A DNA stretch of 62,787 nt, filler included. It is 4 parts of 4 records of this genome, joined end to end, with 100 filler letters (N's around TTAATTAATTAA, not from the genome) between each part and the next. Parts side by side here need not be neighbours in the genome. Positions count along the whole stretch, not along the records: positions 52,383 to 62,787 come from SRR22947725_1392; 3 more parts are not named here. One strand, 5' to 3'. Under the pieces are notes generated by a model. It saw only the letters and a program-made list of their open reading frames with translations, did no database searches and was not told the origin of the DNA. A program made the translations under genes and the position numbers. The number at the start of each line of letters is the position of its first letter. Positions within the stretch are counted from its first letter, which is position 1. Below, piece by piece: positions 1 through 62,787 of the stretch.

Positions 1-230
1 TAGTCTTTTCAAAAATAAATCACTATAACTTACTTAAAATGAGCATATTAACTATTTTATTTTAAATAAATAACGTATATTTAAATAATAAATCTAGTTA
101 AATTTTAGTCATTATTTTGTTATACACTAAATATTTACAAGCCATATTAATGTTAAATAATTAAAAAAGTTTACTTCTTTAACAACCAGCTATTAGACTG
201 AATCATATCACCCAATCCATTTTTAAAAGA

Positions 231-252
231 AAAAACTCTAGAAATTCTAGGG
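231..252 (-). terminator. Possible weak intrinsic terminator after the polysaccharide operon
   Basis: Minus strand CCCTAGAATTTCTAGAG followed by TTTTT, a few nt after the stop of 257..937; the stem is short and imperfect. Confidence 0.3.
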
Positions 253-256
253 AAAT

Positions 257-937
257 CTATTTATAAATTTGTAGATAAGAAGGTTTTTTGGGTAAGGATT
301 TAAATATTATATCTACAAAATCGCTGTTTGGAAATATTATTACCCATGCTGTTAAAATTACTAGCTTAACATCAACAAACATGGACTGGTTTTTATAATA
401 CCATAACTCAACGTCAGTCTTATAAGGTGCTATTTTGTTTTTGTAAAACTCATGTTTATCTCCATTGAAATTTGATATCCACTTTTCTTCATCTCTAAAT
501 ATTATAGACCCTATTCCTGTAATACCAGGTTTAGATTTGTAAATTTCATTTCTTTTTTTAGGTGGAAATTTATCAAAGTCTACTTTCATTTGTGGCCTTG
601 GTCCAACAATAGACATGTTACCAATTATAACATTAAAAATCTGTGGTAATTCATTGATTTTTGATTTTCTTAAAAAGTTTCCAAAAGGCAAGACTCTAGG
701 ATCACCCCTCAAGGTTAAACTTCCTGTCCCAATGTTTGGGCTATTTTTAACCATTGTAGCAAATTTGATAATCTTAAATTCATTGTTTAAATAACCTAAT
801 CTTTTTTGTAAATAAAATATTTCGCCTTCTCCTGTAAACTTTAAAATTATCATTACTAAAATCATAGGAGCAAATAATAATAATAGACTTAAAACAGCTA
901 TAGTTAAATCAAATAATCTTTTTATTATCCTTTTCAT
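257..937 (-). CDS. Priming sugar transferase (Bac_transf, PglC/WcaJ-like phosphoglycosyltransferase)
   Basis: KRLFD N-terminal helix; KFATM; DPRV..GNFLRKSKINELPQIFNV..GNMSIVGPRP; KPGITG. Confidence 0.92.
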   Translation of the reverse strand: MKRIIKRLFDLTIAVLSLLLLFAPMILVMIILKFTGEGEIFYLQKRLGYLNNEFKIIKFATMVKNSPNIGTGSLTLRGDPRVLPFGNFLRKSKINELPQIFNVIIGNMSIVGPRPQMKVDFDKFPPKKRNEIYKSKPGITGIGSIIFRDEEKWISNFNGDKHEFYKNKIAPYKTDVELWYYKNQSMFVDVKLVILTAWVIIFPNSDFVDIIFKSLPKKPSYLQIYK

Positions 938-1956
938 TTATAAAACTTATTAGGTCCTTTAAAAAATCTATTTTCTGGATTTTCATTATAATAGTTCACA
1001 TACCAATCTAAAGTTTTACTTAAAGCTTCTTTCCAATCGGTTTTTGGATTAAAACCAAGCATTTTTCTTGCTTTTGTTAAGTCAGGACATCTTCTAGATA
1101 CAGACCCAGGATATGTTGGCGCTAACTCATAAACACCTTTGTAATTAAAATAATCCCCTGTTTCTTTAACTAAATCTTCTATAGTTATCTCTACATCATT
1201 ACCAATATGAAAAATTTCATGCTTAGCATCTTTACATTCCATTGCCTGAATTGTACCTAAAGCTCCATCATCTATTCCACAAAATGCTCTAGTTTGGTCT
1301 CCACCATAAATTTTAAAAGGAGACTCTCCATCAATAAATCTTTCAACTAAATGGGGGATTACATGACCAAATCCCATTTTAGGTCCAATAATATTATTAT
1401 ATCTAATTATTTTACAATTAAATCCGAATACTCTTGAATAATTTAAAAAGCCCGATTCTCCTAACATTTTAGTAATAGCGTAAGTAAACCTTGGATGACC
1501 AATAGGATCTACACACAATGGAATATCTTCGTCAGTTGGGACTTTATATCCAAATTTGTCAATTGTACCAGAATAACATTCACTTGTTGATGTAAATAGA
1601 ACATTTTTTACAGAACTGTTTTTAACCCATTCTAAAGAATTATAAATTAAAGCAGTATTGACTCTAATTATTTCATGAGGATTTTCAAGTGTGTTATTAA
1701 CTCCAATCATTGAAGCTAGCATATAAAAATCATCATATTTATCTTCAAGTAAATCAAAACTTGATTTTTCAGTAAAATCAGCTTTAAATAGTTTTATATT
1801 ATTGTCGGAAATGAAATTCATGAATATTTCATCGTCTTGATTATGATGAAAATTATCGGCAATTGTTATATCATAATTTTCACGCTTAGATAAAATACGT
1901 GCGATTGCAGATCCTATGAACCCTCCTCCTCCTAATATTAATACTTTTCTTTTCAT
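934..1956 (-). CDS. NAD-dependent epimerase/dehydratase, UDP-glucuronate decarboxylase-like extended SDR
   Basis: GGGGFIG; TSTSECY; YAITK (YxxxK); GGDQTRAFC; start moved to the ATG of MKRKVLIL at 1956. Confidence 0.85.
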   Translation of the reverse strand: MKRKVLILGGGGFIGSAIARILSKRENYDITIADNFHHNQDDEIFMNFISDNNIKLFKADFTEKSSFDLLEDKYDDFYMLASMIGVNNTLENPHEIIRVNTALIYNSLEWVKNSSVKNVLFTSTSECYSGTIDKFGYKVPTDEDIPLCVDPIGHPRFTYAITKMLGESGFLNYSRVFGFNCKIIRYNNIIGPKMGFGHVIPHLVERFIDGESPFKIYGGDQTRAFCGIDDGALGTIQAMECKDAKHEIFHIGNDVEITIEDLVKETGDYFNYKGVYELAPTYPGSVSRRCPDLTKARKMLGFNPKTDWKEALSKTLDWYVNYYNENPENRFFKGPNKFYK

Positions 1957-1963
1957 AATTATT

Positions 1964-3466
1964 TTATATATCTCCTCTCCCAAGAACTTTCACTTTATTA
2001 TTTTTATTTAATTCTATAATATCATTTTGTTTTAAAATACCCAAAGTATCCAAGATTTTAACATTAGACATTTTACTTATTCTAGAAATTACTTTTGGAT
2101 TTTTATATTCACTATGAGCAGCAGAAAAAACAATAATATCCCATTTCATATTTAATTTTTCATATAAATCTTGTGATACTTTTATATTAATTTCTTCCCA
2201 ATAATGGACGTACGGATCATGAGTATCAACGATAGCTTTATTATTGACACAATTCAAGTAAAATGGTTCAACAGGTGAATATCTAGTGTCTGCAACATCA
2301 CTTCTATATGAAACACCCAATAACAATATTTTTTTATTAATTATTGAATCTAAAGCAAAAGCCTTCTTCATGAAATCAAATGCATAATGAGGCATTTTAT
2401 CATTAATTTTAACACCTTTTTCACTTTGCTCCAATCCATCATTACTATTAAAATGATTAATCTTTGCCCATGATGCTAATAAAGGATCTTTAGTTAAACA
2501 ATAACCACCAACACCTATTCCTGGATACATTAAATTTGAATGAGTTGGCCTCATTCTAATAGCATCAACAATCTCATACAAATTAACCTCAGATTCTTCA
2601 GCATATCTTGACCATTCTACTGCAAATGCAATATTCATTGCACGATAAGAATTTTCTAACACTTTAGCCATCTCAGTGGCATTTGTATTTATTAACCTTG
2701 TTAAAGGATAATTTTCAGTAGAAATTATAGTTTTTAAAAACTTTTCTATTTCGATGGCAGAAGTATCATTAATCCCTGAAAAAACTCTATAAAAATTTTT
2801 AATAGAATCAATATAATTAGGGCCTGGCATAACTCTTTCATAAGAATGACCTAATTTAAATTTGTTAGGATCTAAATTCCTATCAATTAAACTTTTTTCT
2901 AAAATAGGCTTAACAACTTTTTTACATGTTCCAGGTGGAACAGTAGTTTCTACCAAAATTAATACATTTTCTTTACAATTATCTCCAATAACTTTAATTG
3001 CTTTACTGAAATTAGTAAGATCAACATTATAATTAAGTAAATCTCCCCTGAGGTTTGTTTCTTTTTGAACATCTAAATTAACATCAACAATTATGTAATT
3101 AGCCATTGAATAAGCATATGGATCATATGTTGCATAAAAATTATTCTTTTTTTGTGTTACTAAAAAAAATTCTTCAATTTTCGGGTCGGATGCAGAAATA
3201 GGAAATATTCCTTCGTTTATAGATTTAATTTTCCAATAATTATCATTATTGGCTAAATCAACTCCAATAACAGCATACTCTTCTTTTTCGGAATTTGCGC
3301 ATACTAAAGACATAACCGCTCCTACAAAACCCAATCCTTGTACAACAATTACTTTTTTGTTTGCATTTTTTTCTAAAAAAAGGTTAATATTTTTTTTATC
3401 ATCTAAAAGTTCAGGAATTATATATTTTTTCCCTGTAATTAAAGAAAGGGACTCATTATTATTCAT
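1964..3466 (-). CDS. NDP-sugar (UDP-HexNAc/UDP-Glc) 6-dehydrogenase
   Basis: GLGFVG; ETTVPPG; SYERVMPG; EMAKVLENSYR; GVGGYCLTKDP catalytic Cys. Confidence 0.9.
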   Translation of the reverse strand: MNNNESLSLITGKKYIIPELLDDKKNINLFLEKNANKKVIVVQGLGFVGAVMSLVCANSEKEEYAVIGVDLANNDNYWKIKSINEGIFPISASDPKIEEFFLVTQKKNNFYATYDPYAYSMANYIIVDVNLDVQKETNLRGDLLNYNVDLTNFSKAIKVIGDNCKENVLILVETTVPPGTCKKVVKPILEKSLIDRNLDPNKFKLGHSYERVMPGPNYIDSIKNFYRVFSGINDTSAIEIEKFLKTIISTENYPLTRLINTNATEMAKVLENSYRAMNIAFAVEWSRYAEESEVNLYEIVDAIRMRPTHSNLMYPGIGVGGYCLTKDPLLASWAKINHFNSNDGLEQSEKGVKINDKMPHYAFDFMKKAFALDSIINKKILLLGVSYRSDVADTRYSPVEPFYLNCVNNKAIVDTHDPYVHYWEEINIKVSQDLYEKLNMKWDIIVFSAAHSEYKNPKVISRISKMSNVKILDTLGILKQNDIIELNKNNKVKVLGRGDI

Positions 3467-3493
3467 AAATTTGATTTAATACAAAAATAAACT

Positions 3494-4678
3494 TTAAATT
3501 GATTTATATAGCTTTTCAACATTATTAACTAACACATTATAGTTGAATAATTCTAAACTCCTTGATTTAGCATTTACACCTAATTCAGTTCTTAGGTTTT
3601 CATCATTTATTAACTTCAATAAATGATTTCCAAATTCTTTAACTGAACAATTTGAAACAATTCCGCTTTTAAAATTTTCGATAATATCAGAAACTCCTCC
3701 AACGTTAGTTGAAATAGAAGCTTTTCCACATGCCATAGATTCTATTATGCTTACAGGAGTTCCTTCATTATGAGATGTTAAAGCAACAATATCGGATGCA
3801 GCTAAAAAATAATCAATATCTCTCTGCCATGAACAAAATAACACATCGTAATTATCAATAATTTTCTTGTAGCTGAAACTTAATCCATTTTCATTTGTAT
3901 AATTAATTAAATCTTCCATTTCTGATCCATCTCCAATTATCAATGCTTTTATAGGGACATTAGTTCTTAGTTTACAATAGTTAAAAACATCAATAAATAA
4001 TTTGTGATTTTTAATAGGAACAACTCTCCCAACTATAGAAATAAGGACTTCTTCATTAGAAATATTATACTTTTTTCTTATTAGATTTCTTTTATTCTTG
4101 ATATTATTAGAAAATTTTTTTAAATCAAATCCTAGTGGAATAACTTCAATTTTAGATTCATCACAAATTAAATATTTATTTACTAAATCCATTTTTTGTA
4201 TTTGTGAAATTGCTATAATTTTATCTGTTCTAGAAGCTAGATAACGTTCAATTGAAACTATAATTTTATTTATAGTCTTAGAAAAATACCCCTCAAATAC
4301 ATTCCCGTGATATGTATGAACTAACTTAACTTTTTTGATATAAAAAAGTGAAGCAAACCTACCAAGAAGACCTGCCTTTGCAGCATGAGTATGGATTATG
4401 TCAGGCTTAGTTTTATATATTATATAAATTATGTGTATCAATGAAATTAAATCATATAAAGGAGATATTTTTCTTCTCATGTACTTAATTTCTTTATAAT
4501 TTATTTTTTCGTTATCTAAAATATATTTTGCTGACTCTTCATGCTTTTCATGAATACCTCCAATTAAAGTAGTGATAAAATAATTTGGATTTAGATACTT
4601 TGTTAAATAGGTTGCATTATAAACTGGGCCACCAACATTAAATCTATTCAATATTCTAAGAATTTTCTTTTTACGCAT
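3494..4678 (-). CDS. Glycosyltransferase family 4
   Basis: NVGGP; HTHAAKAG; VGRVVPIKNH; EGTPVSIIESM (EX7E). Confidence 0.92.
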   Translation of the reverse strand: MRKKKILRILNRFNVGGPVYNATYLTKYLNPNYFITTLIGGIHEKHEESAKYILDNEKINYKEIKYMRRKISPLYDLISLIHIIYIIYKTKPDIIHTHAAKAGLLGRFASLFYIKKVKLVHTYHGNVFEGYFSKTINKIIVSIERYLASRTDKIIAISQIQKMDLVNKYLICDESKIEVIPLGFDLKKFSNNIKNKRNLIRKKYNISNEEVLISIVGRVVPIKNHKLFIDVFNYCKLRTNVPIKALIIGDGSEMEDLINYTNENGLSFSYKKIIDNYDVLFCSWQRDIDYFLAASDIVALTSHNEGTPVSIIESMACGKASISTNVGGVSDIIENFKSGIVSNCSVKEFGNHLLKLINDENLRTELGVNAKSRSLELFNYNVLVNNVEKLYKSI

Positions 4679-4686
4679 AAAAATTA

Positions 4687-5733
4687 TTATATAGTTTTAA
4701 ATTTATCAAAATATGAATTGTAAGATAGATTTTTAATATAATTAGATCTTTTAGTTTCCTGAATAGTTGTTAGTTGAAAATTACTATTCAATCTTCTTAG
4801 CATAGTAATCATAGAATTTTCATCATTAGGTTCACAAGTTAAAATCCAACTCATCTTTGAGATATCCTCTACACATTTAGTGCTTAAAATATTTTTGTTT
4901 AATAAAATCATCTCGTTAAGAACATTTGGAAATCCCTCATTTCTAGACGGCACTATACATCCTTTTGCATTTTTGATTAATGGAAAAGGATTAGTAATTT
5001 CATTTTTAATAAAGATTTTGTTAGACAGCCTATTATTAGTTATCAGTTTTTTTAAATTATTATATTCAATACCACTTCCAAATATGTAAAGATTAGGCAA
5101 TGAATCGATTTTGGAATAAGCATTAATCAAAATATCAAATCCTTTATCGTAGATCAATCTACCTAAACAAATAAAATATTCTTTTTCAATAATATCTGTT
5201 TGTAGTTTAGACATTGATTTAATCTTATCTTTTTCAATTGGATTAGCTAGAACAATTTTTAAGGGATTTAATAGTTGCAAATTTTTATCAAAATAACTTT
5301 TCATTTCATTTGTTTGAAAAATTACTGTATCAGAATATTTATAGCCTATTTTATGAAAAAAACTATATTTCAAAAGCTGAAAACCTTTAAATCTTTTATA
5401 ATAATTAGTTGATTCTCTTATTAATATTTTATTCACATCAAAAATTTTACATTTTCTGAGAATTGATAATATAGAATTCAAATAAATATTTGAAGTAAAA
5501 GAAATGTTATATTTTTTATTAAAAAGAAAAAATGGCAAAAAGAAATATCCCAAGTAATTAATATCACTAATTATTTTGTATTTATAGCCTTTCCAAAAGT
5601 TGTTATTGCCATAAGAAGAAATAAATACTAAATCGTAATTAATCGAATTTAATTTACAATAATCAATATACATTTTCAATATTCTTTCTGATCCTCCAGT
5701 TTTAAAATTTGGCACAACAATTAAATTCATCAT
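4687..5733 (-). CDS. Glycosyltransferase family 4
   Basis: GGSER; GRLIYDKGFD; SRNEGFPNVLNE. Confidence 0.88.
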   Translation of the reverse strand: MMNLIVVPNFKTGGSERILKMYIDYCKLNSINYDLVFISSYGNNNFWKGYKYKIISDINYLGYFFLPFFLFNKKYNISFTSNIYLNSILSILRKCKIFDVNKILIRESTNYYKRFKGFQLLKYSFFHKIGYKYSDTVIFQTNEMKSYFDKNLQLLNPLKIVLANPIEKDKIKSMSKLQTDIIEKEYFICLGRLIYDKGFDILINAYSKIDSLPNLYIFGSGIEYNNLKKLITNNRLSNKIFIKNEITNPFPLIKNAKGCIVPSRNEGFPNVLNEMILLNKNILSTKCVEDISKMSWILTCEPNDENSMITMLRRLNSNFQLTTIQETKRSNYIKNLSYNSYFDKFKTI

Positions 5734-6860
5734 ACTATTTCATTAAATAAATCCAAATAATTTTTTTGGAAATAATTTTTTGAAAAATAATCGCTAGTTA
5801 TTTTAGAAATTTGTGGGTAATCAAAATTCATATTTAACATTCTCAATATTTTATTTTTTAAAATATCCTCATTTTCAAACAATGGATCATAGGATTCGCC
5901 AAAAGCATAATCTTTGTAAAAGTTTTTTAAATAATTAATTGTTTTATGAAAGCCAATAATAGGTGTGCCAACTAATAATGACTCTATGTAAACTATACCA
6001 AAACCTTCATCTGAACTTGGAACAACAAAAAGACGACTTCTAGAAATAATTCTAAACTTTGATTCTTCATCAACATCACCATGAAAAATAATTCTACTAT
6101 TTTTTTTAGAAATTTCTATTAGATTTTTCAACTCAGGACCATCTCCAACAATATTTAACTTAAATTTTTTAAACTCATTGCAATTAAAAATATTAATCAA
6201 AACATCACAATTCTTTCTTTTCCACAATTTACTAACAAAGGTGATTTCATTTTTTTTTCTTGAAAGATCTGTTTTTTTTAAATCAAAGACTTCAACGGAG
6301 GGGTGAATAGTTTTGAAATTTTTATGAACTGATTTATCAACAATACCATCCATTAGAACGATAACTTTATCAAAATATTGATGATTTTGAATTTTACCGT
6401 GATAAAAATTTGAAACAAATTTTATATTAGAAAATTTTTTCTTTAAACTTGGAACCAATAAATTAAAAGTACTATTGGTAAATGCTGAGTAAATTACAGA
6501 ATAATTATTTGTATTTAAAATACTTGTAATCCTGATATACTCCAAACTCAACTGAGCTGAATTAAGAGGTCTAAAAAAGGAATACTTAATTAGCGGATTA
6601 AAAAAAAATAAAATAAAATATAAAATAAACTGAAAATCATTAACTCCGGCAAATAATTTAGAATTTATTATTTTAAAACTTAAATTCTCACCATCATAAT
6701 TTGCAATGCTATCACTGAGATTATTCTTCAAATCGAATAAATATAGATCATATTTTTCTTGAAGAGATCTTAAAATGTCTTTACATAATATAATTTTACC
6801 TCCACTGTTCTTATTAGTTATGATTTCATAGGTAGGAAATAGACACAAAATCTTTTTCAT
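5730..6860 (-). CDS. Glycosyltransferase family 4
   Basis: SGG near the N-terminus; VGDGPE; EGFGIVYIES. Confidence 0.85.
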   Translation of the reverse strand: MKKILCLFPTYEIITNKNSGGKIILCKDILRSLQEKYDLYLFDLKNNLSDSIANYDGENLSFKIINSKLFAGVNDFQFILYFILFFFNPLIKYSFFRPLNSAQLSLEYIRITSILNTNNYSVIYSAFTNSTFNLLVPSLKKKFSNIKFVSNFYHGKIQNHQYFDKVIVLMDGIVDKSVHKNFKTIHPSVEVFDLKKTDLSRKKNEITFVSKLWKRKNCDVLINIFNCNEFKKFKLNIVGDGPELKNLIEISKKNSRIIFHGDVDEESKFRIISRSRLFVVPSSDEGFGIVYIESLLVGTPIIGFHKTINYLKNFYKDYAFGESYDPLFENEDILKNKILRMLNMNFDYPQISKITSDYFSKNYFQKNYLDLFNEIV

Positions 6861-6863
6861 AAT

Positions 6864-8105
6864 TTATAATTTATAATTTATAATATAAAATAAAACTCCT
6901 AAACCAAAAATAGCTCTAAAAAGAAAAACAAAACCCAAGAATAAAACAATTATTTCACTAAAGAAAATTAAGACAACTAACATTGTTATTATGTCAGGAA
7001 GCAATAAAAGAAATATAAAAGGGCGAATATTACTTGTAGACATAATTTTAACAGAGTAGGGTACTGAAGATGTAACTATAATTGATTCTAAAGTTTTTAA
7101 AAGGAAGAAAACAATTAAAACACTACTTAGTTCGAAAATATAAACATTGGTAAATAAATAGTAAGCAATAACAAAAATAACGATATATGATAAAATTGTA
7201 CCAATAAAAAATAGTTTTCTAGTTTTAAATATTGATATATTTTCATCGTTACTAGCATTAACAAAACTAGCCGAAACACTAGAAAAAAGAGATGAAAGGC
7301 CGTAGAAAATTTTATTAAGAATTATGAAAACAAAAATTAAGTTATTATTTAAAATGAGTGGCGAAATTAGAGCAAAAATATTAGTTTTAAAATAGGAAAT
7401 AGGAAGTTTGATTAAATCAAAAATTGTATATTTTTTTAGAATATTTTTGAATAATTTATAAAAAGAGAAAAAGTCAATTTTTTTAAAATTTTCTAAAGTA
7501 AAATGGCTGTGCTGTGTATTTATAAAATAAATTAGTGATAATAAAAAAGGTGTGTATAATATAATTATTAAAGATTGATCAAAATTATCAGTACCTAAAA
7601 AAATAAATATTGTTATTATAAAAAATTTAGAAAGAAAAAAAATTATTGAAATTTTTAAACCATTTATAAATTTCTTGGATGAAATAAGAATGTTATTAAA
7701 AAAGGTGAAAAAAGAGTCAAATACTGAGGATAAAAGTATTAAGAATATTAAACTAAATTCAAAATTAGTCTCATCAAAATATTCTGAATAAAATAAATCT
7801 TTATAGAAGAAAAAACTTAATAAAGATATTAATATGACAGAGCAAAAAGCTTTGTAAGAAAATACAGAAAAGAACCAATTTAATTTGCCTCTTAAATCGT
7901 AGTTATAAAAAAATCTAAGTGATGATGCATCAAATAAACTACCAATTGACTGAGCAAAAGCCGAAAAAGATAATATTATTGAAAAAGAACCCATAAAAAT
8001 CTCTCCATATAAAATTGACATCAAATAAAGATTGAAAAATCTAAAAAAAAACTCGATAGATTTATTCAAATAGACATTTTGATAGGAATTATTTAATTTG
8101 ATCAT
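6864..8105 (-). CDS. wzx: Probable Wzx flippase
   Basis: 413 aa, hydrophobic throughout, LYGEIFMGSFS early motif typical of MOP exporters, located in a polysaccharide cluster. Confidence 0.7.
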   Translation of the reverse strand: MIKLNNSYQNVYLNKSIEFFFRFFNLYLMSILYGEIFMGSFSIILSFSAFAQSIGSLFDASSLRFFYNYDLRGKLNWFFSVFSYKAFCSVILISLLSFFFYKDLFYSEYFDETNFEFSLIFLILLSSVFDSFFTFFNNILISSKKFINGLKISIIFFLSKFFIITIFIFLGTDNFDQSLIIILYTPFLLSLIYFINTQHSHFTLENFKKIDFFSFYKLFKNILKKYTIFDLIKLPISYFKTNIFALISPLILNNNLIFVFIILNKIFYGLSSLFSSVSASFVNASNDENISIFKTRKLFFIGTILSYIVIFVIAYYLFTNVYIFELSSVLIVFFLLKTLESIIVTSSVPYSVKIMSTSNIRPFIFLLLLPDIITMLVVLIFFSEIIVLFLGFVFLFRAIFGLGVLFYIINYKL

Positions 8106-9283
8106 TTCCTATAAGAAAAAATAAATATTAAAAGTAAGGCTCTTGCCGAATAATTTTGAATTAAAAAAGGTTCTTTAATTTCAAAAACAAGTAATATTAA
8201 AATTAATAGATAGTTTATAAACTTATGATTAAAATGTGTTTTAATTGCATTACAAATAAAATAGGAATAAAATAAAACTGATCCCAGTCCTATAGCATTA
8301 GTCATTCTCCAATAGCCACTGTCTGATTGAATAAGAAAATCAGATGGACCACTATAATATCCGTTACCTAAGATAAAATTATTTACATTAAAGCTGGTGG
8401 TTTCAGAGAGTTCTGTAACAGATGAATTAGAAAATTCAAAAACATTAAACTCAATAAAAGTTTCAAAAGTACTAAAAACCCAAAAAAACCAAGAATAATC
8501 TAATTGTTGAGCTAATATATTTTGAAACAATAAAATAAATACGAATAAAAATAAAGAGAAGGAAACTAAAAAATTGATTGGCTTATTTTTAAATTGAATA
8601 AATAAAAAAATTGAATATAAAATAAAGCCTACATAGATAGAAGATCTTGATATAAAAAAACAAGACAAAAATATTACTGAAATTTTTAATAAATTATAAT
8701 AATTTATTTTTTTTAATCCATTATTAATTAATAAAACCATTGCGATTACGTTAAATAAACCTAAACTAGCACCACCTCCAAGTGCTATCCCTCTTAATCT
8801 AAAACTACTGTTAGCATAAGAAATATTATTATCCGAATATTGAACTAAAATATTTTCTAAAAAATCCCTTAACGGATCATAAAAGAATTCTAATAAAATA
8901 ATAGTGCTATTAATAAACGATGCTAAAATAATTATCTCTACAACAAGTTTTAAACTTAAATACTTTTTAAATACAGAGGAAATTAGAATAAACGATAAAA
9001 AAAATAAGAATATTTTTAAGAAATTGAAAATATTGTGATTATTTAAATACGCAAAAATTATAAAAATAAAGACAAAAGGAATGGTAAGTAAAATACTTTT
9101 TGAGTGATTTAAAAAAATTTTTATATCTGATTTAGTAACCAATAAAATGGAAATGAAAAAAATAAAGTAAGACAGTTTTAAACTTGTAAAACCAAAACTA
9201 AAGGTTGTATTTAATAAATAAATTATTATAATACATTTGATAAAGAAGGGATTATATAATAATTGATTAAAATACTTTTTCAT
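8102..9283 (-). CDS. wzy: Probable Wzy O-antigen/capsule polymerase
   Basis: Multi-TM protein with RLRG, SRSS, ILGNG and SDSGY loop motifs typical of Wzy/WaaL proteins. Confidence 0.7.
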   Translation of the reverse strand: MKKYFNQLLYNPFFIKCIIIIYLLNTTFSFGFTSLKLSYFIFFISILLVTKSDIKIFLNHSKSILLTIPFVFIFIIFAYLNNHNIFNFLKIFLFFLSFILISSVFKKYLSLKLVVEIIILASFINSTIILLEFFYDPLRDFLENILVQYSDNNISYANSSFRLRGIALGGGASLGLFNVIAMVLLINNGLKKINYYNLLKISVIFLSCFFISRSSIYVGFILYSIFLFIQFKNKPINFLVSFSLFLFVFILLFQNILAQQLDYSWFFWVFSTFETFIEFNVFEFSNSSVTELSETTSFNVNNFILGNGYYSGPSDFLIQSDSGYWRMTNAIGLGSVLFYSYFICNAIKTHFNHKFINYLLILILLVFEIKEPFLIQNYSARALLLIFIFSYRK

Positions 9284-10353
9284 GAAAAAATCAAGTTAAC
9301 TCTTTTCTCCCAACTATATAAATCATTAAAATTTTGAAAACTATTTTCTGATCTTGAAATTAATAATCTTCTTTTATTATTTAAATTCTCTATTACATCA
9401 ACAGCATTTTGCAAATTTTGAAAGTCAATTAAAAAAGAATTTTCTTTATTCAAAACCTCTTTTAAAACTTTTAAATCTGATGAAATTACACATCCATATG
9501 AGGAGAAATATTCAAATAATTTTAGAGGACTAGTAAAACTTCCAATATCCCTTTTGCCATGTATTTTAACGGTTTTTGAATTTGGCAATAAAAAAATATG
9601 ACAAGTTTTCATAATCTTTAAAAGTTCAATATGACTAATTCTCGGATAAACAAATAAATTTTTATTAGTAAATGAAATATTTCTATTCTCACCAACAATA
9701 ACAAAATCAAAATTTAATAGCTTCTTAGATAATTTGTATACTTTTTCAATTCCTTTTCCAGGGTGTGATGATCCAAAATATCCAATTTTCAATTTCGTAT
9801 TGGTATTTAAAATAGATTTCTTTTTTTTTTGTTTAAAAGAGTCGCTTATGTGCGAAACAGATGCATCAGGTGAAATAATATGATCTACATTTTTTAAATT
9901 ATAAGACTTTAAATAATTTAAATACAGTTCATTTGTTATAAAAATTAATTTAACTCTGTTAAATCTTAATAATAATTTGAAAAGAAAAGTATTCTGAAAA
10001 TTAAATTGTTTATTGTGTAATTCAAAAAAAACTTTTTTTCTAAAAGCTGACGCTAATACAGCGATTATCAAAACTCTTGTATAAATAATTTCTGTTTTTT
10101 TTGAGAATAAAAATTTACTAATTAGTTTGAAAAATGAATATTTCAAGCCGACAGTTTTAACTCTAAAGTAATTTTTAAGATTAAAATGTTTTTTTAAACC
10201 ATAAAAATCTATTTTTGAGTCATTTGAAAACAAAAACAATTCTAGATCAAATTTTTTAGCAATGGCATCACTCATGTAAATTACATTTACAATGTTAGCG
10301 TTGCTACCAGGAAAAGATGATGAACTCCAATATGTTATTTTTTCTTTATCCAA
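9280..10353 (-). CDS. Glycosyltransferase family 4
   Basis: PGSNAN; GYFGS..PGKG; FTSPLKLFEY; YSWEKR. Confidence 0.85.
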   Translation of the reverse strand: MDKEKITYWSSSSFPGSNANIVNVIYMSDAIAKKFDLELFLFSNDSKIDFYGLKKHFNLKNYFRVKTVGLKYSFFKLISKFLFSKKTEIIYTRVLIIAVLASAFRKKVFFELHNKQFNFQNTFLFKLLLRFNRVKLIFITNELYLNYLKSYNLKNVDHIISPDASVSHISDSFKQKKKKSILNTNTKLKIGYFGSSHPGKGIEKVYKLSKKLLNFDFVIVGENRNISFTNKNLFVYPRISHIELLKIMKTCHIFLLPNSKTVKIHGKRDIGSFTSPLKLFEYFSSYGCVISSDLKVLKEVLNKENSFLIDFQNLQNAVDVIENLNNKRRLLISRSENSFQNFNDLYSWEKRVNLIFS

Positions 10354-11732
10354 TCTAAAATTTTATTTAAACTGTTATTATTTCCAAAATATTTATTTTT
10401 AAATAATGTGTGATTAAATTTACCATTCAAAATAAGACTAATTTTGTCTTCTAATTCATCAGGTGATAAAATAAAGTTATTAGGAAAATCTTTAGAAATT
10501 TCGAAATAATCTCCCCATTTTCTGGTATTTAGAACTGCAAAAGGGATTTCAAAAATTGTTGACTCAATGATAGCTGTACTGTGAGATCCTATAACAATAT
10601 CAATATTTTTTAATGATTCACTGTATAAACCAGTTTTAGTTTTAATTTTGGTTAGTTCAGGATATTTATCAATTAGTTTATTATAAAAAAAGCAATTTTG
10701 ATCTCTAAGCTTAAAAATTATATTAAAGTTTGAATTGGAAACAATTTTTTTTATATAAGGATAAATTGAATCAACATCTATTAGCGGTTCGGTTATAAAG
10801 AGAATGTTTTTCTTTTTATTTTTATTTTTAACTAATTTATTTATTAAGTGATTATTTCTTAAATAACCCCAAGATTCTAAACGTGAGTAGTTATTAGACT
10901 GATCATTAAAATATTTTTTCCAAAATTCAGACCAGACAATAAAAATATCAGGTGAAAATTTTTTATTGCTATAAGAGATATGCTCATAGGACATATAAGT
11001 ATTAAAACTTAAACCATGCATAAATCCTAAAGTCTCTATATTTAAATTTTTTGAGGCCAAAAAGGGATAGATTTGACGGTATGAAACCTCCCATGGAATA
11101 AATTTTGTAACTTTTAATTTTTTGAAAATAAACTTTAAAATAAAAAACATGTTTTTTTCTCGAGTATGATTTGAAAAAAAGTTTGACAAAAAATTATTTT
11201 CTTCATTACTAAAATTAGTAATATTTATAGAAATTAAATCTTTTTTGAATAGATGTAATAATGGTTCTAAACAGTCATAATAAATGACTGGTCTTCTCCT
11301 TTGAAATAAGTTAAAAAAAAAAGTTCTGTAATCTACATTTCTTAATCTTATAATTTCAAAATAATTGATCTTACTATTTTCCAATTCTAGAATCAGATTT
11401 CCTAATCTAAAATCAGATTTTGTTTTGATATTATAAAAATCTCCAGACCATATTGCAATTTTTCTTTTTTTTGTAAGCAATAAAAAAAAAGAGAAAATAG
11501 AGTACAGAAAAGCAGTAAAATATATAGGAGAATTAATTATATAAGATTTAAATTTTGACAGACTATAATTATAATATTTAAATGTTCCCGAGACTTTTTT
11601 TAATGAAAAAAATCTATATACATCTGAATATAAGGTCAATAAATAAGGATATTCAATAATTTTATATGAATAAATTTTTTCTTCTTTAAAAATTAAATCA
11701 GTAATTTCTTTGGCGTCTTTTATATAACTCAT
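10335..11732 (-). CDS. Putative GT-B transferase, candidate CMP-ulosonic acid (sialyltransferase-like) transferase
   Basis: GFMHG, IVWSEFW and DIVIGSHSTAIIE motifs resemble CMP/CDP-donor GT-B enzymes; coupled to the KdsB-like gene. Confidence 0.5.
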   Translation of the reverse strand: MSYIKDAKEITDLIFKEEKIYSYKIIEYPYLLTLYSDVYRFFSLKKVSGTFKYYNYSLSKFKSYIINSPIYFTAFLYSIFSFFLLLTKKRKIAIWSGDFYNIKTKSDFRLGNLILELENSKINYFEIIRLRNVDYRTFFFNLFQRRRPVIYYDCLEPLLHLFKKDLISINITNFSNEENNFLSNFFSNHTREKNMFFILKFIFKKLKVTKFIPWEVSYRQIYPFLASKNLNIETLGFMHGLSFNTYMSYEHISYSNKKFSPDIFIVWSEFWKKYFNDQSNNYSRLESWGYLRNNHLINKLVKNKNKKKNILFITEPLIDVDSIYPYIKKIVSNSNFNIIFKLRDQNCFFYNKLIDKYPELTKIKTKTGLYSESLKNIDIVIGSHSTAIIESTIFEIPFAVLNTRKWGDYFEISKDFPNNFILSPDELEDKISLILNGKFNHTLFKNKYFGNNNSLNKILDWIKKK

Positions 11733-12475
11733 AAATCCTTATAGTCATTAAATAATTCATCAGACTCTAGAAGATTTTCAATAATTGGCACATCTGACAT
11801 TTCGTCTAAACTTACACAATTTTGATCTACAATTTCTGTTATTATTTTATATCCATTTTCAACGAATCTTAAATGTTCATGTTGGACTATAAGCTCCAAT
11901 GGAGTTGGATCTAAACTATCGTAAATTTCAAGAGCCTCTGGTCTAAAAGTCATTAAATGATATGCTTTTAAAAATTCATTAGCTTTACCATCTTTACTCA
12001 TTGGAATATCTGAACGAGAAATATATAAAATATGTTTATTAACATCGGTTACAATTTTAAAATCAGAGTAAGAATTCTTTATGGAATACTTAGTTAACAA
12101 CATAGATGCGATAGCATGCTTGTCATTTAAAAGTGTGTTAATAGAAATGTTAATGTCAATTGGCTGTAAAAGGGCTTCATCGCCATTTATCAAAACATAT
12201 AAATCGTAATCATTATATTTCTTTTTAACCTCCACCATTCTTTCGGTTGGATTTAAATGATTAACTGATGTCATCATAACTTTGGCACCTTTGGCCCTTG
12301 CGATTTCATAAATCTCTCTAGAATCGGTAGCTATAATAATATCCGTAATAGTAGTATTTTTTATAGCTCTATAATAAACATGCAGCAAACATTCAACTCC
12401 TTTTAATTTAAAGAGAGGTTTTCTTTTTATTCTTGATGACTCTAATCTTGCCGGTATAATTCCTAAAACTTTCAT
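11729..12475 (-). CDS. CMP-Kdo synthetase-like cytidylyltransferase (KdsB/KpsU family)
   Basis: IIPARLESSRIKRKPL; IATD; MTSVNH..PTER; NGDE; YISRSDIP; LE...EHLRFVENG. Confidence 0.88.
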   Translation of the reverse strand: MKVLGIIPARLESSRIKRKPLFKLKGVECLLHVYYRAIKNTTITDIIIATDSREIYEIARAKGAKVMMTSVNHLNPTERMVEVKKKYNDYDLYVLINGDEALLQPIDINISINTLLNDKHAIASMLLTKYSIKNSYSDFKIVTDVNKHILYISRSDIPMSKDGKANEFLKAYHLMTFRPEALEIYDSLDPTPLELIVQHEHLRFVENGYKIITEIVDQNCVSLDEMSDVPIIENLLESDELFNDYKDL

Positions 12476-13185
12476 AAATCAATGTTTTCTAAAGAATCTA
12501 TTAAAATTTTTCCATCCGTTGAAAAGGCTATATAATTATATTTTTCGGATTTAGCTTTTTGAAGATCTTTTTGACTCGTATTTACAACATGGGTTCCTTT
12601 TTGTAAATCATTTTTTTTAATTATTTTATTAAATCTTTCTACTACTTTTAAATATTCTAAACTATCAAATTCTCCAGGTTTGCCAATACTACTAGAAATA
12701 TCGTATGGACCTAACATATAAAAATCAATAGTATTTTTATATTTATTTGAATAATTTTCAAGAACAGACAAACCTTCTAAACTCTCAATTTGTATTCCAA
12801 TAATTGGTTTCATTTTATTTTTCAAAAAAGACTCCATATCCTTTCCGAAATTATTTTTTGGACAATATCCAACTCCTCTGGAACCAATTGGCCTAAAAAA
12901 GGAACCACTTATCAAAGAATCTATTTCATCTTTTGATCTCACATCAGATAAAATTATGCCATCATAGCCAAGGTCCAATAACCAACTGTAAAATTTACTG
13001 TCTCTACAAGAAACTCTTACAAATAATTTCTTTTTTGTTTTATTAGCTGAGGGAAATATTTCTAAATTATTATGACTTCCATGTTCTAAATCAATCACGT
13101 GAAAGTCAAAATTATATTTCTGTAAAATCTCAAAAACTTTGATAGAACCAAGTTGAAGCCATGACCCAATTTTTTGCTTAATCAT
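12472..13185 (-). CDS. HpcH/HpaI family class II pyruvate aldolase
   Basis: IDLEHG; PIGSRGVG; QIES; GPYDISSSIG. Confidence 0.9.
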   Translation of the reverse strand: MIKQKIGSWLQLGSIKVFEILQKYNFDFHVIDLEHGSHNNLEIFPSANKTKKKLFVRVSCRDSKFYSWLLDLGYDGIILSDVRSKDEIDSLISGSFFRPIGSRGVGYCPKNNFGKDMESFLKNKMKPIIGIQIESLEGLSVLENYSNKYKNTIDFYMLGPYDISSSIGKPGEFDSLEYLKVVERFNKIIKKNDLQKGTHVVNTSQKDLQKAKSEKYNYIAFSTDGKILIDSLENIDL

Positions 13186-13799
13186 AATAATTCACTAAAA
13201 TTTTTAATTATCCTAATATCATCATTTTTAAGTACTTTTCCTACACCAATAAAATTTACATTTACATCTTTTGAAGCTATATAATCCTTTGGAGAGTCTC
13301 CATAAAAAACCACATTCGATTCATTAGTTTTATATTTGAAAATTATTTCCCTTAAAGCACTTTGTTTTGACATATCCGACCCATAAACCTTTTCAAAATA
13401 ATGATTTAAATTACGGCTATTAATAATTGATACTAACTCCTTATCGGGTGTTGCGGAGGAAACAAACAATAAGCAATTTGGATCTTTATATAGTTTTGTC
13501 AAGTAATTTTCAACTCCTATAATGAATTCAGAAGCGAGTACTTTATCATAAACATTAGTTGAAAAAGATTTAAGTTTTTCTGAAATATTAAAATTACTAT
13601 CCTTGGATTTTAATATATTTTTTTCAATATGAGAGATTTTTACCTTTCTTGGAACGCCAGGGTTTAACTCTAAGTAAGATTTTATTTTAAAAAAATCATC
13701 ATCATACTTTGAGTCTTTATACAAATTGAAAAATTCATTTTCTTTAATTGATGCAGAATTCAAAATAACTCCGTCAAAATCAAAAACATGATAAATCAT
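13182..13799 (-). CDS. HAD family phosphatase
   Basis: FDFDGVILNS; VSSAT; K; YGDSPKD. Confidence 0.9.
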   Translation of the reverse strand: MIYHVFDFDGVILNSASIKENEFFNLYKDSKYDDDFFKIKSYLELNPGVPRKVKISHIEKNILKSKDSNFNISEKLKSFSTNVYDKVLASEFIIGVENYLTKLYKDPNCLLFVSSATPDKELVSIINSRNLNHYFEKVYGSDMSKQSALREIIFKYKTNESNVVFYGDSPKDYIASKDVNVNFIGVGKVLKNDDIRIIKNFSELL

Positions 13800-14509
13800 T
13801 TTTTTCTAAAGACTAAGTTAAAATGGGATTGCATAAAGTATGATGGCAAAAATCCAAATTTAGAAATCAAAAATCCAAATATGCCAAACCTTTTGAAGGG
13901 AGACCATCTTTTGGAGATTAGTTCAAACCCATTACTTTTAAAAATCTCAACAAGAATATTAGGATTTTGATGTAAGTGCCATTCAATGGATGGAGCAAAG
14001 GGACTTTTTAAACCTAAATCACCAAAAAAATTAGATTTAGCACAATCTGAGACTAAAATCAGGCCATTTTTATTTAGTAAAATATTCATCTTATGTACAA
14101 GTTCATTATAAATAATTTTTGAATTATGATCTTTGTCAAGTTTGATGTAAACATCTTCGTCCAAGTGATTAATAGTGTCGTGCATTGTTATTATATCGAA
14201 TTTTGATTCTGCTTCAAAATCCTGAAATGTTTTATTTATATAACTAACTTTTAAATCGTTAATAGTGTTGTCAATAAATGCACCACTACTACCAGCTAAA
14301 AAGGGTTCTAAATTTGAGCAACTTTTGGCTCCTTTGTACATTGAAAAGTAAGAACACAAACCTTTTCCTCCTCCAACATCAAGAACTTTTTTGCCTACAA
14401 AATTAAAATCTTTGAACAGCCAGTTCAAGTAATTATAGATCGTTTTGAATTTGTGATGATTCAAATCAAATGGCTTATATATTTCTTTAAATTTATTTTT
14501 CATATTCAA
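13796..14509 (-). CDS. Class I SAM-dependent methyltransferase
   Basis: VLDVGGGKG; FDIITMHDTINH; LLNKNG. Confidence 0.85.
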   Translation of the reverse strand: MNMKNKFKEIYKPFDLNHHKFKTIYNYLNWLFKDFNFVGKKVLDVGGGKGLCSYFSMYKGAKSCSNLEPFLAGSSGAFIDNTINDLKVSYINKTFQDFEAESKFDIITMHDTINHLDEDVYIKLDKDHNSKIIYNELVHKMNILLNKNGLILVSDCAKSNFFGDLGLKSPFAPSIEWHLHQNPNILVEIFKSNGFELISKRWSPFKRFGIFGFLISKFGFLPSYFMQSHFNLVFRKK

Positions 14510-15143
14510 TAGCTAAAATTTCTACTGGTGATCCATCAATTTTTTCATCAAAAAGAGATGATATTAATATACATGATTTGTGAATATCTAAATTGAGATT
14601 TTTTAAATTTAGATCCTCAAAAATTAAAATATTTTTATTCAAGAACAACTTATGAACTTTTCGTCCAATTTCTCTATTTTTTTTTGAGCTTATAGACAAG
14701 CTATTCATCATTATTGCTTTTAATGAAGTATATTTCTTCAAAATTTGGTTTGTTAACTCAATTGACATGCCTGGTGAATTTAAGTAGTATTCAGGATCAA
14801 CTCTCTCATAAGGGATAGGAATATTCACAATTAAACATTCTAAATTATTAATTTTTGGAAGAGTTTTAACGAAAAATAAATTATTATCAATATACGAGTC
14901 AACAACTGCAGCATTTTTATATTGAAAAAATCCACCCCAGTCATTGGCATTTTTACCATTTTTTACGAAATGTAGAGGATAATCTACATGAGTAGATGTG
15001 TGAGCCTTCATCTTTACATAAGTTTCATTACAGGAATCACCTTTAGAAATACTTTGAACCTGTTCAAAAATTGGTTTGTCTACACCTCCATAAACCGGAG
15101 TATGAGCATTAATTGAATGAGATAATCTACAAATTTTCATCAT
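14493..15143 (-). CDS. Cyclase (kynurenine formamidase-like) metallohydrolase family protein
   Basis: LSH..TPVYG; HTSTHVDYPLH (HxGTHxDxPxH variant); H..FL...IFEDL; DGSP. Confidence 0.82.
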   Translation of the reverse strand: MMKICRLSHSINAHTPVYGGVDKPIFEQVQSISKGDSCNETYVKMKAHTSTHVDYPLHFVKNGKNANDWGGFFQYKNAAVVDSYIDNNLFFVKTLPKINNLECLIVNIPIPYERVDPEYYLNSPGMSIELTNQILKKYTSLKAIMMNSLSISSKKNREIGRKVHKLFLNKNILIFEDLNLKNLNLDIHKSCILISSLFDEKIDGSPVEILAIEYEK

Positions 15144-16005
15144 TTTTAATTTTATTTAAACACTCAATAATTCCGTTTCCTAAGTCTACATATGAATCTA
15201 GAATAATTTTTTTTGGAATTTTTACTTCAAAATTATAAGGAGAAAATTTATAATGTCCTTCAAATTTTTCGTCTTTTAAATAATTAATTTCAATATTTCC
15301 TCCCATAATTTCATTTATCATTTCTAAAATCTCTGATACTCTGTGTTTTTGATAACCTGACAAAATAACATCTTCGGACACTTCATTTAAATCATCAAAA
15401 ATTTTAACTACATAATTGTTTACATCATCTACATGAATATACTCTCTCAATTCATCTCCAATTCCTGGTCGAGATATTTTTTTATACTTATACGCTGAGA
15501 CAAGACTATTATAAATAAAATTAAAATGATTTCCGTATGGACCATAAAGACTTCCAAGTTTGAGAATTGAATAATTTAAATTATACTTTTCTGAATAAAA
15601 TTTTATTAAATCCTCACAGGTACGTTTAGTGATTTTATATATTCCTCCTTGATTACTGTATACGTATATTGAACTTGAAAAAATTATTCTTCTAATATTA
15701 TTTTTTACGCACAATTTTAAAATATTATCAGTTCCTAAAATATTTACTGTTATACTTTTAGTTGAATTTTCACTTGCTTCATGAATATCAGCAATTGAGG
15801 CATAATGTACGACAACATCAATATCTTTGAAATGGTTTGAAATCGAATCTAAATTTGAAATATCTGCTTCAATATAATTAATATTATTAAGTCGATCATC
15901 GTGAGCTAAGTCTAAAGCATATGTTGTAACACTTTGATTAGAACTTAAAATTTTTAATAACGATTTCCCTAAAAACCCATTTGAACCTGTAACTAGTATT
16001 TTCAT
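15127..16005 (-). CDS. NAD-dependent epimerase/dehydratase (extended SDR)
   Basis: TGSNGFLG; FSSSIYVY; YKITK; GSLYGP; REYIHV. Confidence 0.88.
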   Translation of the reverse strand: MKILVTGSNGFLGKSLLKILSSNQSVTTYALDLAHDDRLNNINYIEADISNLDSISNHFKDIDVVVHYASIADIHEASENSTKSITVNILGTDNILKLCVKNNIRRIIFSSSIYVYSNQGGIYKITKRTCEDLIKFYSEKYNLNYSILKLGSLYGPYGNHFNFIYNSLVSAYKYKKISRPGIGDELREYIHVDDVNNYVVKIFDDLNEVSEDVILSGYQKHRVSEILEMINEIMGGNIEINYLKDEKFEGHYKFSPYNFEVKIPKKIILDSYVDLGNGIIECLNKIKNDENL

Positions 16006-16928
16006 AGCATTTTAAATCCTTTAATTAAATTTTCAACAGACATTTTGCCTTGGTTTTTAATATTGTCGCTTGTTCTTGATGCAATATGTGGTGTAATGAA
16101 AACTCTATTATTATTAACCAGTTTAGAATTTAAAAAATTAATTTCATCCTCTAAAACATCTGTAATATAGTATTTAATTTTATTATTATTTATTCCATTT
16201 AAAATGGCCGTTTCATTAACTATTTCACCTCTTGAAACATTTATAAGTATCATTTCGTTTTTAAATAAATTAACAACCTCATTATTAATAAGGCCTTTGG
16301 TATTTTTATTTAATGATAAACAAAGACAGATAACATCAGAATTTTTGTAAACCTCATTTATGTCATTTAGATAATTAGAGTTATTAATTTTTTTATGATC
16401 ATCTAAATTAATATCATAAATGAATAATTCATTAGCTAAAGGGATAAGTAATTTTTCTAAATCTTTACCAACATTTCCATAACCAATTATACCAATTTTG
16501 GAAGTCGATAAATCTCTTCCAATTAAACGATTCCATACAGAGTTGTGAGTGTCTATAACAGATAAAAATGTGTTTCTTAATCCAGAAATTATTGAACCTA
16601 AAGCGTGTTCTGCGACTGTTAAAGAATTGACTCCGGCACAATTAAATAATCGAATATTATTTATTTCAAGTGATTTTACGTCAATTTTATCTAATCCGAT
16701 TCCATATTTGGATACAACTTTTAATTTTGGAACGGATTTTTTTATAAATTCATCAGTAATAATGTCATCACCACAAATAATACCATCGTATAAATTAGCA
16801 AATTTAATCATTGAATTATTATCGTGAGGTCCAGGAAAATAATCAATATTTTTAAAGTGGGTTTCCAAAATAGTTTTATGATCCCCATCAACTTTCATAA
16901 AACTTGGGCTGGTTACTAAAATTTTCAT
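16002..16928 (-). CDS. D-isomer specific 2-hydroxyacid dehydrogenase (phosphoglycerate dehydrogenase-like, no ACT domain)
   Basis: SKYGIGLDKID; VAEH; GIIGYGNVG; INVSRG; DVLEDE; ITPHIAS. Confidence 0.9.
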   Translation of the reverse strand: MKILVTSPSFMKVDGDHKTILETHFKNIDYFPGPHDNNSMIKFANLYDGIICGDDIITDEFIKKSVPKLKVVSKYGIGLDKIDVKSLEINNIRLFNCAGVNSLTVAEHALGSIISGLRNTFLSVIDTHNSVWNRLIGRDLSTSKIGIIGYGNVGKDLEKLLIPLANELFIYDINLDDHKKINNSNYLNDINEVYKNSDVICLCLSLNKNTKGLINNEVVNLFKNEMILINVSRGEIVNETAILNGINNNKIKYYITDVLEDEINFLNSKLVNNNRVFITPHIASRTSDNIKNQGKMSVENLIKGFKML

Positions 16929-17742
16929 TTAATTCTACTATTAAAAAAATGTAATAAATTTGTAAAAAAAGATTTATTTTTAGGATAGCTTCTTAAAAAA
17001 GATGGAATGATTTGGAATCTTGTTCTATTAATAATAAACTTTTGCCAATACATCTTTATTTTTTTTGATAAAATAATCTTTCCATCATATCCATAAAATA
17101 CATAAGTTCTAAAATTAGAGTCATCTCTTAATTTATTGAGAATTAAATTGTTTTTAGCATTTGTTTTCAAATACTTACTTTTAAAAAAATTAGATTGGAT
17201 TTTGTAGTCTCAACTAAAGTATATCCTTTTTTTGTTGCTAAATGACATAAACTTTTAGCGCTAGAACCATGATTAGTCCTCATGTTTTTCTCCTGAACAA
17301 ACTCTACATCATTTGGAATAGAAAAATTGAACTCTATAATTACTATTGAGGGACTAAAATTTTCTAAGCTGTTCCATATATGATAATCATTACCATCAAC
17401 ATCAATACTTAAAATATCAAAAGAATTTGGAAAATGATTTTTTGCTAATATTTTGTCAAGAGAATTAGCTCCACTAAAATTAACAAATGTATTTTCAAAT
17501 TTAACATTACTAACATTTTTATAATTTTTAATCCCATCATTAACTTTTGATATATCACCTTCAATAAACAATAAATTATCATTATATTTTTTATTAAAAA
17601 ATGCAATATTTGAAAGATATAGTCCATCCCAACCCCCAAACTCAACAGAGTAGCCTGTCCTTAAAATATTATATTCTTTCATAATATCATCAACTATTAT
17701 ATCTTCATTATTTTGAGCAAAAGAATTTATTTTCACAATCAT
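16925..17742 (-). pseudogene. FkbM-like methyltransferase split by a one-base frameshift (ORFs 17167..17742 and 16925..17170)
   Basis: AQNNED, VEFGGWDG..LSN, IEGD, LSIDVDGNDY and IIEFN in the first ORF; the second ORF continues in the -1 frame at a T7-A4 run (17179-17189). Confidence 0.6.
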
Positions 17743-17746
17743 AATT

Positions 17747-18529
17747 TTAATTTTTATTTAGGATTAAATGATGATCTTTTTTTTGTGAATCGCAAGGCGA
17801 ATCAAGTGATGTTGGTATTTCAAATCGTTTTAAATCAGTTGTATTAAATTTATTATTAACAAATGTTATTTCTAAACAATCTGAAATTTTTAAATTTTCA
17901 CAAATAGGTGTGTAATTATTAAAGTGTATATGAACTATTTTATAATTCTTGTTTAAAGTATTAATAGAATCAAAAAAAAGTTCACTTTTTGAACAAATGT
18001 TATGAAATTCAAGTGAAACAGAATCAATTCTATCAGAATAATTAACTAAATCATCAATGATTGAATACTCATCTCCCTCGATATCTATAGATAATATTAC
18101 GTTCTCTTTTAAATTATTGTTTTTGAAAATATCACTTAATTTTAAAAAACCTGCTTTATTATTAGAAATGCCTTTTTTAAAAAATGAAATGTTTGGTTTT
18201 AATTCAAAGAAAAATAAAAATTGTATACTATTAATAAAATATTTAAATGATTTTGAAAAATTCAATTTTAAAAAAGAAACTATTGAACATTTTATAAAAA
18301 ACAGTAAATCAGAAACCAAATCATATGCAATTACTTTATTGTTTTTTAATTTGATATAATCTTTTTCAAAAGACCAATCATCTTTAATTCCTAATGAAAC
18401 TAATGTTTTTGAATTTTTTAATATATTTTCAGGAAATACATAACCACCATCATTTTTACTGCCAAATCTTCTAAGAGAATCGTTAGTCAGTTTATGAGGG
18501 ATTAAAATATTTATGTTACTATTTTTCAT
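17747..18529 (-). CDS. FkbM/Methyltransf_22-like methyltransferase
   Basis: RFGSKNDGGY; SLGI.DDWSFE; SIDIEGDEY; LEFH; VHIHFNN; LEITF. Confidence 0.8.
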   Translation of the reverse strand: MKNSNINILIPHKLTNDSLRRFGSKNDGGYVFPENILKNSKTLVSLGIKDDWSFEKDYIKLKNNKVIAYDLVSDLLFFIKCSIVSFLKLNFSKSFKYFINSIQFLFFFELKPNISFFKKGISNNKAGFLKLSDIFKNNNLKENVILSIDIEGDEYSIIDDLVNYSDRIDSVSLEFHNICSKSELFFDSINTLNKNYKIVHIHFNNYTPICENLKISDCLEITFVNNKFNTTDLKRFEIPTSLDSPCDSQKKDHHLILNKN

Positions 18530-19568
18530 ATTGATATGCTGAATTAATCTTTAAATAAAAATCATTAGAACTAAACTTATTTCTTATTGACAAACTGTTT
18601 TTGATATACATAAAGTCGTTTTGAATAAACTTATCAATTATAGTGCATAATGCAATGAATAATTGATCAGAATTGTTCTGATCAACCAAAAATCCATTAA
18701 AATTATTATCGATAATGTCCGTATTACCACAATCATGAGATCCAATAGTTGGTGTACCAAGAATATTGCTTTCAATATGAACTAACCCAAATCCCTCAAA
18801 ATGAAGATGGTTATCTATTTCAATATTTATTGAGGGTAAAACATTTACAATTGAAGATCTAATAAGTTTAATTAGATGATTATTACTAATACCGGAAAAA
18901 ACTTCAATTCTTTGATTTTTAGAAAATAGCTCAGAATGTTTTTTGTCAAAATTTCCAACTAAAACAAGATTAATATCGTTGTATCTATTTGTAATTTTCT
19001 CATAAGCTTTTAAAAGCACTTCCAAACCTTTTCTTTTTTTTGAATTGCCAATAAATAATATATGTTTTCTATTTTTCTGTATAACGTCATTATGCTCATT
19101 TTCTAAATAAAAATTAGAAAGTGGGTATATCATCTTTGATCTTACATTTTTAAATAAATTTTTAAATTTATTTTTAGTAAAAACAGAATCAAAAGTTACA
19201 GTTTTAATCTTATGTGATATTTTTTTAAATTTTTTTTCAAATAAATAACCATAAGTCCCATGAATTGTTTGAATAATATTTTTATGATTATAAAATTTAC
19301 ATATTTCAAATACTTTTTCTGAACAAAAATGTATTGAAATTGGTTTAAAAATTAAATGATAAATATTAATAAGAATTACATCAATAATTAAAGTATTGTA
19401 TAGCCTTAAAACTTTGACATTACTTGGAAAACTTCTTTCATAATTTGTACGTGAAATAATGTAAATTGATTTTTTTTTATCCCTGGATAGAATTACAGCA
19501 TTAGATGATGTGAATTCTCCCCAACCATTTTTTTTTAGTGAATCAGTTATTAAAAAAATATTACTCAC
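18519..19568 (-). CDS. Glycosyltransferase family 4
   Basis: NGWG; TIHGTY; RKGL; FEGFGLVHIES; likely GTG start at 19568 overlapping the upstream stop. Confidence 0.85.
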   Translation of the reverse strand: MSNIFLITDSLKKNGWGEFTSSNAVILSRDKKKSIYIISRTNYERSFPSNVKVLRLYNTLIIDVILINIYHLIFKPISIHFCSEKVFEICKFYNHKNIIQTIHGTYGYLFEKKFKKISHKIKTVTFDSVFTKNKFKNLFKNVRSKMIYPLSNFYLENEHNDVIQKNRKHILFIGNSKKRKGLEVLLKAYEKITNRYNDINLVLVGNFDKKHSELFSKNQRIEVFSGISNNHLIKLIRSSIVNVLPSINIEIDNHLHFEGFGLVHIESNILGTPTIGSHDCGNTDIIDNNFNGFLVDQNNSDQLFIALCTIIDKFIQNDFMYIKNSLSIRNKFSSNDFYLKINSAYQYEK

Positions 19569-20616
19569 TCTTATAGTATTTTTTATACCATAAAACGAAT
19601 GCATTTATACCCTTTGCAATTGTAGTTTCAGGTTTGAAATTGATATAATCATAAAGCTCTTTTACATCCGAGTGAGTTTTTGTAACATCACCAGGCTGTA
19701 TAGGCATGTTGTTTCTTTTAGCTTTTTTATTAAGAGATTTTTCGATTTGTAAAATATAATCATTTAATAAAACAGGAGACGAATTACCAATATTATAAAT
19801 TTTATATGGTGAGGAAGATGAACTTGGGTCAGGATTCAAATTATCCCATTCTCTATTTCCTTTAGGTGGATCTTTCTTCAATAATAAAAAAATAGACTTT
19901 ACTATATCATCTACATAAGTAAAATCTCTAATCATATCACCATGATTGTATACATCGATTGGCTTATTGTTCATTATAGCCTTTGCAAAAAGAAACAAAG
20001 CCATATCTGGTCTTCCCCAAGGACCATAAACAGTGAAAAACCTCAACCCAGTTGTAGGTAAATCAAAAAGATAACTATAACTGTGAGCTAACATTTCGTT
20101 TGATTTTTTTGTAGCAGCATATAGACTTATTGGATGCTCGCATGAATCTTTAGTAGATAATGGCATTTTTTTGTTTAATCCGTAAACGCTAGATGAACTT
20201 GCATATATCAAATGCTTTATCTTATATGTTTTACATAATTCAAGAATATTAAGAAAACCATCAATATTGCTCTTTGTGTAAGCAAAAGGATTTATCAAGG
20301 AATATCTTACCCCTGCCTGAGCGGCTAAATTAACTACATAATCAAGGTTATTATTCTTAAAAACTTGTTCTAATGGTTTATAATCTGCTATATCTGATTT
20401 AATAAAACTAAAATTATTATACTTTTCGCTTATAATAAGCTTATTAGATGATTCAAAATCATTAATACCAAGCTCTCTAAGTCTATCATATTTTAAATTG
20501 ATGTCATAATAATCGTTAATTATATCTAATCCAATAACATTAATACCATTTTCGACTAATATTTTACAAAGGTGAAAACCTATGAAACCTGCTGTACCTG
20601 TAACTAATACTTTCAT
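19561..20616 (-). CDS. UDP-glucuronate/UDP-GlcNAcA 4-epimerase (CapI-like)
   Basis: TGTAGFIG; NLAAQAGVRYS; YAATKKSNE; GLRFFTVYGPWGRPDMA; RDFTYVDD. Confidence 0.92.
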   Translation of the reverse strand: MKVLVTGTAGFIGFHLCKILVENGINVIGLDIINDYYDINLKYDRLRELGINDFESSNKLIISEKYNNFSFIKSDIADYKPLEQVFKNNNLDYVVNLAAQAGVRYSLINPFAYTKSNIDGFLNILELCKTYKIKHLIYASSSSVYGLNKKMPLSTKDSCEHPISLYAATKKSNEMLAHSYSYLFDLPTTGLRFFTVYGPWGRPDMALFLFAKAIMNNKPIDVYNHGDMIRDFTYVDDIVKSIFLLLKKDPPKGNREWDNLNPDPSSSSSPYKIYNIGNSSPVLLNDYILQIEKSLNKKAKRNNMPIQPGDVTKTHSDVKELYDYINFKPETTIAKGINAFVLWYKKYYKSE

Positions 20617-20626
20617 TATTTTAAGT

Positions 20627-21907
20627 TTATAATTTGAAATCTATTTTAACTTTTCCTTTGAATAAATTTTTTAAGTCAAAAATGACATTATTATTATTTG
20701 CTTCTATTTTATAGATTGAGAAACTTTCGTGGGGCACTGCAATTATGATTCCATTATATTTAGAAATGTCTGAATTATCTAATTTATTTAAAATAGAGAT
20801 ATTCTTATTTGAACTTAAATTTTCCGTTTTAACATATGGATCATATGCATGAATGTTTTTGAAATTAAGCTCTTCCAAAGAATTAATTATGTCGAATACT
20901 TTAGAATTTCTAGTATCAGGACAATTTTCTTTAAAGGTCAGTCCCATGATTAAAATATTCGATTCTGAAGTTTCAATTTTTTTTCTTAAAAGGGTTTTAA
21001 CAAATTCATTAACAACGTGATTTGAAATACTATCATTAATTTTCCTGCCTGCTAAAATAATTTGAGGATGATATCCTAATTCTTGAGACTTGTGTGCTAA
21101 ATAGTACGGATCAACACCTATACAGTGACCACCAACTAAACCAGGTGAAAAATTTAAAAAATTCCATTTTGTTCCAGCAGCTTTAAGAACTTCAATTGTA
21201 TCTATTCCCATTTTACTGAAAATTATTGACAATTCATTCATAAATGCGATATTTATATCTCTTTGTGAATTTTCAATAACTTTGGCAGCTTCTGCTACTT
21301 TAATTGAAGGAGCACAATATGTTCCTGCAGTAATTATCTTAGAGTATAAACTATCAATATAATTAGAAGCATATAAATTTGAGCCTGAAACTACCTTGAC
21401 AATATTTGTTAATGTTTTTTTCTTATCACCAGGATTAATTCTTTCAGGACTATAGCCAATAAAAAAATCTTTATTTAATTTTAAATTTGAATTTTTTTCT
21501 AAAATTGGAACACAAACTTCTTCAGTTAATCCAGGATAGACAGTACTCTCATATATAACAAAGTTATTTTTTTTCAAAATTGAACCAACAAGTTTACTGG
21601 CAGAAATAATTGGATTTAAATCTGGTTTTTTATATTCATCAACTGGTGTTGGAACTGTTACAATAAAAACATCAATATTAATTAACTCATTAGGATCAGA
21701 TGTGATTTCTAAATTATTATTTAGTTGGTTTAATAAAACATTTGATTCTACTTCATTAGTAACATCATTTCCCTTAATCAAATTATTTATTCTTTCATTG
21801 TTATAATCATATCCAACCGTTTTGTGAAATTTTGAGAATTCAATTGCAAGAGGAAGTCCAACATATCCTAATCCAATGATACAAATTGTTTTTTTACTTT
21901 CAACCAT
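20627..21907 (-). CDS. UDP-N-acetylhexosamine 6-dehydrogenase (TviB/WbpO-like)
   Basis: GLGYVGLPLA; YESTVYPG; SPERINPGD; AEAAKVIENSQRD; PGLVGGHCIGVDPYYL; FKENCPD. Confidence 0.92.
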   Translation of the reverse strand: MVESKKTICIIGLGYVGLPLAIEFSKFHKTVGYDYNNERINNLIKGNDVTNEVESNVLLNQLNNNLEITSDPNELINIDVFIVTVPTPVDEYKKPDLNPIISASKLVGSILKKNNFVIYESTVYPGLTEEVCVPILEKNSNLKLNKDFFIGYSPERINPGDKKKTLTNIVKVVSGSNLYASNYIDSLYSKIITAGTYCAPSIKVAEAAKVIENSQRDINIAFMNELSIIFSKMGIDTIEVLKAAGTKWNFLNFSPGLVGGHCIGVDPYYLAHKSQELGYHPQIILAGRKINDSISNHVVNEFVKTLLRKKIETSESNILIMGLTFKENCPDTRNSKVFDIINSLEELNFKNIHAYDPYVKTENLSSNKNISILNKLDNSDISKYNGIIIAVPHESFSIYKIEANNNNVIFDLKNLFKGKVKIDFKL

Positions 21908-22793
21908 TTAAATAATTTTTTATTGAGTCGTTAATAGAGATTTTAAAATTATTATTTCCAATTAAAGAGCATAATAAAGTATCATCACCTTGTAAATTAT
22001 TAATTTCATTTTTACGTTTGAAGTTATTGTTAGAGATTACGTTTACTTCATTTTCTGTAAATTCAGAAGCAATTTTTAAAACATCAGAAATAGATACTTT
22101 TCTGTTTGAGCAAACATTGACTTTAATGGAGGAACCTTTAATATTCATTAAACGATAATAACAGTCAACAACATCTAACACATCGTTAAATTCCCTAAAT
22201 ACATTTAAATTACCTAAAATAAGGTCCTGAGGTTTCCTTTTGTCAAAAAATTTAAAATGATTTAAAATTTTTGGCATAATAAAGAATTTGTTTTGCCCTA
22301 ACCCAAAATAATTAAAAGGTCGTGTTATTATAATATTAAACTCACCAAAAAAATTAGTAATCATATTTTCAGCAACAAGCTTACTATTTCCGTAGTGGTT
22401 AATTGGATTCTTAATATGATCTTCAGAAATCTCATTATCATAAATTCCATAAACTGAAGCTGAACTAGAAAAAATAATTTTTGTAGGATTTATTTTTTTT
22501 TTCTTTAATGATTCGAGAATGTTAAGTGGTCCAAAAATATTTATATTGTAAACTTCTGATGGGTTTTCATTGACTGACCTTGAAATTCCAGCAAGTATAA
22601 ATATAAAATCAGGATTGATTTGGTCAAAAATTAAGTCTACATTGTATTGATTTGTAATATCGCAAATAAAAACCTTTTCTGATTTAGATCCACTGAAAAT
22701 TGACCCATAAACATCGTATCCCTTTTCGATTAAATATTTTTTTAAATAAACACCAGTAAAGCTATCTAGCCCAAAAATTAAAACCTTTTTCAT
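21900..22793 (-). CDS. GDP-4-keto-6-deoxymannose reductase (Rmd-like; GDP-D-rhamnose or 6-deoxytalose)
   Basis: GLDSFTG; YGNSK; RPFNYFGLGQ; LGNLNVFREF; directly downstream of gmd. Confidence 0.75.
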   Translation of the reverse strand: MKKVLIFGLDSFTGVYLKKYLIEKGYDVYGSIFSGSKSEKVFICDITNQYNVDLIFDQINPDFIFILAGISRSVNENPSEVYNINIFGPLNILESLKKKKINPTKIIFSSSASVYGIYDNEISEDHIKNPINHYGNSKLVAENMITNFFGEFNIIITRPFNYFGLGQNKFFIMPKILNHFKFFDKRKPQDLILGNLNVFREFNDVLDVVDCYYRLMNIKGSSIKVNVCSNRKVSISDVLKIASEFTENEVNVISNNNFKRKNEINNLQGDDTLLCSLIGNNNFKISINDSIKNYLNG

Positions 22794-22795
22794 TT

Positions 22796-23815
22796 TTAAG
22801 GATTTAAATTTAAATCGTATGTCATCATTGAATTAACTAATTTTTTTAAATCGTATTCGCAATTCCAGCCAAGTTTAGATTTAGCTTTTGAAGGATCTCC
22901 AATAAGTAAATCAACTTCATTTGGACGATAATATTTTTTATCTACATCAACAAGAACTTTATTAGTTTTTGAATCTATTCCACATTCATCCAATCCTTTT
23001 CCTTTCCAAATTAAATCTATCCCTATTTCATTGAAGGATAGTTCAACAAAATGCTTTATTGTGTGTGTTTCTCCGCTGGCTAAAACATAATCATCAGGAT
23101 TTTCTTGTTGAAGCATAAGAAACATTCCATTAACATAATCTTTTGCATGGCCCCAATCTCTTTTAGCATATAAATTTCCTAAAGATATTTTATCAATTGT
23201 ATTATTTTTAATTTTAGCAACACCATCAGTTATTTTTCTTGTTACAAATTCAATTCCCCTTAAAGGAGATTCATGATTAAATAATATTCCAGAAACTGCA
23301 AACATATCATATGATTCTCTGTAATTTACAGTCATCCAGTGACCAAAAACTTTAGCTACGCCGTACGGACTTCTGGGATAAAATTTAGTGTTTTCGGATT
23401 GAGGAATTTCATTTACTTTACCGTACATTTCTGACGATGAAGCTTGATAAAATTTTATTTTTTTATTAAATATTCTAACAGCTTCAAGAACATTTACTAC
23501 TCCCAATCCAGTAATTTGAGAGGTGGCAATAGGACTATTAAAAGAGTATCCAACAAAACTTTGTGCAGCTAAATTAAAAACCATCTCTGGGTCTGATATT
23601 TCTAAACATCTTAACACAGATGAAATATCAGTTAAATCTAATTCAATTAAAACAAGATTTGGATTTTCATAAACACCCAAATATTTTAATCTCCAAAAAT
23701 TAGTATCACTAGTTCTCCTATATGCTCCATAAACTTTATATCCTTTAGAAATCATTAGTTTCGAAAGATATGCTCCATCTTGACCAGAAACTCCGGTAAT
23801 TAAAATTTTCTTCAT
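22796..23815 (-). CDS. gmd: GDP-mannose 4,6-dehydratase
   Basis: GVSGQDGAYL; NLAAQSFV; FYPRSPYGVAK; GILFNHESPLRG; RDWGHAKDYV. Confidence 0.96.
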   Translation of the reverse strand: MKKILITGVSGQDGAYLSKLMISKGYKVYGAYRRTSDTNFWRLKYLGVYENPNLVLIELDLTDISSVLRCLEISDPEMVFNLAAQSFVGYSFNSPIATSQITGLGVVNVLEAVRIFNKKIKFYQASSSEMYGKVNEIPQSENTKFYPRSPYGVAKVFGHWMTVNYRESYDMFAVSGILFNHESPLRGIEFVTRKITDGVAKIKNNTIDKISLGNLYAKRDWGHAKDYVNGMFLMLQQENPDDYVLASGETHTIKHFVELSFNEIGIDLIWKGKGLDECGIDSKTNKVLVDVDKKYYRPNEVDLLIGDPSKAKSKLGWNCEYDLKKLVNSMMTYDLNLNP

Positions 23816-23869
23816 AATTTTTTTTTTAAATCTTACTCTAATTGTTTATCAAGCATTTTTTCTATTAAT

Positions 23870-25264
23870 CTATTTTCTTCCAATTGATTTATAAATAAAT
23901 CCAATTTTTTCAAGTTTTGTTTTATCAAGAATGTTTCGACCATCAAAAATAAATGCAGGCTTATTCATTGATTTATAAATCTTTTCCCAATCATACTCTC
24001 TAAACTCATCCCATTCAGTAAGTATAGCTATCGCATGAGAGTTTTTTGAGGCATTATAAGGAGATTCTTCTACATTCAAATTCCTCGTATTTAAGGATTT
24101 TTCTCTTGAATTTAAGTTATTTAAATCGAGATGTATTTGTTTGGCACTGACTTTAGGGTCATATACATAAATAGATGCTTCTTCGTCAAGTAACATGTCG
24201 GCTACATATATTGCTGCAGACTCTCTAGTATCATTCGTGTCTTTTTTAAATGACCACCCTAAAATCGTAATCTTTTTGCCAGCTATAGTGTTGTAAAGAC
24301 TTGACACTATGTTTTTAGCGAATCTAGTTCGTTGATGATTATTCATTATTATTACTTGCTCCCAGTAATCTGCAACCTCATTTATCCCTAAAGATTTACA
24401 TATATATACTAGATTAAGGATATCTTTTTGAAAACAAGAACCTCCAAAACCTACAGATGTTTTTAAAAATTTTGATCCTATTCTAGAGTCCATACCAATA
24501 GCTGTAGCTACTTCATCTACATCAGCACCAGTTTTTTCGCATAACTCTGAGAGTGAATTAATGGAGGATATTCTCTGCGCTAAAAATGCATTAGCAGTTA
24601 ACTTTGATAACTCAGAAGACCATAAATTAGTGGTTAGTATTTTTGATGAGTCTACCCAGGAGGAATAAATTTGAACTAATTTGTTTACAGCAAGTTCCCC
24701 TTCTTTTGTTTGCTCTCCACCAATTAGCACTCTATCTGGAAATTCAAGATCTTTAATTGCTGTTCCCTCTGCTAAAAATTCAGGATTAGATAGTATATCA
24801 AAACGAACACCAGAACCAGTGTTATCAAGAATGTTTTTTATAGCAGCTGCAGTTTTAACAGGTAAGGTTGACTTCTCCACAATAATTTTATCTGATTCGG
24901 AAACTTTTGCTATCTGCCTTGCACATAATTCTACATACTTTAAATCAGCTGCCATTCCCTTACCAGCACCATAAGTTTTCGTAGGGGTATTAACAGAAAT
25001 AAATATCATTTCAGATTCAAAAATAGCTTTGTCAACATCAGTTGAGAAAAATAAATTCCTTCCTCTAGTTTCACTCACCACTTTACCAAGTCCTGGTTCA
25101 TAAATTGGGAGGTTAGATAAATCTACTGAATTCCATGCGCCTATTCGATCTTCATTAATATCGACAACGGTAACTTTAATATTAGGATTTTTTTGTGCAA
25201 TCACTGACATGGTAGGACCACCTACATAGCCAGCTCCAATACAACAAATAGATTTAATTTTCAT
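23870..25264 (-). CDS. ugd: UDP-glucose 6-dehydrogenase
   Basis: [55 protein letters not shown]. Confidence 0.95.
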
Positions 25265-25654
25265 TTTATAGAATCTGCAATTAATTTTTTAAATTTAGTA
25301 GTACTCCAGCCGTGATTTCTGTTTAAAAATATAATTTTTGGAGCTAATCCATAACCTGTATAGTTAGTTCTATTAATGTAGTCCTCGCCCAAAAATCTTA
25401 TTTCAGGATTAATATCAATTATTAATTTTACGAGCTGCTTCTCAGATTTATAGGTTGAAACCTTTGTAATTCCTTTTAATGCAAGTAGAGTCATTGTTCT
25501 ATCTTCTACGCTAAATAAAGGTTTGATTTTTTCTGGCCTTTCTAAAGACGGATCTATATGAAGTAGTACATGAATCTCTTGTACATGCTTATTCATATCG
25601 TTAAACATCTGTACATATCCAGGATGGATTACATCAAAATTACCTGCTATTATT
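25261..25654 (-). CDS. TagD-like cytidylyltransferase (5' truncated by contig end)
   Basis: Frame extends to the spacer as [42 protein letters not shown]. Confidence 0.8.
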
Positions 25655-25754
25655 NNNNNNNNNNNNNNNNNNNNNNNNNNNNNNNNNNNNNNNNNNNNTT
25701 AATTAATTAANNNNNNNNNNNNNNNNNNNNNNNNNNNNNNNNNNNNNNNNNNNN
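25655..25754. other. Artificial contig spacer (Ns plus TTAATTAATTAA)
   Basis: 100 nt with a six-frame stop linker; identical at three places. Confidence 0.98.
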
Positions 25755-25843
25755 ATTGGCATTCCTGGATGACCTGAATTAGCTTTTTGAACAGCATCTA
25801 TTGAAAGAAATCTTAAGGCGTTTGTTGGCTCAGAATTGTGCAA
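25755..25843 (-). CDS. tkt: Transketolase, 5' fragment
   Basis: TTG start; reads [29 protein letters not shown]; divergent from metK as in many Gammaproteobacteria; not in the ORF track. Confidence 0.9.
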
Positions 25844-26022
25844 TTTTTTATTTATTAGAGAGTTTTACAAATAATAATATTTATAAATGTTAATTAATAG
25901 CTAATTTGTCGATTTTTAATATAATAAGCAAAGAAATGTGATTTTTTATCTTTTTTGCACCATAAATTAGCTGCTAAAAATTCGATTTTTCACGATCTTT
26001 TTCATAAATATTTGGAGAGAAA

Positions 26023-27177
26023 ATGAGTTATATATTTACATCAGAGTCGGTATCTGGAGGTCACCCAGATAAAGTTTGTGATCAAATCTCAGATGCAGTC
26101 CTAGATGCATATCTTGCAGAAGATCCTAATAGCAGAGTTGCTTGTGAAACTATGATTAAAAATAATATGGTTTATATTGCTGGAGAAATTACTTCACTAG
26201 GGAGTCCAGATCTTGAGCCAATTGTTAGAAAAACTATAAACGACATTGGTTATAACAATGATGAATATGGTTTTAATGGTAATACTTGTGAGTTTACTAA
26301 CCTTGTATTTGAACAATCTCCGGATATTTCACAAGGCGTCACTGAGGGTGAAGGTGAAAACTTAGAACAGGGAGCTGGAGATCAGGGTTTAATGTTTGGC
26401 TATGCATGTAGAGAAACTGAATCTTTGATGCCTCTTCCAATTGACTTATCCCATAAGCTTGTAAAAAAACAAGCCGATGTTATGAAAAGTGGCGAAATTT
26501 CATGGCTCAGACCTGATGCAAAAAGTCAGGTTAGTGTAATTTACTCAGATGATGGGAAAACCATTGAAGGTTTATCTGCAGTTGTATTGTCGACTCAGCA
26601 TGATGAAGAAGTTTCCCAGGAAGAAATTAAATCTGAAGTAATGGATAAAATTATCAAGCCGATTGTTCCAGAGGAATGGATTCTTGATTCCACAAATATA
26701 TATATAAATCCAACAGGAAAATTTGTTATAGGAGGTCCTGTGGGTGACTGTGGACTAACTGGAAGGAAAATTATTGTGGATACATATGGTGGGATGGCTC
26801 GCCATGGCGGGGGCGCTTTCTCAGGAAAAGACCCATCGAAGGTTGATAGGTCTGCAGCTTATGCATCAAGATATGTAGCAAAGAATATTGTTGCTGCTGG
26901 TCTTGCAGATTATTGTGAAATACAAGTTTCATATGCTATTGGTGTTGCAAAACCAACTTCAATTCACGTCGAAACTTTTAACAGCGAAAAAATTTCAAAA
27001 GAAGCAATCGTTAAAATAGTAGAAGAGGAGTTTGATCTAAGGCCTAAAAGCTTGATCAACATGCTCGATCTAAAAAGGCCTATATATCAGCCAACAGCGG
27101 CTTATGGACACTTTGGCAGAAGCGACATAGATCTATCTTGGGAAAAAACTGATAAAGCAGCGGATATTGCTAAGTAA
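26023..27177 (+). CDS. metK: S-adenosylmethionine synthetase
   Basis: [40 protein letters not shown]. Confidence 0.98.
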
Positions 27178-27202
27178 ATAAACATAAATAAGGAAAAATA
27201 AA

Positions 27203-28597
27203 ATGGAAAATGACTACAAAGTTGCCGATATTAATTTGGCTGAATTTGGCAGGAGAGAAATATCTCTGGCTGAAAATGAAATGCCTGCATTAATGGCTTT
27301 AAGAGATAAGTATAGAGATGAACAACCTTTAGCTGGTGCAAAAATTATGGGTTGTATTCATATGACAATTCAAACGGCTGTATTGATGGAGACATTAATA
27401 GATCTTGGAGCTGAGTTGAGATGGTCATCATGTAATATTTTTTCAACTCAAGATCATGCTGCTGCAGCAATGGCAGCAAAAGGAATACCTACTTTTGCAT
27501 GGAAGGGCGAGACTGAAGAAGAGTTTGTGTGGTGTATCGAGCAAACAATTTGTAAGGACGGCAAACCCTGGGATGCTAATATGATTCTTGATGATGGTAG
27601 TGATTTAACAGCTATGGTACATGAAAAATTTCCTGAGATGCTTGAAACCATTCATGGTGTTTCCGAGGAAACTACAACTGGTGTGCATAGACTTAAAGAG
27701 ATGCTTGAAAAAGGTGAACTTAAAATTCCAGCTATTAATGTAAATGATTCAGTAACTAAAGCAAAAAATGATAACAAATATGGATGCCGACACAGTCTAA
27801 ATGATGCTCTAAAGAGAGGTACGGACATGCTGTTATCAGGAAAGAAAGGTCTTGTTATAGGGTATGGTGATGTGGGTAAAGGATCAGCAGCCAGCCTTGC
27901 TCAGGAAGGAATGATTGTTAGTGTTGTAGAGTCAGATCCAATTTGTGCAATGCAGGCATGTATGGACGGTTTTTCTGTTGTTTCTTGTTATAAGGATGGA
28001 GTTGTTACAAGAAATCAATCAGATATCAATATGCAAGTCATGGGCGATACTGATCTGATCGTTACAACAACAGGAAATGTAAATGTATGTGATTCTGCAA
28101 TGTTAAGTACCCTTAAAAATACCGCCGTTGTCTGTAACATAGGTCACTTTGATAATGAAATTGATACAGCTTTTATGAGAGAAGAATATTTCTGGGATGA
28201 AATCAAACCACAAGTTCATAGGATCTTTAGAGACACAAAACCTGACGGCACACCAAACCTTTCAAGTAAAAATTATCTTATTCTGCTTGCAGAAGGACGC
28301 TTAGTTAACCTTGGGAACGCTACCGGTCATCCAAGTAGAATTATGGATGGTTCATTTGCGAACCAAGTTCTAGCTCAAATTCATTTATATAAGCAAGGTT
28401 TTGCAAATATTAATGATGAAGATACAAAAGCAGAGATGATAACTGTTGAAGTTCTACCTAAGAAGCTTGATGAAGAAGTTGCAGCATTAATGGTTGCTGG
28501 CTTTGGAGGTGTTGTAACACAATTAACCCAGGACCAAGCTGATTACATTAACGTTCCACAAGAAGGACCGTTTAAAGAAGAAAGCTACAAATATTAG
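27203..28597 (+). CDS. ahcY: Adenosylhomocysteinase
   Basis: [56 protein letters not shown]. Confidence 0.97.
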
Positions 28598-28606
28598 CCT
28601 CAATCT

Positions 28607-28641
28607 GTGCAATTATGGGCATAATTGCCCATAATACGCAC
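28607..28641. promoter_or_regulatory. Inverted-repeat hairpin between ahcY and the lptM-lysA operon
   Basis: ATTATGGGCA-taat-TGCCCATAAT (28612-28635) with outer GTGC/GCAC; no U-tract. Confidence 0.5.
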
Positions 28642-28642
28642 T

Positions 28643-28750
28643 ATGAATTTAATTAAAATTTTTCTTGGCATATTCTTTCTTGCATCTCTTCTTGGATGCG
28701 GAGTAAAAGGTCCTTTGATAAATTTTAATAATACTACCTACGTACAATGA
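28643..28750 (+). CDS. lptM: Small lipoprotein, LptM/YifL/LppL family
   Basis: MNLIKIFLGIFFLASLLG-CGVKGPLINFNNTTYVQ: lipobox plus CGxKGPL motif; ATGA overlap with lysA; usual position upstream of lysA-dapF; not in the ORF track. Confidence 0.85.
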   Translation: MNLIKIFLGIFFLASLLGCGVKGPLINFNNTTYVQ

Positions 28751-29982
28751 GTTCTTTTAAATATAATTCTAGCGAGCTATTTTGTGAAAATGTAAATCTT
28801 AAGGAAATAGCAAAAGATTTTGGAACTCCTTCATACGTTTATTCAAAAAAAGCTATAGAAGAAAATGCAAAAGCATATGTGAATTCTTTTAATAATCCTA
28901 AAAATTTAGCTTGCTTTGCTGTTAAATCTCTAAGCAATATATCTATTCTCAAAATAATTAAAGATTTAGGTTGTGGCTTTGATATTGTTTCGGGCGGAGA
29001 GCTTCATAGAGTATTATCTATTGGAGCTGACCCTAAAAAAATTATTTTTTCTGGAGTTGGTAAGACAGAGAAAGAAATAGAACAAGGCATTCAAACTAAT
29101 ATTTTATCTTTTAATGTTGAGTCAGCCTCTGAGCTTTACAATATTGAAAGAAAAGCTAGAGACTTAAATTCATCTGCTCCAATTTCTATAAGAATCAACC
29201 CAGATATTGATTCTGGGGGGCATGACTATATTACTACAGGGAGAAAAGGGGATAAGTTTGGAATTTCTTCAATTCAAGACATTTTTGAGTTATGCAGGTA
29301 TTCATCTACCTCTCAAAATTTAAATTTAGTGGGTCTTGCATGTCATATTGGGTCACAAATTCTAGACCTCGATGGATATATAAAATCTGCAGATAAAATT
29401 TTTGAGCTATCTGATCAGCTTTCAAAGGAAGGTATTGAATTAGATTTTCTTGATCTAGGCGGCGGTCTTGGCGTTACCTATGAGGATGAGGTTCCACCCG
29501 CACCCAAGGAGCTTATTTCATCTTTAGAAAAAAAATTTAGTGGAAGAAAAGAAAGATTAATCTTAGAGCCAGGCAGGAGTATTTCAGCAAATACTGGAGT
29601 TCTTTTAACAAAAGTTGAATACATCAAGGATAACTTTTTAATTGTTGATGCTGCGATGAATGACCTTTTGAGGCCGGCTCTATACAAAGCCACTCATGGT
29701 GTCTGTAATCTTGATGAGAAGAAAGAAAGCACTAAAAATTGGAATATTGTAGGTCCTGTATGCGAATCTTCAGATTTTTTAGCAAAAAACGTTTCTATTG
29801 AGGCTGTTGAGGGAGATTATATTGCTATTAAAAATGCTGGAGCTTACGGCTTTGTAATGGCATCAAACTATAATTCTAGGCCCAGGGCCTGCGAAGTATT
29901 AATAAATGATGATAAGTCGTCGCTTATTAGAAAGAGAGAAACTTTTGATGATTTGCTTGAGCTAGAAAGAATCAATGACTAG
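28747..29982 (+). CDS. lysA: Diaminopimelate decarboxylase
   Basis: FAVKS; DIVSGGEL; HIGSQ; DLGGGLG; EPGRSI; GPVCESSD; GAYG..MASNYNSRPR. Confidence 0.96.
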   Translation: MSSFKYNSSELFCENVNLKEIAKDFGTPSYVYSKKAIEENAKAYVNSFNNPKNLACFAVKSLSNISILKIIKDLGCGFDIVSGGELHRVLSIGADPKKIIFSGVGKTEKEIEQGIQTNILSFNVESASELYNIERKARDLNSSAPISIRINPDIDSGGHDYITTGRKGDKFGISSIQDIFELCRYSSTSQNLNLVGLACHIGSQILDLDGYIKSADKIFELSDQLSKEGIELDFLDLGGGLGVTYEDEVPPAPKELISSLEKKFSGRKERLILEPGRSISANTGVLLTKVEYIKDNFLIVDAAMNDLLRPALYKATHGVCNLDEKKESTKNWNIVGPVCESSDFLAKNVSIEAVEGDYIAIKNAGAYGFVMASNYNSRPRACEVLINDDKSSLIRKRETFDDLLELERIND

Positions 29983-30748
29983 TTTTGATAAAATGCATGG
30001 TAATGGGAATGACTTTGTTGTTGTAAATTCTATTGAAAAAGATTTAGTTCTAAGAAAATCTCTTATTAAAAAACTCTCAGACAGAAACTGTGGGATTGGC
30101 TTTGATCAATTAATTTTAATCAATGTCCCCACAAAAGATAATCATGATTTCTCTGTAAAATTCTTTAATGCAGATGGAAGTGAGGCAAGCATGTGCCTTA
30201 ATGGCATTAGGTCAGCCGCTTCATATATTTGGAGGCACGATTTTGCTCCTAAAAAATCTATTGTAATAAAGACTAAATCTAGATTAGTAATATGTGAGCC
30301 GATTAGAAATAACATAAGAGTTCATATTAAAATTTCTGATATTTATAAAAATGACAGTCTTTACAAAAAAATATCAAGTGCTATATCTCATAAGTTTGAT
30401 TTTGTTGATTCCGGAAATATGCATTTATGCATAAAACAAAGCTCAATTAAGAACGAAGACATAAATGCACTTTATAAAAATTTAGCCAGATATATAAAAC
30501 CCCTCAAATGCAATCTATCTATCTATAGAAATTCAAAAGAACAAATAGACATCAGGACTTATGAAAATGGAGTTGGCGAAACTCTTTCCTGCGGATCTGC
30601 TTCTTTAGCAGTAGCATCATTGTGTATTAAAGATAAATGTAGGGTTAAGTCTTCAGGAGGTGCCTTAGATTTTATAAAGAAAAATAATGATACTATGGAG
30701 ATGATTGGACCTGCTGAATTTGTATTTTCTGGGAGTTTTGATGACTAA
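29975..30748 (+). CDS. dapF: Diaminopimelate epimerase (shortened)
   Basis: KMHGNGNDF; GIGFDQ; NADGSEASMCLNG; YENGVGETLSCGS. Confidence 0.9.
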   Translation: MTSFDKMHGNGNDFVVVNSIEKDLVLRKSLIKKLSDRNCGIGFDQLILINVPTKDNHDFSVKFFNADGSEASMCLNGIRSAASYIWRHDFAPKKSIVIKTKSRLVICEPIRNNIRVHIKISDIYKNDSLYKKISSAISHKFDFVDSGNMHLCIKQSSIKNEDINALYKNLARYIKPLKCNLSIYRNSKEQIDIRTYENGVGETLSCGSASLAVASLCIKDKCRVKSSGGALDFIKKNNDTMEMIGPAEFVFSGSFDD

Positions 30749-31379
30749 TAAATTAGATCCAAAAGACGTTGAACTTTTTTTGCTAGATAACTTGGATTTC
30801 TTTGAATCAAGAGAATCTCTTGTAGGTGAAATGAAATTCAAACACTCAACTAGTTCCGCGTCCTCATTATTAGAAAGGCAAATAAACAAACTTAGAGATG
30901 AGCAAAGCAATCTAATGGATCTTTTATCATCATTTGTAAATACAGCTCAATTAAATGAAGACTTATTCAAAAAATCAAAAGAGCTTACCTTATCAATTCT
31001 TGGCGCTTCAAGTAGAAGTCAAATAAAAGATATAGTTCAAAAAAGTTTTACTGAAAACTTTGGAGTAAATAATTGCAAATTAGATTTTTATTCCAACTCA
31101 GATATTGGTGAGATTGAAGATAAAACTGGTATGTCTTTTCACAAAGGAGCTGTTCATTGTGGTTCATTCTCTAAAGAAAAGATGGAATTTTTATTTAAAG
31201 ATGAAAGTGTTGAATCGGTAGCTTTGGCTGTTTTAATTGATAGCAAAGAAATTGGGATACTAATGCTAGGTAGCTATGAAAGAACAAGGTACCTTGGCGA
31301 TGAAGATACAACTTTTATAGAATATATTAGAGACATCTTAGAGAAAAAATTAGAATCAATTGATAGCTTAAATGCCTAG
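30741..31379 (+). CDS. DUF484 (YigA-like) protein
   Basis: FL..N.DFF; SLLERQ..LR; lies between dapF and xerC; start at MTNKLD. Confidence 0.85.
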   Translation: MTNKLDPKDVELFLLDNLDFFESRESLVGEMKFKHSTSSASSLLERQINKLRDEQSNLMDLLSSFVNTAQLNEDLFKKSKELTLSILGASSRSQIKDIVQKSFTENFGVNNCKLDFYSNSDIGEIEDKTGMSFHKGAVHCGSFSKEKMEFLFKDESVESVALAVLIDSKEIGILMLGSYERTRYLGDEDTTFIEYIRDILEKKLESIDSLNA

Positions 31380-32268
31380 TGAGCAATTCATAGATAAAGA
31401 TATAAGTCTTTACCTAAGTTATATATCCGAAGTTAAAAATCTCTCTCAAAATACAACTAGCTCTTATAAAAGAGATCTGCAGAAATTATCTATATTCTTA
31501 TATTCGATAAATATTAAGGATTATGACGAAATCGATGATGGGGTTTGCACTAGCTGGCTTGGTAAACTCTATTCTCTAGAAAACAACCCAAAAACGATAC
31601 AAAGACATCTGTCTTCTGCAAAAGGATTCTTTAGGTTTTTAAAGAAAAATTCAATAATAGATTCTTCTCCTTTTGAATTAGTAAAAGCTCCAAAATCCCC
31701 AAGCTACCTTCCAGAAGTGTTATCGCCGGAAGATGTAAGCCAATTATTAAATTTTAAACCTTCAGATGCATTAGAAATTAGGGATTTAGCTATTGTTGAA
31801 TTAATGTATTCGTCTGGCCTGAGAGTGTCTGAAACTGCGAATATTAATATAGATGATTTTGAAGAAGAAATGTCTTTTCTTAGAGTTCTTGGGAAAGGCG
31901 CAAAAACAAGACTTGTACCCATTGGAAGATATGCAAAAAATGCTATTTATAATTGGATTGATGAAAGAACTAAATATTCTGAGGATACAAATGCACTTTT
32001 TATAAACTTAAAAGGTGGCAGGCTGAGTGTTCGAAGTATTCAATTGAGACTAAAAAGACTAGCTATTAAACAAGGTCTTCCACCTGTTCATCCGCATATG
32101 CTAAGGCATAGCTTTGCAACACACATGCTTGAATCAAGTGGTGATCTAAGAACCATTCAAGAGTTGTTGGGTCATAGTTCATTATCCACAACTCAAATTT
32201 ATACAAAGTTAGATTATCAGCATTTAGTAAAAATTTATGATCAAGCTCATCCTAGGGCTAAAAAATGA
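31372..32268 (+). CDS. xerC: Tyrosine recombinase XerC
   Basis: RDLAIVELMYSSGLRVSE; GKGAKTR; HPHMLRHSFATH; QELLGHSSLSTTQIYT; canonical dapF-yigA-xerC-yigB order. Confidence 0.93.
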   Translation: MPSEQFIDKDISLYLSYISEVKNLSQNTTSSYKRDLQKLSIFLYSINIKDYDEIDDGVCTSWLGKLYSLENNPKTIQRHLSSAKGFFRFLKKNSIIDSSPFELVKAPKSPSYLPEVLSPEDVSQLLNFKPSDALEIRDLAIVELMYSSGLRVSETANINIDDFEEEMSFLRVLGKGAKTRLVPIGRYAKNAIYNWIDERTKYSEDTNALFINLKGGRLSVRSIQLRLKRLAIKQGLPPVHPHMLRHSFATHMLESSGDLRTIQELLGHSSLSTTQIYTKLDYQHLVKIYDQAHPRAKK

Positions 32269-32966
32269 CAAGAATTAAGCTCATAACCTTTGACCTTGAC
32301 GATACTCTCTGGGATAACGGACCCACTATTGCAAATGCAGAAATATTCACTAGGAAGTGGATTGAAAAAAGAGTTGGAAGAGTTGAATGGGGCAATTTTG
32401 ATGATTTTATTAACCTCAGAGAAGATTTAATTAGAAAGGATCCTAGTATTGCTTGGGATATAAGCAAATTAAGGAAAGAGATTTTTAAAAAGAAAATTAA
32501 TCATCTTGTTACATCTTCTGAGGCTGAGGTTATAGCAAATGATGCTTTTAATATTTTTATAAACAAAAGGCATGAGGTTGAACTATATGATGGCGTGGCT
32601 AATGCCTTGAAATCTCTTTCTATGGATTACTCTTTGGGTGTTTTAACAAATGGTAATGCGGATATTTATAGATTTGAGATAGGAAAATATTTTGATTTTG
32701 CTATAAGCTCCCTTGAGGCAAAAGATAGTAAACCAAATAGACCACATTTTGATAAAGCTTTGCAAAAGATAGACGGAATAAGTTTTGCTGAAATGCTTCA
32801 TATTGGTGATCATCAAATTAATGATATTTTTGCTGCGGATCAACTGGGTATAAAAACTTTATGGTTTAATAATAAAAATACTAAATGGGTTCAAGCTTTT
32901 GAAAAGCCCAAAGATTTCTCAGATTGGAAAAAACTACCAGAAATAATTGAAGAGCTATATGAGTAA
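32265..32966 (+). CDS. HAD hydrolase (YigB-like)
   Basis: FDLDDTLW; LTNGNA; KP; HIGDHQINDI. Confidence 0.88.
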   Translation: MTRIKLITFDLDDTLWDNGPTIANAEIFTRKWIEKRVGRVEWGNFDDFINLREDLIRKDPSIAWDISKLRKEIFKKKINHLVTSSEAEVIANDAFNIFINKRHEVELYDGVANALKSLSMDYSLGVLTNGNADIYRFEIGKYFDFAISSLEAKDSKPNRPHFDKALQKIDGISFAEMLHIGDHQINDIFAADQLGIKTLWFNNKNTKWVQAFEKPKDFSDWKKLPEIIEELYE

Positions 32967-33192
32967 CGATGAATTAACAAAGGCTATCTTAAATGTCTTT
33001 AAAAAAGAATTAGGGATTATGGGTGATGTTTTACCAACTGAGCTATTAACCTCCATAAAAAAAAATATTGCACCTGAGCTAGAGAAGCTTATAGAAAAAA
33101 ATGGCTATGTATCAAAGTCAAAATATGAGTCTTTAGAAAAATTGGTTGAGCAACTTGAAAAAAGAATTATTGATTTAGAGAAAACTTTATAA
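32959..33192 (+). CDS. Small coiled-coil protein, UbiK/BMFP-like
   Basis: GYVSKSKYE..LEKRIIDLE resembles the LVTREEF..LE.RL..LE pattern; start at MSNDEL. Confidence 0.55.
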   Translation: MSNDELTKAILNVFKKELGIMGDVLPTELLTSIKKNIAPELEKLIEKNGYVSKSKYESLEKLVEQLEKRIIDLEKTL

Positions 33193-33585
33193 ACTAACGA
33201 TATATTTTGATAGTTCTTTGATGTCACTGTCAGATAAAGCAGCGGCCTGTGCATACATTAATACGCTTTGAGGGCCTCTTTCTATCTTATTCTTATATTC
33301 ATTAAGTGAAGTAGCGATATAATCACTTTTGGAGCCTTTAAATGATGGTCCAATTCCGCCCTCACCTTTTGCACCATGACACGCAATACATCCTGCATAG
33401 AGCTTGCTTCCTTTGGATTCTTTAACATCAGAGAGACTCACGGCTGCTGCACCACAATCTTGTCCTTCAATACAAATATTCACATCAAGATGAATCCTAT
33501 CAATTACTGATTCATCATATTTCTTTCCATTAAATAAAAATATTGCACATAAAGGCAAAACATATAAATAATATTTATTTTTCAT
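33187..33585 (-). CDS. Monoheme c-type cytochrome
   Basis: Hydrophobic N-terminus; CIACHG heme motif; distal Met in SVLMYAQA. Confidence 0.88.
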   Translation of the reverse strand: MKNKYYLYVLPLCAIFLFNGKKYDESVIDRIHLDVNICIEGQDCGAAAVSLSDVKESKGSKLYAGCIACHGAKGEGGIGPSFKGSKSDYIATSLNEYKNKIERGPQSVLMYAQAAALSDSDIKELSKYIVSL

Positions 33586-33592
33586 TTCTTTC

Positions 33593-33874
33593 CTATGAAT
33601 TTGGTCTTTGCAGTTCAACCACATAATCTACAACTTTTAGCATGTCAGTAAAAGTGCCTTTTGATTCAATTATATAAGTTCCATCGACAATCATCATTGG
33701 TACAGCAGTTACTTTAACTTGCTTAGCATATTTAATGCCCCTATTAACCTTTTGTTTTACTGAGAATGAATTTAAATATTGCGATGTGACCTCGGGCGCA
33801 ACCCCAAACTTAGCTAAAAATTTCTCAATTGCTTTTGGGCTTTGTAAAAAATTACCCTCTTTGTGTATTGTCAC
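33593..33874 (-). CDS. dsbA: Thiol:disulfide interchange protein DsbA, 3' fragment
   Basis: IH..; NSFSV; VTAVPMMIVDGTY (cis-Pro loop); CxxC is lost at the contig end. Confidence 0.75.
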   Translation of the reverse strand: MTIHKEGNFLQSPKAIEKFLAKFGVAPEVTSQYLNSFSVKQKVNRGIKYAKQVKVTAVPMMIVDGTYIIESKGTFTDMLKVVDYVVELQRPNS

Positions 33875-33974
33875 NNNNNNNNNNNNNNNNNNNNNNNNNN
33901 NNNNNNNNNNNNNNNNNNTTAATTAATTAANNNNNNNNNNNNNNNNNNNNNNNNNNNNNNNNNNNNNNNNNNNN
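33875..33974. other. Artificial contig spacer
   Basis: Ns plus TTAATTAATTAA. Confidence 0.98.
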
Positions 33975-34365
33975 TGATGCAAAAACTCATTACGAGGCTG
34001 GAGTTAAAGCTGCTATGCAAATGCTTAGTCAACTTTATCCAAATGCTGCTGCGATTTCAGATGCTCAGGTTGCTACATATTTAGCTGCTAAGCCTTATGA
34101 TGCTGCTAAAGGATGGGAAATGATCAGTGAGCAATACTGGGCTGCTACTCTTTTAAATGAGTACGAAGCTTTTTCAAATTGGAGAAGAACTGGATACCCA
34201 ACTTTAACCCCTACTAACGACCCTGGAAATGTAACAGGTGGAACTATTCCAAGAAGGTTAATTTACCCAACTGGAGAAGAGTCTACAAATGCTGACAATT
34301 TTGCTGCAGCGATTGCAAGACAAGGTCCAAACGATTTTACAACCAGAGTTTGGTGGGATAAATAA
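33975..34365 (+). CDS. SusD/RagB family outer-membrane lipoprotein, 3' fragment
   Basis: I..QYWAA...EAFSNWRRTGYP; IPRRLIYP..E..N; RVWWDK terminus. Confidence 0.9.
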
Positions 34366-34391
34366 GAAAATTTTTGTTTTTTATATATTCG

Positions 34392-34423
34392 AAAAAGAGG
34401 GATTAATTTCCCTCTTTTTTTTT
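34392..34423 (+). terminator. Intrinsic terminator
   Basis: AAAAAGAGGGA-ttaatt-TCCCTC followed by T9. Confidence 0.85.
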
Positions 34424-34434
34424 ACTTTTAATTT

Positions 34435-37400
34435 ATGAAAGTATTTCTAGTTATATTTCTTTTATTATTTAACTATTCCTTTAGCCAAGAAACAGTTTTT
34501 GAATTGTTAAATTCAAAAGAAACTGGAGTACAGTTTAATAATGTTATTGAAGATAAAAAAGAACATAATATTTTATTGTATGCCAATTATTATGGTGGAG
34601 CTGGTGTTGGAATAGCAGACTTTGATAATGATGGTTTTCAGGATATTTATTTTGGAGGAAATTTAGTTGCTGATAAAATCTATAGAAATTTAGGAGATTT
34701 TAAATTTCTAGATAAGACAGAAAATTCAGGAATTTTAGATAATGGATCTTGGTCATCAGGGATATCTATCGCTGATATTAATAATGATGGACTTGTTGAT
34801 GTTTATGTAAGCAAAGAGTTGTATGATGATAACCCTGAACTTAGAAGAAACAAATTATATATAAATAAAGGAAATTTTGTCTTTGAAGAATCTTCAAAAA
34901 CTTGGAGAGTAGATGTATCAGCAAGAACCAGACATGCTGTTTTTTTTGATTATAATAACGATGGCTATTTAGATTTATACTTGCTTAATCAACCACCAAA
35001 CCCAGGAAGTTATTCTAAATTTTTTGGAGCTGACTTAACGTTACCAGAATATTCATTACAATTGTTTAAAAATACAGGAAATAATAACTTTATTGATGTA
35101 ACAAAAGAAGCTGGGCTTAATAGAACAGGATTTCCTAATAGTGTTGTAGCCTCAGATTTAAATCAAGACGGATTTATTGATTTGTACGTAGCTAATGATT
35201 TTGATGCACCTGATTTTTTATATTATAATAATGGTGATGGAACATTTTCCTATGAAACGGAAAGCTCTTTAAAACACACTTCTTTCTACAGTATGGGTGT
35301 AGATTCAGCTGATATTAATAACGATGGTGAGTTAGATCTTATGGTTGTTGACATGACGGCAGAGGATAATTTTAGATTAAAATCTAATATGAGTGGAATG
35401 AATCCTTCGGCATTTTGGAAAGTTGTTGAAAACGGGGGTCATTTTCAATATATGTTCAATACTCTTCAAATAAATAATGGTGACAAAACGTTTAGTGATG
35501 TCGCACAATACACTAAAACTTCATCTACAGATTGGAGTTGGGCAAATCTGATAGCCGACTTTGATAACGATGGCTTGAAAGATATTTACGTTACAAATGG
35601 ACTTTTAAGGGATATTAGAAATACAGATGCTGATAAAAAAGTTGGAGAGTTTGTTTTAAAAATAGCTGATGACTATGTAAAGAAAAATAAATCATTTGAA
35701 TACAATTTGTGGGATATTTTACCTCTAGACAAAGCTCTGGAACTAGTACCAAGTGTAAAAATTAAAAATTATTTCTATAAAAATTATGGTAACCTTGATT
35801 TTAAAAATGAAGCTAAAAGTTGGGGATTAGACCAACCTAGTTTTTCTAATGGAGCATCTTATGCTGATCTTGATAATGATGGTGATTTAGATTTAGTTGT
35901 AAATAACGTAAATGAACCTGCATTTATTTATAAAAATAATTCCAAGAAAAATAATTATTTGAGATTAGAACTCATAAATGAGAATAACAAACCTATTTTT
36001 GGATCTAAAGTTTCGATTTATAATGGAAATAAAATTCAACTTTTCGAAAGTTCTAATGTAAGAGGTATTTATTCTACAAGTGAAAACATAATTCACTTTG
36101 GATTAAGCGATTATAAAAAAGTAGATAGTTTAATTGTTACTTGGCCAAACTCTAGACAAACTAAACTGTTTGATGTAAAAGCTAATCAACTGTTAAAAGT
36201 AAAGTCAAACAACTCTAAAAATTATAACTCTAAATCAAATCCTAAAGAATTGTTTTTTGAGGAAATTCCAACCAAAATTAATTATACTCATATTGAGAAT
36301 TATTTTGATGATTACGAGAAACAGGTTTTATTACCACATAAATTATCTCAATTAGGCCCTGCACTTGCAGTTGCTGATGTAAATGGAGATAATTTAGACG
36401 ATGTTTATATTGGATCTGCTTCCGGCAAAGTGTCAAAATTACTGATTCAAAATAATCAAGGTGAACTATTAGAATCGGAAATTAAAACCTGGGATCCACA
36501 TAAAGTTTTAGAAGATATTGATGCTGTATTTCTAGATTTTGATAATGACGGAGATAATGATCTTTATGTTGTTAGCGGAGGAAACGAATTTTCTCCAAAT
36601 TCCAGTACTTACCTTGATAGAATATACATTAATGATGGTAAAGGAAATTTCGAATTTAAAAGAAATTTATTGCCTGATGTCTATGAATCAGGCTCTGTGG
36701 TAAGACCTTACGACTTTGATAATGATGGTGATTTAGATTTATTCATTGGATCAAGAATGATTCCTTGGAACTATCCACAGCCAGCAACGAGTTATTTACT
36801 AGTTAACAATAACGGGACATACGTTAAGTATAATGATATTAATAACAGCTTAAGTGAACTAGGATTAGTTACAGACGCAGTTTGGTCTGACTACGATAAT
36901 GATGGCGATAAAGATTTATTTGTTGTAGGAGAATGGATGCCATTAACTTTAATTAAAAATCACAATGGAGTATTAAAAAAAGAAAAATTAAATGATTCTT
37001 GTGATGAAAGACGTGGATGGTGGTATTCAATTGAAAGCGCAGATTTTAACAATGATGGAAAAGAAGATTTGGTTTTAGGAAATTTAGGAAAAAATTATAA
37101 ATATCAAGCAAACCCTGAAGAACCATTTGAAGTGTTTTATGATGATTTTGACGATAATGGCAGCAAGGATATTGTTTTAGCGTATTACAATTATGGTATT
37201 CAGTTTCCATTAAGAGGTTTTTCTTGTTCTTCTCAACAGATTCCAGAATTGAAAAGCAAAATACAGAAATATGATTTGTTCGCTTCACTTGATGTTAAAG
37301 ATGTATACGGAGAAGTTAATTTAGATAATGCTCTAAGATTACACGCTAATTCTTTTAAAAGTGTGGTACTTATAAATAAAAATTCTACATATGAATCTGT

Positions 37401-37719
37401 GGACCTTCCTTATCAGGCACAATTATCTTCAATAAATGATATTATTGTCGAAGATTATAATAATGACGGAAATATAGATCTTTTAGTTGCTGGCAATTTG
37501 TTTACATCTGAAGTTGAAACACCAAGAAATGATGCTAGTAATGGATTAATGCTGATTGGAAATGGTGATGGTACATTTAAGCCTAAGGCAAGAAAAGAGT
37601 CAGGATTTTTTGCTCCAAGTGATGCAAAAAAACTTAATTTAATTAAAATAAAAAATGAACAAGGAGTTATAGTTGGAAATAACAATGATTTAATGCAGTA
37701 TTTCAAAAGAATTAAGTAA
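34435..37719 (+). CDS. Secreted FG-GAP/VCBS repeat protein with ASPIC/UnbV domain (CRTAC1-like)
   Basis: Signal peptide; many DxDNDGxxD repeats; RGIYST...IHFGL..VDSLIVTWP. Confidence 0.9.
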   Translation: MKVFLVIFLLLFNYSFSQETVFELLNSKETGVQFNNVIEDKKEHNILLYANYYGGAGVGIADFDNDGFQDIYFGGNLVADKIYRNLGDFKFLDKTENSGILDNGSWSSGISIADINNDGLVDVYVSKELYDDNPELRRNKLYINKGNFVFEESSKTWRVDVSARTRHAVFFDYNNDGYLDLYLLNQPPNPGSYSKFFGADLTLPEYSLQLFKNTGNNNFIDVTKEAGLNRTGFPNSVVASDLNQDGFIDLYVANDFDAPDFLYYNNGDGTFSYETESSLKHTSFYSMGVDSADINNDGELDLMVVDMTAEDNFRLKSNMSGMNPSAFWKVVENGGHFQYMFNTLQINNGDKTFSDVAQYTKTSSTDWSWANLIADFDNDGLKDIYVTNGLLRDIRNTDADKKVGEFVLKIADDYVKKNKSFEYNLWDILPLDKALELVPSVKIKNYFYKNYGNLDFKNEAKSWGLDQPSFSNGASYADLDNDGDLDLVVNNVNEPAFIYKNNSKKNNYLRLELINENNKPIFGSKVSIYNGNKIQLFESSNVRGIYSTSENIIHFGLSDYKKVDSLIVTWPNSRQTKLFDVKANQLLKVKSNNSKNYNSKSNPKELFFEEIPTKINYTHIENYFDDYEKQVLLPHKLSQLGPALAVADVNGDNLDDVYIGSASGKVSKLLIQNNQGELLESEIKTWDPHKVLEDIDAVFLDFDNDGDNDLYVVSGGNEFSPNSSTYLDRIYINDGKGNFEFKRNLLPDVYESGSVVRPYDFDNDGDLDLFIGSRMIPWNYPQPATSYLLVNNNGTYVKYNDINNSLSELGLVTDAVWSDYDNDGDKDLFVVGEWMPLTLIKNHNGVLKKEKLNDSCDERRGWWYSIESADFNNDGKEDLVLGNLGKNYKYQANPEEPFEVFYDDFDDNGSKDIVLAYYNYGIQFPLRGFSCSSQQIPELKSKIQKYDLFASLDVKDVYGEVNLDNALRLHANSFKSVVLINKNSTYESVDLPYQAQLSSINDIIVEDYNNDGNIDLLVAGNLFTSEVETPRNDASNGLMLIGNGDGTFKPKARKESGFFAPSDAKKLNLIKIKNEQGVIVGNNNDLMQYFKRIK

Positions 37720-37735
37720 ATTATTAAACTATCTT

Positions 37736-39406
37736 ATGAGTAACAAAACTTTTTTAAATATTTTAATTTTAGGGTTTTTTGCTTTAGTCCTTGGTTTTAT
37801 TTTTAGAGTTTTTGGAGGAAACTTACAAACTGAAAAAAAAATAAACCATAATCCTAAACTTGTTGTTGGAATTGTAGTTGACCAGATGAAATATCAATAC
37901 TTAACTAAGTATTGGAATCATTATTCTGATAAAGGTTTTAAAAGATTGATTAACGAAGGGTTTAATGCTAAAAGCAATCACTATGGGTATGCACAAACCT
38001 CTACTGGACCAGGACACACTACTGTTGCAACTGGCACTCACCCAGCAGTTCATGGAATTATTGGTAACAGTTGGTTTGATAAAAAATCAAAAAAATCAGT
38101 TTATTGTGTAGACGATTCAAATTATTCAACTGTAGGAAGCTCAACTGATCAAGGAAAAAAATCTCCATCAAACCTACTAACAACTACATTAAGTGACGAA
38201 AATAGAGTGGCAACTAATTTTAAGGGTAAAACTATTGGAGTTGCTATAAAAGACAGGGGGTCTATTCTATCATCTGGCCATACAGCAAACGCAGCATACT
38301 GGTTTGATTCTAAAGAAGGGAGTTTTATTTCAAGCACCTATTATTTATCAAATTTACCTTCTTGGGCACAAGAATTTAATGATTCAAGACACATTGACAA
38401 TTATTTAAAACCCTGGGAAACTTATTATGATATTTCAACCTATATAGAAAGTGGCCCTGATAATAATAATTATGAATCAAATTTTAATGGTGAAGATAAC
38501 CCTGTATTTCCTCATAACTTTAAAATTCAAAATGATAAAACGGGAGAACCATATTATGGTTCAATTTCCTCTACTCCATTTGGAAACTCGTTAGTTACAG
38601 ATTTTTCAATTAAAGCAATTGAGGGTGAAGAGCTTGGAAAAGATAATATTACAGACTTTCTATTAATTGATTTTTCTTCTACAGATTACGTTGGGCATCA
38701 ATTTGGAGCAAATTCAAAAGAAGTTCAGGATACTTACATAAGACTTGATAAGGAAATAGAAAAACTTTTAAATTATTTTGATAATAATATAGGGAAGAAC
38801 GAGTACACTTTATTTTTGACTGCAGATCATGGTGCAACAGATGCCCCGGGATTTTTAAAAGAAAAGAAAATTCCTATTAATTATTTTAACTCAAAAAAAT
38901 TTAATTATCATATTGAAAAATCATTAATTAAATTGTTTGGAAATAAATATGTAATATCTAGTAATTCCAATCAACAAATCTTTCTAAACGACGAGCTTAT
39001 TAAAAAACTTAATCTAAGTTCTAAAGTTGTAAAACAAAGCATAATAGATGTGATACAATCTTTTCCTGGGATTGATAATGTTTATTCTTCAGAGCAAGTC
39101 ATGAGTGAAATTGATGATCATTTTTTAAAGCTTATTAGAAATGGATTTAATAAAAATCTTTCAGGTGATATAGTTTATACAATAATGCCCAATTGGGTTT
39201 ATTACAGAAAAGGTTCAACTCATGGTAGAAGGTTTAATCAACATACTCATGTTCCCTTAATTTTATTTGGAAATGGAATTAAAAGAGGATCAATTAGTAG
39301 AGAAACTGATGTAATTGATATTGCCCCTACAATTGCGTCTGTTTTAGGAATTAGTTCTCCAAACTCAACGACTGGAAAAGTAATATTTGAGGCTATAGAT
39401 GATTAA
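37736..39406 (+). CDS. pafA: PafA-type alkaline phosphatase
   Basis: PKLVVGIVVDQM; TSTGPGH (Thr nucleophile); HGIIGN; KDRGS; STDYVGHQFG; TADHG; STHG. Confidence 0.88.
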   Translation: MSNKTFLNILILGFFALVLGFIFRVFGGNLQTEKKINHNPKLVVGIVVDQMKYQYLTKYWNHYSDKGFKRLINEGFNAKSNHYGYAQTSTGPGHTTVATGTHPAVHGIIGNSWFDKKSKKSVYCVDDSNYSTVGSSTDQGKKSPSNLLTTTLSDENRVATNFKGKTIGVAIKDRGSILSSGHTANAAYWFDSKEGSFISSTYYLSNLPSWAQEFNDSRHIDNYLKPWETYYDISTYIESGPDNNNYESNFNGEDNPVFPHNFKIQNDKTGEPYYGSISSTPFGNSLVTDFSIKAIEGEELGKDNITDFLLIDFSSTDYVGHQFGANSKEVQDTYIRLDKEIEKLLNYFDNNIGKNEYTLFLTADHGATDAPGFLKEKKIPINYFNSKKFNYHIEKSLIKLFGNKYVISSNSNQQIFLNDELIKKLNLSSKVVKQSIIDVIQSFPGIDNVYSSEQVMSEIDDHFLKLIRNGFNKNLSGDIVYTIMPNWVYYRKGSTHGRRFNQHTHVPLILFGNGIKRGSISRETDVIDIAPTIASVLGISSPNSTTGKVIFEAIDD

Positions 39407-41255
39407 CAATCTAAAAATAGTATTAATTCGATTTCTGGCATTTATTTTAGCACTATCTAATTTGTCATGTAATGATATTTCTAGTTATGATATTATAATT
39501 GTAGGCGGTGGAACAAGCGGGGTTGTGTCAGCTATTCAGTCCTCAAGAATGGGATCCAAAACATTACTTATTGAAGAATCTAATTGGCTGGGAGGAATGA
39601 TAACCTCAGCAGGTGTAAGTGCTATGGATGGGAACTATAAAATGCCCTCAGGTTTTTTAAAAGAATTTAGAGACAGTTTGGTTTCTCATTATGGGAATTT
39701 AGACAGTCTCAAAACTGGCTGGGTTAGTAATTTAATGTTTGAACCCTCTGTAGGAAATAAAATACTTAAAGAAATAGCTCAATCTGAAAAAAACTTAAAA
39801 ATTCTATATGGTACTATAATTGAGGAAGTCGTAAAAGACGAAAAATTTAAGATTAAAATAAATCAAAATGACATTACATACAATTCGACAATTTTAATAG
39901 ATGCAACCGAACTAGGAGATTTAATTCCCAAATTAAATCTTCCATATTTTATTGGAATGGATTCAAGGAAAAAGTTTAATGAAGATATCGCTCCAGAATT
40001 TTCTAATAATATTATCCAAGACTTAACATATGTTATGATTTTAAAGGATTTTAAGAAAGACATGACGATTGAAAAACCGAAAAATTATGATAGAAATGAA
40101 TTTATATGCTCATACGATTCTGGAGAATGTTTTAAGAGTGATAAAAAGTTATGGTCAAAAGAAAAGTTGATCAGTTATGGCAAACTCCCAAATAACAAAT
40201 ACATGATTAATTGGCCAATAAATGGAAATGATTACTATTCGAATTCTATTGAAATGACAGCCCAAGAACGTTTGTTGAGTTATGATCGTGCAAAGCAAAA
40301 ATCATTAAGATTTTTGTATTTTATTCAAACTGAAATGGGATTTAATAATCTTTCGATAGATTATAGTGAATATCCGACAAAAGATGGATTCCCTCTTATG
40401 CCATATCACCGTGAATCGAGAAGATTAAACGGAAAGATTACTCTAACATTAAACGATATTAAATCTCCCTATAAACAGAAAAATTCACTTTATAGAACTG
40501 GAATTGCAGTTGGAGATTATCCTGTTGATCATCACCATGGAGCTTATTCAAACTATTCTAATCTTCCTAAGCTTGATTTTTATCCTGTTCCATCATATTC
40601 TGTTCCTTTAGGGGTTTTAATCCCCGAAAACATTGATAATTTTATGGTGATTGAAAAATCTATTTCTGTTTCTAATCTAGTGAATGGAACTTCCAGATTA
40701 CAACCTGTAGTTATGCAGATTGGTCAAGCCTCAGGGGTTTTAGCTTCTTTGGCAATTTTAAAGAAAAAAAACATTGATCAAATAAACGTAAGAGAAGTTC
40801 AGCTAGAAATTTTAAAAAATAATGGATATATATTACCATATGTTGATGTTGATACAGAGGATTTAAATTTTATTAGTTATCAAAAAATTGGAGCATGCGG
40901 TATTTTAAGATCAGAAGGTTTAAACATAGGATGGGAAAATAAAACTCTTTTTTATCCCGATTCTAATTTGGACAAAAATGATATTTATTTTGATAATTGG
41001 AAGATATTTAAATCTGAAAAAATTCCTTTTCCAGAACAAATGACAATTAAAAATATTTTGCATTGGATTTACAAAATAAAAGAAGAACCTTATTTAAATA
41101 ACAAACAATACTCTGGAATTTGGAAAAATCTAAATTTAAATAATTTTGACTCAGAAAGAATTATTACCAGAGGAGAATTTTCAGTTTTGATAGATAAAAT
41201 CATAGATCCCTTTTCAAGAGTTGATGTTGATTATTATGGAAATTTTATTAAATGA
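39399..41255 (+). CDS. FAD-dependent oxidoreductase (FAD_oxidored family), possible lipoprotein
   Basis: LSC lipobox-like motif; IVGGGTSG; WLGGMITSAGVS; DATELGD; YHRESRR; GDYPVDHH; RLQPVVMQIGQA. Confidence 0.85.
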   Translation: MINNLKIVLIRFLAFILALSNLSCNDISSYDIIIVGGGTSGVVSAIQSSRMGSKTLLIEESNWLGGMITSAGVSAMDGNYKMPSGFLKEFRDSLVSHYGNLDSLKTGWVSNLMFEPSVGNKILKEIAQSEKNLKILYGTIIEEVVKDEKFKIKINQNDITYNSTILIDATELGDLIPKLNLPYFIGMDSRKKFNEDIAPEFSNNIIQDLTYVMILKDFKKDMTIEKPKNYDRNEFICSYDSGECFKSDKKLWSKEKLISYGKLPNNKYMINWPINGNDYYSNSIEMTAQERLLSYDRAKQKSLRFLYFIQTEMGFNNLSIDYSEYPTKDGFPLMPYHRESRRLNGKITLTLNDIKSPYKQKNSLYRTGIAVGDYPVDHHHGAYSNYSNLPKLDFYPVPSYSVPLGVLIPENIDNFMVIEKSISVSNLVNGTSRLQPVVMQIGQASGVLASLAILKKKNIDQINVREVQLEILKNNGYILPYVDVDTEDLNFISYQKIGACGILRSEGLNIGWENKTLFYPDSNLDKNDIYFDNWKIFKSEKIPFPEQMTIKNILHWIYKIKEEPYLNNKQYSGIWKNLNLNNFDSERIITRGEFSVLIDKIIDPFSRVDVDYYGNFIK

Positions 41256-41752
41256 TTAGAAAAGCAATAAAAGATGATCTTAACAGAGTAATTGAAATAA
41301 CAAAAGCTTGTGCTGTTTCAATGATTTCAAATGATATATTTCAATGGAATGAGCATTATCCAAATATTGAAACTTTTGAGAATGATGTGTTAAATGAAAA
41401 TTTATATGTTCTTGAGTTAGACAATAAACTAATAGGCTGTTTGGTAATTTCTCATGAAATGGATGAGTTTTATAAGAAAGTAAAGTGGCTTACGCCAAAC
41501 TATAATAATATTTATTTACACCGTTTAGCTGTGGATCCAAGCTTTCAGAAAAAAGGGTATGCAAAACAATTAATGACTTTTTCTTTTGAATATGCTAAGG
41601 CAAATAACATCAAATCTATAAGGCTAGATACTTTCAGTGGTAATCCTTTTAATAATATATTTTATTCTAACTTGGGATTCACCAAGCTAGGAAAAATCTA
41701 CTTTAGAAAACAAAGTGACAAACCTTTTTATTGCTTTGAGAAGGTATTGTGA
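41252..41752 (+). CDS. GNAT family N-acetyltransferase
   Basis: QWNEHYP; LHRLAVDPSFQKKGYA; RLDT...N...FY. Confidence 0.88.
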   Translation: MIRKAIKDDLNRVIEITKACAVSMISNDIFQWNEHYPNIETFENDVLNENLYVLELDNKLIGCLVISHEMDEFYKKVKWLTPNYNNIYLHRLAVDPSFQKKGYAKQLMTFSFEYAKANNIKSIRLDTFSGNPFNNIFYSNLGFTKLGKIYFRKQSDKPFYCFEKVL

Positions 41753-41762
41753 AGGAATCTCT

Positions 41763-41770
41763 TACTTTTG
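41763..41770 (+). promoter_or_regulatory. Bacteroidota -7 promoter element (TAnnTTTG) upstream of queD
   Basis: TACTTTTG ends 16 nt before the queD ATG. Confidence 0.55.
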
Positions 41771-41785
41771 TATAAATTTAAATTA

Positions 41786-42235
41786 ATGAACAAGATTAGA
41801 ATTACTAAACAATTTAATTTTGAAACAGGACATGCATTGTATGGCTATGACGGAGCGTGCAGAAATGTTCATGGACACAGTTATAAGCTTTTTGTAACTG
41901 TTGTAGGATCACCTAATAGCGATTCTAGTAATGTTAAATATGGAATGGTAATCGATTTTAAAGATTTAAAGAAAATAGTAAAGGAAGAGGTTGTTGATGT
42001 TTTTGATCATGCAACAGTTTTTAATAAAAACACTCCACACAAAGAACTAGCTATGACTTTAAAAAACAGTGGACACAAAGTTATTTTAGCTGATTATCAA
42101 CCAACATGTGAGCTACTTATTATTGACTTTGCTCACAAAATTAAAAAACGTCTTCCAGCCAATATTTCGCTTCACTCACTTAAATTACAAGAAACAGAAT
42201 CTTCATTTGCTAATTGGTATGAAAGTGATCAATAG
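41786..42235 (+). CDS. queD: 6-carboxytetrahydropterin synthase
   Basis: FETGHAL; CRNVHGHSY; GMVIDF; FDH; PTCE; ET. Confidence 0.9.
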   Translation: MNKIRITKQFNFETGHALYGYDGACRNVHGHSYKLFVTVVGSPNSDSSNVKYGMVIDFKDLKKIVKEEVVDVFDHATVFNKNTPHKELAMTLKNSGHKVILADYQPTCELLIIDFAHKIKKRLPANISLHSLKLQETESSFANWYESDQ

Positions 42236-43016
42236 TTTCATAAACATAGATTTAAAGAAAGACGAAAAAATATATTTTTCATCTGACAATCATTTGGGTG
42301 CCCCAGATCATTCAAGTAGTTTAACTAGAGAAAAAAGGTTTGTTAATTGGCTAGATTCAATAAAGCATGATGCAAAAGTTGTTTTTTTATTAGGAGATTT
42401 ATTTGATTTTTGGTTTGAATATAAAAAAGTTGTTCCTAAAGGTTTTGTTAGGACTTTAGGTAAACTAGCTGAATTGTCTGACTCAGGAATTAAAATTTAT
42501 TTTTTTGTAGGAAATCACGATTTATGGATGAATGGTTATTTTGAGGAGGAGCTTAATATTTCAGTTTTTCATAAACCTCAAAATTTTTCGATTTCTGATA
42601 AAAAATTTCTTATTGGGCATGGAGATGGTTTAGGTCCTGGAGACATAGGGTTTAAAAGAATGAAAAAAGTTTTTTCAAATTCATTATGTAAATTTTTATT
42701 TAAATGGATTCACCCAGACATAGGCGTTAGTCTAGCCCAATATCTTTCAAATAAAAACAAACTTATTTCGGGGGTTGATGATCTTGAATATAAAGGAGAT
42801 GACAATGAATGGCTTGTACAGTATGCTAAAAGAAAAATGACTCAAATTGAATATGATTATTTTATCTTTGGACACAGGCATATGCCTTTGGAGGTAAGTC
42901 TCAACAATAATTCTAAATATTTTAATCTTGGGGATTGGATTTCGTATTATTCTTACGCAGAATTTGATGGCAAAACAGTCGAATTAAAATATTTTAAAAA
43001 CCTTTCTGATAAATAA
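42219..43016 (+). CDS. lpxH: UDP-2,3-diacylglucosamine hydrolase (LpxH-like metallophosphoesterase)
   Basis: SDNHLG; LGDLFDFW; GNHD; HGDG; FGHRH; NLGDW. Confidence 0.88.
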   Translation: MKVINSFINIDLKKDEKIYFSSDNHLGAPDHSSSLTREKRFVNWLDSIKHDAKVVFLLGDLFDFWFEYKKVVPKGFVRTLGKLAELSDSGIKIYFFVGNHDLWMNGYFEEELNISVFHKPQNFSISDKKFLIGHGDGLGPGDIGFKRMKKVFSNSLCKFLFKWIHPDIGVSLAQYLSNKNKLISGVDDLEYKGDDNEWLVQYAKRKMTQIEYDYFIFGHRHMPLEVSLNNNSKYFNLGDWISYYSYAEFDGKTVELKYFKNLSDK

Positions 43017-44212
43017 TGATTGAAAAATCATCTGTAAGTTTAGAGCGTACTGTTCTGGTAGGAATTATTACTTTAAATCAACCAAAACACGTACTGGAAG
43101 AATATTTGAACGAACTCAATTTTCTTACATACACAGCAGGAGGAACTGTAATAAAAAGATTTACACAGAAAATGAACTCTCCCGATCCTAAAACTTTTTT
43201 AGGCAAAGGTAAAATGGATGAATTGTCAAGTTACATTAAAATACACGATATAAACTCTGTAATTTTTGACGATGAACTTAGCCCAGCTCAACAAGCAAAT
43301 ATTGAAAAATTTTTGAAATGTAAAATAGTTGATAGAACTGGTCTTATACTAGATATTTTTGCTCAAAGAGCACAAACCAGTTACGCAAGAAATCAAGTTG
43401 AATTGGCACAATATCAATATATCTTACCAAGATTAAAAGGCCTTTGGACTCACCTTGAGCGACAAAAGGGTGGTATTGGGATGAGAGGGCCTGGAGAAAC
43501 TGAAATAGAGACAGATAGAAGAATAGTTCGTAACAAAATAAACCTACTCAAAAAAAAGCTTGTTACAATAGATAAACAAATGTCTACTCAAAGAGGAAAT
43601 AGGGGATCTCTGGTTAGAGTTGCTTTAGTAGGCTATACAAATGTTGGAAAATCAACATTAATGAATTCTATTTCAAAAGCAAAAGTATTTGCAGAGGACA
43701 AATTATTTGCCACTTTGGACACAACGGTTAGAAAAGTTGTTATTGAAAACATGCCATTCTTGTTAACCGATACTGTAGGATTTATAAGAAAACTACCAAC
43801 GCAATTAGTAGATTCTTTTAAAAGTACGTTAACAGAAATAACAGAAGCAGATTTACTTGTTCATGTAGTCGATATTTCGCATTCAAATTTTAATGACCAT
43901 ATTGAATCTGTCAGCTTAATTTTAAACGAAATAAACTCTAGTGACAAGCCCTTTGTTATGGTTTTTAATAAAACGGATAAGTTTATGGAGAACAAAGAGT
44001 TAATTGAGGATGTAAATGATATGGATTATGAGAAAAACAGTATTGAAATTTTAAAGAAAAGCTTAAGAAAAAAGTATGATAAAATATTTTTTATGTCTGC
44101 CCTAAACAAAGAGGATATAAATATTTTTAGAAGAGATGTTTACAAAGAAATCAGAAAAATTCACATAACTAGATTTCCATATAATGCATTTTTATATCCT
44201 GATATTACTTAA
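43016..44212 (+). CDS. hflX: GTPase HflX
   Basis: GPGETEIETDRR; GYTNVGKST; LFATLDTT; DTVGFI; NKTD. Confidence 0.96.
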   Translation: MIEKSSVSLERTVLVGIITLNQPKHVLEEYLNELNFLTYTAGGTVIKRFTQKMNSPDPKTFLGKGKMDELSSYIKIHDINSVIFDDELSPAQQANIEKFLKCKIVDRTGLILDIFAQRAQTSYARNQVELAQYQYILPRLKGLWTHLERQKGGIGMRGPGETEIETDRRIVRNKINLLKKKLVTIDKQMSTQRGNRGSLVRVALVGYTNVGKSTLMNSISKAKVFAEDKLFATLDTTVRKVVIENMPFLLTDTVGFIRKLPTQLVDSFKSTLTEITEADLLVHVVDISHSNFNDHIESVSLILNEINSSDKPFVMVFNKTDKFMENKELIEDVNDMDYEKNSIEILKKSLRKKYDKIFFMSALNKEDINIFRRDVYKEIRKIHITRFPYNAFLYPDIT

Positions 44213-45112
44213 ATCTATATTACTCAAATCAATATTCAATCCTAATCCGAGAACTTCCCTTATTTGTACTCTTTTAATATCATTGTCATCATAAACAAAT
44301 TGAAAAATTAAATTAGTTGAAATGTATTGATTCACTTTCATAACAAAATTGAAGGTACAATCGAAATCTATATTTTGTGGACGATCTAAGTAATCAGAAT
44401 ATAAGCTCAATCTATTTTCTAGCGATACATTTTCAAAAATCTCTGATTTGTGATAAGCTCTAATGGAAGCTCCTAGTTCAAATCTGCTATTCCCTCCTTT
44501 TTTAACTCCAAAATAAGTTTGAGTTTCATTCAGATCTTCTGTGAAAAATCTATTTACTAAAATTAATTTTCCAGTCATTGGAGCAACGTTTACCCAAAAA
44601 TCTTTACTTTTTTTCCAATACAATCCTACACCTAATTGTAGTGTAGCAGGCGAAAAAAACCTTGATTTTTCGGTTCTATTAGGGTTTCCATTTGAATCCT
44701 TTCCAAATCTGTAACCTTTGGCAAATTGAGTTTGAAAATTAAAAAAACTTGAATAACTCCATTTTCCAATAATATCATTATTAAATTTTTTTCCTAAAAC
44801 TGAATTCACTTCAATTTTATCATCAGTTTTTTTTAAAAATTCACTTCCACTGATTTTATTTAATCCAAAATTGCTAATTAATTTGGTGTCCCAATCCCAA
44901 CCATTATCAGCATAATTAAAATTGTAATCAATTTTAAGAGTCCCAGAAATACTACTTTGACCCCCTGAGGTCCAATTACTAAAACTAGATTGATTAATTA
45001 AAAAAACTGCATTTCCTGAATTTTTCCATTTGGATTCTATCTCATCTTGAGAAAACAAAGGAGTGCTTATATATAAGAGGGTTAGTAATTGAAGTATTTT
45101 AAATTTCATCAA
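44192..45112 (-). CDS. DUF3078 family probable outer-membrane beta-barrel
   Basis: Signal peptide; NQSSFSNW..GG; KTDD; FQTQFAKGY; FFSPA; Q..EVLGLG. Confidence 0.8.
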   Translation of the reverse strand: MMKFKILQLLTLLYISTPLFSQDEIESKWKNSGNAVFLINQSSFSNWTSGGQSSISGTLKIDYNFNYADNGWDWDTKLISNFGLNKISGSEFLKKTDDKIEVNSVLGKKFNNDIIGKWSYSSFFNFQTQFAKGYRFGKDSNGNPNRTEKSRFFSPATLQLGVGLYWKKSKDFWVNVAPMTGKLILVNRFFTEDLNETQTYFGVKKGGNSRFELGASIRAYHKSEIFENVSLENRLSLYSDYLDRPQNIDFDCTFNFVMKVNQYISTNLIFQFVYDDNDIKRVQIREVLGLGLNIDLSNIDLSNIRI

Positions 45113-45624
45113 ACTTTATTTGAGGATTTGTAGATAGGCACTGAAGAACAGGCTTCTCCAAACATTATACTTTTAGCTTCTAACTGTAATTTTTCTAATA
45201 ATACAGAATATGCTAAAAGTGGAAGTTTTTGATCTGAACATCCTTTAATAATAACAGGTTTTCCCTTAAAAACTGAAAAATCAAAAACATCAACTATGTC
45301 AATTATTAATTTAATATTTAATACTTCTTTTGATCCAACAACATTTTTAACTCCGTGAGTATTCAGTTGTGAACTGATAAGAATGTACGCCCAATCAGGA
45401 ATTATAGCATCATTTGAACATGTTATATAAACTGCTTTATTTTCATATTTTCTCCAATCGAAATTTTTTACTTTTTCTCTAAAGTCTTTTTCTAAAAGAA
45501 ATAATTCATCTTTTAACCAAGGCTTTATGTCAAATGAAACTCTTTCAATTTTAGGAAAAAAAAGTTCTAAATCAATAGTCTCCAATTTACTATTAGCAAC
45601 TCTATTTATTATTTCTTGGGACAT
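45109..45624 (-). CDS. DUF2480 family protein
   Basis: IINRVANS; CSNDAIIPDWAY; IKGCS; IMFGEACSSVP. Confidence 0.82.
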   Translation of the reverse strand: MSQEIINRVANSKLETIDLELFFPKIERVSFDIKPWLKDELFLLEKDFREKVKNFDWRKYENKAVYITCSNDAIIPDWAYILISSQLNTHGVKNVVGSKEVLNIKLIIDIVDVFDFSVFKGKPVIIKGCSDQKLPLLAYSVLLEKLQLEAKSIMFGEACSSVPIYKSSNKV

Positions 45625-45935
45625 TATAAAAATCCAAGTTCTAATTTAGCTTCTTCGCTCATAAGATCTCTTGTCCAAGGCGGATCAAAAGTGAGTTCAA
45701 CTTTTGCTTCTGTCACTTCTTCAATAGACCTAACTTTATCTTCTACTTCCAATGGAAGAGTTTCTGCTACAGGACAATTTGGTGTTGTAAGGGTCATTAG
45801 TACTTTAACATGATTATCTTCATTTACAAAAACATCATATATCAATCCTAACTCATAAATATCAACAGGGATTTCAGGATCGTATATTGATTTAAGTACT
45901 TTTACAATTTTTTCTCCTAATTCGTTTGCATCCAT
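45624..45935 (-). CDS. DUF59/SufT Fe-S assembly protein
   Basis: DPEIPVDIYELGLIY; MTLTTPNCP; FDPPW. Confidence 0.92.
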   Translation of the reverse strand: MDANELGEKIVKVLKSIYDPEIPVDIYELGLIYDVFVNEDNHVKVLMTLTTPNCPVAETLPLEVEDKVRSIEEVTEAKVELTFDPPWTRDLMSEEAKLELGFL

Positions 45936-45939
45936 AATA

Positions 45940-46356
45940 TTAGTTTTTGTTAAATGCTAGAGCATAATATTTAATTTGTTTAATCATTGATAAAAGCCCG
46001 TTCGCCCTAGTTGGAGACAAGTGTTCTTTCAAACCAATTTTATCAATGAACTCAAGGTCAGCTTCAATAATATTTTTTGGAGTTTGATTTGAAAAAACTC
46101 TTAATAATACTGCGGCAATTCCTTTTGTTATAATTGCTTCACTATCTGCTTTAAAAATTAATTTATTTTCTTTAAGTTCAGCGTGAAGCCATAACTTACT
46201 TTGACATCCTTTTATTAAATTAGAATCAACCTTATTGCTTGGATCAATTAATTCAATCGATTTACCCAGCTCTATCATATATTCATAACGCTGCATCCAA
46301 TCTTCAAAAAGAGAGAATTCTTCAACGATTTCATTTTGAACTTCAATTATACCCAT
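45940..46356 (-). CDS. sufE: Cysteine desulfurase sulfur acceptor SufE
   Basis: W..RYEY.IELGK; IKGCQSKLW; DS.AIITKG; LSPTRANGL. Confidence 0.94.
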   Translation of the reverse strand: MGIIEVQNEIVEEFSLFEDWMQRYEYMIELGKSIELIDPSNKVDSNLIKGCQSKLWLHAELKENKLIFKADSEAIITKGIAAVLLRVFSNQTPKNIIEADLEFIDKIGLKEHLSPTRANGLLSMIKQIKYYALAFNKN

Positions 46357-46372
46357 GTTGTTTTATCAATAT

Positions 46373-46380
46373 CAAAGATA
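46373..46380 (-). promoter_or_regulatory. Possible internal Bacteroidota -7 promoter element for sufE and downstream genes
   Basis: TATCTTTG on the minus strand in the sufS-sufE gap. Confidence 0.45.
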
Positions 46381-46384
46381 CACA

Positions 46385-47602
46385 TTAGCTTAACATTGCT
46401 ATAGCTCTTTCTAATGATTTACAGAAATAATCAATTTCTTCTTTGGTATTATAAAAAGAGAATGAAGCTCTTACAGTGCCAGATATTCCGAAGTAATCCA
46501 TTACTGGCTGGGCACAGTGCTGTCCTGTTCTTACGGCAATTCCAAATTTATCTAAGATTGTGCCTATATCATACGAATGTAAATCACCTACATTAAATGA
46601 TATTACAGAAGTTTTATTTTTTGCTTCACCATATATTTTGAATCCTGGGATTTCTTTTAATTTATTTGTTGCATAATTTAAAAGATCAAGTTCATAAGAT
46701 TCAATATTACTAAAGCCAATATTATTTAAATAATCTAATGCCATCCCAAAACCAATAGCACCAACAATATTGGGTGTACCAGCTTCAAATTTGTGAGGAA
46801 GACCGGCGTATGTAGTTTTTTCAAATGTCACCTCAGAAATCATTTCACCACCACCTTGGTATGGAGGCATTTTGTTTAGCCATTCTTTTTTACCAAACAA
46901 CATTCCGATCCCAGTAGGACCACATAGTTTATGAGCTGAAGTTGTGTAAAAGTCAACATTTAATTCTTGTAGATCAGCTTTGATATGAGAACTGGCTTGA
47001 GCTCCATCAATTAAAACTGCAGCTCCAAATTCATGCGCTTTTGAAATTATTGATTTTATCGGATTAATTGTTCCCAAAGCATTAGACACGTGATTGACAA
47101 AAACTAATTTAGTTTTTTTAGAAAGCAGATTTAAAAACGAATCGTAATTAAGTTCTCCTTTACTTGTTAAAGGAATTACTTTAATTTTTGCCCCATTTTT
47201 TTCACACATCATTTGCCACGGAACAATATTTGAATGATGTTCAAGTTCAGAAATTAAAATTTCATCATCTTTACTTAGCAGATTAGTGAAACCGTTTGCA
47301 ACTAAATTTATTGAGTGTGTTGTTCCAGATGTTAAAATAATTTCATTTGAATCTTTAACATTAAAATGTTCTTGGATTTTTTTTCTAGCATCTTCGTATG
47401 CATCAGTAGCCTCTTGACTTATACTATGTACCCCACGATGAATGTTGGAATTATAATTTGAGTAATAATCTACAATACTATCAATAACTTTTGATGGTTT
47501 TTGACTTGTTGCAGCATTATCAAAATAAACAAGAGGATAGCCGTTTACTTTTCTTTTAAGTATTGGAAAATCTTCTCTTATTTTATTTACATCAAAAGCC
47601 AT
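46385..47602 (-). CDS. sufS: Cysteine desulfurase SufS
   Basis: YFDNAATSQKP; EHHSNIVPWQ; SAHKLCGPTG; VRTGQHCAQP. Confidence 0.95.
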   Translation of the reverse strand: MAFDVNKIREDFPILKRKVNGYPLVYFDNAATSQKPSKVIDSIVDYYSNYNSNIHRGVHSISQEATDAYEDARKKIQEHFNVKDSNEIILTSGTTHSINLVANGFTNLLSKDDEILISELEHHSNIVPWQMMCEKNGAKIKVIPLTSKGELNYDSFLNLLSKKTKLVFVNHVSNALGTINPIKSIISKAHEFGAAVLIDGAQASSHIKADLQELNVDFYTTSAHKLCGPTGIGMLFGKKEWLNKMPPYQGGGEMISEVTFEKTTYAGLPHKFEAGTPNIVGAIGFGMALDYLNNIGFSNIESYELDLLNYATNKLKEIPGFKIYGEAKNKTSVISFNVGDLHSYDIGTILDKFGIAVRTGQHCAQPVMDYFGISGTVRASFSFYNTKEEIDYFCKSLERAIAMLS

Positions 47603-47604
47603 AT

Positions 47605-48921
47605 TTAAAGATCAAACCCTAAGTCAACTCCAAGTTTGTTTGCAATTATTTTTTTAATTCTAGATTTAACAGATGGAATATTTACACTTTCAAGTACGTT
47701 ATTTGCGAATGCAAATGTTAACAATGCTTTTGCTTCTTTTTTAGGGATTCCTCTAGCTCTTAAATAAAATAAAGCATCTTGATCTAGTTGTCCAATTGTA
47801 CATCCATGCGAACATTTAACATCATCAGCAAAAATTTCTAACTGAGGTTTTGAGTTAATAGTGGATTTGTCTGTGAGTAAAATATTATTATTCTGTTGGA
47901 AAGCATTTGTTTTTTGAGCTATTTTGTCAACCACGATTTTACCATTAAACACACCAGTTGATTTTCCGGAGTATATGCCTTTATAATCTTGATGACTTTC
48001 ACAGTTAGGATTTGCATGATCTACAAGTGTATGATGATCAACCAATTGATTTTCATCAATGATTGTTATTCCCTTCATGATCGAATCTATATATGATCCT
48101 TTTTGAAAAAAGTTAAGATTATTTCTTGTTAATTTCCCCCCAAAAGAAAATGTGTGAACTTTAGCTACACTTTTTTTATGTTGAGATATGTATGTATTAT
48201 CTACTAATGAAGAAGTTAAATTATCGTTTTGAATTTTATAATAATCTAAAAGAGCATATTGATCAACAAAAATTTCAGTAACAGAATTGGTAAAAATCGG
48301 ATTACTTGTTAAGCTTTGGTGAGTTTCTATTATTTCGGCTTGAGAATTTTTTTCTAAAACAATTAGATTTCTAGGTTGTAGCATTAAAGCAGCCTCATTG
48401 CCAGTTGCAAAGTGAATGACTTCAACGGGTTTTTCTAATATTTTATTTTTAGGAATATGAATATAAACTCCTTCTTTTGAAAAAGCTGTATTTAATAGAG
48501 ATAAGGAATCTTTTTTGTTTACTGAAGAATCAAAATATTTGAATATTATTTCAGAATAAGCGGGTTTAGTTAATGCTGCAGAAAGTATACAAATATCAAC
48601 TCCGTCGTGACTGGTTTGAGAAAGAAACGGATCAAATAATCCATCTACAAAAACAAGTTTATACGTTTCTGTGTTATCGATAAAATAATTTTGAACGTTT
48701 TTAAATTCTAGTACATTTTTCTTTTTTGAAAAAACAGTGTAATCTTCTTTTAATACATTTTTTAGTGAAGTGTATTTCCAAGCTTCAAGCTTTTTGTTAG
48801 GGAATCCTAATTTTTCAAATTCTTTTATAGCTTCAGTTCTAATGTTATGAACAGGAGACTGAACATTAATATCTAGCTCAAATGCTAAAAATGACGAAAC
48901 TAATTTATCTGCTAATGACAT
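47605..48921 (-). CDS. sufD: Fe-S cluster assembly protein SufD
   Basis: EAWKYT; KPQLEIFADDVKCSHG; FYLRARGI. Confidence 0.95.
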   Translation of the reverse strand: MSLADKLVSSFLAFELDINVQSPVHNIRTEAIKEFEKLGFPNKKLEAWKYTSLKNVLKEDYTVFSKKKNVLEFKNVQNYFIDNTETYKLVFVDGLFDPFLSQTSHDGVDICILSAALTKPAYSEIIFKYFDSSVNKKDSLSLLNTAFSKEGVYIHIPKNKILEKPVEVIHFATGNEAALMLQPRNLIVLEKNSQAEIIETHQSLTSNPIFTNSVTEIFVDQYALLDYYKIQNDNLTSSLVDNTYISQHKKSVAKVHTFSFGGKLTRNNLNFFQKGSYIDSIMKGITIIDENQLVDHHTLVDHANPNCESHQDYKGIYSGKSTGVFNGKIVVDKIAQKTNAFQQNNNILLTDKSTINSKPQLEIFADDVKCSHGCTIGQLDQDALFYLRARGIPKKEAKALLTFAFANNVLESVNIPSVKSRIKKIIANKLGVDLGFDL

Positions 48922-48928
48922 TATTATT

Positions 48929-49666
48929 TTATTTTATCCAATCGTATCCTTTTTCTTCCAGCTCGTGAGCCAAACTCTTATCACCAGATTTAACAATTTT
49001 ACCCTCGTGTAAAACATGAACAAAATCAGGAATAATGTAATCCAGTAATCTTTGATAATGTGTAATAATTATTACTGCGTTATCTTTATTTTTAAGTTTA
49101 TTAACTCCGTTAGCAACTATTTTTAAAGCATCAATATCAAGTCCTGAATCTGTTTCGTCTAAAATAGAAAGACTAGGTTCTAGCATAGCCATCTGAAAAA
49201 TTTCATTTCTCTTTTTTTCACCACCAGAAAACCCTTCATTTAATGATCTAGATAAAAATCTAGAATCAATTTCTAAAAGCTCTGCTTTTTCTCTAATTTT
49301 TTTAAGCATTTTATTGGCAGGCATTTCACTTTCATTTCTAGCTTTTAAATTTGAATTTATAGCTGTTTTGATGAAATTAGTAACAGTTACACCTGGAATT
49401 TCTATAGGATATTGAAATGACAGAAAAATTCCTTTATGAGCTCTTTCTTCAGCCGCAAGCTCAATTATATTTTCGTTTTTAAAAACAATATCACCTTTGG
49501 TAACCTCATAATCTTCATTTCCAGCTATCACGGATGAAAGTGTGCTTTTCCCAGATCCGTTAGGTCCCATAATAGCATGAATTTCACCGGCTTTAACGTC
49601 TAGATTAATTCCATTTAAAATTGGCTTTCCTTCAACACTTACGTGTAAATTATCTATACTTAACAT
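48929..49666 (-). CDS. sufC: Fe-S cluster assembly ATPase SufC
   Basis: GPNGSGKST; FSGGEKKRNE; LDETDSGLDIDAL; ITHYQRLL. Confidence 0.97.
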   Translation of the reverse strand: MLSIDNLHVSVEGKPILNGINLDVKAGEIHAIMGPNGSGKSTLSSVIAGNEDYEVTKGDIVFKNENIIELAAEERAHKGIFLSFQYPIEIPGVTVTNFIKTAINSNLKARNESEMPANKMLKKIREKAELLEIDSRFLSRSLNEGFSGGEKKRNEIFQMAMLEPSLSILDETDSGLDIDALKIVANGVNKLKNKDNAVIIITHYQRLLDYIIPDFVHVLHEGKIVKSGDKSLAHELEEKGYDWIK

Positions 49667-49680
49667 ATTTTATTTTTTAA

Positions 49681-51126
49681 TTATCCCACCGAACCTTCGA
49701 GTGAAATTTCTAATAATTTTTGTGCTTCAACGGCAAATTCCATTGGAAGCTTATTTAATACTTCTTTACTAAATCCATTTACAATTAATGCTATCGCTTT
49801 TTCGGTATCAATTCCTCTTTGGTTACAATAGAAAATTTGATCTTCACCTATTTTACTAGTTGAAGCCTCGTGTTCAACAATTGCAGTTTTATTTTTTGCT
49901 TCGATGTAAGGAAAAGTATGTGCACCACATTTATTACCCATTAGCAATGAATCACATTGAGAAAAATTTCTAGCATTTTCAGCTCTAGAATTTATTTGAA
50001 CTAACCCTCTGTAGCTGTTTTGAGATTTCCCTGCAGAAATTCCTTTCGAAATGATTGTGCTTTTAGTGTTTTTACCTAAGTGTATCATTTTTGTTCCAGT
50101 ATCAGCCTGTTGATAATTGTTAGTTACGGCAATTGAGTAAAACTCTCCAACACTATTGTCACCTTTTAAAATACAAGAAGGATATTTCCATGTAACTGCA
50201 GAGCCAGTCTCGACTTGTGTCCACGAAATTTTTGAATTAGTACCACAGATTCCTCTTTTGGTAACAAAATTGTAAACTCCACCTTTTCCGTTTTTATTTC
50301 CAGGAAACCAGTTTTGAACAGTTGAATACTTAATCTCTGAACCATCTAATGCGATTAACTCTACAACTGCAGCATGAAGTTGATTTTCATCTCTTGATGG
50401 AGCTGTGCAGCCTTCTAGATAACTTACGTAACTGTCTTTATCCGCAACAACAAGAGTTCTTTCAAATTGTCCTGTTCCTGCTTGATTTATTCTAAAGTAT
50501 GTAGAAAGTTCCATTGGACATTTAACGCCCTTAGGGATGTAGCAAAAACTACCATCACTAAACACCGCACTGTTGAGCGCAGCATAGTAATTGTCTGTTC
50601 TTGGAATAACTGTTCCAATATATTTTTTAACGAGTTCAGGATGTTCTTTGATGGCCTCGGATATGCTCATAAAAATAATTCCTTTTTCTCCTAAAGTCTT
50701 TTTAAAAGTGGTGGCAACCGATACTGAGTCAACTACAATATCCATTGCAACGTTATTCATTTTTTTTTGTTCATCTACGGAGATGCCTAATTTTTTGTAC
50801 ATCGCCAATAAGTCAGGATCAACATCGTCAAGTGTTTTGTTAGGGTCCACAACAGTTGGAGCTGAGTAATAAGCAATTGCTTGAAAGTCCGGTTTTTGAT
50901 ACTTTACATTTGCCCAATCTGGCTCCTCCATATTTTTCCAAACTTTGTAAGCTTCTAGCCTCCACTCTGTCATCCATTCAGGCTCTTCTTTTTTCTTTGA
51001 AATTGCTCTAACAATAGATTCGTCTAGTCCAACAGGAAATGTTTCAGAATCTATATCCGTGTAAAAACCATATTCGTATTCCTTGGTTTCTAATTCTTTT
51101 TTTAATTCCTCTTCTGTATAAGCCAT
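49681..51126 (-). CDS. sufB: Fe-S cluster assembly protein SufB
   Basis: [41 protein letters not shown]. Confidence 0.97.
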
Positions 51127-51135
51127 ATTATAAGT

Positions 51136-51465
51136 TTATAATGAAAAACTTTCGCCACATCCACACGTTCTATTCGCGTTGGGATTGTTAAAAACAAAAC
51201 CCTTACCATTTAATCCGCCAGAGAATTCAAGTGTTGTTCCAATCAGATATAAAAAACTTTTTTTATCTACAATAATTTTAACTCCATTATCTTCATAAAT
51301 TTTATCGTCTTCATTCGTTTTGTTGTCAAAATTTAGATCGTACGATAATCCCGAACAGCCTCCACTTTTAACACCAACTCTAACGTAATCCTCGTTGTAG
51401 CTGAAGCCATCAGCTTTCATAAGCTTAATTACTTGAGTTTTTGCCTGTTGTGAAACTTTAATCAT
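51136..51465 (-). CDS. A-type Fe-S carrier (SufA/IscA/HesB)
   Basis: GGCSGLSY; NPNA..TCGCGESF. Confidence 0.95.
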   Translation of the reverse strand: MIKVSQQAKTQVIKLMKADGFSYNEDYVRVGVKSGGCSGLSYDLNFDNKTNEDDKIYEDNGVKIIVDKKSFLYLIGTTLEFSGGLNGKGFVFNNPNANRTCGCGESFSL

Positions 51466-51487
51466 TTTAATTAATCTAAATATTTTG

Positions 51488-51592
51488 CAAATATAATCTA
51501 TTTATGTTTTTTAACCTCAATATTTATCTAGATTACCCCATTTAGTTTGTTTGAGATAAGATTCAATAATAATGCCAATTAAATTATATTTG
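51488..51592. promoter_or_regulatory. Divergent pair of Bacteroidota -7 promoter elements (suf operon and thiL)
   Basis: TATATTTG on the minus strand at 51488-51495 and on the plus strand at 51585-51592, each just upstream of a start codon. Confidence 0.65.
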
Positions 51593-51605
51593 CAAAAAAA
51601 ATAAA

Positions 51606-52282
51606 TTGGAAAAAGAAAAGAAAAACAACGATTTAACCTCCATTTCTGAACTAGGAGAATTTAGGTTGATTGAAGAAATCACTAAAACATTTGAAATTAT
51701 CAATGATTCAACTGATTTAGGAATTGGAGATGATGCAGCGGTTTTAGATTTTAAAGGAGATAAAGTATTGGTTTCTACTGACATGTTAGTAGAAGGAGTT
51801 CATTTCGATCTAGCCTACACACCTTTAAAACATTTGGGTTACAAATCTGTTATTTCAAATCTTTCTGATATTTATGCTATGAATGGCATTTGTACTCAAA
51901 TAACAGTAAGTATTGCCCTTTCAAATAGATTTACTCTTGAATCAGTTGAAGAACTTTATTTAGGTATTCGCGCAGCTTGTAAAAAATTCAAAATTGATCT
52001 TGTTGGTGGAGACACTACTAGTTCTAATAAGGGTCTTATAATCAGCATTTCAGCTATTGGCCGTTCTGTAAATAAAACAATAACTAAAAGAGCTGGAGCT
52101 AAAGAAAATGATCTTTTGGTTGTTTCGGGAGATTTAGGAAGTGCCTATATGGGTTTACAAATATTAAAACGAGAAAATGAGGTTTTTAAAGTTAATCCTA
52201 AAAATCAACCTGATCTTTCAGCTTATGCTTATCTTTTACAAAGACAATTAAAACCTGAAGCAAGAAAAGATGTTATTGACTT
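51606..52282 (+). CDS. thiL: Thiamine-monophosphate kinase, 3' truncated
   Basis: GEFRLI; GIGDDAAV; STDMLVEGVHF; NLSDIYAM; GGDTT; SGDLG. Confidence 0.94.
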
Positions 52283-52382
52283 NNNNNNNNNNNNNNNNNN
52301 NNNNNNNNNNNNNNNNNNNNNNNNNNTTAATTAATTAANNNNNNNNNNNNNNNNNNNNNNNNNNNNNNNNNNNNNNNNNNNN
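52283..52382. other. Artificial contig spacer
   Basis: Ns plus TTAATTAATTAA. Confidence 0.98.
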
Positions 52383-52967
52383 AGAGTGAACCGCACCAAT
52401 TCTAGCACAAGCAAGCATTGTTACTGCAAGTTCTGGAATCATAGTTAAATAAATTGTAACTCGATCACCTTTTTTAATTCCTAGTTTTCTTAAACCATTT
52501 GCAGCTTTAGAAACTTCATTATGTAATTGTTTATACGAAATTTTTTTAGTATCTTTTGGATCATCACCCACCCAAATAATAGCGGTTTTATCTTTTTTAT
52601 CTTTAAGGTGACGGTCTATACAATTGGCAGAAGCATTCAATGTGCCATCCTCATACCATTTAATTTTAACCTCTTTTTTACTGTATTTTATATTTTTAAT
52701 CTTTTTGTACGGTTTAATCCAAGTAATTCTTTTCCCCTCATTCTTCCAAAAGTCATCATTTTTTTTAATCGAGTCTGAGTATTTTTTTTGATATTTCGCT
52801 TTATTTACTAGAGCACTTTTTACCCACTCAGGTTTAGTTTTTATGATTAATTCTTTTTCTTCGATTTTTTTTAAAACCTTTTTCTTAAAAGGCTTTACTT
52901 TTTTTTTAGCCTTAGTTTTTTTTGAAGTTTTTTTTTTCACTTTTGATAATGATTTTTTTTTAGGCAT
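52383..52967 (-). CDS. acs: Acetyl-CoA synthetase, 5' part, with Lys-rich N-terminal extension
   Basis: FW...[48 protein letters not shown]. Confidence 0.93.
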
Positions 52968-52980
52968 GAATTTTTTTTAT

Positions 52981-53400
52981 TTAAATACTACTCATCTTAT
53001 TTAAAATTTTCCAGCTTTTAGAGTCTATCGGCATAACAGATAATCTGCTTTGTCTAATAAGTGATAAATGGCTAAGAGACTTGGTTTTTTTAACCTCTTC
53101 TAGAGTTACACTTTTCTTTAATTTTTCTTTAAACTTTACTTGAACAGCTACAAATCGTCCATCTTTGTCAGTTTTATCTAAAAAAGCTTCTTTAATAACC
53201 TCAACTATACCAACAATTTCTTTGCCTATATTTGAGTGATAAAAAAAACAAAGGTCTCCTTTTTTCATTGCTCTTAAATTTTTTGCAGCTTGATAATTTC
53301 TTACTCCATCCCAAGGAGCACCTTTAGCGCCAGCTTTTTTTTGCTGATCAATTGACCAAACATCAGGTTCTGATTTTAATAAAAAATAGGATTTTGCCAT
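52981..53400 (-). CDS. EVE domain protein
   Basis: LKSEP; WDGVRNYQA; MKKGDLCFFYHS; RLSVMP. Confidence 0.94.
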   Translation of the reverse strand: MAKSYFLLKSEPDVWSIDQQKKAGAKGAPWDGVRNYQAAKNLRAMKKGDLCFFYHSNIGKEIVGIVEVIKEAFLDKTDKDGRFVAVQVKFKEKLKKSVTLEEVKKTKSLSHLSLIRQSRLSVMPIDSKSWKILNKMSSI

Positions 53401-53421
53401 ACTTTGTAGGATTTTTTTAAG

Positions 53422-53583
53422 TTATATTGCAATATAAGTAAAGGGTAAAAAAATTTGGAAAAAAACAAAAATAGAAAAAAGTAAAATCAAAATTATAAAG
53501 ATTAAAAAAAAAAAAGTTTTAACTAAACCATATTTTTTTTTAAAATCTCTTATTAAAAAAAAGTAATTAATTATTTTTTTCAT
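53422..53583 (-). CDS. 53-aa single-TM peptide, DUF5989/SxtK-like
   Basis: MKKIINYFFLIRDFKKKYGLVKTFFFLIFIILILLFSIFVFFQIFLPFTYIAI; ATGA overlap with the carbamoyltransferase stop; PFTYIAI end resembles PFIYTLF; not in the ORF track. Confidence 0.75.
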   Translation of the reverse strand: MKKIINYFFLIRDFKKKYGLVKTFFFLIFIILILLFSIFVFFQIFLPFTYIAI

Positions 53584-55274
53584 ATATCTTTAGTTTGATA
53601 TAAACCATCATCCATTAAAACAATCTTAATATTCATTCTCTTCATGTTTACATAAACATCATACAAGTCAAATATAACTGGATCTTTTGAAATATTAAAA
53701 GAAGTATTAACCAATATATCTGAGCCACTCTTTTTAAGATTTGTAAGAACTTTATGCGTTAATGAATTTTTATCTTTAACAATTTGTGGTCTACAAGTTC
53801 CATCAACATGTATGATTGAATTATATTTATTATAAAGTTCTTCTTTGGCATCACACAATGTTCCCATCCATTCTAAATTTTTTACAATACTTTTATTTAT
53901 TGAAAAATATTTTTCAAAATCTTTTTCAAGTAAAATTGGAGCTAAAGGTTGAAAATGTCCTCTTTTTTTTAAGTTCAAATTTAAATTTATCACAGCCTCT
54001 TTATTTCTAGCATCACAGAAAATAGATGTGTTACCAAGAGACCTTGGCCCAACTTCATTGGGTCCATAATAGGAAGCAATTATTTCACCTTCTATTAATT
54101 TAGTTGCTGTCTCATTTGTAAAATCATTAGTTAAATTAATTTTTGAAAAAAAGTTATCTTTACTTTCTTTTTTGTTAATAAATTTTTTTTTTGGACCAAG
54201 AAAAATACTATTAAAATCAAGTATTTTTTTTTTTGATTTTACTAAAAAGGCAAAATTTGCAGCACCTATAGCAGACCCAGAGTCTCCTGGGGAAGGTGGA
54301 ATAATCATTTCTTCAAAAATATCTTGCTTAGATAGACTATGAATCATTTTACAATTCAAGGCTACACCCCCTGTTAATACAATCTTGCTCTTACCAGATA
54401 AATCCATTGCTTTTTGAATCAAGTTTTTCATTGTATTTTCTAAAATTAATTGAGCTGAGCTTGCTATATCTGCATATTTCTTAAAGTTTACCTCTTCACT
54501 TATGTTTAGGTAAGGGTCTCCAAATACTTGACATAATTTTTTTGAAAAAGATTTGCTTGGGCTTTTATGAAATTCAAAATAATCCATATTGATTGTAAAA
54601 TTATTAATATCAAAAATTTTATTAAATTCTTTTTCATAAATTGGTTTTCCAAACGAGCTTAGAGACATGACTTTAAATTCACCTTCATTAATTTCAAAAC
54701 CAAGATAATCGGTGATTGTAGAGTAAAGTAAGCCAATTGAGTTTGGGTAAAAATTAGTCCAAATCTTTTTAATTTTATAATCATTATCTATTGTATAAAA
54801 AGACATTGTCTCTCCCTCCCCAACACCATCGCAAGTGACATAAACATAATCAGAAACATTTTTAATAACTGACAAGCCGTATAAGCAATGGCTTAGATGA
54901 TGTGATGAATAAATAATCTTGCTTCTTGAAATATTGATTAATTTATTTATGTCTGTATAAAAAAAAATTGATCCTTTGTTAAAATTTTTTAGATGATGAA
55001 TTAAAAAACTTTTATTTTGTAATGGATTTTTTATTGAATAATAAAAAATCTCCCACCATGACTTAAATGGTTTTTCATAAAAGCATATGAATTTAATATT
55101 TTCATTTTTTAAATCAAATTTTTTAATTAAGAACTTTAAACATCTTTGTGGAAAATTTTTATCACCTTTTATTCTGCTAAAGGATTCTTCTTTTAAAAAG
55201 CAATTAGTTCCCTTGTTGTCTGTTAAAAAAACTGACGATTCATGGTAGTAAGCAGATATTCCAATGTAGTACAT
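53580..55274 (-). CDS. NodU/CmcH/TobZ-family O-carbamoyltransferase (divergent)
   Basis: GISAYYHES; HHLSH; DGVGE; SIGLLY; EFKVM; GGVALN; PGDSG; GPRSLGN; HVDGTCRPQ; NTSFN. Confidence 0.9.
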   Translation of the reverse strand: MYYIGISAYYHESSVFLTDNKGTNCFLKEESFSRIKGDKNFPQRCLKFLIKKFDLKNENIKFICFYEKPFKSWWEIFYYSIKNPLQNKSFLIHHLKNFNKGSIFFYTDINKLINISRSKIIYSSHHLSHCLYGLSVIKNVSDYVYVTCDGVGEGETMSFYTIDNDYKIKKIWTNFYPNSIGLLYSTITDYLGFEINEGEFKVMSLSSFGKPIYEKEFNKIFDINNFTINMDYFEFHKSPSKSFSKKLCQVFGDPYLNISEEVNFKKYADIASSAQLILENTMKNLIQKAMDLSGKSKIVLTGGVALNCKMIHSLSKQDIFEEMIIPPSPGDSGSAIGAANFAFLVKSKKKILDFNSIFLGPKKKFINKKESKDNFFSKINLTNDFTNETATKLIEGEIIASYYGPNEVGPRSLGNTSIFCDARNKEAVINLNLNLKKRGHFQPLAPILLEKDFEKYFSINKSIVKNLEWMGTLCDAKEELYNKYNSIIHVDGTCRPQIVKDKNSLTHKVLTNLKKSGSDILVNTSFNISKDPVIFDLYDVYVNMKRMNIKIVLMDDGLYQTKDI

Positions 55275-55275
55275 G

Positions 55276-55992
55276 TTAAGTTATAGAATTAGGTCCTATA
55301 TTTTTCATTACATCTTCATCTGTAATACTTTTTTTTAATTTTAAAAAGTGAGTTATGAGACTTATAAATATTAAGATTGTTATTAATATTGGGTTAAAGA
55401 TAAAAGAAAATTTATTTAAGCTATTTGCATAAATGTGCCTAAAAAAACTTAATGTTTTTTCTTTAGCTAATTTTATTTTATATGAAAAAAAGCTATTATT
55501 ATTTTTTGCAAATTTAAGAGAATATTCAGCATGCCTTTCTTCATCTTTTAAAATATTTTGAATTTCTTTGTATGCCCAAGGTTTATGTTCTTTAAGATGA
55601 TTTGAAAAGGCTATCAATTTTTTTTCTGCGATTTCTTCATTTGCCCCAACAAATATAGCAAAATCATTTAACTTCTTTTTTTCAAAAATAAAGTGATCTA
55701 TATAAATATATCCCTTATTATAAATGTGACTGGGTACAAAACTTAATTCTTTCTTGTTAATTTTATACTCTGAAATTATTTGATTTTTTATATTTGTAAA
55801 AATAAAACAATGTTTATATTCGTCTAAAGAATGTCTTATGAAACCATCAGAAAGCTTTTTATTATTAACAACTTTTGCTGCAAATAACATCTCAACTGCT
55901 GATGAGAATTCTGCTGAAGCAAATTCATTCAAAACAAAGCAACTTCTCTCAGGATCAAATTTTTTAAGATTACTTTTTGGTATTAAAAACAT
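55276..55992 (-). CDS. Ferritin-like diiron protein with C-terminal membrane helix
   Basis: E (SAEFSS), DEYKH, E (ANEEIAE), DEERH four-helix diiron pattern; hydrophobic NPILITILIFISLI; start is 55992 or 56046. Confidence 0.75.
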   Translation of the reverse strand: MFLIPKSNLKKFDPERSCFVLNEFASAEFSSAVEMLFAAKVVNNKKLSDGFIRHSLDEYKHCFIFTNIKNQIISEYKINKKELSFVPSHIYNKGYIYIDHFIFEKKKLNDFAIFVGANEEIAEKKLIAFSNHLKEHKPWAYKEIQNILKDEERHAEYSLKFAKNNNSFFSYKIKLAKEKTLSFFRHIYANSLNKFSFIFNPILITILIFISLITHFLKLKKSITDEDVMKNIGPNSIT

Positions 55993-56929
55993 TTTATTAG
56001 CTATTTTGGTATTTTTTATTTTATTTGTTCCAAAGGCAGATGCCAAGGGTTGTTTATCATTTTTACCCTATGGTTTTAATGAATCTTATGTTCACTTACC
56101 TCAAAGTGCATCTTTTTGTGTAAAGCAGGGAAAAACAATAATCAAATATCAAACAGATAATTATGGTGGAAGATTACTCAGTGATGAAACTGTAAACAAT
56201 AAAATACAAGTCTTTGGCGACAGCCAAGTATTAGGTCTAGATGTAGAAAATATCGAGCAGCATTATTTAAATACTCTATATAAAAAAAATAATTTTGTAA
56301 TATATGCGGCGCCAAACAATGGTCCTTATGAAGTTATAAATTTTTTAAATAAAAATAAAAAAATTTTACAAAAAAAAATAATTGTCACATTTAGTTTTTC
56401 TACTGATCTTTACAGAATTTTAGATTATTGGAACCCTGAGAATTTTGTAGCTTTAAAAGATTATGAGCTAGATGAAATTTTAGAATATCCTTTTAAATAT
56501 AGATTGATAGTTTTTAAGAATTTATTATTAAATAAAAATTTTACTGTAAGTAGATATGATAATGAAAAAATGCAAAATGTATTTTTAAATTCAGATCAAG
56601 ATAAACTTTACAAAAACCTGAGTAAATATTTTAATGAATTAAATAAGATAGCAAATAAGCTTGATATAGAAATAGACTTTATAGTTACACATCCTTATTG
56701 GGTTTATTCAATTGATAAAAAAAATAATAAACTTTTATTGAATAAAGAATTGAATAAAAAAGTAGAAAAATTGATCTGTAACTCTTTTCAAAGAACAAAA
56801 AAAATAAATAAAGTTTTAATATCTCAAATCTCAGAAACTCTTGAGCTAAATGATCTTACAACTGATAAGCGACACTTAAAATCTACAAAAATCAAACTTA
56901 CAAAATACCAAGAAATATGTATTTTTTAG
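55982..56929 (+). CDS. Exported SGNH/GDSL-like hydrolase or transferase
   Basis: Signal-like KNILLAILVFFILFVPKADA; TDNYGGR; VFGDSQVLG (block I); C-terminal DKRH (DxxH); start uncertain (ATG 55838, ATT 55982 or TTG 56006). Confidence 0.6.
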   Translation: MKNILLAILVFFILFVPKADAKGCLSFLPYGFNESYVHLPQSASFCVKQGKTIIKYQTDNYGGRLLSDETVNNKIQVFGDSQVLGLDVENIEQHYLNTLYKKNNFVIYAAPNNGPYEVINFLNKNKKILQKKIIVTFSFSTDLYRILDYWNPENFVALKDYELDEILEYPFKYRLIVFKNLLLNKNFTVSRYDNEKMQNVFLNSDQDKLYKNLSKYFNELNKIANKLDIEIDFIVTHPYWVYSIDKKNNKLLLNKELNKKVEKLICNSFQRTKKINKVLISQISETLELNDLTTDKRHLKSTKIKLTKYQEICIF

Positions 56930-56998
56930 CTATTTAGTCTCAAAAACAAACAATATTTTTTAATAGACTTTTAAAATATTATATTGAAAAATATACTT

Positions 56999-57496
56999 AT
57001 GAAAAATTTTAAAATTTTTATAATTATTTTATTTATTACTTTTTCAAGCTTAACTAATATTGCGTATGCTGAGTCACTAAAATTTGCTGCGTCTACCTAC
57101 GAAGGAGAAGTAAAAAAGGGAAAAGCTCATGGTGTGGGTATTTTTACTTTTTCAGATGGGTCTACTTATGAAGGCAAAGTTTCTAAAAATAGAGTTCATG
57201 GCAATGGAAAGTATACAGATGCTCAAGGAAAAGTTTATGAAGGCAAGTTTAGGTTTGGAACTATTAAAACAAAGATAGATAAAAAAACTAGAAATATAGT
57301 TAAAATAAAAGCTAAAACTGGATTTGAAACTTACGTTGAAATGAAAGGTACAGGCGCCGCATCAACAAAATGGTTTGAAGCTCAACAAAATTCGTCAGGC
57401 ACTTATGAACTGACTGTTAAAGGAAAAACAGCAATGGCTGCTGCAATTGCAAGTGGTGGTTCTGATAGTTCTTCTGGTTCTAGTTCTGGCTGTTAA
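56999..57496 (+). CDS. Exported MORN-repeat protein with Ser/Gly tail and C-terminal Cys
   Basis: Signal peptide ending AYA; YEGEVKKGKAHGVGIFTFSDG, YEGKVSKNRVHGNGKYTDAQG and YEGKF repeats; ends SGGSDSSSGSSSGC. Confidence 0.85.
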   Translation: MKNFKIFIIILFITFSSLTNIAYAESLKFAASTYEGEVKKGKAHGVGIFTFSDGSTYEGKVSKNRVHGNGKYTDAQGKVYEGKFRFGTIKTKIDKKTRNIVKIKAKTGFETYVEMKGTGAASTKWFEAQQNSSGTYELTVKGKTAMAAAIASGGSDSSSGSSSGC

Positions 57497-57566
57497 TTTA
57501 ATTAGCTAAATCCCAATGTTAATAAATTATTATTATTAAATCACACTACACTAAGTACTACACATT

Positions 57567-57599
57567 TGATGATTATAGTTAGCTTTAATCATCATTTTT
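57567..57599 (+). terminator. Possible terminator after the MORN gene
   Basis: TGATGATTA..TAATCATCA inverted repeat followed by T5; AT-rich stem. Confidence 0.4.
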
Positions 57600-57642
57600 A
57601 ATTGTAAAGATAATGTAAAGGCCAGCGGAAGTTGGTAGGGGT

Positions 57643-57687
57643 TTATCGAAATATAAGGAGTGTTGGTTTCATTAACCAGTACTGCAT
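57643..57687 (-). pseudogene. Orphan 5' remnant of an EVE-domain gene (MQYWLMK...)
   Basis: ATG overlaps the tsaD stop (TAATG); reads MQYWLMKPTLLIFR*; the first 7 residues match the EVE N-terminal YWLxKSEP motif. Confidence 0.6.
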
Positions 57688-58760
57688 TACAATCTTACTC
57701 CAGCACCCTTTAAAAAAGCAGCATCTGCATCTAGGGGCCACCTAGGTTTTGCAGGACTATCTAATTCACTAAACTGTTTTAACTTAAATTTTTCTAATCC
57801 AACCATTGCAATCATTGCCGCATTATCTCCACATAAATTAATAGGTGGAAATATTGCTTCAAATTCTTCTTCTTTGCAAAGATTAGTTAGAACTTCTCTA
57901 ATTCTCTTGTTTGCAGCAACACCACCTGCAACTACAAATTTATTTTTAATTGTTGTGTTCATTTTTTTAAATTCTTCAAAAGCAATTTTACTTTTCTTAT
58001 ATAGTATTTCTTCAATTGTTTTTTGAAAAGATGCTGCAAGATCATATTTTTCTTGTTCAGTTTTTATTTGTTTTGATATTTTTAAAACAGCAGTCTTTAA
58101 ACCCGCAAATGATAAATTACACCCTCCTTTATGAAAAATCGGCTTTGGTAGCTCATATTTATTGGGATCACCTTTTTTTGCATACACTTCAATTTGTGGC
58201 CCACCTGGAAATTCTATTCCTAATAATTTTGCCGTTTTATCAAAGGCTTCACCTACAGCATCATCAATAGTTGTTCCTAATCTTTTATAATTTCCTAAGC
58301 CTTGCACACTTAAAAACTGAGTATGACCTCCAGAGATTAAAAGTAATAAATAAGGATAATTTAATTCAGAATTTAGTTTTGGGCTTAATGCATGTCCTTC
58401 TAAATGATTAACAGCTATAAAAGGTTTATTTAGCGAGGAGGCCATTGCTTTTCCAAAACTTAAACCAACAGACAGACAGACCATAAGACCAGGTCCTGCT
58501 GTGGCTGCTATTGCATCCAGTTCTTCCATTTTTACTCCACTTTCATCAAATGCTTTTTTTGTTATTAAATCTATTTTTTCCATATGGGATCTTGCGGCAA
58601 GTTCTGGCACAACACCGCCAAACTCTTTATGAACATCCACCTGACTTGAAACAATACTTGATAAAATTGTTGGCATACCTTGCTCATTTTCAGTTATGAT
58701 AGAGGCCGCTGTTTCATCACAGCTTGATTCAATTCCTAAGATTATGGGTTTTTTATTCAT
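57687..58760 (-). CDS. tsaD: tRNA N6-adenosine threonylcarbamoyltransferase
   Basis: LGIESSCDET; GGVVPELAARSH; GPGL; NHLEGH; SGGHT; DDAVGEAFDK; DNAAMIA. Confidence 0.97.
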   Translation of the reverse strand: MNKKPIILGIESSCDETAASIITENEQGMPTILSSIVSSQVDVHKEFGGVVPELAARSHMEKIDLITKKAFDESGVKMEELDAIAATAGPGLMVCLSVGLSFGKAMASSLNKPFIAVNHLEGHALSPKLNSELNYPYLLLLISGGHTQFLSVQGLGNYKRLGTTIDDAVGEAFDKTAKLLGIEFPGGPQIEVYAKKGDPNKYELPKPIFHKGGCNLSFAGLKTAVLKISKQIKTEQEKYDLAASFQKTIEEILYKKSKIAFEEFKKMNTTIKNKFVVAGGVAANKRIREVLTNLCKEEEFEAIFPPINLCGDNAAMIAMVGLEKFKLKQFSELDSPAKPRWPLDADAAFLKGAGVRL

Positions 58761-58819
58761 TAAATTAGTTTTTATTAATAATACATTCTCAATATAAGTA
58801 TGAAGTATAAAGCAATTAA

Positions 58820-59743
58820 ATGAAAAATAGAAAAATTATTATAGGCTCTAGAGGAAGCAAATTAGCACTAATCTATGCTGAAAAGGCTAGAGAAAAAATT
58901 CTCAAACATTCAAAAGATTTTGGAATTGAAGAAGTAATCATTAAAGAAATTGTAACTAAGGGTGATCAAGTTCAAGACAAAAGATTATCAGAAGTAGGGG
59001 GTAAGGGACTTTTCTCAAAAACTATAGAGGTTGAATTATTAGAAAAAAAAATAGATATAGCGGTACATGCATTAAAAGATATGCCTTCTGAAGAAACTAG
59101 AGGATTGTTAACAGATTGTTTTTTAGAAAGAAATGATCCAAGAGAAATTTTAATCAGCAAAGACAATAAACATCTAAAAGATTTAGCTTTAAATTCAATT
59201 ATTGGAACATCCTCATATAGGAGAGAATTTCAGATTAAAAAAATAAGAGATGATCTTAATTGTAAATTAATTAGAGGAAACGTTGATACAAGAATAAGAA
59301 AACTTAAGGAAAATTTATATGATGCAATTATCTTATCTTATGCTGGAATCGATTCTTTAGGATTAAATCAAAATATTTCTCAAACTTTTTCTACTTCAGA
59401 AATTATACCTTGTGCTGGACAAGGAGTTATTGCCTTGCAGTGTAGAGATAACGATGCAAGTTTAATTGAATTATTAAAACAAGTTGATCATCAATCAACA
59501 CATAGTTCAATAAAAGCTGAAAGAAATGTTTTAAAGGTTTTAGAAGGAGATTGTGAAACAGCAGTGGGAGCATTTGCAAACATTGAGGGGAACAAAATTA
59601 ATCTTGAAGTAGAGCTTTTTTCACTAGACGGCAGTAAAAGATTTTATTTAAAATCATCTGAAAGTGTAGATAAAGCAGAAGAATTGGGAATAGAGATGGG
59701 AAAAACTCTTAAAAAGATGTCTAATAATTCTTACAAAAAATAA
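58820..59743 (+). CDS. hemC: Hydroxymethylbilane synthase
   Basis: GSRGSKLA; GGKGLF; AVHALKDMP; GTSSYRR; RGNVDTR; GQG; EGDC. Confidence 0.96.
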   Translation: MKNRKIIIGSRGSKLALIYAEKAREKILKHSKDFGIEEVIIKEIVTKGDQVQDKRLSEVGGKGLFSKTIEVELLEKKIDIAVHALKDMPSEETRGLLTDCFLERNDPREILISKDNKHLKDLALNSIIGTSSYRREFQIKKIRDDLNCKLIRGNVDTRIRKLKENLYDAIILSYAGIDSLGLNQNISQTFSTSEIIPCAGQGVIALQCRDNDASLIELLKQVDHQSTHSSIKAERNVLKVLEGDCETAVGAFANIEGNKINLEVELFSLDGSKRFYLKSSESVDKAEELGIEMGKTLKKMSNNSYKK

Positions 59744-59744
59744 T

Positions 59745-60443
59745 ATGCATATTTTATTTACAAGACCTCTAGAAGATTGTCATGAAATGATATTAAAATT
59801 TCAATCATTGGGTCATGAAATATCTCATTTACCTTTAATTAATATTGAAGGTTTAAAATACGAAGCACCAAACTATTCGGAGTTTAAAGCAATTATTTTT
59901 ACCAGTACTAATGCTGTTAAATTTTTGGATATTAAGAACATTGATAAAAAATTAAAATGCTTTTGTGTTGGAAGTGTTACTGAAAAAAAAGCTAGAAGTG
60001 TTGGTTTTCAAAATGTTTTTGCAGCTGAAGGAAATGTTAGTAATCTTAAGGAATTAATCTTACAAAATTTTAATACTTCTGATGGAAAGCTAATTTATAT
60101 AAGTGGAGAAATAATCTCTAGTGATTTGGACAAAGAGCTTATTTCGAGTGGGTATACGATAGAACGATTAATTAATTACAGAGCTAACCCAATTGAAAAA
60201 TACGATGAAAGCTTTATCGAAAAATTAAAATTAAAAATGCCTGAAATTACTTACATTTACTCCCAAAATAGTGCGATTAATTTTTTAAAAGTAATTAAAA
60301 ATTATCAGCTAGAAACCCTATGGATGAATACCAATTTAATGTGTATTGGAGAAAAAACCTCTTCAATTCTTAATGAAATAAAGTGGAAAAAAATTTTTCT
60401 TTTTAACCCTGGAGAAGAGGAATTTTTGCTATATAAAATTTAG
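59745..60443 (+). CDS. hemD: Uroporphyrinogen-III synthase
   Basis: ILFTRP; FTSTNAV; CVG..T; follows hemC. Confidence 0.88.
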   Translation: MHILFTRPLEDCHEMILKFQSLGHEISHLPLINIEGLKYEAPNYSEFKAIIFTSTNAVKFLDIKNIDKKLKCFCVGSVTEKKARSVGFQNVFAAEGNVSNLKELILQNFNTSDGKLIYISGEIISSDLDKELISSGYTIERLINYRANPIEKYDESFIEKLKLKMPEITYIYSQNSAINFLKVIKNYQLETLWMNTNLMCIGEKTSSILNEIKWKKIFLFNPGEEEFLLYKI

Positions 60444-60445
60444 CT

Positions 60446-61531
60446 ATGGACATTTTTAACAATTTTAGTGACTTATTTTTTTCAGTTTGGGCAAAGGGAA
60501 TTCACGGTATTGATATTTTTCAAATATTAATTGGAATTGGGATTTTTTTTATTTTTTTAATTTTTAGAGGAATTATCAGTAAAGTAATTATTAAAAGATT
60601 AGAAAGTATCTCTAAAAGAACAACCAATAAACTAGATGACACTTTTGTCCATGCAATGGTTGGGCCAGCAAGATTTCTTCCCATTGTTCTAGGTTTTTTT
60701 ATTGCAAGTTATTACATGTCTTTTGGAGAAGATGGCAAAGTAGCTATTGATACAATTAATAGAACTTTAATAACTATTTTTATTTTTTGGGTGATACATC
60801 AAATTGTTGAACCCATCTCTTATATTTTAAGTGGTTTAGATAAAATGTTAACTAGAGAGTTAATTGGCTGGATTATTAAATCATTAAAAATTTTGATTTT
60901 TATTCTAGGTTTGGCAGCTGTTCTTGAACTTTGGGGAATAAAAATTGGACCAATTATTGCTGGACTGGGTCTATTTGGTGTTGCAGTTGCTTTAGGTGCG
61001 CAAGACTTATTTAAAAATTTAATATCAGGAATTTTAGTCTTAGTTGAAAAAAGATTTAAAATTGGGGATTGGATTTTAGTTGAAGGAACAATTGAAGGTA
61101 TTGTTGAAAAAATTGGATTTAGATCAACAGTGATTAGAAAATTTGATAAATCTTTAGCAATAATTCCAAACTTTCAATTTGCTGAAAACTCAGTAGTTAA
61201 TATTAGTGAAACAACCAATTGGAGAATAAGATGGTCCATAACTCTTCAATACGATACCACTGTTGCACAGTTAAAAAAAGTAAGAGAAGAAATAGAAAAC
61301 TATATTAATAAAAGCGAGGACTTCAGCCAAAGTGTTGGTATTGCGGTAAGAATTGAAAAGTTTTCTGATAGCTCAATAGATTTATTAGTTAGATGTTTTA
61401 CGGCCAGCAACAGTTGGAGCGACTCTCTTTTAGTTAAAGAAAGATTAGCGATTGCAATTAAAGAAATAGTAGAAGGAAACAAAGCTTCATTTGCATTCCC
61501 AAGTCAGTCAATTTATATCGAAAAAAAATGA
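60446..61531 (+). CDS. Small-conductance mechanosensitive channel family protein
   Basis: AGLGLFGVAVALGAQD; FKIGDWI; VEKIGFRST; IPN; FAFPSQS. Confidence 0.92.
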   Translation: MDIFNNFSDLFFSVWAKGIHGIDIFQILIGIGIFFIFLIFRGIISKVIIKRLESISKRTTNKLDDTFVHAMVGPARFLPIVLGFFIASYYMSFGEDGKVAIDTINRTLITIFIFWVIHQIVEPISYILSGLDKMLTRELIGWIIKSLKILIFILGLAAVLELWGIKIGPIIAGLGLFGVAVALGAQDLFKNLISGILVLVEKRFKIGDWILVEGTIEGIVEKIGFRSTVIRKFDKSLAIIPNFQFAENSVVNISETTNWRIRWSITLQYDTTVAQLKKVREEIENYINKSEDFSQSVGIAVRIEKFSDSSIDLLVRCFTASNSWSDSLLVKERLAIAIKEIVEGNKASFAFPSQSIYIEKK

Positions 61532-61818
61532 TAGCAATTTTTTATTTGGTTCTTCAAATATTAAAGCTCTATTCTTATGTGGTAATTGCAAATGTAGTTA
61601 TCAGCTGGCTTGTTGCATTTAATGTTTTAAATACTCAAAATAGATTTGTTTATTCTATTTTAGAGGTGACTTATCGATTAACAAATCCTGCACTTAATAA
61701 AATAAGAAGTTTTTTACCTAATTTAGGATCAATAGATATTTCACCAGTAATATTACTTTTATTGATTTGGTTTATAGAAATGTGTATGAAGTTGTACATT
61801 GCGCCAATGATTTTTTAA
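61528..61818 (+). CDS. yggT: YggT family membrane protein
   Basis: ISWLVAFNVLN; LTNP.L..IRSFLP..GSIDISP. Confidence 0.9.
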   Translation: MIAIFYLVLQILKLYSYVVIANVVISWLVAFNVLNTQNRFVYSILEVTYRLTNPALNKIRSFLPNLGSIDISPVILLLLIWFIEMCMKLYIAPMIF

Positions 61819-61826
61819 GGGAATAC

Positions 61827-62672
61827 ATGATTTTAATAGATGGAAAAAAAATAGCAGCTGAACTTAGAGAAGAATTAAGACAAGAGGTCGTAGAGCTAAA
61901 AGCTAAACTCAATAAAATTCCTGGACTTACAGTTATTTTAATTGGAGAAATGGCCCCTAGTCAAATTTATGTTCGTATGAAAGAGAAAGCTGCGAATGAA
62001 GTAGGGTTAAAATCTGAAGTAATTAGATACCCTGAAGCTGTGGAAGAAAAAACAGTATTAGATAAAATTGAAGAATTAAATAAAGATGAAAGTATTTCAG
62101 GAATTTTAGTTCAACTACCTTTACCAAAACATATCGATAAGCAAAAAGTTATTGAAACTATTTTACCAGGAAAAGATGTTGATGGGTTTCACCCAATGAA
62201 TGTTGGAAATCTTTCTTCAGGCTATGAAAGCTCAGTTCCTTGTACTCCTTTAGGATGTTATTTAATGATTAAAACAATTGAACCAAATTTGAGTGGAAAA
62301 AAAGCTGTTATGATTGGTAGATCAAATTTAAACGGTAAACCAATGGCGCAGTTACTTTTAAAAGAAAATTGCACAGTAACAATTACTCATTCAAAGACTA
62401 AAGATTTAAAAGCAGAATGCTTGGAGGCAGATATTATAGTTGCTGCTGTTGGTATTCCAGAGCTTGTGAAAGCGGACTGGGTTAAAAAAGATGCAATTGT
62501 AATAGATGTTGGGATCAATAAAACTGAAAACAGTATTGTTGGTGACGTTGCATTCGAAGAAGTTTCAAAAGTTGCAAGAGCTTTAACACCTGTTCCAGGT
62601 GGAGTAGGGCCAATGACTATTGCCTGCTTGTTAAAAAATACTATTGAGTGTTTTAAAAGATCTCAAAAATAA
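61827..62672 (+). CDS. folD: Bifunctional methylenetetrahydrofolate dehydrogenase/cyclohydrolase
   Basis: IDGK; YVRMK; GILVQLPLP; KDVDGFHP; PCTP; DVGIN; TPVPGGVGPMT; start at MILIDG. Confidence 0.96.
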   Translation: MILIDGKKIAAELREELRQEVVELKAKLNKIPGLTVILIGEMAPSQIYVRMKEKAANEVGLKSEVIRYPEAVEEKTVLDKIEELNKDESISGILVQLPLPKHIDKQKVIETILPGKDVDGFHPMNVGNLSSGYESSVPCTPLGCYLMIKTIEPNLSGKKAVMIGRSNLNGKPMAQLLLKENCTVTITHSKTKDLKAECLEADIIVAAVGIPELVKADWVKKDAIVIDVGINKTENSIVGDVAFEEVSKVARALTPVPGGVGPMTIACLLKNTIECFKRSQK

Positions 62673-62686
62673 AAATATCAATATAG

Positions 62687-62787
62687 GTGGCAAAATTTAT
62701 AATTTTTATATTTATAATTATTGCATATAACTCATCACTAATTGCTATGGAAAAAAAACCTTATCATCATTTACCAGATGGAACTTT
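62687..62787 (+). CDS. Exported protein, 5' fragment (possibly an MBL-fold hydrolase)
   Basis: GTG start; MAKFIIFIFIIIAYNSSLIAMEKKPYHHLPDGT runs off the window edge; product guess is weak. Confidence 0.45.
   Translation, partial: MAKFIIFIFIIIAYNSSLIAMEKKPYHHLPDGT

Follow-up and report, generated by a model that had tools for sequence, protein, structure and literature searches.

What might five accessory genes, set between the core genes tsaD and EVE in a SAR11-like genome, do together? In the window (the whole 62,787-nucleotide stretch of DNA that was analysed), these genes form a compact islet, which we suggest probably modifies a tailed exported protein outside the cell membrane. All five open reading frames of the original prediction are present with the spacings it gave, and its 'SAR11-like' label agrees with the source of one homologue (Candidatus Pelagibacter) and with syntenic loci in Pelagibacteraceae single-cell genomes. 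The features are as follows.

52981-53400, minus strand: EVE gene (Pfam EVE, 7.7e-44)
53422-53583, minus strand: TM53, a 53-aa single-pass membrane microprotein (ORF reading)
53425-53442, minus strand: last six residues of TM53 (F-T-Y-I-A-I), which fit the FXYXXF-type 'acyl shuttle' motif
53580-55274, minus strand: CT, a 564-aa carbamoyltransferase (Pfam Carbam_trans_N and Carbam_trans_C)
55276-55992, minus strand: FER, a 238-aa ferritin-like diiron protein (ATG start)
56006-56929, plus strand: SGNH-like gene, 307 aa from the TTG at 56006 (longest ORF 55838-56929)
56984-57496, plus strand: MORN gene, 170 aa (Pfam MORN, 6.9e-11)
57359-57493, plus strand: tail module of the MORN protein (alignment of 15 modules)
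57452-57493, plus strand: Gly/Ser-rich tail ending in Cys, within the tail module
57687-58760, minus strand: tsaD, the next gene after the MORN gene

FER and CT are separated by 1 nt (position 55275), the CT stop and TM53 start share a 4-nt ATGA overlap, and TM53 lies 21 nt from EVE. Export signals and membrane topology were assigned by eye from the sequence. FER, the SGNH-like protein, and TM53 of the window reached no Pfam family. MBOAT, AT3 and all other multi-pass proteins are missing from the islet, as are glycosyltransferase, flippase and transporter genes.

This arrangement recurs far more than chance. FER and CT lie next to each other in 21 of 21 genome loci, among them those of SAR116, a Rhodospirillaceae MAG and a Flavobacteriaceae MAG at 30-43% identity, and 13 Pelagibacteraceae species genomes carry the same block between tsaD and EVE. 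The block occupies at least four different genomic contexts and is patchy (10 of 401 Pelagibacteraceae species genomes). The co-occurrence that had been predicted for the five genes was found as linkage across genomes, families, and phyla. RNA-library contigs from three studies cover the cassette, and two RNA-library contigs bridge the CT/FER junction. FER-CT-TM53 also occurs without the islet SGNH type and without a tail protein (L016, L017, L019/L030, L032, and L033); therefore, the core function needs neither. Another membrane-anchored protein of 243-335 aa lies nearby in L030, L032, and L033, and its relationship to the SGNH family was undetected (hhalign 6%). Beside the cassette of L027 is a 318-aa ORF whose N-terminus resembles, by eye, a family-2 glycosyltransferase.

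Judged from its sequence, CT is an intact NodU/CmcH-type carbamoyltransferase with its catalytic motifs kept. Its N-terminal domain is Kae1-like and its C-terminal domain YrdC-like (Pfam Carbam_trans_N 3.2e-42, Carbam_trans_C 1e-37), and it lacks an export signal. Among solved proteins it is closest in sequence to GdmN (2.3e-41), NovN (5.3e-39), and TobZ (1.6e-26), while the match to HypF is weak and partial (5.1e-08, 31.5 bits against a cut-off of 466). In an alignment of 12 sequences including enzymes of canonical cassettes, to which CT is only 26-31% identical, residues H125, H126, S128, H129, D149, D331, G409-P410-R411, K436, R438, H489, D491, R495, and N523-N527 are invariant.

FER is a tail-anchored ferritin-like diiron-carboxylate protein and a putative oxidase or oxygenase. 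It lacks an export signal and has one C-terminal membrane helix at approximately residues 196-216; 119 of the 120 homologues listed match its length of 238 aa. Among 31 relatives (21-78% identity), H54, D57, E58, H61, E119, E151, and H154 are invariant and E28 and D150 nearly so, giving an E...ExxH...E...ExxH pattern. VIA-align matched the AF2 model (pLDDT 88.3) best to the Dps-like protein 8w1d (Z 16.4, rmsd 2.3 over 143 aligned residues), and the rows listed are of ferritin, Dps, bacterioferritin, aldehyde-deformylating oxygenase, COQ7, and RNR-R2 types. The predicted ferritin-like fold is upheld by the invariant ligands, the model, and these matches. The family profile matched designed diiron proteins at 3.7e-05, and 18 of the 31 relatives weakly matched Pfam Rubrerythrin. 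The family is small, at 90 representative clusters in a set of 1.84 billion proteins.

TM53 has a basic N-terminus followed by a single membrane helix, and its family comprises 73 clusters. It directly follows CT in the distant loci L014, L015, L019, L021, and L030-L032, and lies ~2 kb off on the opposite strand in L033. P47, F48, T49, and Y50 are invariant in 19 aligned sequences, all of which finish in PFTY-x-(A/V)-hydrophobic, and the homologues of L014, L015, P0393, P0395, and P0399-P0402 have an exact FXYXXF. The available part of PMC12148441 describes this tyrosine 'acyl shuttle' motif at the C-termini of DltX and MBOAT proteins, from which the acyl group is handed on to an SGNH serine. 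By the positive-inside rule, applied by eye, the TM53 tyrosine is predicted to sit where the helix reaches the periplasm. The Pfam DltX family is absent among the matches listed for TM53, and the six-residue motif can be convergent.

The 307-aa protein is an SGNH-fold protein with all four SGNH motifs, and exported as read by eye. Its start is uncertain, likely near 55982-56006, where an ATT at 55982 would give a better signal peptide. Across 17 sequences (28-89% identity), S73 (in FGDSQ), G106, N104/N105/N130, D287 and H290 (DxxH), and cysteines C16, C38, C258, and C305 are invariant. VIA-align of the AF2 model (pLDDT 86.3, pTM 0.86) gave CgnD (Z 12.9, 231 aligned) and a GDSL esterase (Z 12.0), and also lists DltD, PatB, and OatA at Z 8.0-8.6; motifs, model, and matches together confirm the SGNH assignment. 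Hydrolases are commoner than transferases among SGNH enzymes. SxtL is annotated as a decarbamoylase in the accessible portion of PMC2679770.

The MORN protein, which we propose as the client of the cassette, has a signal peptide by eye, and its last residue is its only Cys. Its tail module consists of a G-x-[YFW]-x-[LIA]-[ST]-x-x-G motif, a linker, and the Gly/Ser-rich tail, and the 15 aligned modules come from proteins with differing N-terminal domains. The description 'Cys-tailed' is correct for the window but not strict, as some relatives end in CG, CGG, or Ser rather than C. In five of five genomes, a profile of the module matched once only, and that match was beside the cassette. Among the 401 Pelagibacteraceae genomes, all six strong matches were in FER-positive genomes, and these six are the FER-positive genomes whose cassette carries the islet SGNH type. 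Each of the 16 genome loci with room for a tail-module protein has one adjoining the SGNH gene. In metagenome loci, 52 of 80 have an ORF downstream of the SGNH gene, and 49 of these 52 have tails ending in Cys or Ser (Cys within the final three residues in 41, a Ser end in 8). A related tail-like module ending in Tyr was observed in lipoproteins of three FER-negative genomes (E ~6e-5).

Carbamoyltransferase/SxtJ/DUF5989 cassettes are annotated outside saxitoxin clusters, with an SGNH/GDSL gene in one of three, which makes the predicted likeness to sxtIJKL apt; one canonical cassette occupies a separate site in an islet-carrying Pelagibacteraceae genome. The functions of SxtJ and SxtK are given as unknown in the parts of the saxitoxin literature available to us (PMC2679770, PMC2684587). 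The carbamoyltransferase adjoins the DUF5989/SxtK peptide in 20 of 20 loci, and these peptides terminate in PF(I/V)YTL(F/Y) in 30 of 30. Canonical cassettes sit amid glycosyltransferase and exopolysaccharide genes, and an MBOAT beside that of L152 terminates in FIYFDF. Membrane-anchored GDSL/SGNH neighbours were seen in all four canonical loci inspected with Pfam, which were picked from the 20 for readable ORFs (L156 weak, E 0.0014), and tblastn with three SGNH queries placed an SGNH gene near 0 of 20. The original prediction put FER in the SxtJ role: SxtJ is indeed absent here, but FER has no detected relationship to it (hhalign probability 0.2%) and the gene order differs. Membership of TM53 in the SxtK/DUF5989 family was undetectable by HMM (no Pfam match at E<=10) or profile comparison (hhalign probability 5.5%). 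A DUF5989 search of five genomes found none at the islet cassette, and language-model features placed TM53 nearest to DUF5989 clusters (score 0.78), which is a lead only.

We tentatively propose a carbamoyl relay from the transferase through the TM53 tyrosine and the periplasmic SGNH protein to a tail Cys or Ser, which we rate as slightly short of probable. The islet would then work as a single functional module, whose target in the cell envelope is an exported protein dedicated to it. CT would activate carbamoyl phosphate with ATP at the cytoplasmic face of the membrane and transfer the carbamoyl group to the tyrosine hydroxyl of TM53; the group would move from there to the SGNH serine, and finally to the thiol or hydroxyl at the flexible tail end of the client, here the MORN protein. 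FER is taken as catalytic and obligatory because it is always directly upstream of CT. It would most likely oxidise or hydroxylate a carrier or the transferred group, and may also tether CT to the membrane, a possible job of SxtJ in canonical sxtIJK-like cassettes. The earlier suggestion that the SGNH protein relays the group is strengthened by the DltX-like tyrosine shuttle motif in TM53, and that of the MORN protein as target by the tail module tracking the cassette. HypF and HypE offer a precedent for carbamoylation of a C-terminal Cys within the CT superfamily. The relay is weakened by the placement of CT in the cytoplasm and of the TM53 tyrosine, as predicted, in the periplasm with no multi-pass protein in the islet, by the lack of detectable homology between TM53 and DUF5989, and by the occurrence of the three-gene core without the SGNH type or tail protein. 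It also gives FER no defined role, and the prevalence of hydrolases among SGNH enzymes, the decarbamoylase annotation of SxtL, the Tyr-ending modules of FER-negative genomes, and the tblastn result, set beside Pfam support from four chosen loci, count against it.

The original prediction offered another pathway, which we consider unlikely but worth weighing: FER would hydroxylate a small molecule, lipid, or surface glycan and CT would O-carbamoylate it, with TM53 anchoring or assisting CT, the SGNH protein trimming or editing in the periplasm, and the tailed protein acting as an accessory for binding or anchoring rather than as a substrate. The characterised CT relatives GdmN, NovN, and TobZ act on small-molecule hydroxyls, and a diiron hydroxylase followed by a transferase has a simple two-step logic. 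The core free of SGNH or tail protein, the glycosyltransferase and exopolysaccharide genes around canonical cassettes, and the ORF adjoining the L027 cassette also speak for this pathway. However, it leaves unexplained the restriction of the tail module to the SGNH-gene neighbourhood, its sharing by proteins with unrelated N-terminal domains, and the invariant tyrosine motif of TM53, and the islet is missing the glycosyltransferase, flippase, and transporter.

It seems rather improbable that CT carbamoylates the tail Cys or Ser in the cytoplasm before Sec export, in the manner of HypF and HypE, with FER acting on the same tail, the SGNH protein deprotecting the terminal thiol in the periplasm, and TM53 only holding CT at the membrane. 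Cytoplasmic maturation does precede Sec export in Ser-type sulfatases, and neither FER nor CT has an export signal. HypF, which CT weakly matches, carbamoylates the C-terminal Cys of HypE (PMC12130793, in the part available), and GDSL proteins of the SxtL type carry a decarbamoylase annotation (PMC2679770, likewise in part). This order of events does not account for the invariant tyrosine motif at the outer TM53 end, the three-gene core occurs without any tail protein, and a protect/deprotect cycle would seem costly in a streamlined genome. Mere neighbours without joint function, gathered in a SAR11 variable region that collects small accessory genes, are hardly credible and already disfavoured. 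The tsaD-side slot is indeed variable, with extra 688-aa and 925-aa genes in L008, L012, and L013, and MORN-like proteins share only 31-46% identity where FER and CT share 62-65%; against this, the gene linkage holds across families and contexts, start and stop codons overlap or lie 1 nt apart, and the tail module is nested within cassette-carrying genomes.

With sxtI-sxtJ-sxtK-sxtL-like cassettes (SxtJ being PF19588 and DUF5989/SxtK PF19451), the islet has in common the carbamoyltransferase Pfam domains, an SGNH-fold partner, and a ~50-aa one-helix microprotein ending in PFxYxx-hydrophobic directly at the transferase. It differs in having a diiron protein upstream of CT instead of SxtJ, in its order of FER-CT-peptide against SxtJ-DUF5989-CT in several canonical cassettes, in a TM53 that fails the DUF5989 model, in an SGNH protein with a signal-peptide-like N-terminus (by eye) and no Pfam match, and in its dedicated tailed protein.

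DltB/DltX/DltD and PatA/PatB, as described in the available part of PMC12148441, resemble the islet in the FXYXXF motif with an invariant Tyr at the extracytoplasmic helix end and in an extracytoplasmic SGNH enzyme. In contrast, the islet has no MBOAT or carrier protein, and TM53 has no sequence match to the Pfam DltX family. With a cytoplasmic carbamoyltransferase as donor enzyme, the relay would carry carbamoyl in place of acetyl or D-alanyl, and would deliver it to a protein tail instead of a polymer. HypF belongs to the same superfamily as CT, with Kae1-like and YrdC-like domains, and its acceptor is a protein-terminal Cys, as proposed for the tails (PMC12130793, in part). The CT domain order, however, is that of NodU/CmcH, hydrogenase genes are absent from the islet, and the putative clients are exported proteins with Gly/Ser tails, unlike HypE with its PRIC end. 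Finally, FER shares the four-helix bundle and the E...ExxH...E...ExxH ligands of ferritin-like diiron enzymes (rubrerythrin, AurF, COQ7, aldehyde-deformylating oxygenase, RNR R2, and the Dps-like PA4880), but adds a C-terminal membrane helix and an extra invariant H54 and D57, and it is coupled to a carbamoyltransferase in every locus.

The source organism is a Pelagibacter-type SAR11 bacterium, in which five genes form an islet between EVE and tsaD:

52981-53400, minus strand: EVE, one border of the islet, with a Pfam match.
53422-53583, minus strand: TM53, a single-pass membrane peptide of 53 aa; its start overlaps the CT stop in ATGA, and EVE follows 21 nt downstream.
53580-55274, minus strand: CT, a carbamoyltransferase of 564 aa matching Pfam Carbam_trans_N (3.2e-42) and Carbam_trans_C (1e-37).
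55276-55992, minus strand: FER, a ferritin-like diiron protein of 238 aa from ATG; it ends 1 nt before CT.
56006-56929, plus strand: the SGNH gene, encoding an exported SGNH-fold protein of ~307 aa; the start is uncertain, and the longest ORF, from 55838, overlaps FER.
56984-57496, plus strand: the MORN protein gene, 170 aa, matching Pfam MORN (6.9e-11).
57687-58760, minus strand: tsaD, the other border of the islet.

The original prediction had this layout right in every detail that can be checked (ORFs, the 1-nt gap, the ATGA overlap and the 21 nt before EVE). Between EVE and tsaD, Pfam families are recognized only in CT and the MORN protein, and EVE itself is also matched. Ahead of its likely start, the SGNH frame has no stop for a further 56 codons (55838-56005), antisense to the first ~50 codons of FER, and it is open in the same way in the comparison loci L001-L013, where the ORFs are 371-376 aa long. 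Since the ORF of L014 begins at the signal peptide, this upstream extension is probably not translated. A scan for promoters and terminators gave 26 sites against 30.6 expected, which is not above chance, and the operon structure is therefore read from gene spacing alone. No mobility genes were seen at the islet, and a search for direct repeats at its borders returned only AT-rich chance matches. The window also contains three pairs of 44-N runs (25655-25754, 33875-33974 and 52283-52382); the last pair reaches into the ends of two ORFs, one thiL-like (51606-52334) and one acs-like (52335-52967), and their translations contain X.

Close homologs of FER are found in marine metagenomes (364 matches); their length is 238 aa in 119 of the 120 listed, and one cluster at 90% identity comprises 630 sequences. 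The whole family is small: at E<=0.001, a search of 1.84 billion proteins yielded 90 representative clusters. In 31 full-length relatives (21-78% identity), A38, H54, D57, E58, H61, E119, E151, and H154 are invariant and E28 and D150 nearly so; among them, E58-x-x-H61, E119, and E151-x-x-H154, together with E28, constitute the classic E...ExxH...E...ExxH diiron ligand set. The AF2 model of FER (pLDDT 88.3) has the Dps-like protein 8w1d as its best VIA-align match (Z 16.4, 143 residues aligned, rmsd 2.3), and Dps-like proteins, bacterioferritins, aldehyde-deformylating oxygenases, COQ7, and RNR R2 are among the matches listed. A Foldseek search of the PDB gave no match at E<=0.001, the best being again 8w1d (7.7e-03), and PDB entries matched by the family profile include a Dps-like protein as well as designed diiron proteins. 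At E<=1, the window FER matches none of the named ferritin-like Pfam families (Rubrerythrin, AurF, COQ7, and DUF455); its relatives match Rubrerythrin weakly in 18/31 cases (best 1.3e-07) and AurF in 12/31. Despite the absence of a Pfam family, the ferritin-like fold proposed for this protein is thus supported by the model, its structural matches, and the invariant ligands. A hydrophobic C-terminal helix occupies approximately residues 196-216 of the model. None of the five islet proteins matches SxtJ (PF19588) in Pfam, and a direct comparison of FER with SxtJ gave an hhalign probability of 0.2%, providing no support for homology.

By its sequence, CT is a divergent member of the NodU/CmcH-type family. 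It scores 145.6 bits against PF02543 (cut-off 24) and 129.8 bits against PF16861 (cut-off 27), both above the gathering score, and, judged by sequence, its nearest relatives of solved structure are GdmN, NovN, and TobZ. The NodU model NF041651 gives 100.2 bits against a cut-off of 1000 and covers residues 261-529 only, and we do not regard CT as a NodU ortholog. The His-rich Kae1-like motif and the YrdC-like motifs are conserved and alignable with GdmN. H125, H126, S128, H129, D149, D331, G409-R411, K436, R438, H489, D491, R495, and N523-N527 are invariant in 12 sequences that include enzymes of the canonical cassette, and we take the roles of the Kae1-like His/Asp and YrdC-like residues to be those established for TobZ and Kae1.

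The TM53 family comprises 73 clusters, in which P47-F48-T49-Y50 is invariant three residues before the C-terminus and the peptide terminates in I, F, or L. In distant loci, a small membrane peptide ending in PFTY is likewise encoded downstream of CT. In D-alanylation and peptidoglycan O-acetylation, an invariant Tyr in a C-terminal FXYXXF motif hands the acyl group to an SGNH serine, and this motif is carried either by the microprotein DltX or, as a fused segment, by the MBOAT protein itself (PMC12148441, in part). TM53 has the corresponding traits of a membrane microprotein with a C-terminal FXYXXF-type motif and an invariant Tyr; no MBOAT or other multi-pass protein that could load the tyrosine is present in the islet.

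The canonical sxtIJKL-like cassettes named in the original prediction do exist: plasmid records annotate a carbamoyltransferase, an "SxtJ family membrane protein", and a "DUF5989 family protein" together, and a Methylosinus record of the cassette additionally has an SGNH/GDSL protein. DUF5989 (PF19451, SxtK) was found in 61/301 sampled Pseudomonadota genomes. The peptides end in PF(I/V)YTL(F/Y) in all 30 inspected loci (30/30), and a carbamoyltransferase adjoins DUF5989 in 20/20 loci, SxtJ being detected in 18 of these 20. A peptide of ~50 aa with a single membrane pass, ending in PFxYxx-hydrophobic and encoded next to a carbamoyltransferase, is common to TM53 and DUF5989. In 4 of the 20 canonical loci, which were scanned with Pfam and picked for their readable flanking ORFs, membrane-anchored GDSL proteins flank the cassette (the match in L156 is weak), and tblastn with three SGNH queries found nothing near the 20 canonical cassettes. 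As an internal check, the MBOAT beside the canonical cassette of L152 terminates in FIYFDF. This MBOAT and two further GDSL proteins lie by the cassette (L152 10894-14445), and L152 is a locus with acetylation-type and carbamoyl-type machines together. One islet-bearing Pelagibacteraceae genome also has a canonical SxtJ-DUF5989-carbamoyltransferase cassette (L025, G001:C3:23000-37000, 3865-8922). It is surrounded by family-2 glycosyltransferases, and its flanks encode a multi-pass protein of 523 aa and a membrane-anchored one of 388 aa that has a GDS motif, both without a Pfam match.

At the level of homology, TM53 and DUF5989 could not be joined. Ten members of the TM53 family gave no match to PF19451 at E<=10, a PF19451 search of five genomes gave no match at the FER-CT cassette, and hhalign against three DUF5989 sequences (5.5%) did not support the relationship. 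A language-model feature search scored 0.78 between TM53 and DUF5989 clusters, which we treat as a lead only. TM53 looks like SxtK and DltX in appearance and position, and we do not claim membership of either family.

The SGNH fold was also predicted originally, and it is upheld by the AF2 model, the structural comparison, and four conserved blocks, despite the absence of a Pfam family (0 families at E<=1, and hence no GDSL-family match). The blocks, namely the Ser in GDS, the Gly, the Asn, and DxxH, are all present: in 17 sequences (28-89% identity), S73 in FGDSQ, G106, N104/N105/N130, D287-x-x-H290, and four Cys are invariant, distant members reading FGESQ in place of FGDSQ. The model (pLDDT 86.3) matches CgnD first in VIA-align (Z 12.9), then a GDSL esterase (Z 12.0), with DltD, PatB, and OatA at Z 8.0-8.6, and most of the matches listed are GDSL/SGNH esterases and acyltransferases. 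Foldseek found nothing in the PDB at E<=0.001 (best E 1.4e-03). A complex prediction for SGNH and TM53 scored 0.01 in a run that left the alignments unused, and this score speaks neither for nor against binding. In L031 (3790-4723, genome G059), the SGNH gene lies in two overlapping frames, reflecting a frameshift or an assembly error; it is downstream of the peptide gene on the same strand and is followed by a 126-aa tailed protein ending in Ser.

The proposed co-occurrence of these genes in other genomes and phyla was borne out. A scan of species genomes yielded 21 loci in several families, and FER and CT are adjacent in 21/21. Thirteen of the 21 are Pelagibacteraceae genomes with the same tsaD-to-EVE position, and the remaining loci, at 30-43% identity, are in other contexts, including a Flavobacteriaceae MAG, a Rhodospirillaceae MAG, and a SAR116 genome; genomes G222 and G085 have the cassette in yet other gene neighborhoods. 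The SGNH gene adjoins FER/CT in L001-L015, L018, and L021 and was not found in L016, L017, L019, and L020. FER is present in 10/401 sampled Pelagibacteraceae species genomes, many of which are incomplete, so that the cassette is best called accessory and patchy. The cassette proteins of G172 are 93-99% identical to those of the window, and this genome was used as a proxy. A metagenome scan yielded only close relatives (66-99% identity), with more tail diversity and no new distant contexts.

The slot separating the tailed-protein gene from tsaD varies among loci (L008 4107-6173, L012 3813-6590, and L013 3550-5616), and in some genomes it holds inserted genes of 688 aa and 925 aa. In the SAR116 locus L021 (12591-14766), a CopC/CusF-domain protein is encoded downstream of the cassette, and beyond it are ORFs that resemble, by eye only, cytochrome c and a multicopper oxidase fragment. 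In L033 (7311-10862, genome G106), two frames share the FER sequence, the carbamoyltransferase ORF has ~360 extra C-terminal residues for a total of 932 aa, and the peptide gene is ~2 kb away on the opposite strand. Membrane-anchored proteins of 243-335 aa with FYG(S/A)S and D-x-H motifs adjoin the peptide gene in L030 (2555-4783), L032 (5101-6108), and L033 (11206-11937), where the window-type SGNH is absent; hhalign (6%) gave no support for their homology to the SGNH family.

Contigs of RNA libraries from three studies match the cassette at 90-99% likeness. Two of them bridge the CT/FER junction (X1 55152-55687 and X6 54940-55552), and another spans the FER/SGNH start region. As such libraries may hold DNA and the contigs give neither strand nor level, they demonstrate only that the sequence is present in the libraries; the sequencing runs cover small shares of the stretch (0.05-0.18) and are not taken as evidence on habitat or on the level of expression. 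Metatranscriptome contigs from two runs join 53373 to 57667, skipping 4293 nt, with joint flanks of just 22-24 nt, and loose contig ends cluster at 53376 and 57667. This joint is a weak hint of strains, perhaps abundant ones, in which EVE lies beside tsaD and the islet is absent.

The MORN protein matches PF02493 in two stretches (41.8 bits, above the gathering cut-off of 22.5) and terminates in a Gly/Ser-rich stretch; the sole Cys of the protein is its final residue. An exported protein with such a tail is encoded beside the SGNH gene in 16/16 genome loci with a window-type SGNH and enough flank, and L013 and L021 have two each. The N-terminal parts differ, from MORN-type proteins of 167-173 aa to proteins of 265-269 aa, of 120, 126, and 129 aa, and a lipoprotein-like one of 49 aa. 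The last ~45 residues are alignable: the motif G-x-[YFW]-x-[LIA]-[ST]-x-x-G is followed by a charged linker and then by the tail. Three tails (L027, L028, and L031) end in Ser instead of Cys. Among 80 metagenome loci, 52 have an ORF after the SGNH gene, and the other 28 contigs end too early; 41 of these ORFs have Cys in the last three residues (C, CG, or CGG), eight end in Ser, and three are truncated or aberrant. Because the Cys may precede G or GG or give way to Ser, it is more likely, judging from these residues, that a side-chain nucleophile rather than the terminal carboxylate matters at the tail end.

A DNA pattern for Gly/Ser-Cys-stop tails proved too noisy in the 401 genomes (16 genomes versus 9 for the reversed control); it found true tails in G001 and G337 only, missed TCN-serine tails, including that of the window, and gave three loci (L034-L036) with no cassette. 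It was replaced by a profile of the tail module, which gave a single match in each of 5/5 genomes, always at the cassette. Across the 401 family genomes, this profile has six matches at E<=1.4e-9, all in FER-positive genomes with a window-type SGNH, and no tail module was found in the four FER-positive genomes without one. The tailed protein thus tracks the window-type SGNH across genomes and is part of the cassette in its SGNH-bearing form. In the FER-negative genomes G039, G030, and G015 (L037-L039), the profile also gave three weak matches (E about 6e-5), each to a small lipoprotein that has a related motif ahead of its tail; this tail is short, consists of Gly/Ser/Asp, and has Tyr as its last residue.

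Neither CT nor the globular portion of FER has an export signal, and both should therefore act at the inner face of the membrane, and the SGNH protein and the client proteins are predicted to be exported. The basic N-terminus of TM53 would, by the positive-inside rule applied by eye, place the end of the helix that bears the tyrosine motif on the outer side. That the five genes are one functional unit is a narrower claim, which we consider probable. The simplest model using all parts is a relay, which we rank first among the readings, at somewhat less than even odds: the carbamoyl group would be passed from CT to Tyr50 of TM53, then to Ser73 of SGNH, and finally to the Cys or Ser at the end of the client tail. 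Its endpoint has a precedent in HypF, which carbamoylates the C-terminal Cys of HypE (PMC12130793, in part).

In a rival model, which follows the original prediction, a small molecule or glycan is the substrate. The cassettes in which neither a window-type SGNH nor a tail module was found sit well with this reading, and the tailed protein beside every adequately flanked window-type SGNH gene sits poorly with it; we consider it doubtful, although possible. Alternatively, the tail may be modified before export and the group removed in the periplasm. This order of events leaves the invariant tyrosine of TM53 unaccounted for, and we judge it unlikely. That the five genes are unrelated neighbors is highly improbable given the adjacency of FER and CT in all 21 loci and the tailed protein encoded beside the window-type SGNH. 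Returning to the relay, a broader form of it would make SxtK/DUF5989 and TM53 peptides carbamoyl-shuttle microproteins, whose C-terminal Tyr is loaded by a cytoplasmic carbamoyltransferase and unloaded by an extracytoplasmic SGNH protein, the acceptor in the diiron variant being the Gly/Ser-rich Cys/Ser tail; this generalization is speculative, and we hold it with some doubt.

SAR11 are among the most abundant marine bacteria, and to our knowledge very little is known about the modification of their envelope proteins. The cassette is borne by lineages common in marine metagenomes. The present analysis connects carbamoyl transfer with an uncharacterized diiron family, describes a new protein tail bound to the cassette, which is a clear target for mass spectrometry, and offers a concrete, testable tyrosine-shuttle role for SxtK/DUF5989 microproteins. 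If the broader relay is true, the Gly/Ser-rich tail ending in Cys or Ser would be a novel type of protein signal, yielding a carbamoylated or further oxidized C-terminus on the SAR11 cell surface, and sxtJ/K-type genes, present in about one in five sampled Pseudomonadota (61/301), would acquire a role. The function of SxtK is given as unknown in the relevant parts of two saxitoxin papers (PMC2679770 and PMC2684587). In open-access papers and preprints, we found no literature on DUF5989 and none linking an "acyl shuttle" with carbamoyltransferase, DltX with SxtK, or O-carbamoyltransferase with SGNH and the periplasm; for SxtJ and polysaccharide, the same sources returned nothing but a saxitoxin genomics preprint.

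In comparison with known systems, the islet may be an sxtIJKL-like, Dlt-like relay in which a diiron protein takes the place of SxtJ and the likely acceptor is a dedicated tailed protein. Both DUF5989 and TM53 resemble DltX: each has one helix, begins with a basic segment, and carries the motif at its extreme end, and the Dlt and Pat relays are a precedent for the proposed tyrosine-to-SGNH transfer (PMC12148441, in part). If this likeness extends to function, carbamoylation would join acetylation and D-alanylation as a third type of trans-membrane envelope acylation.
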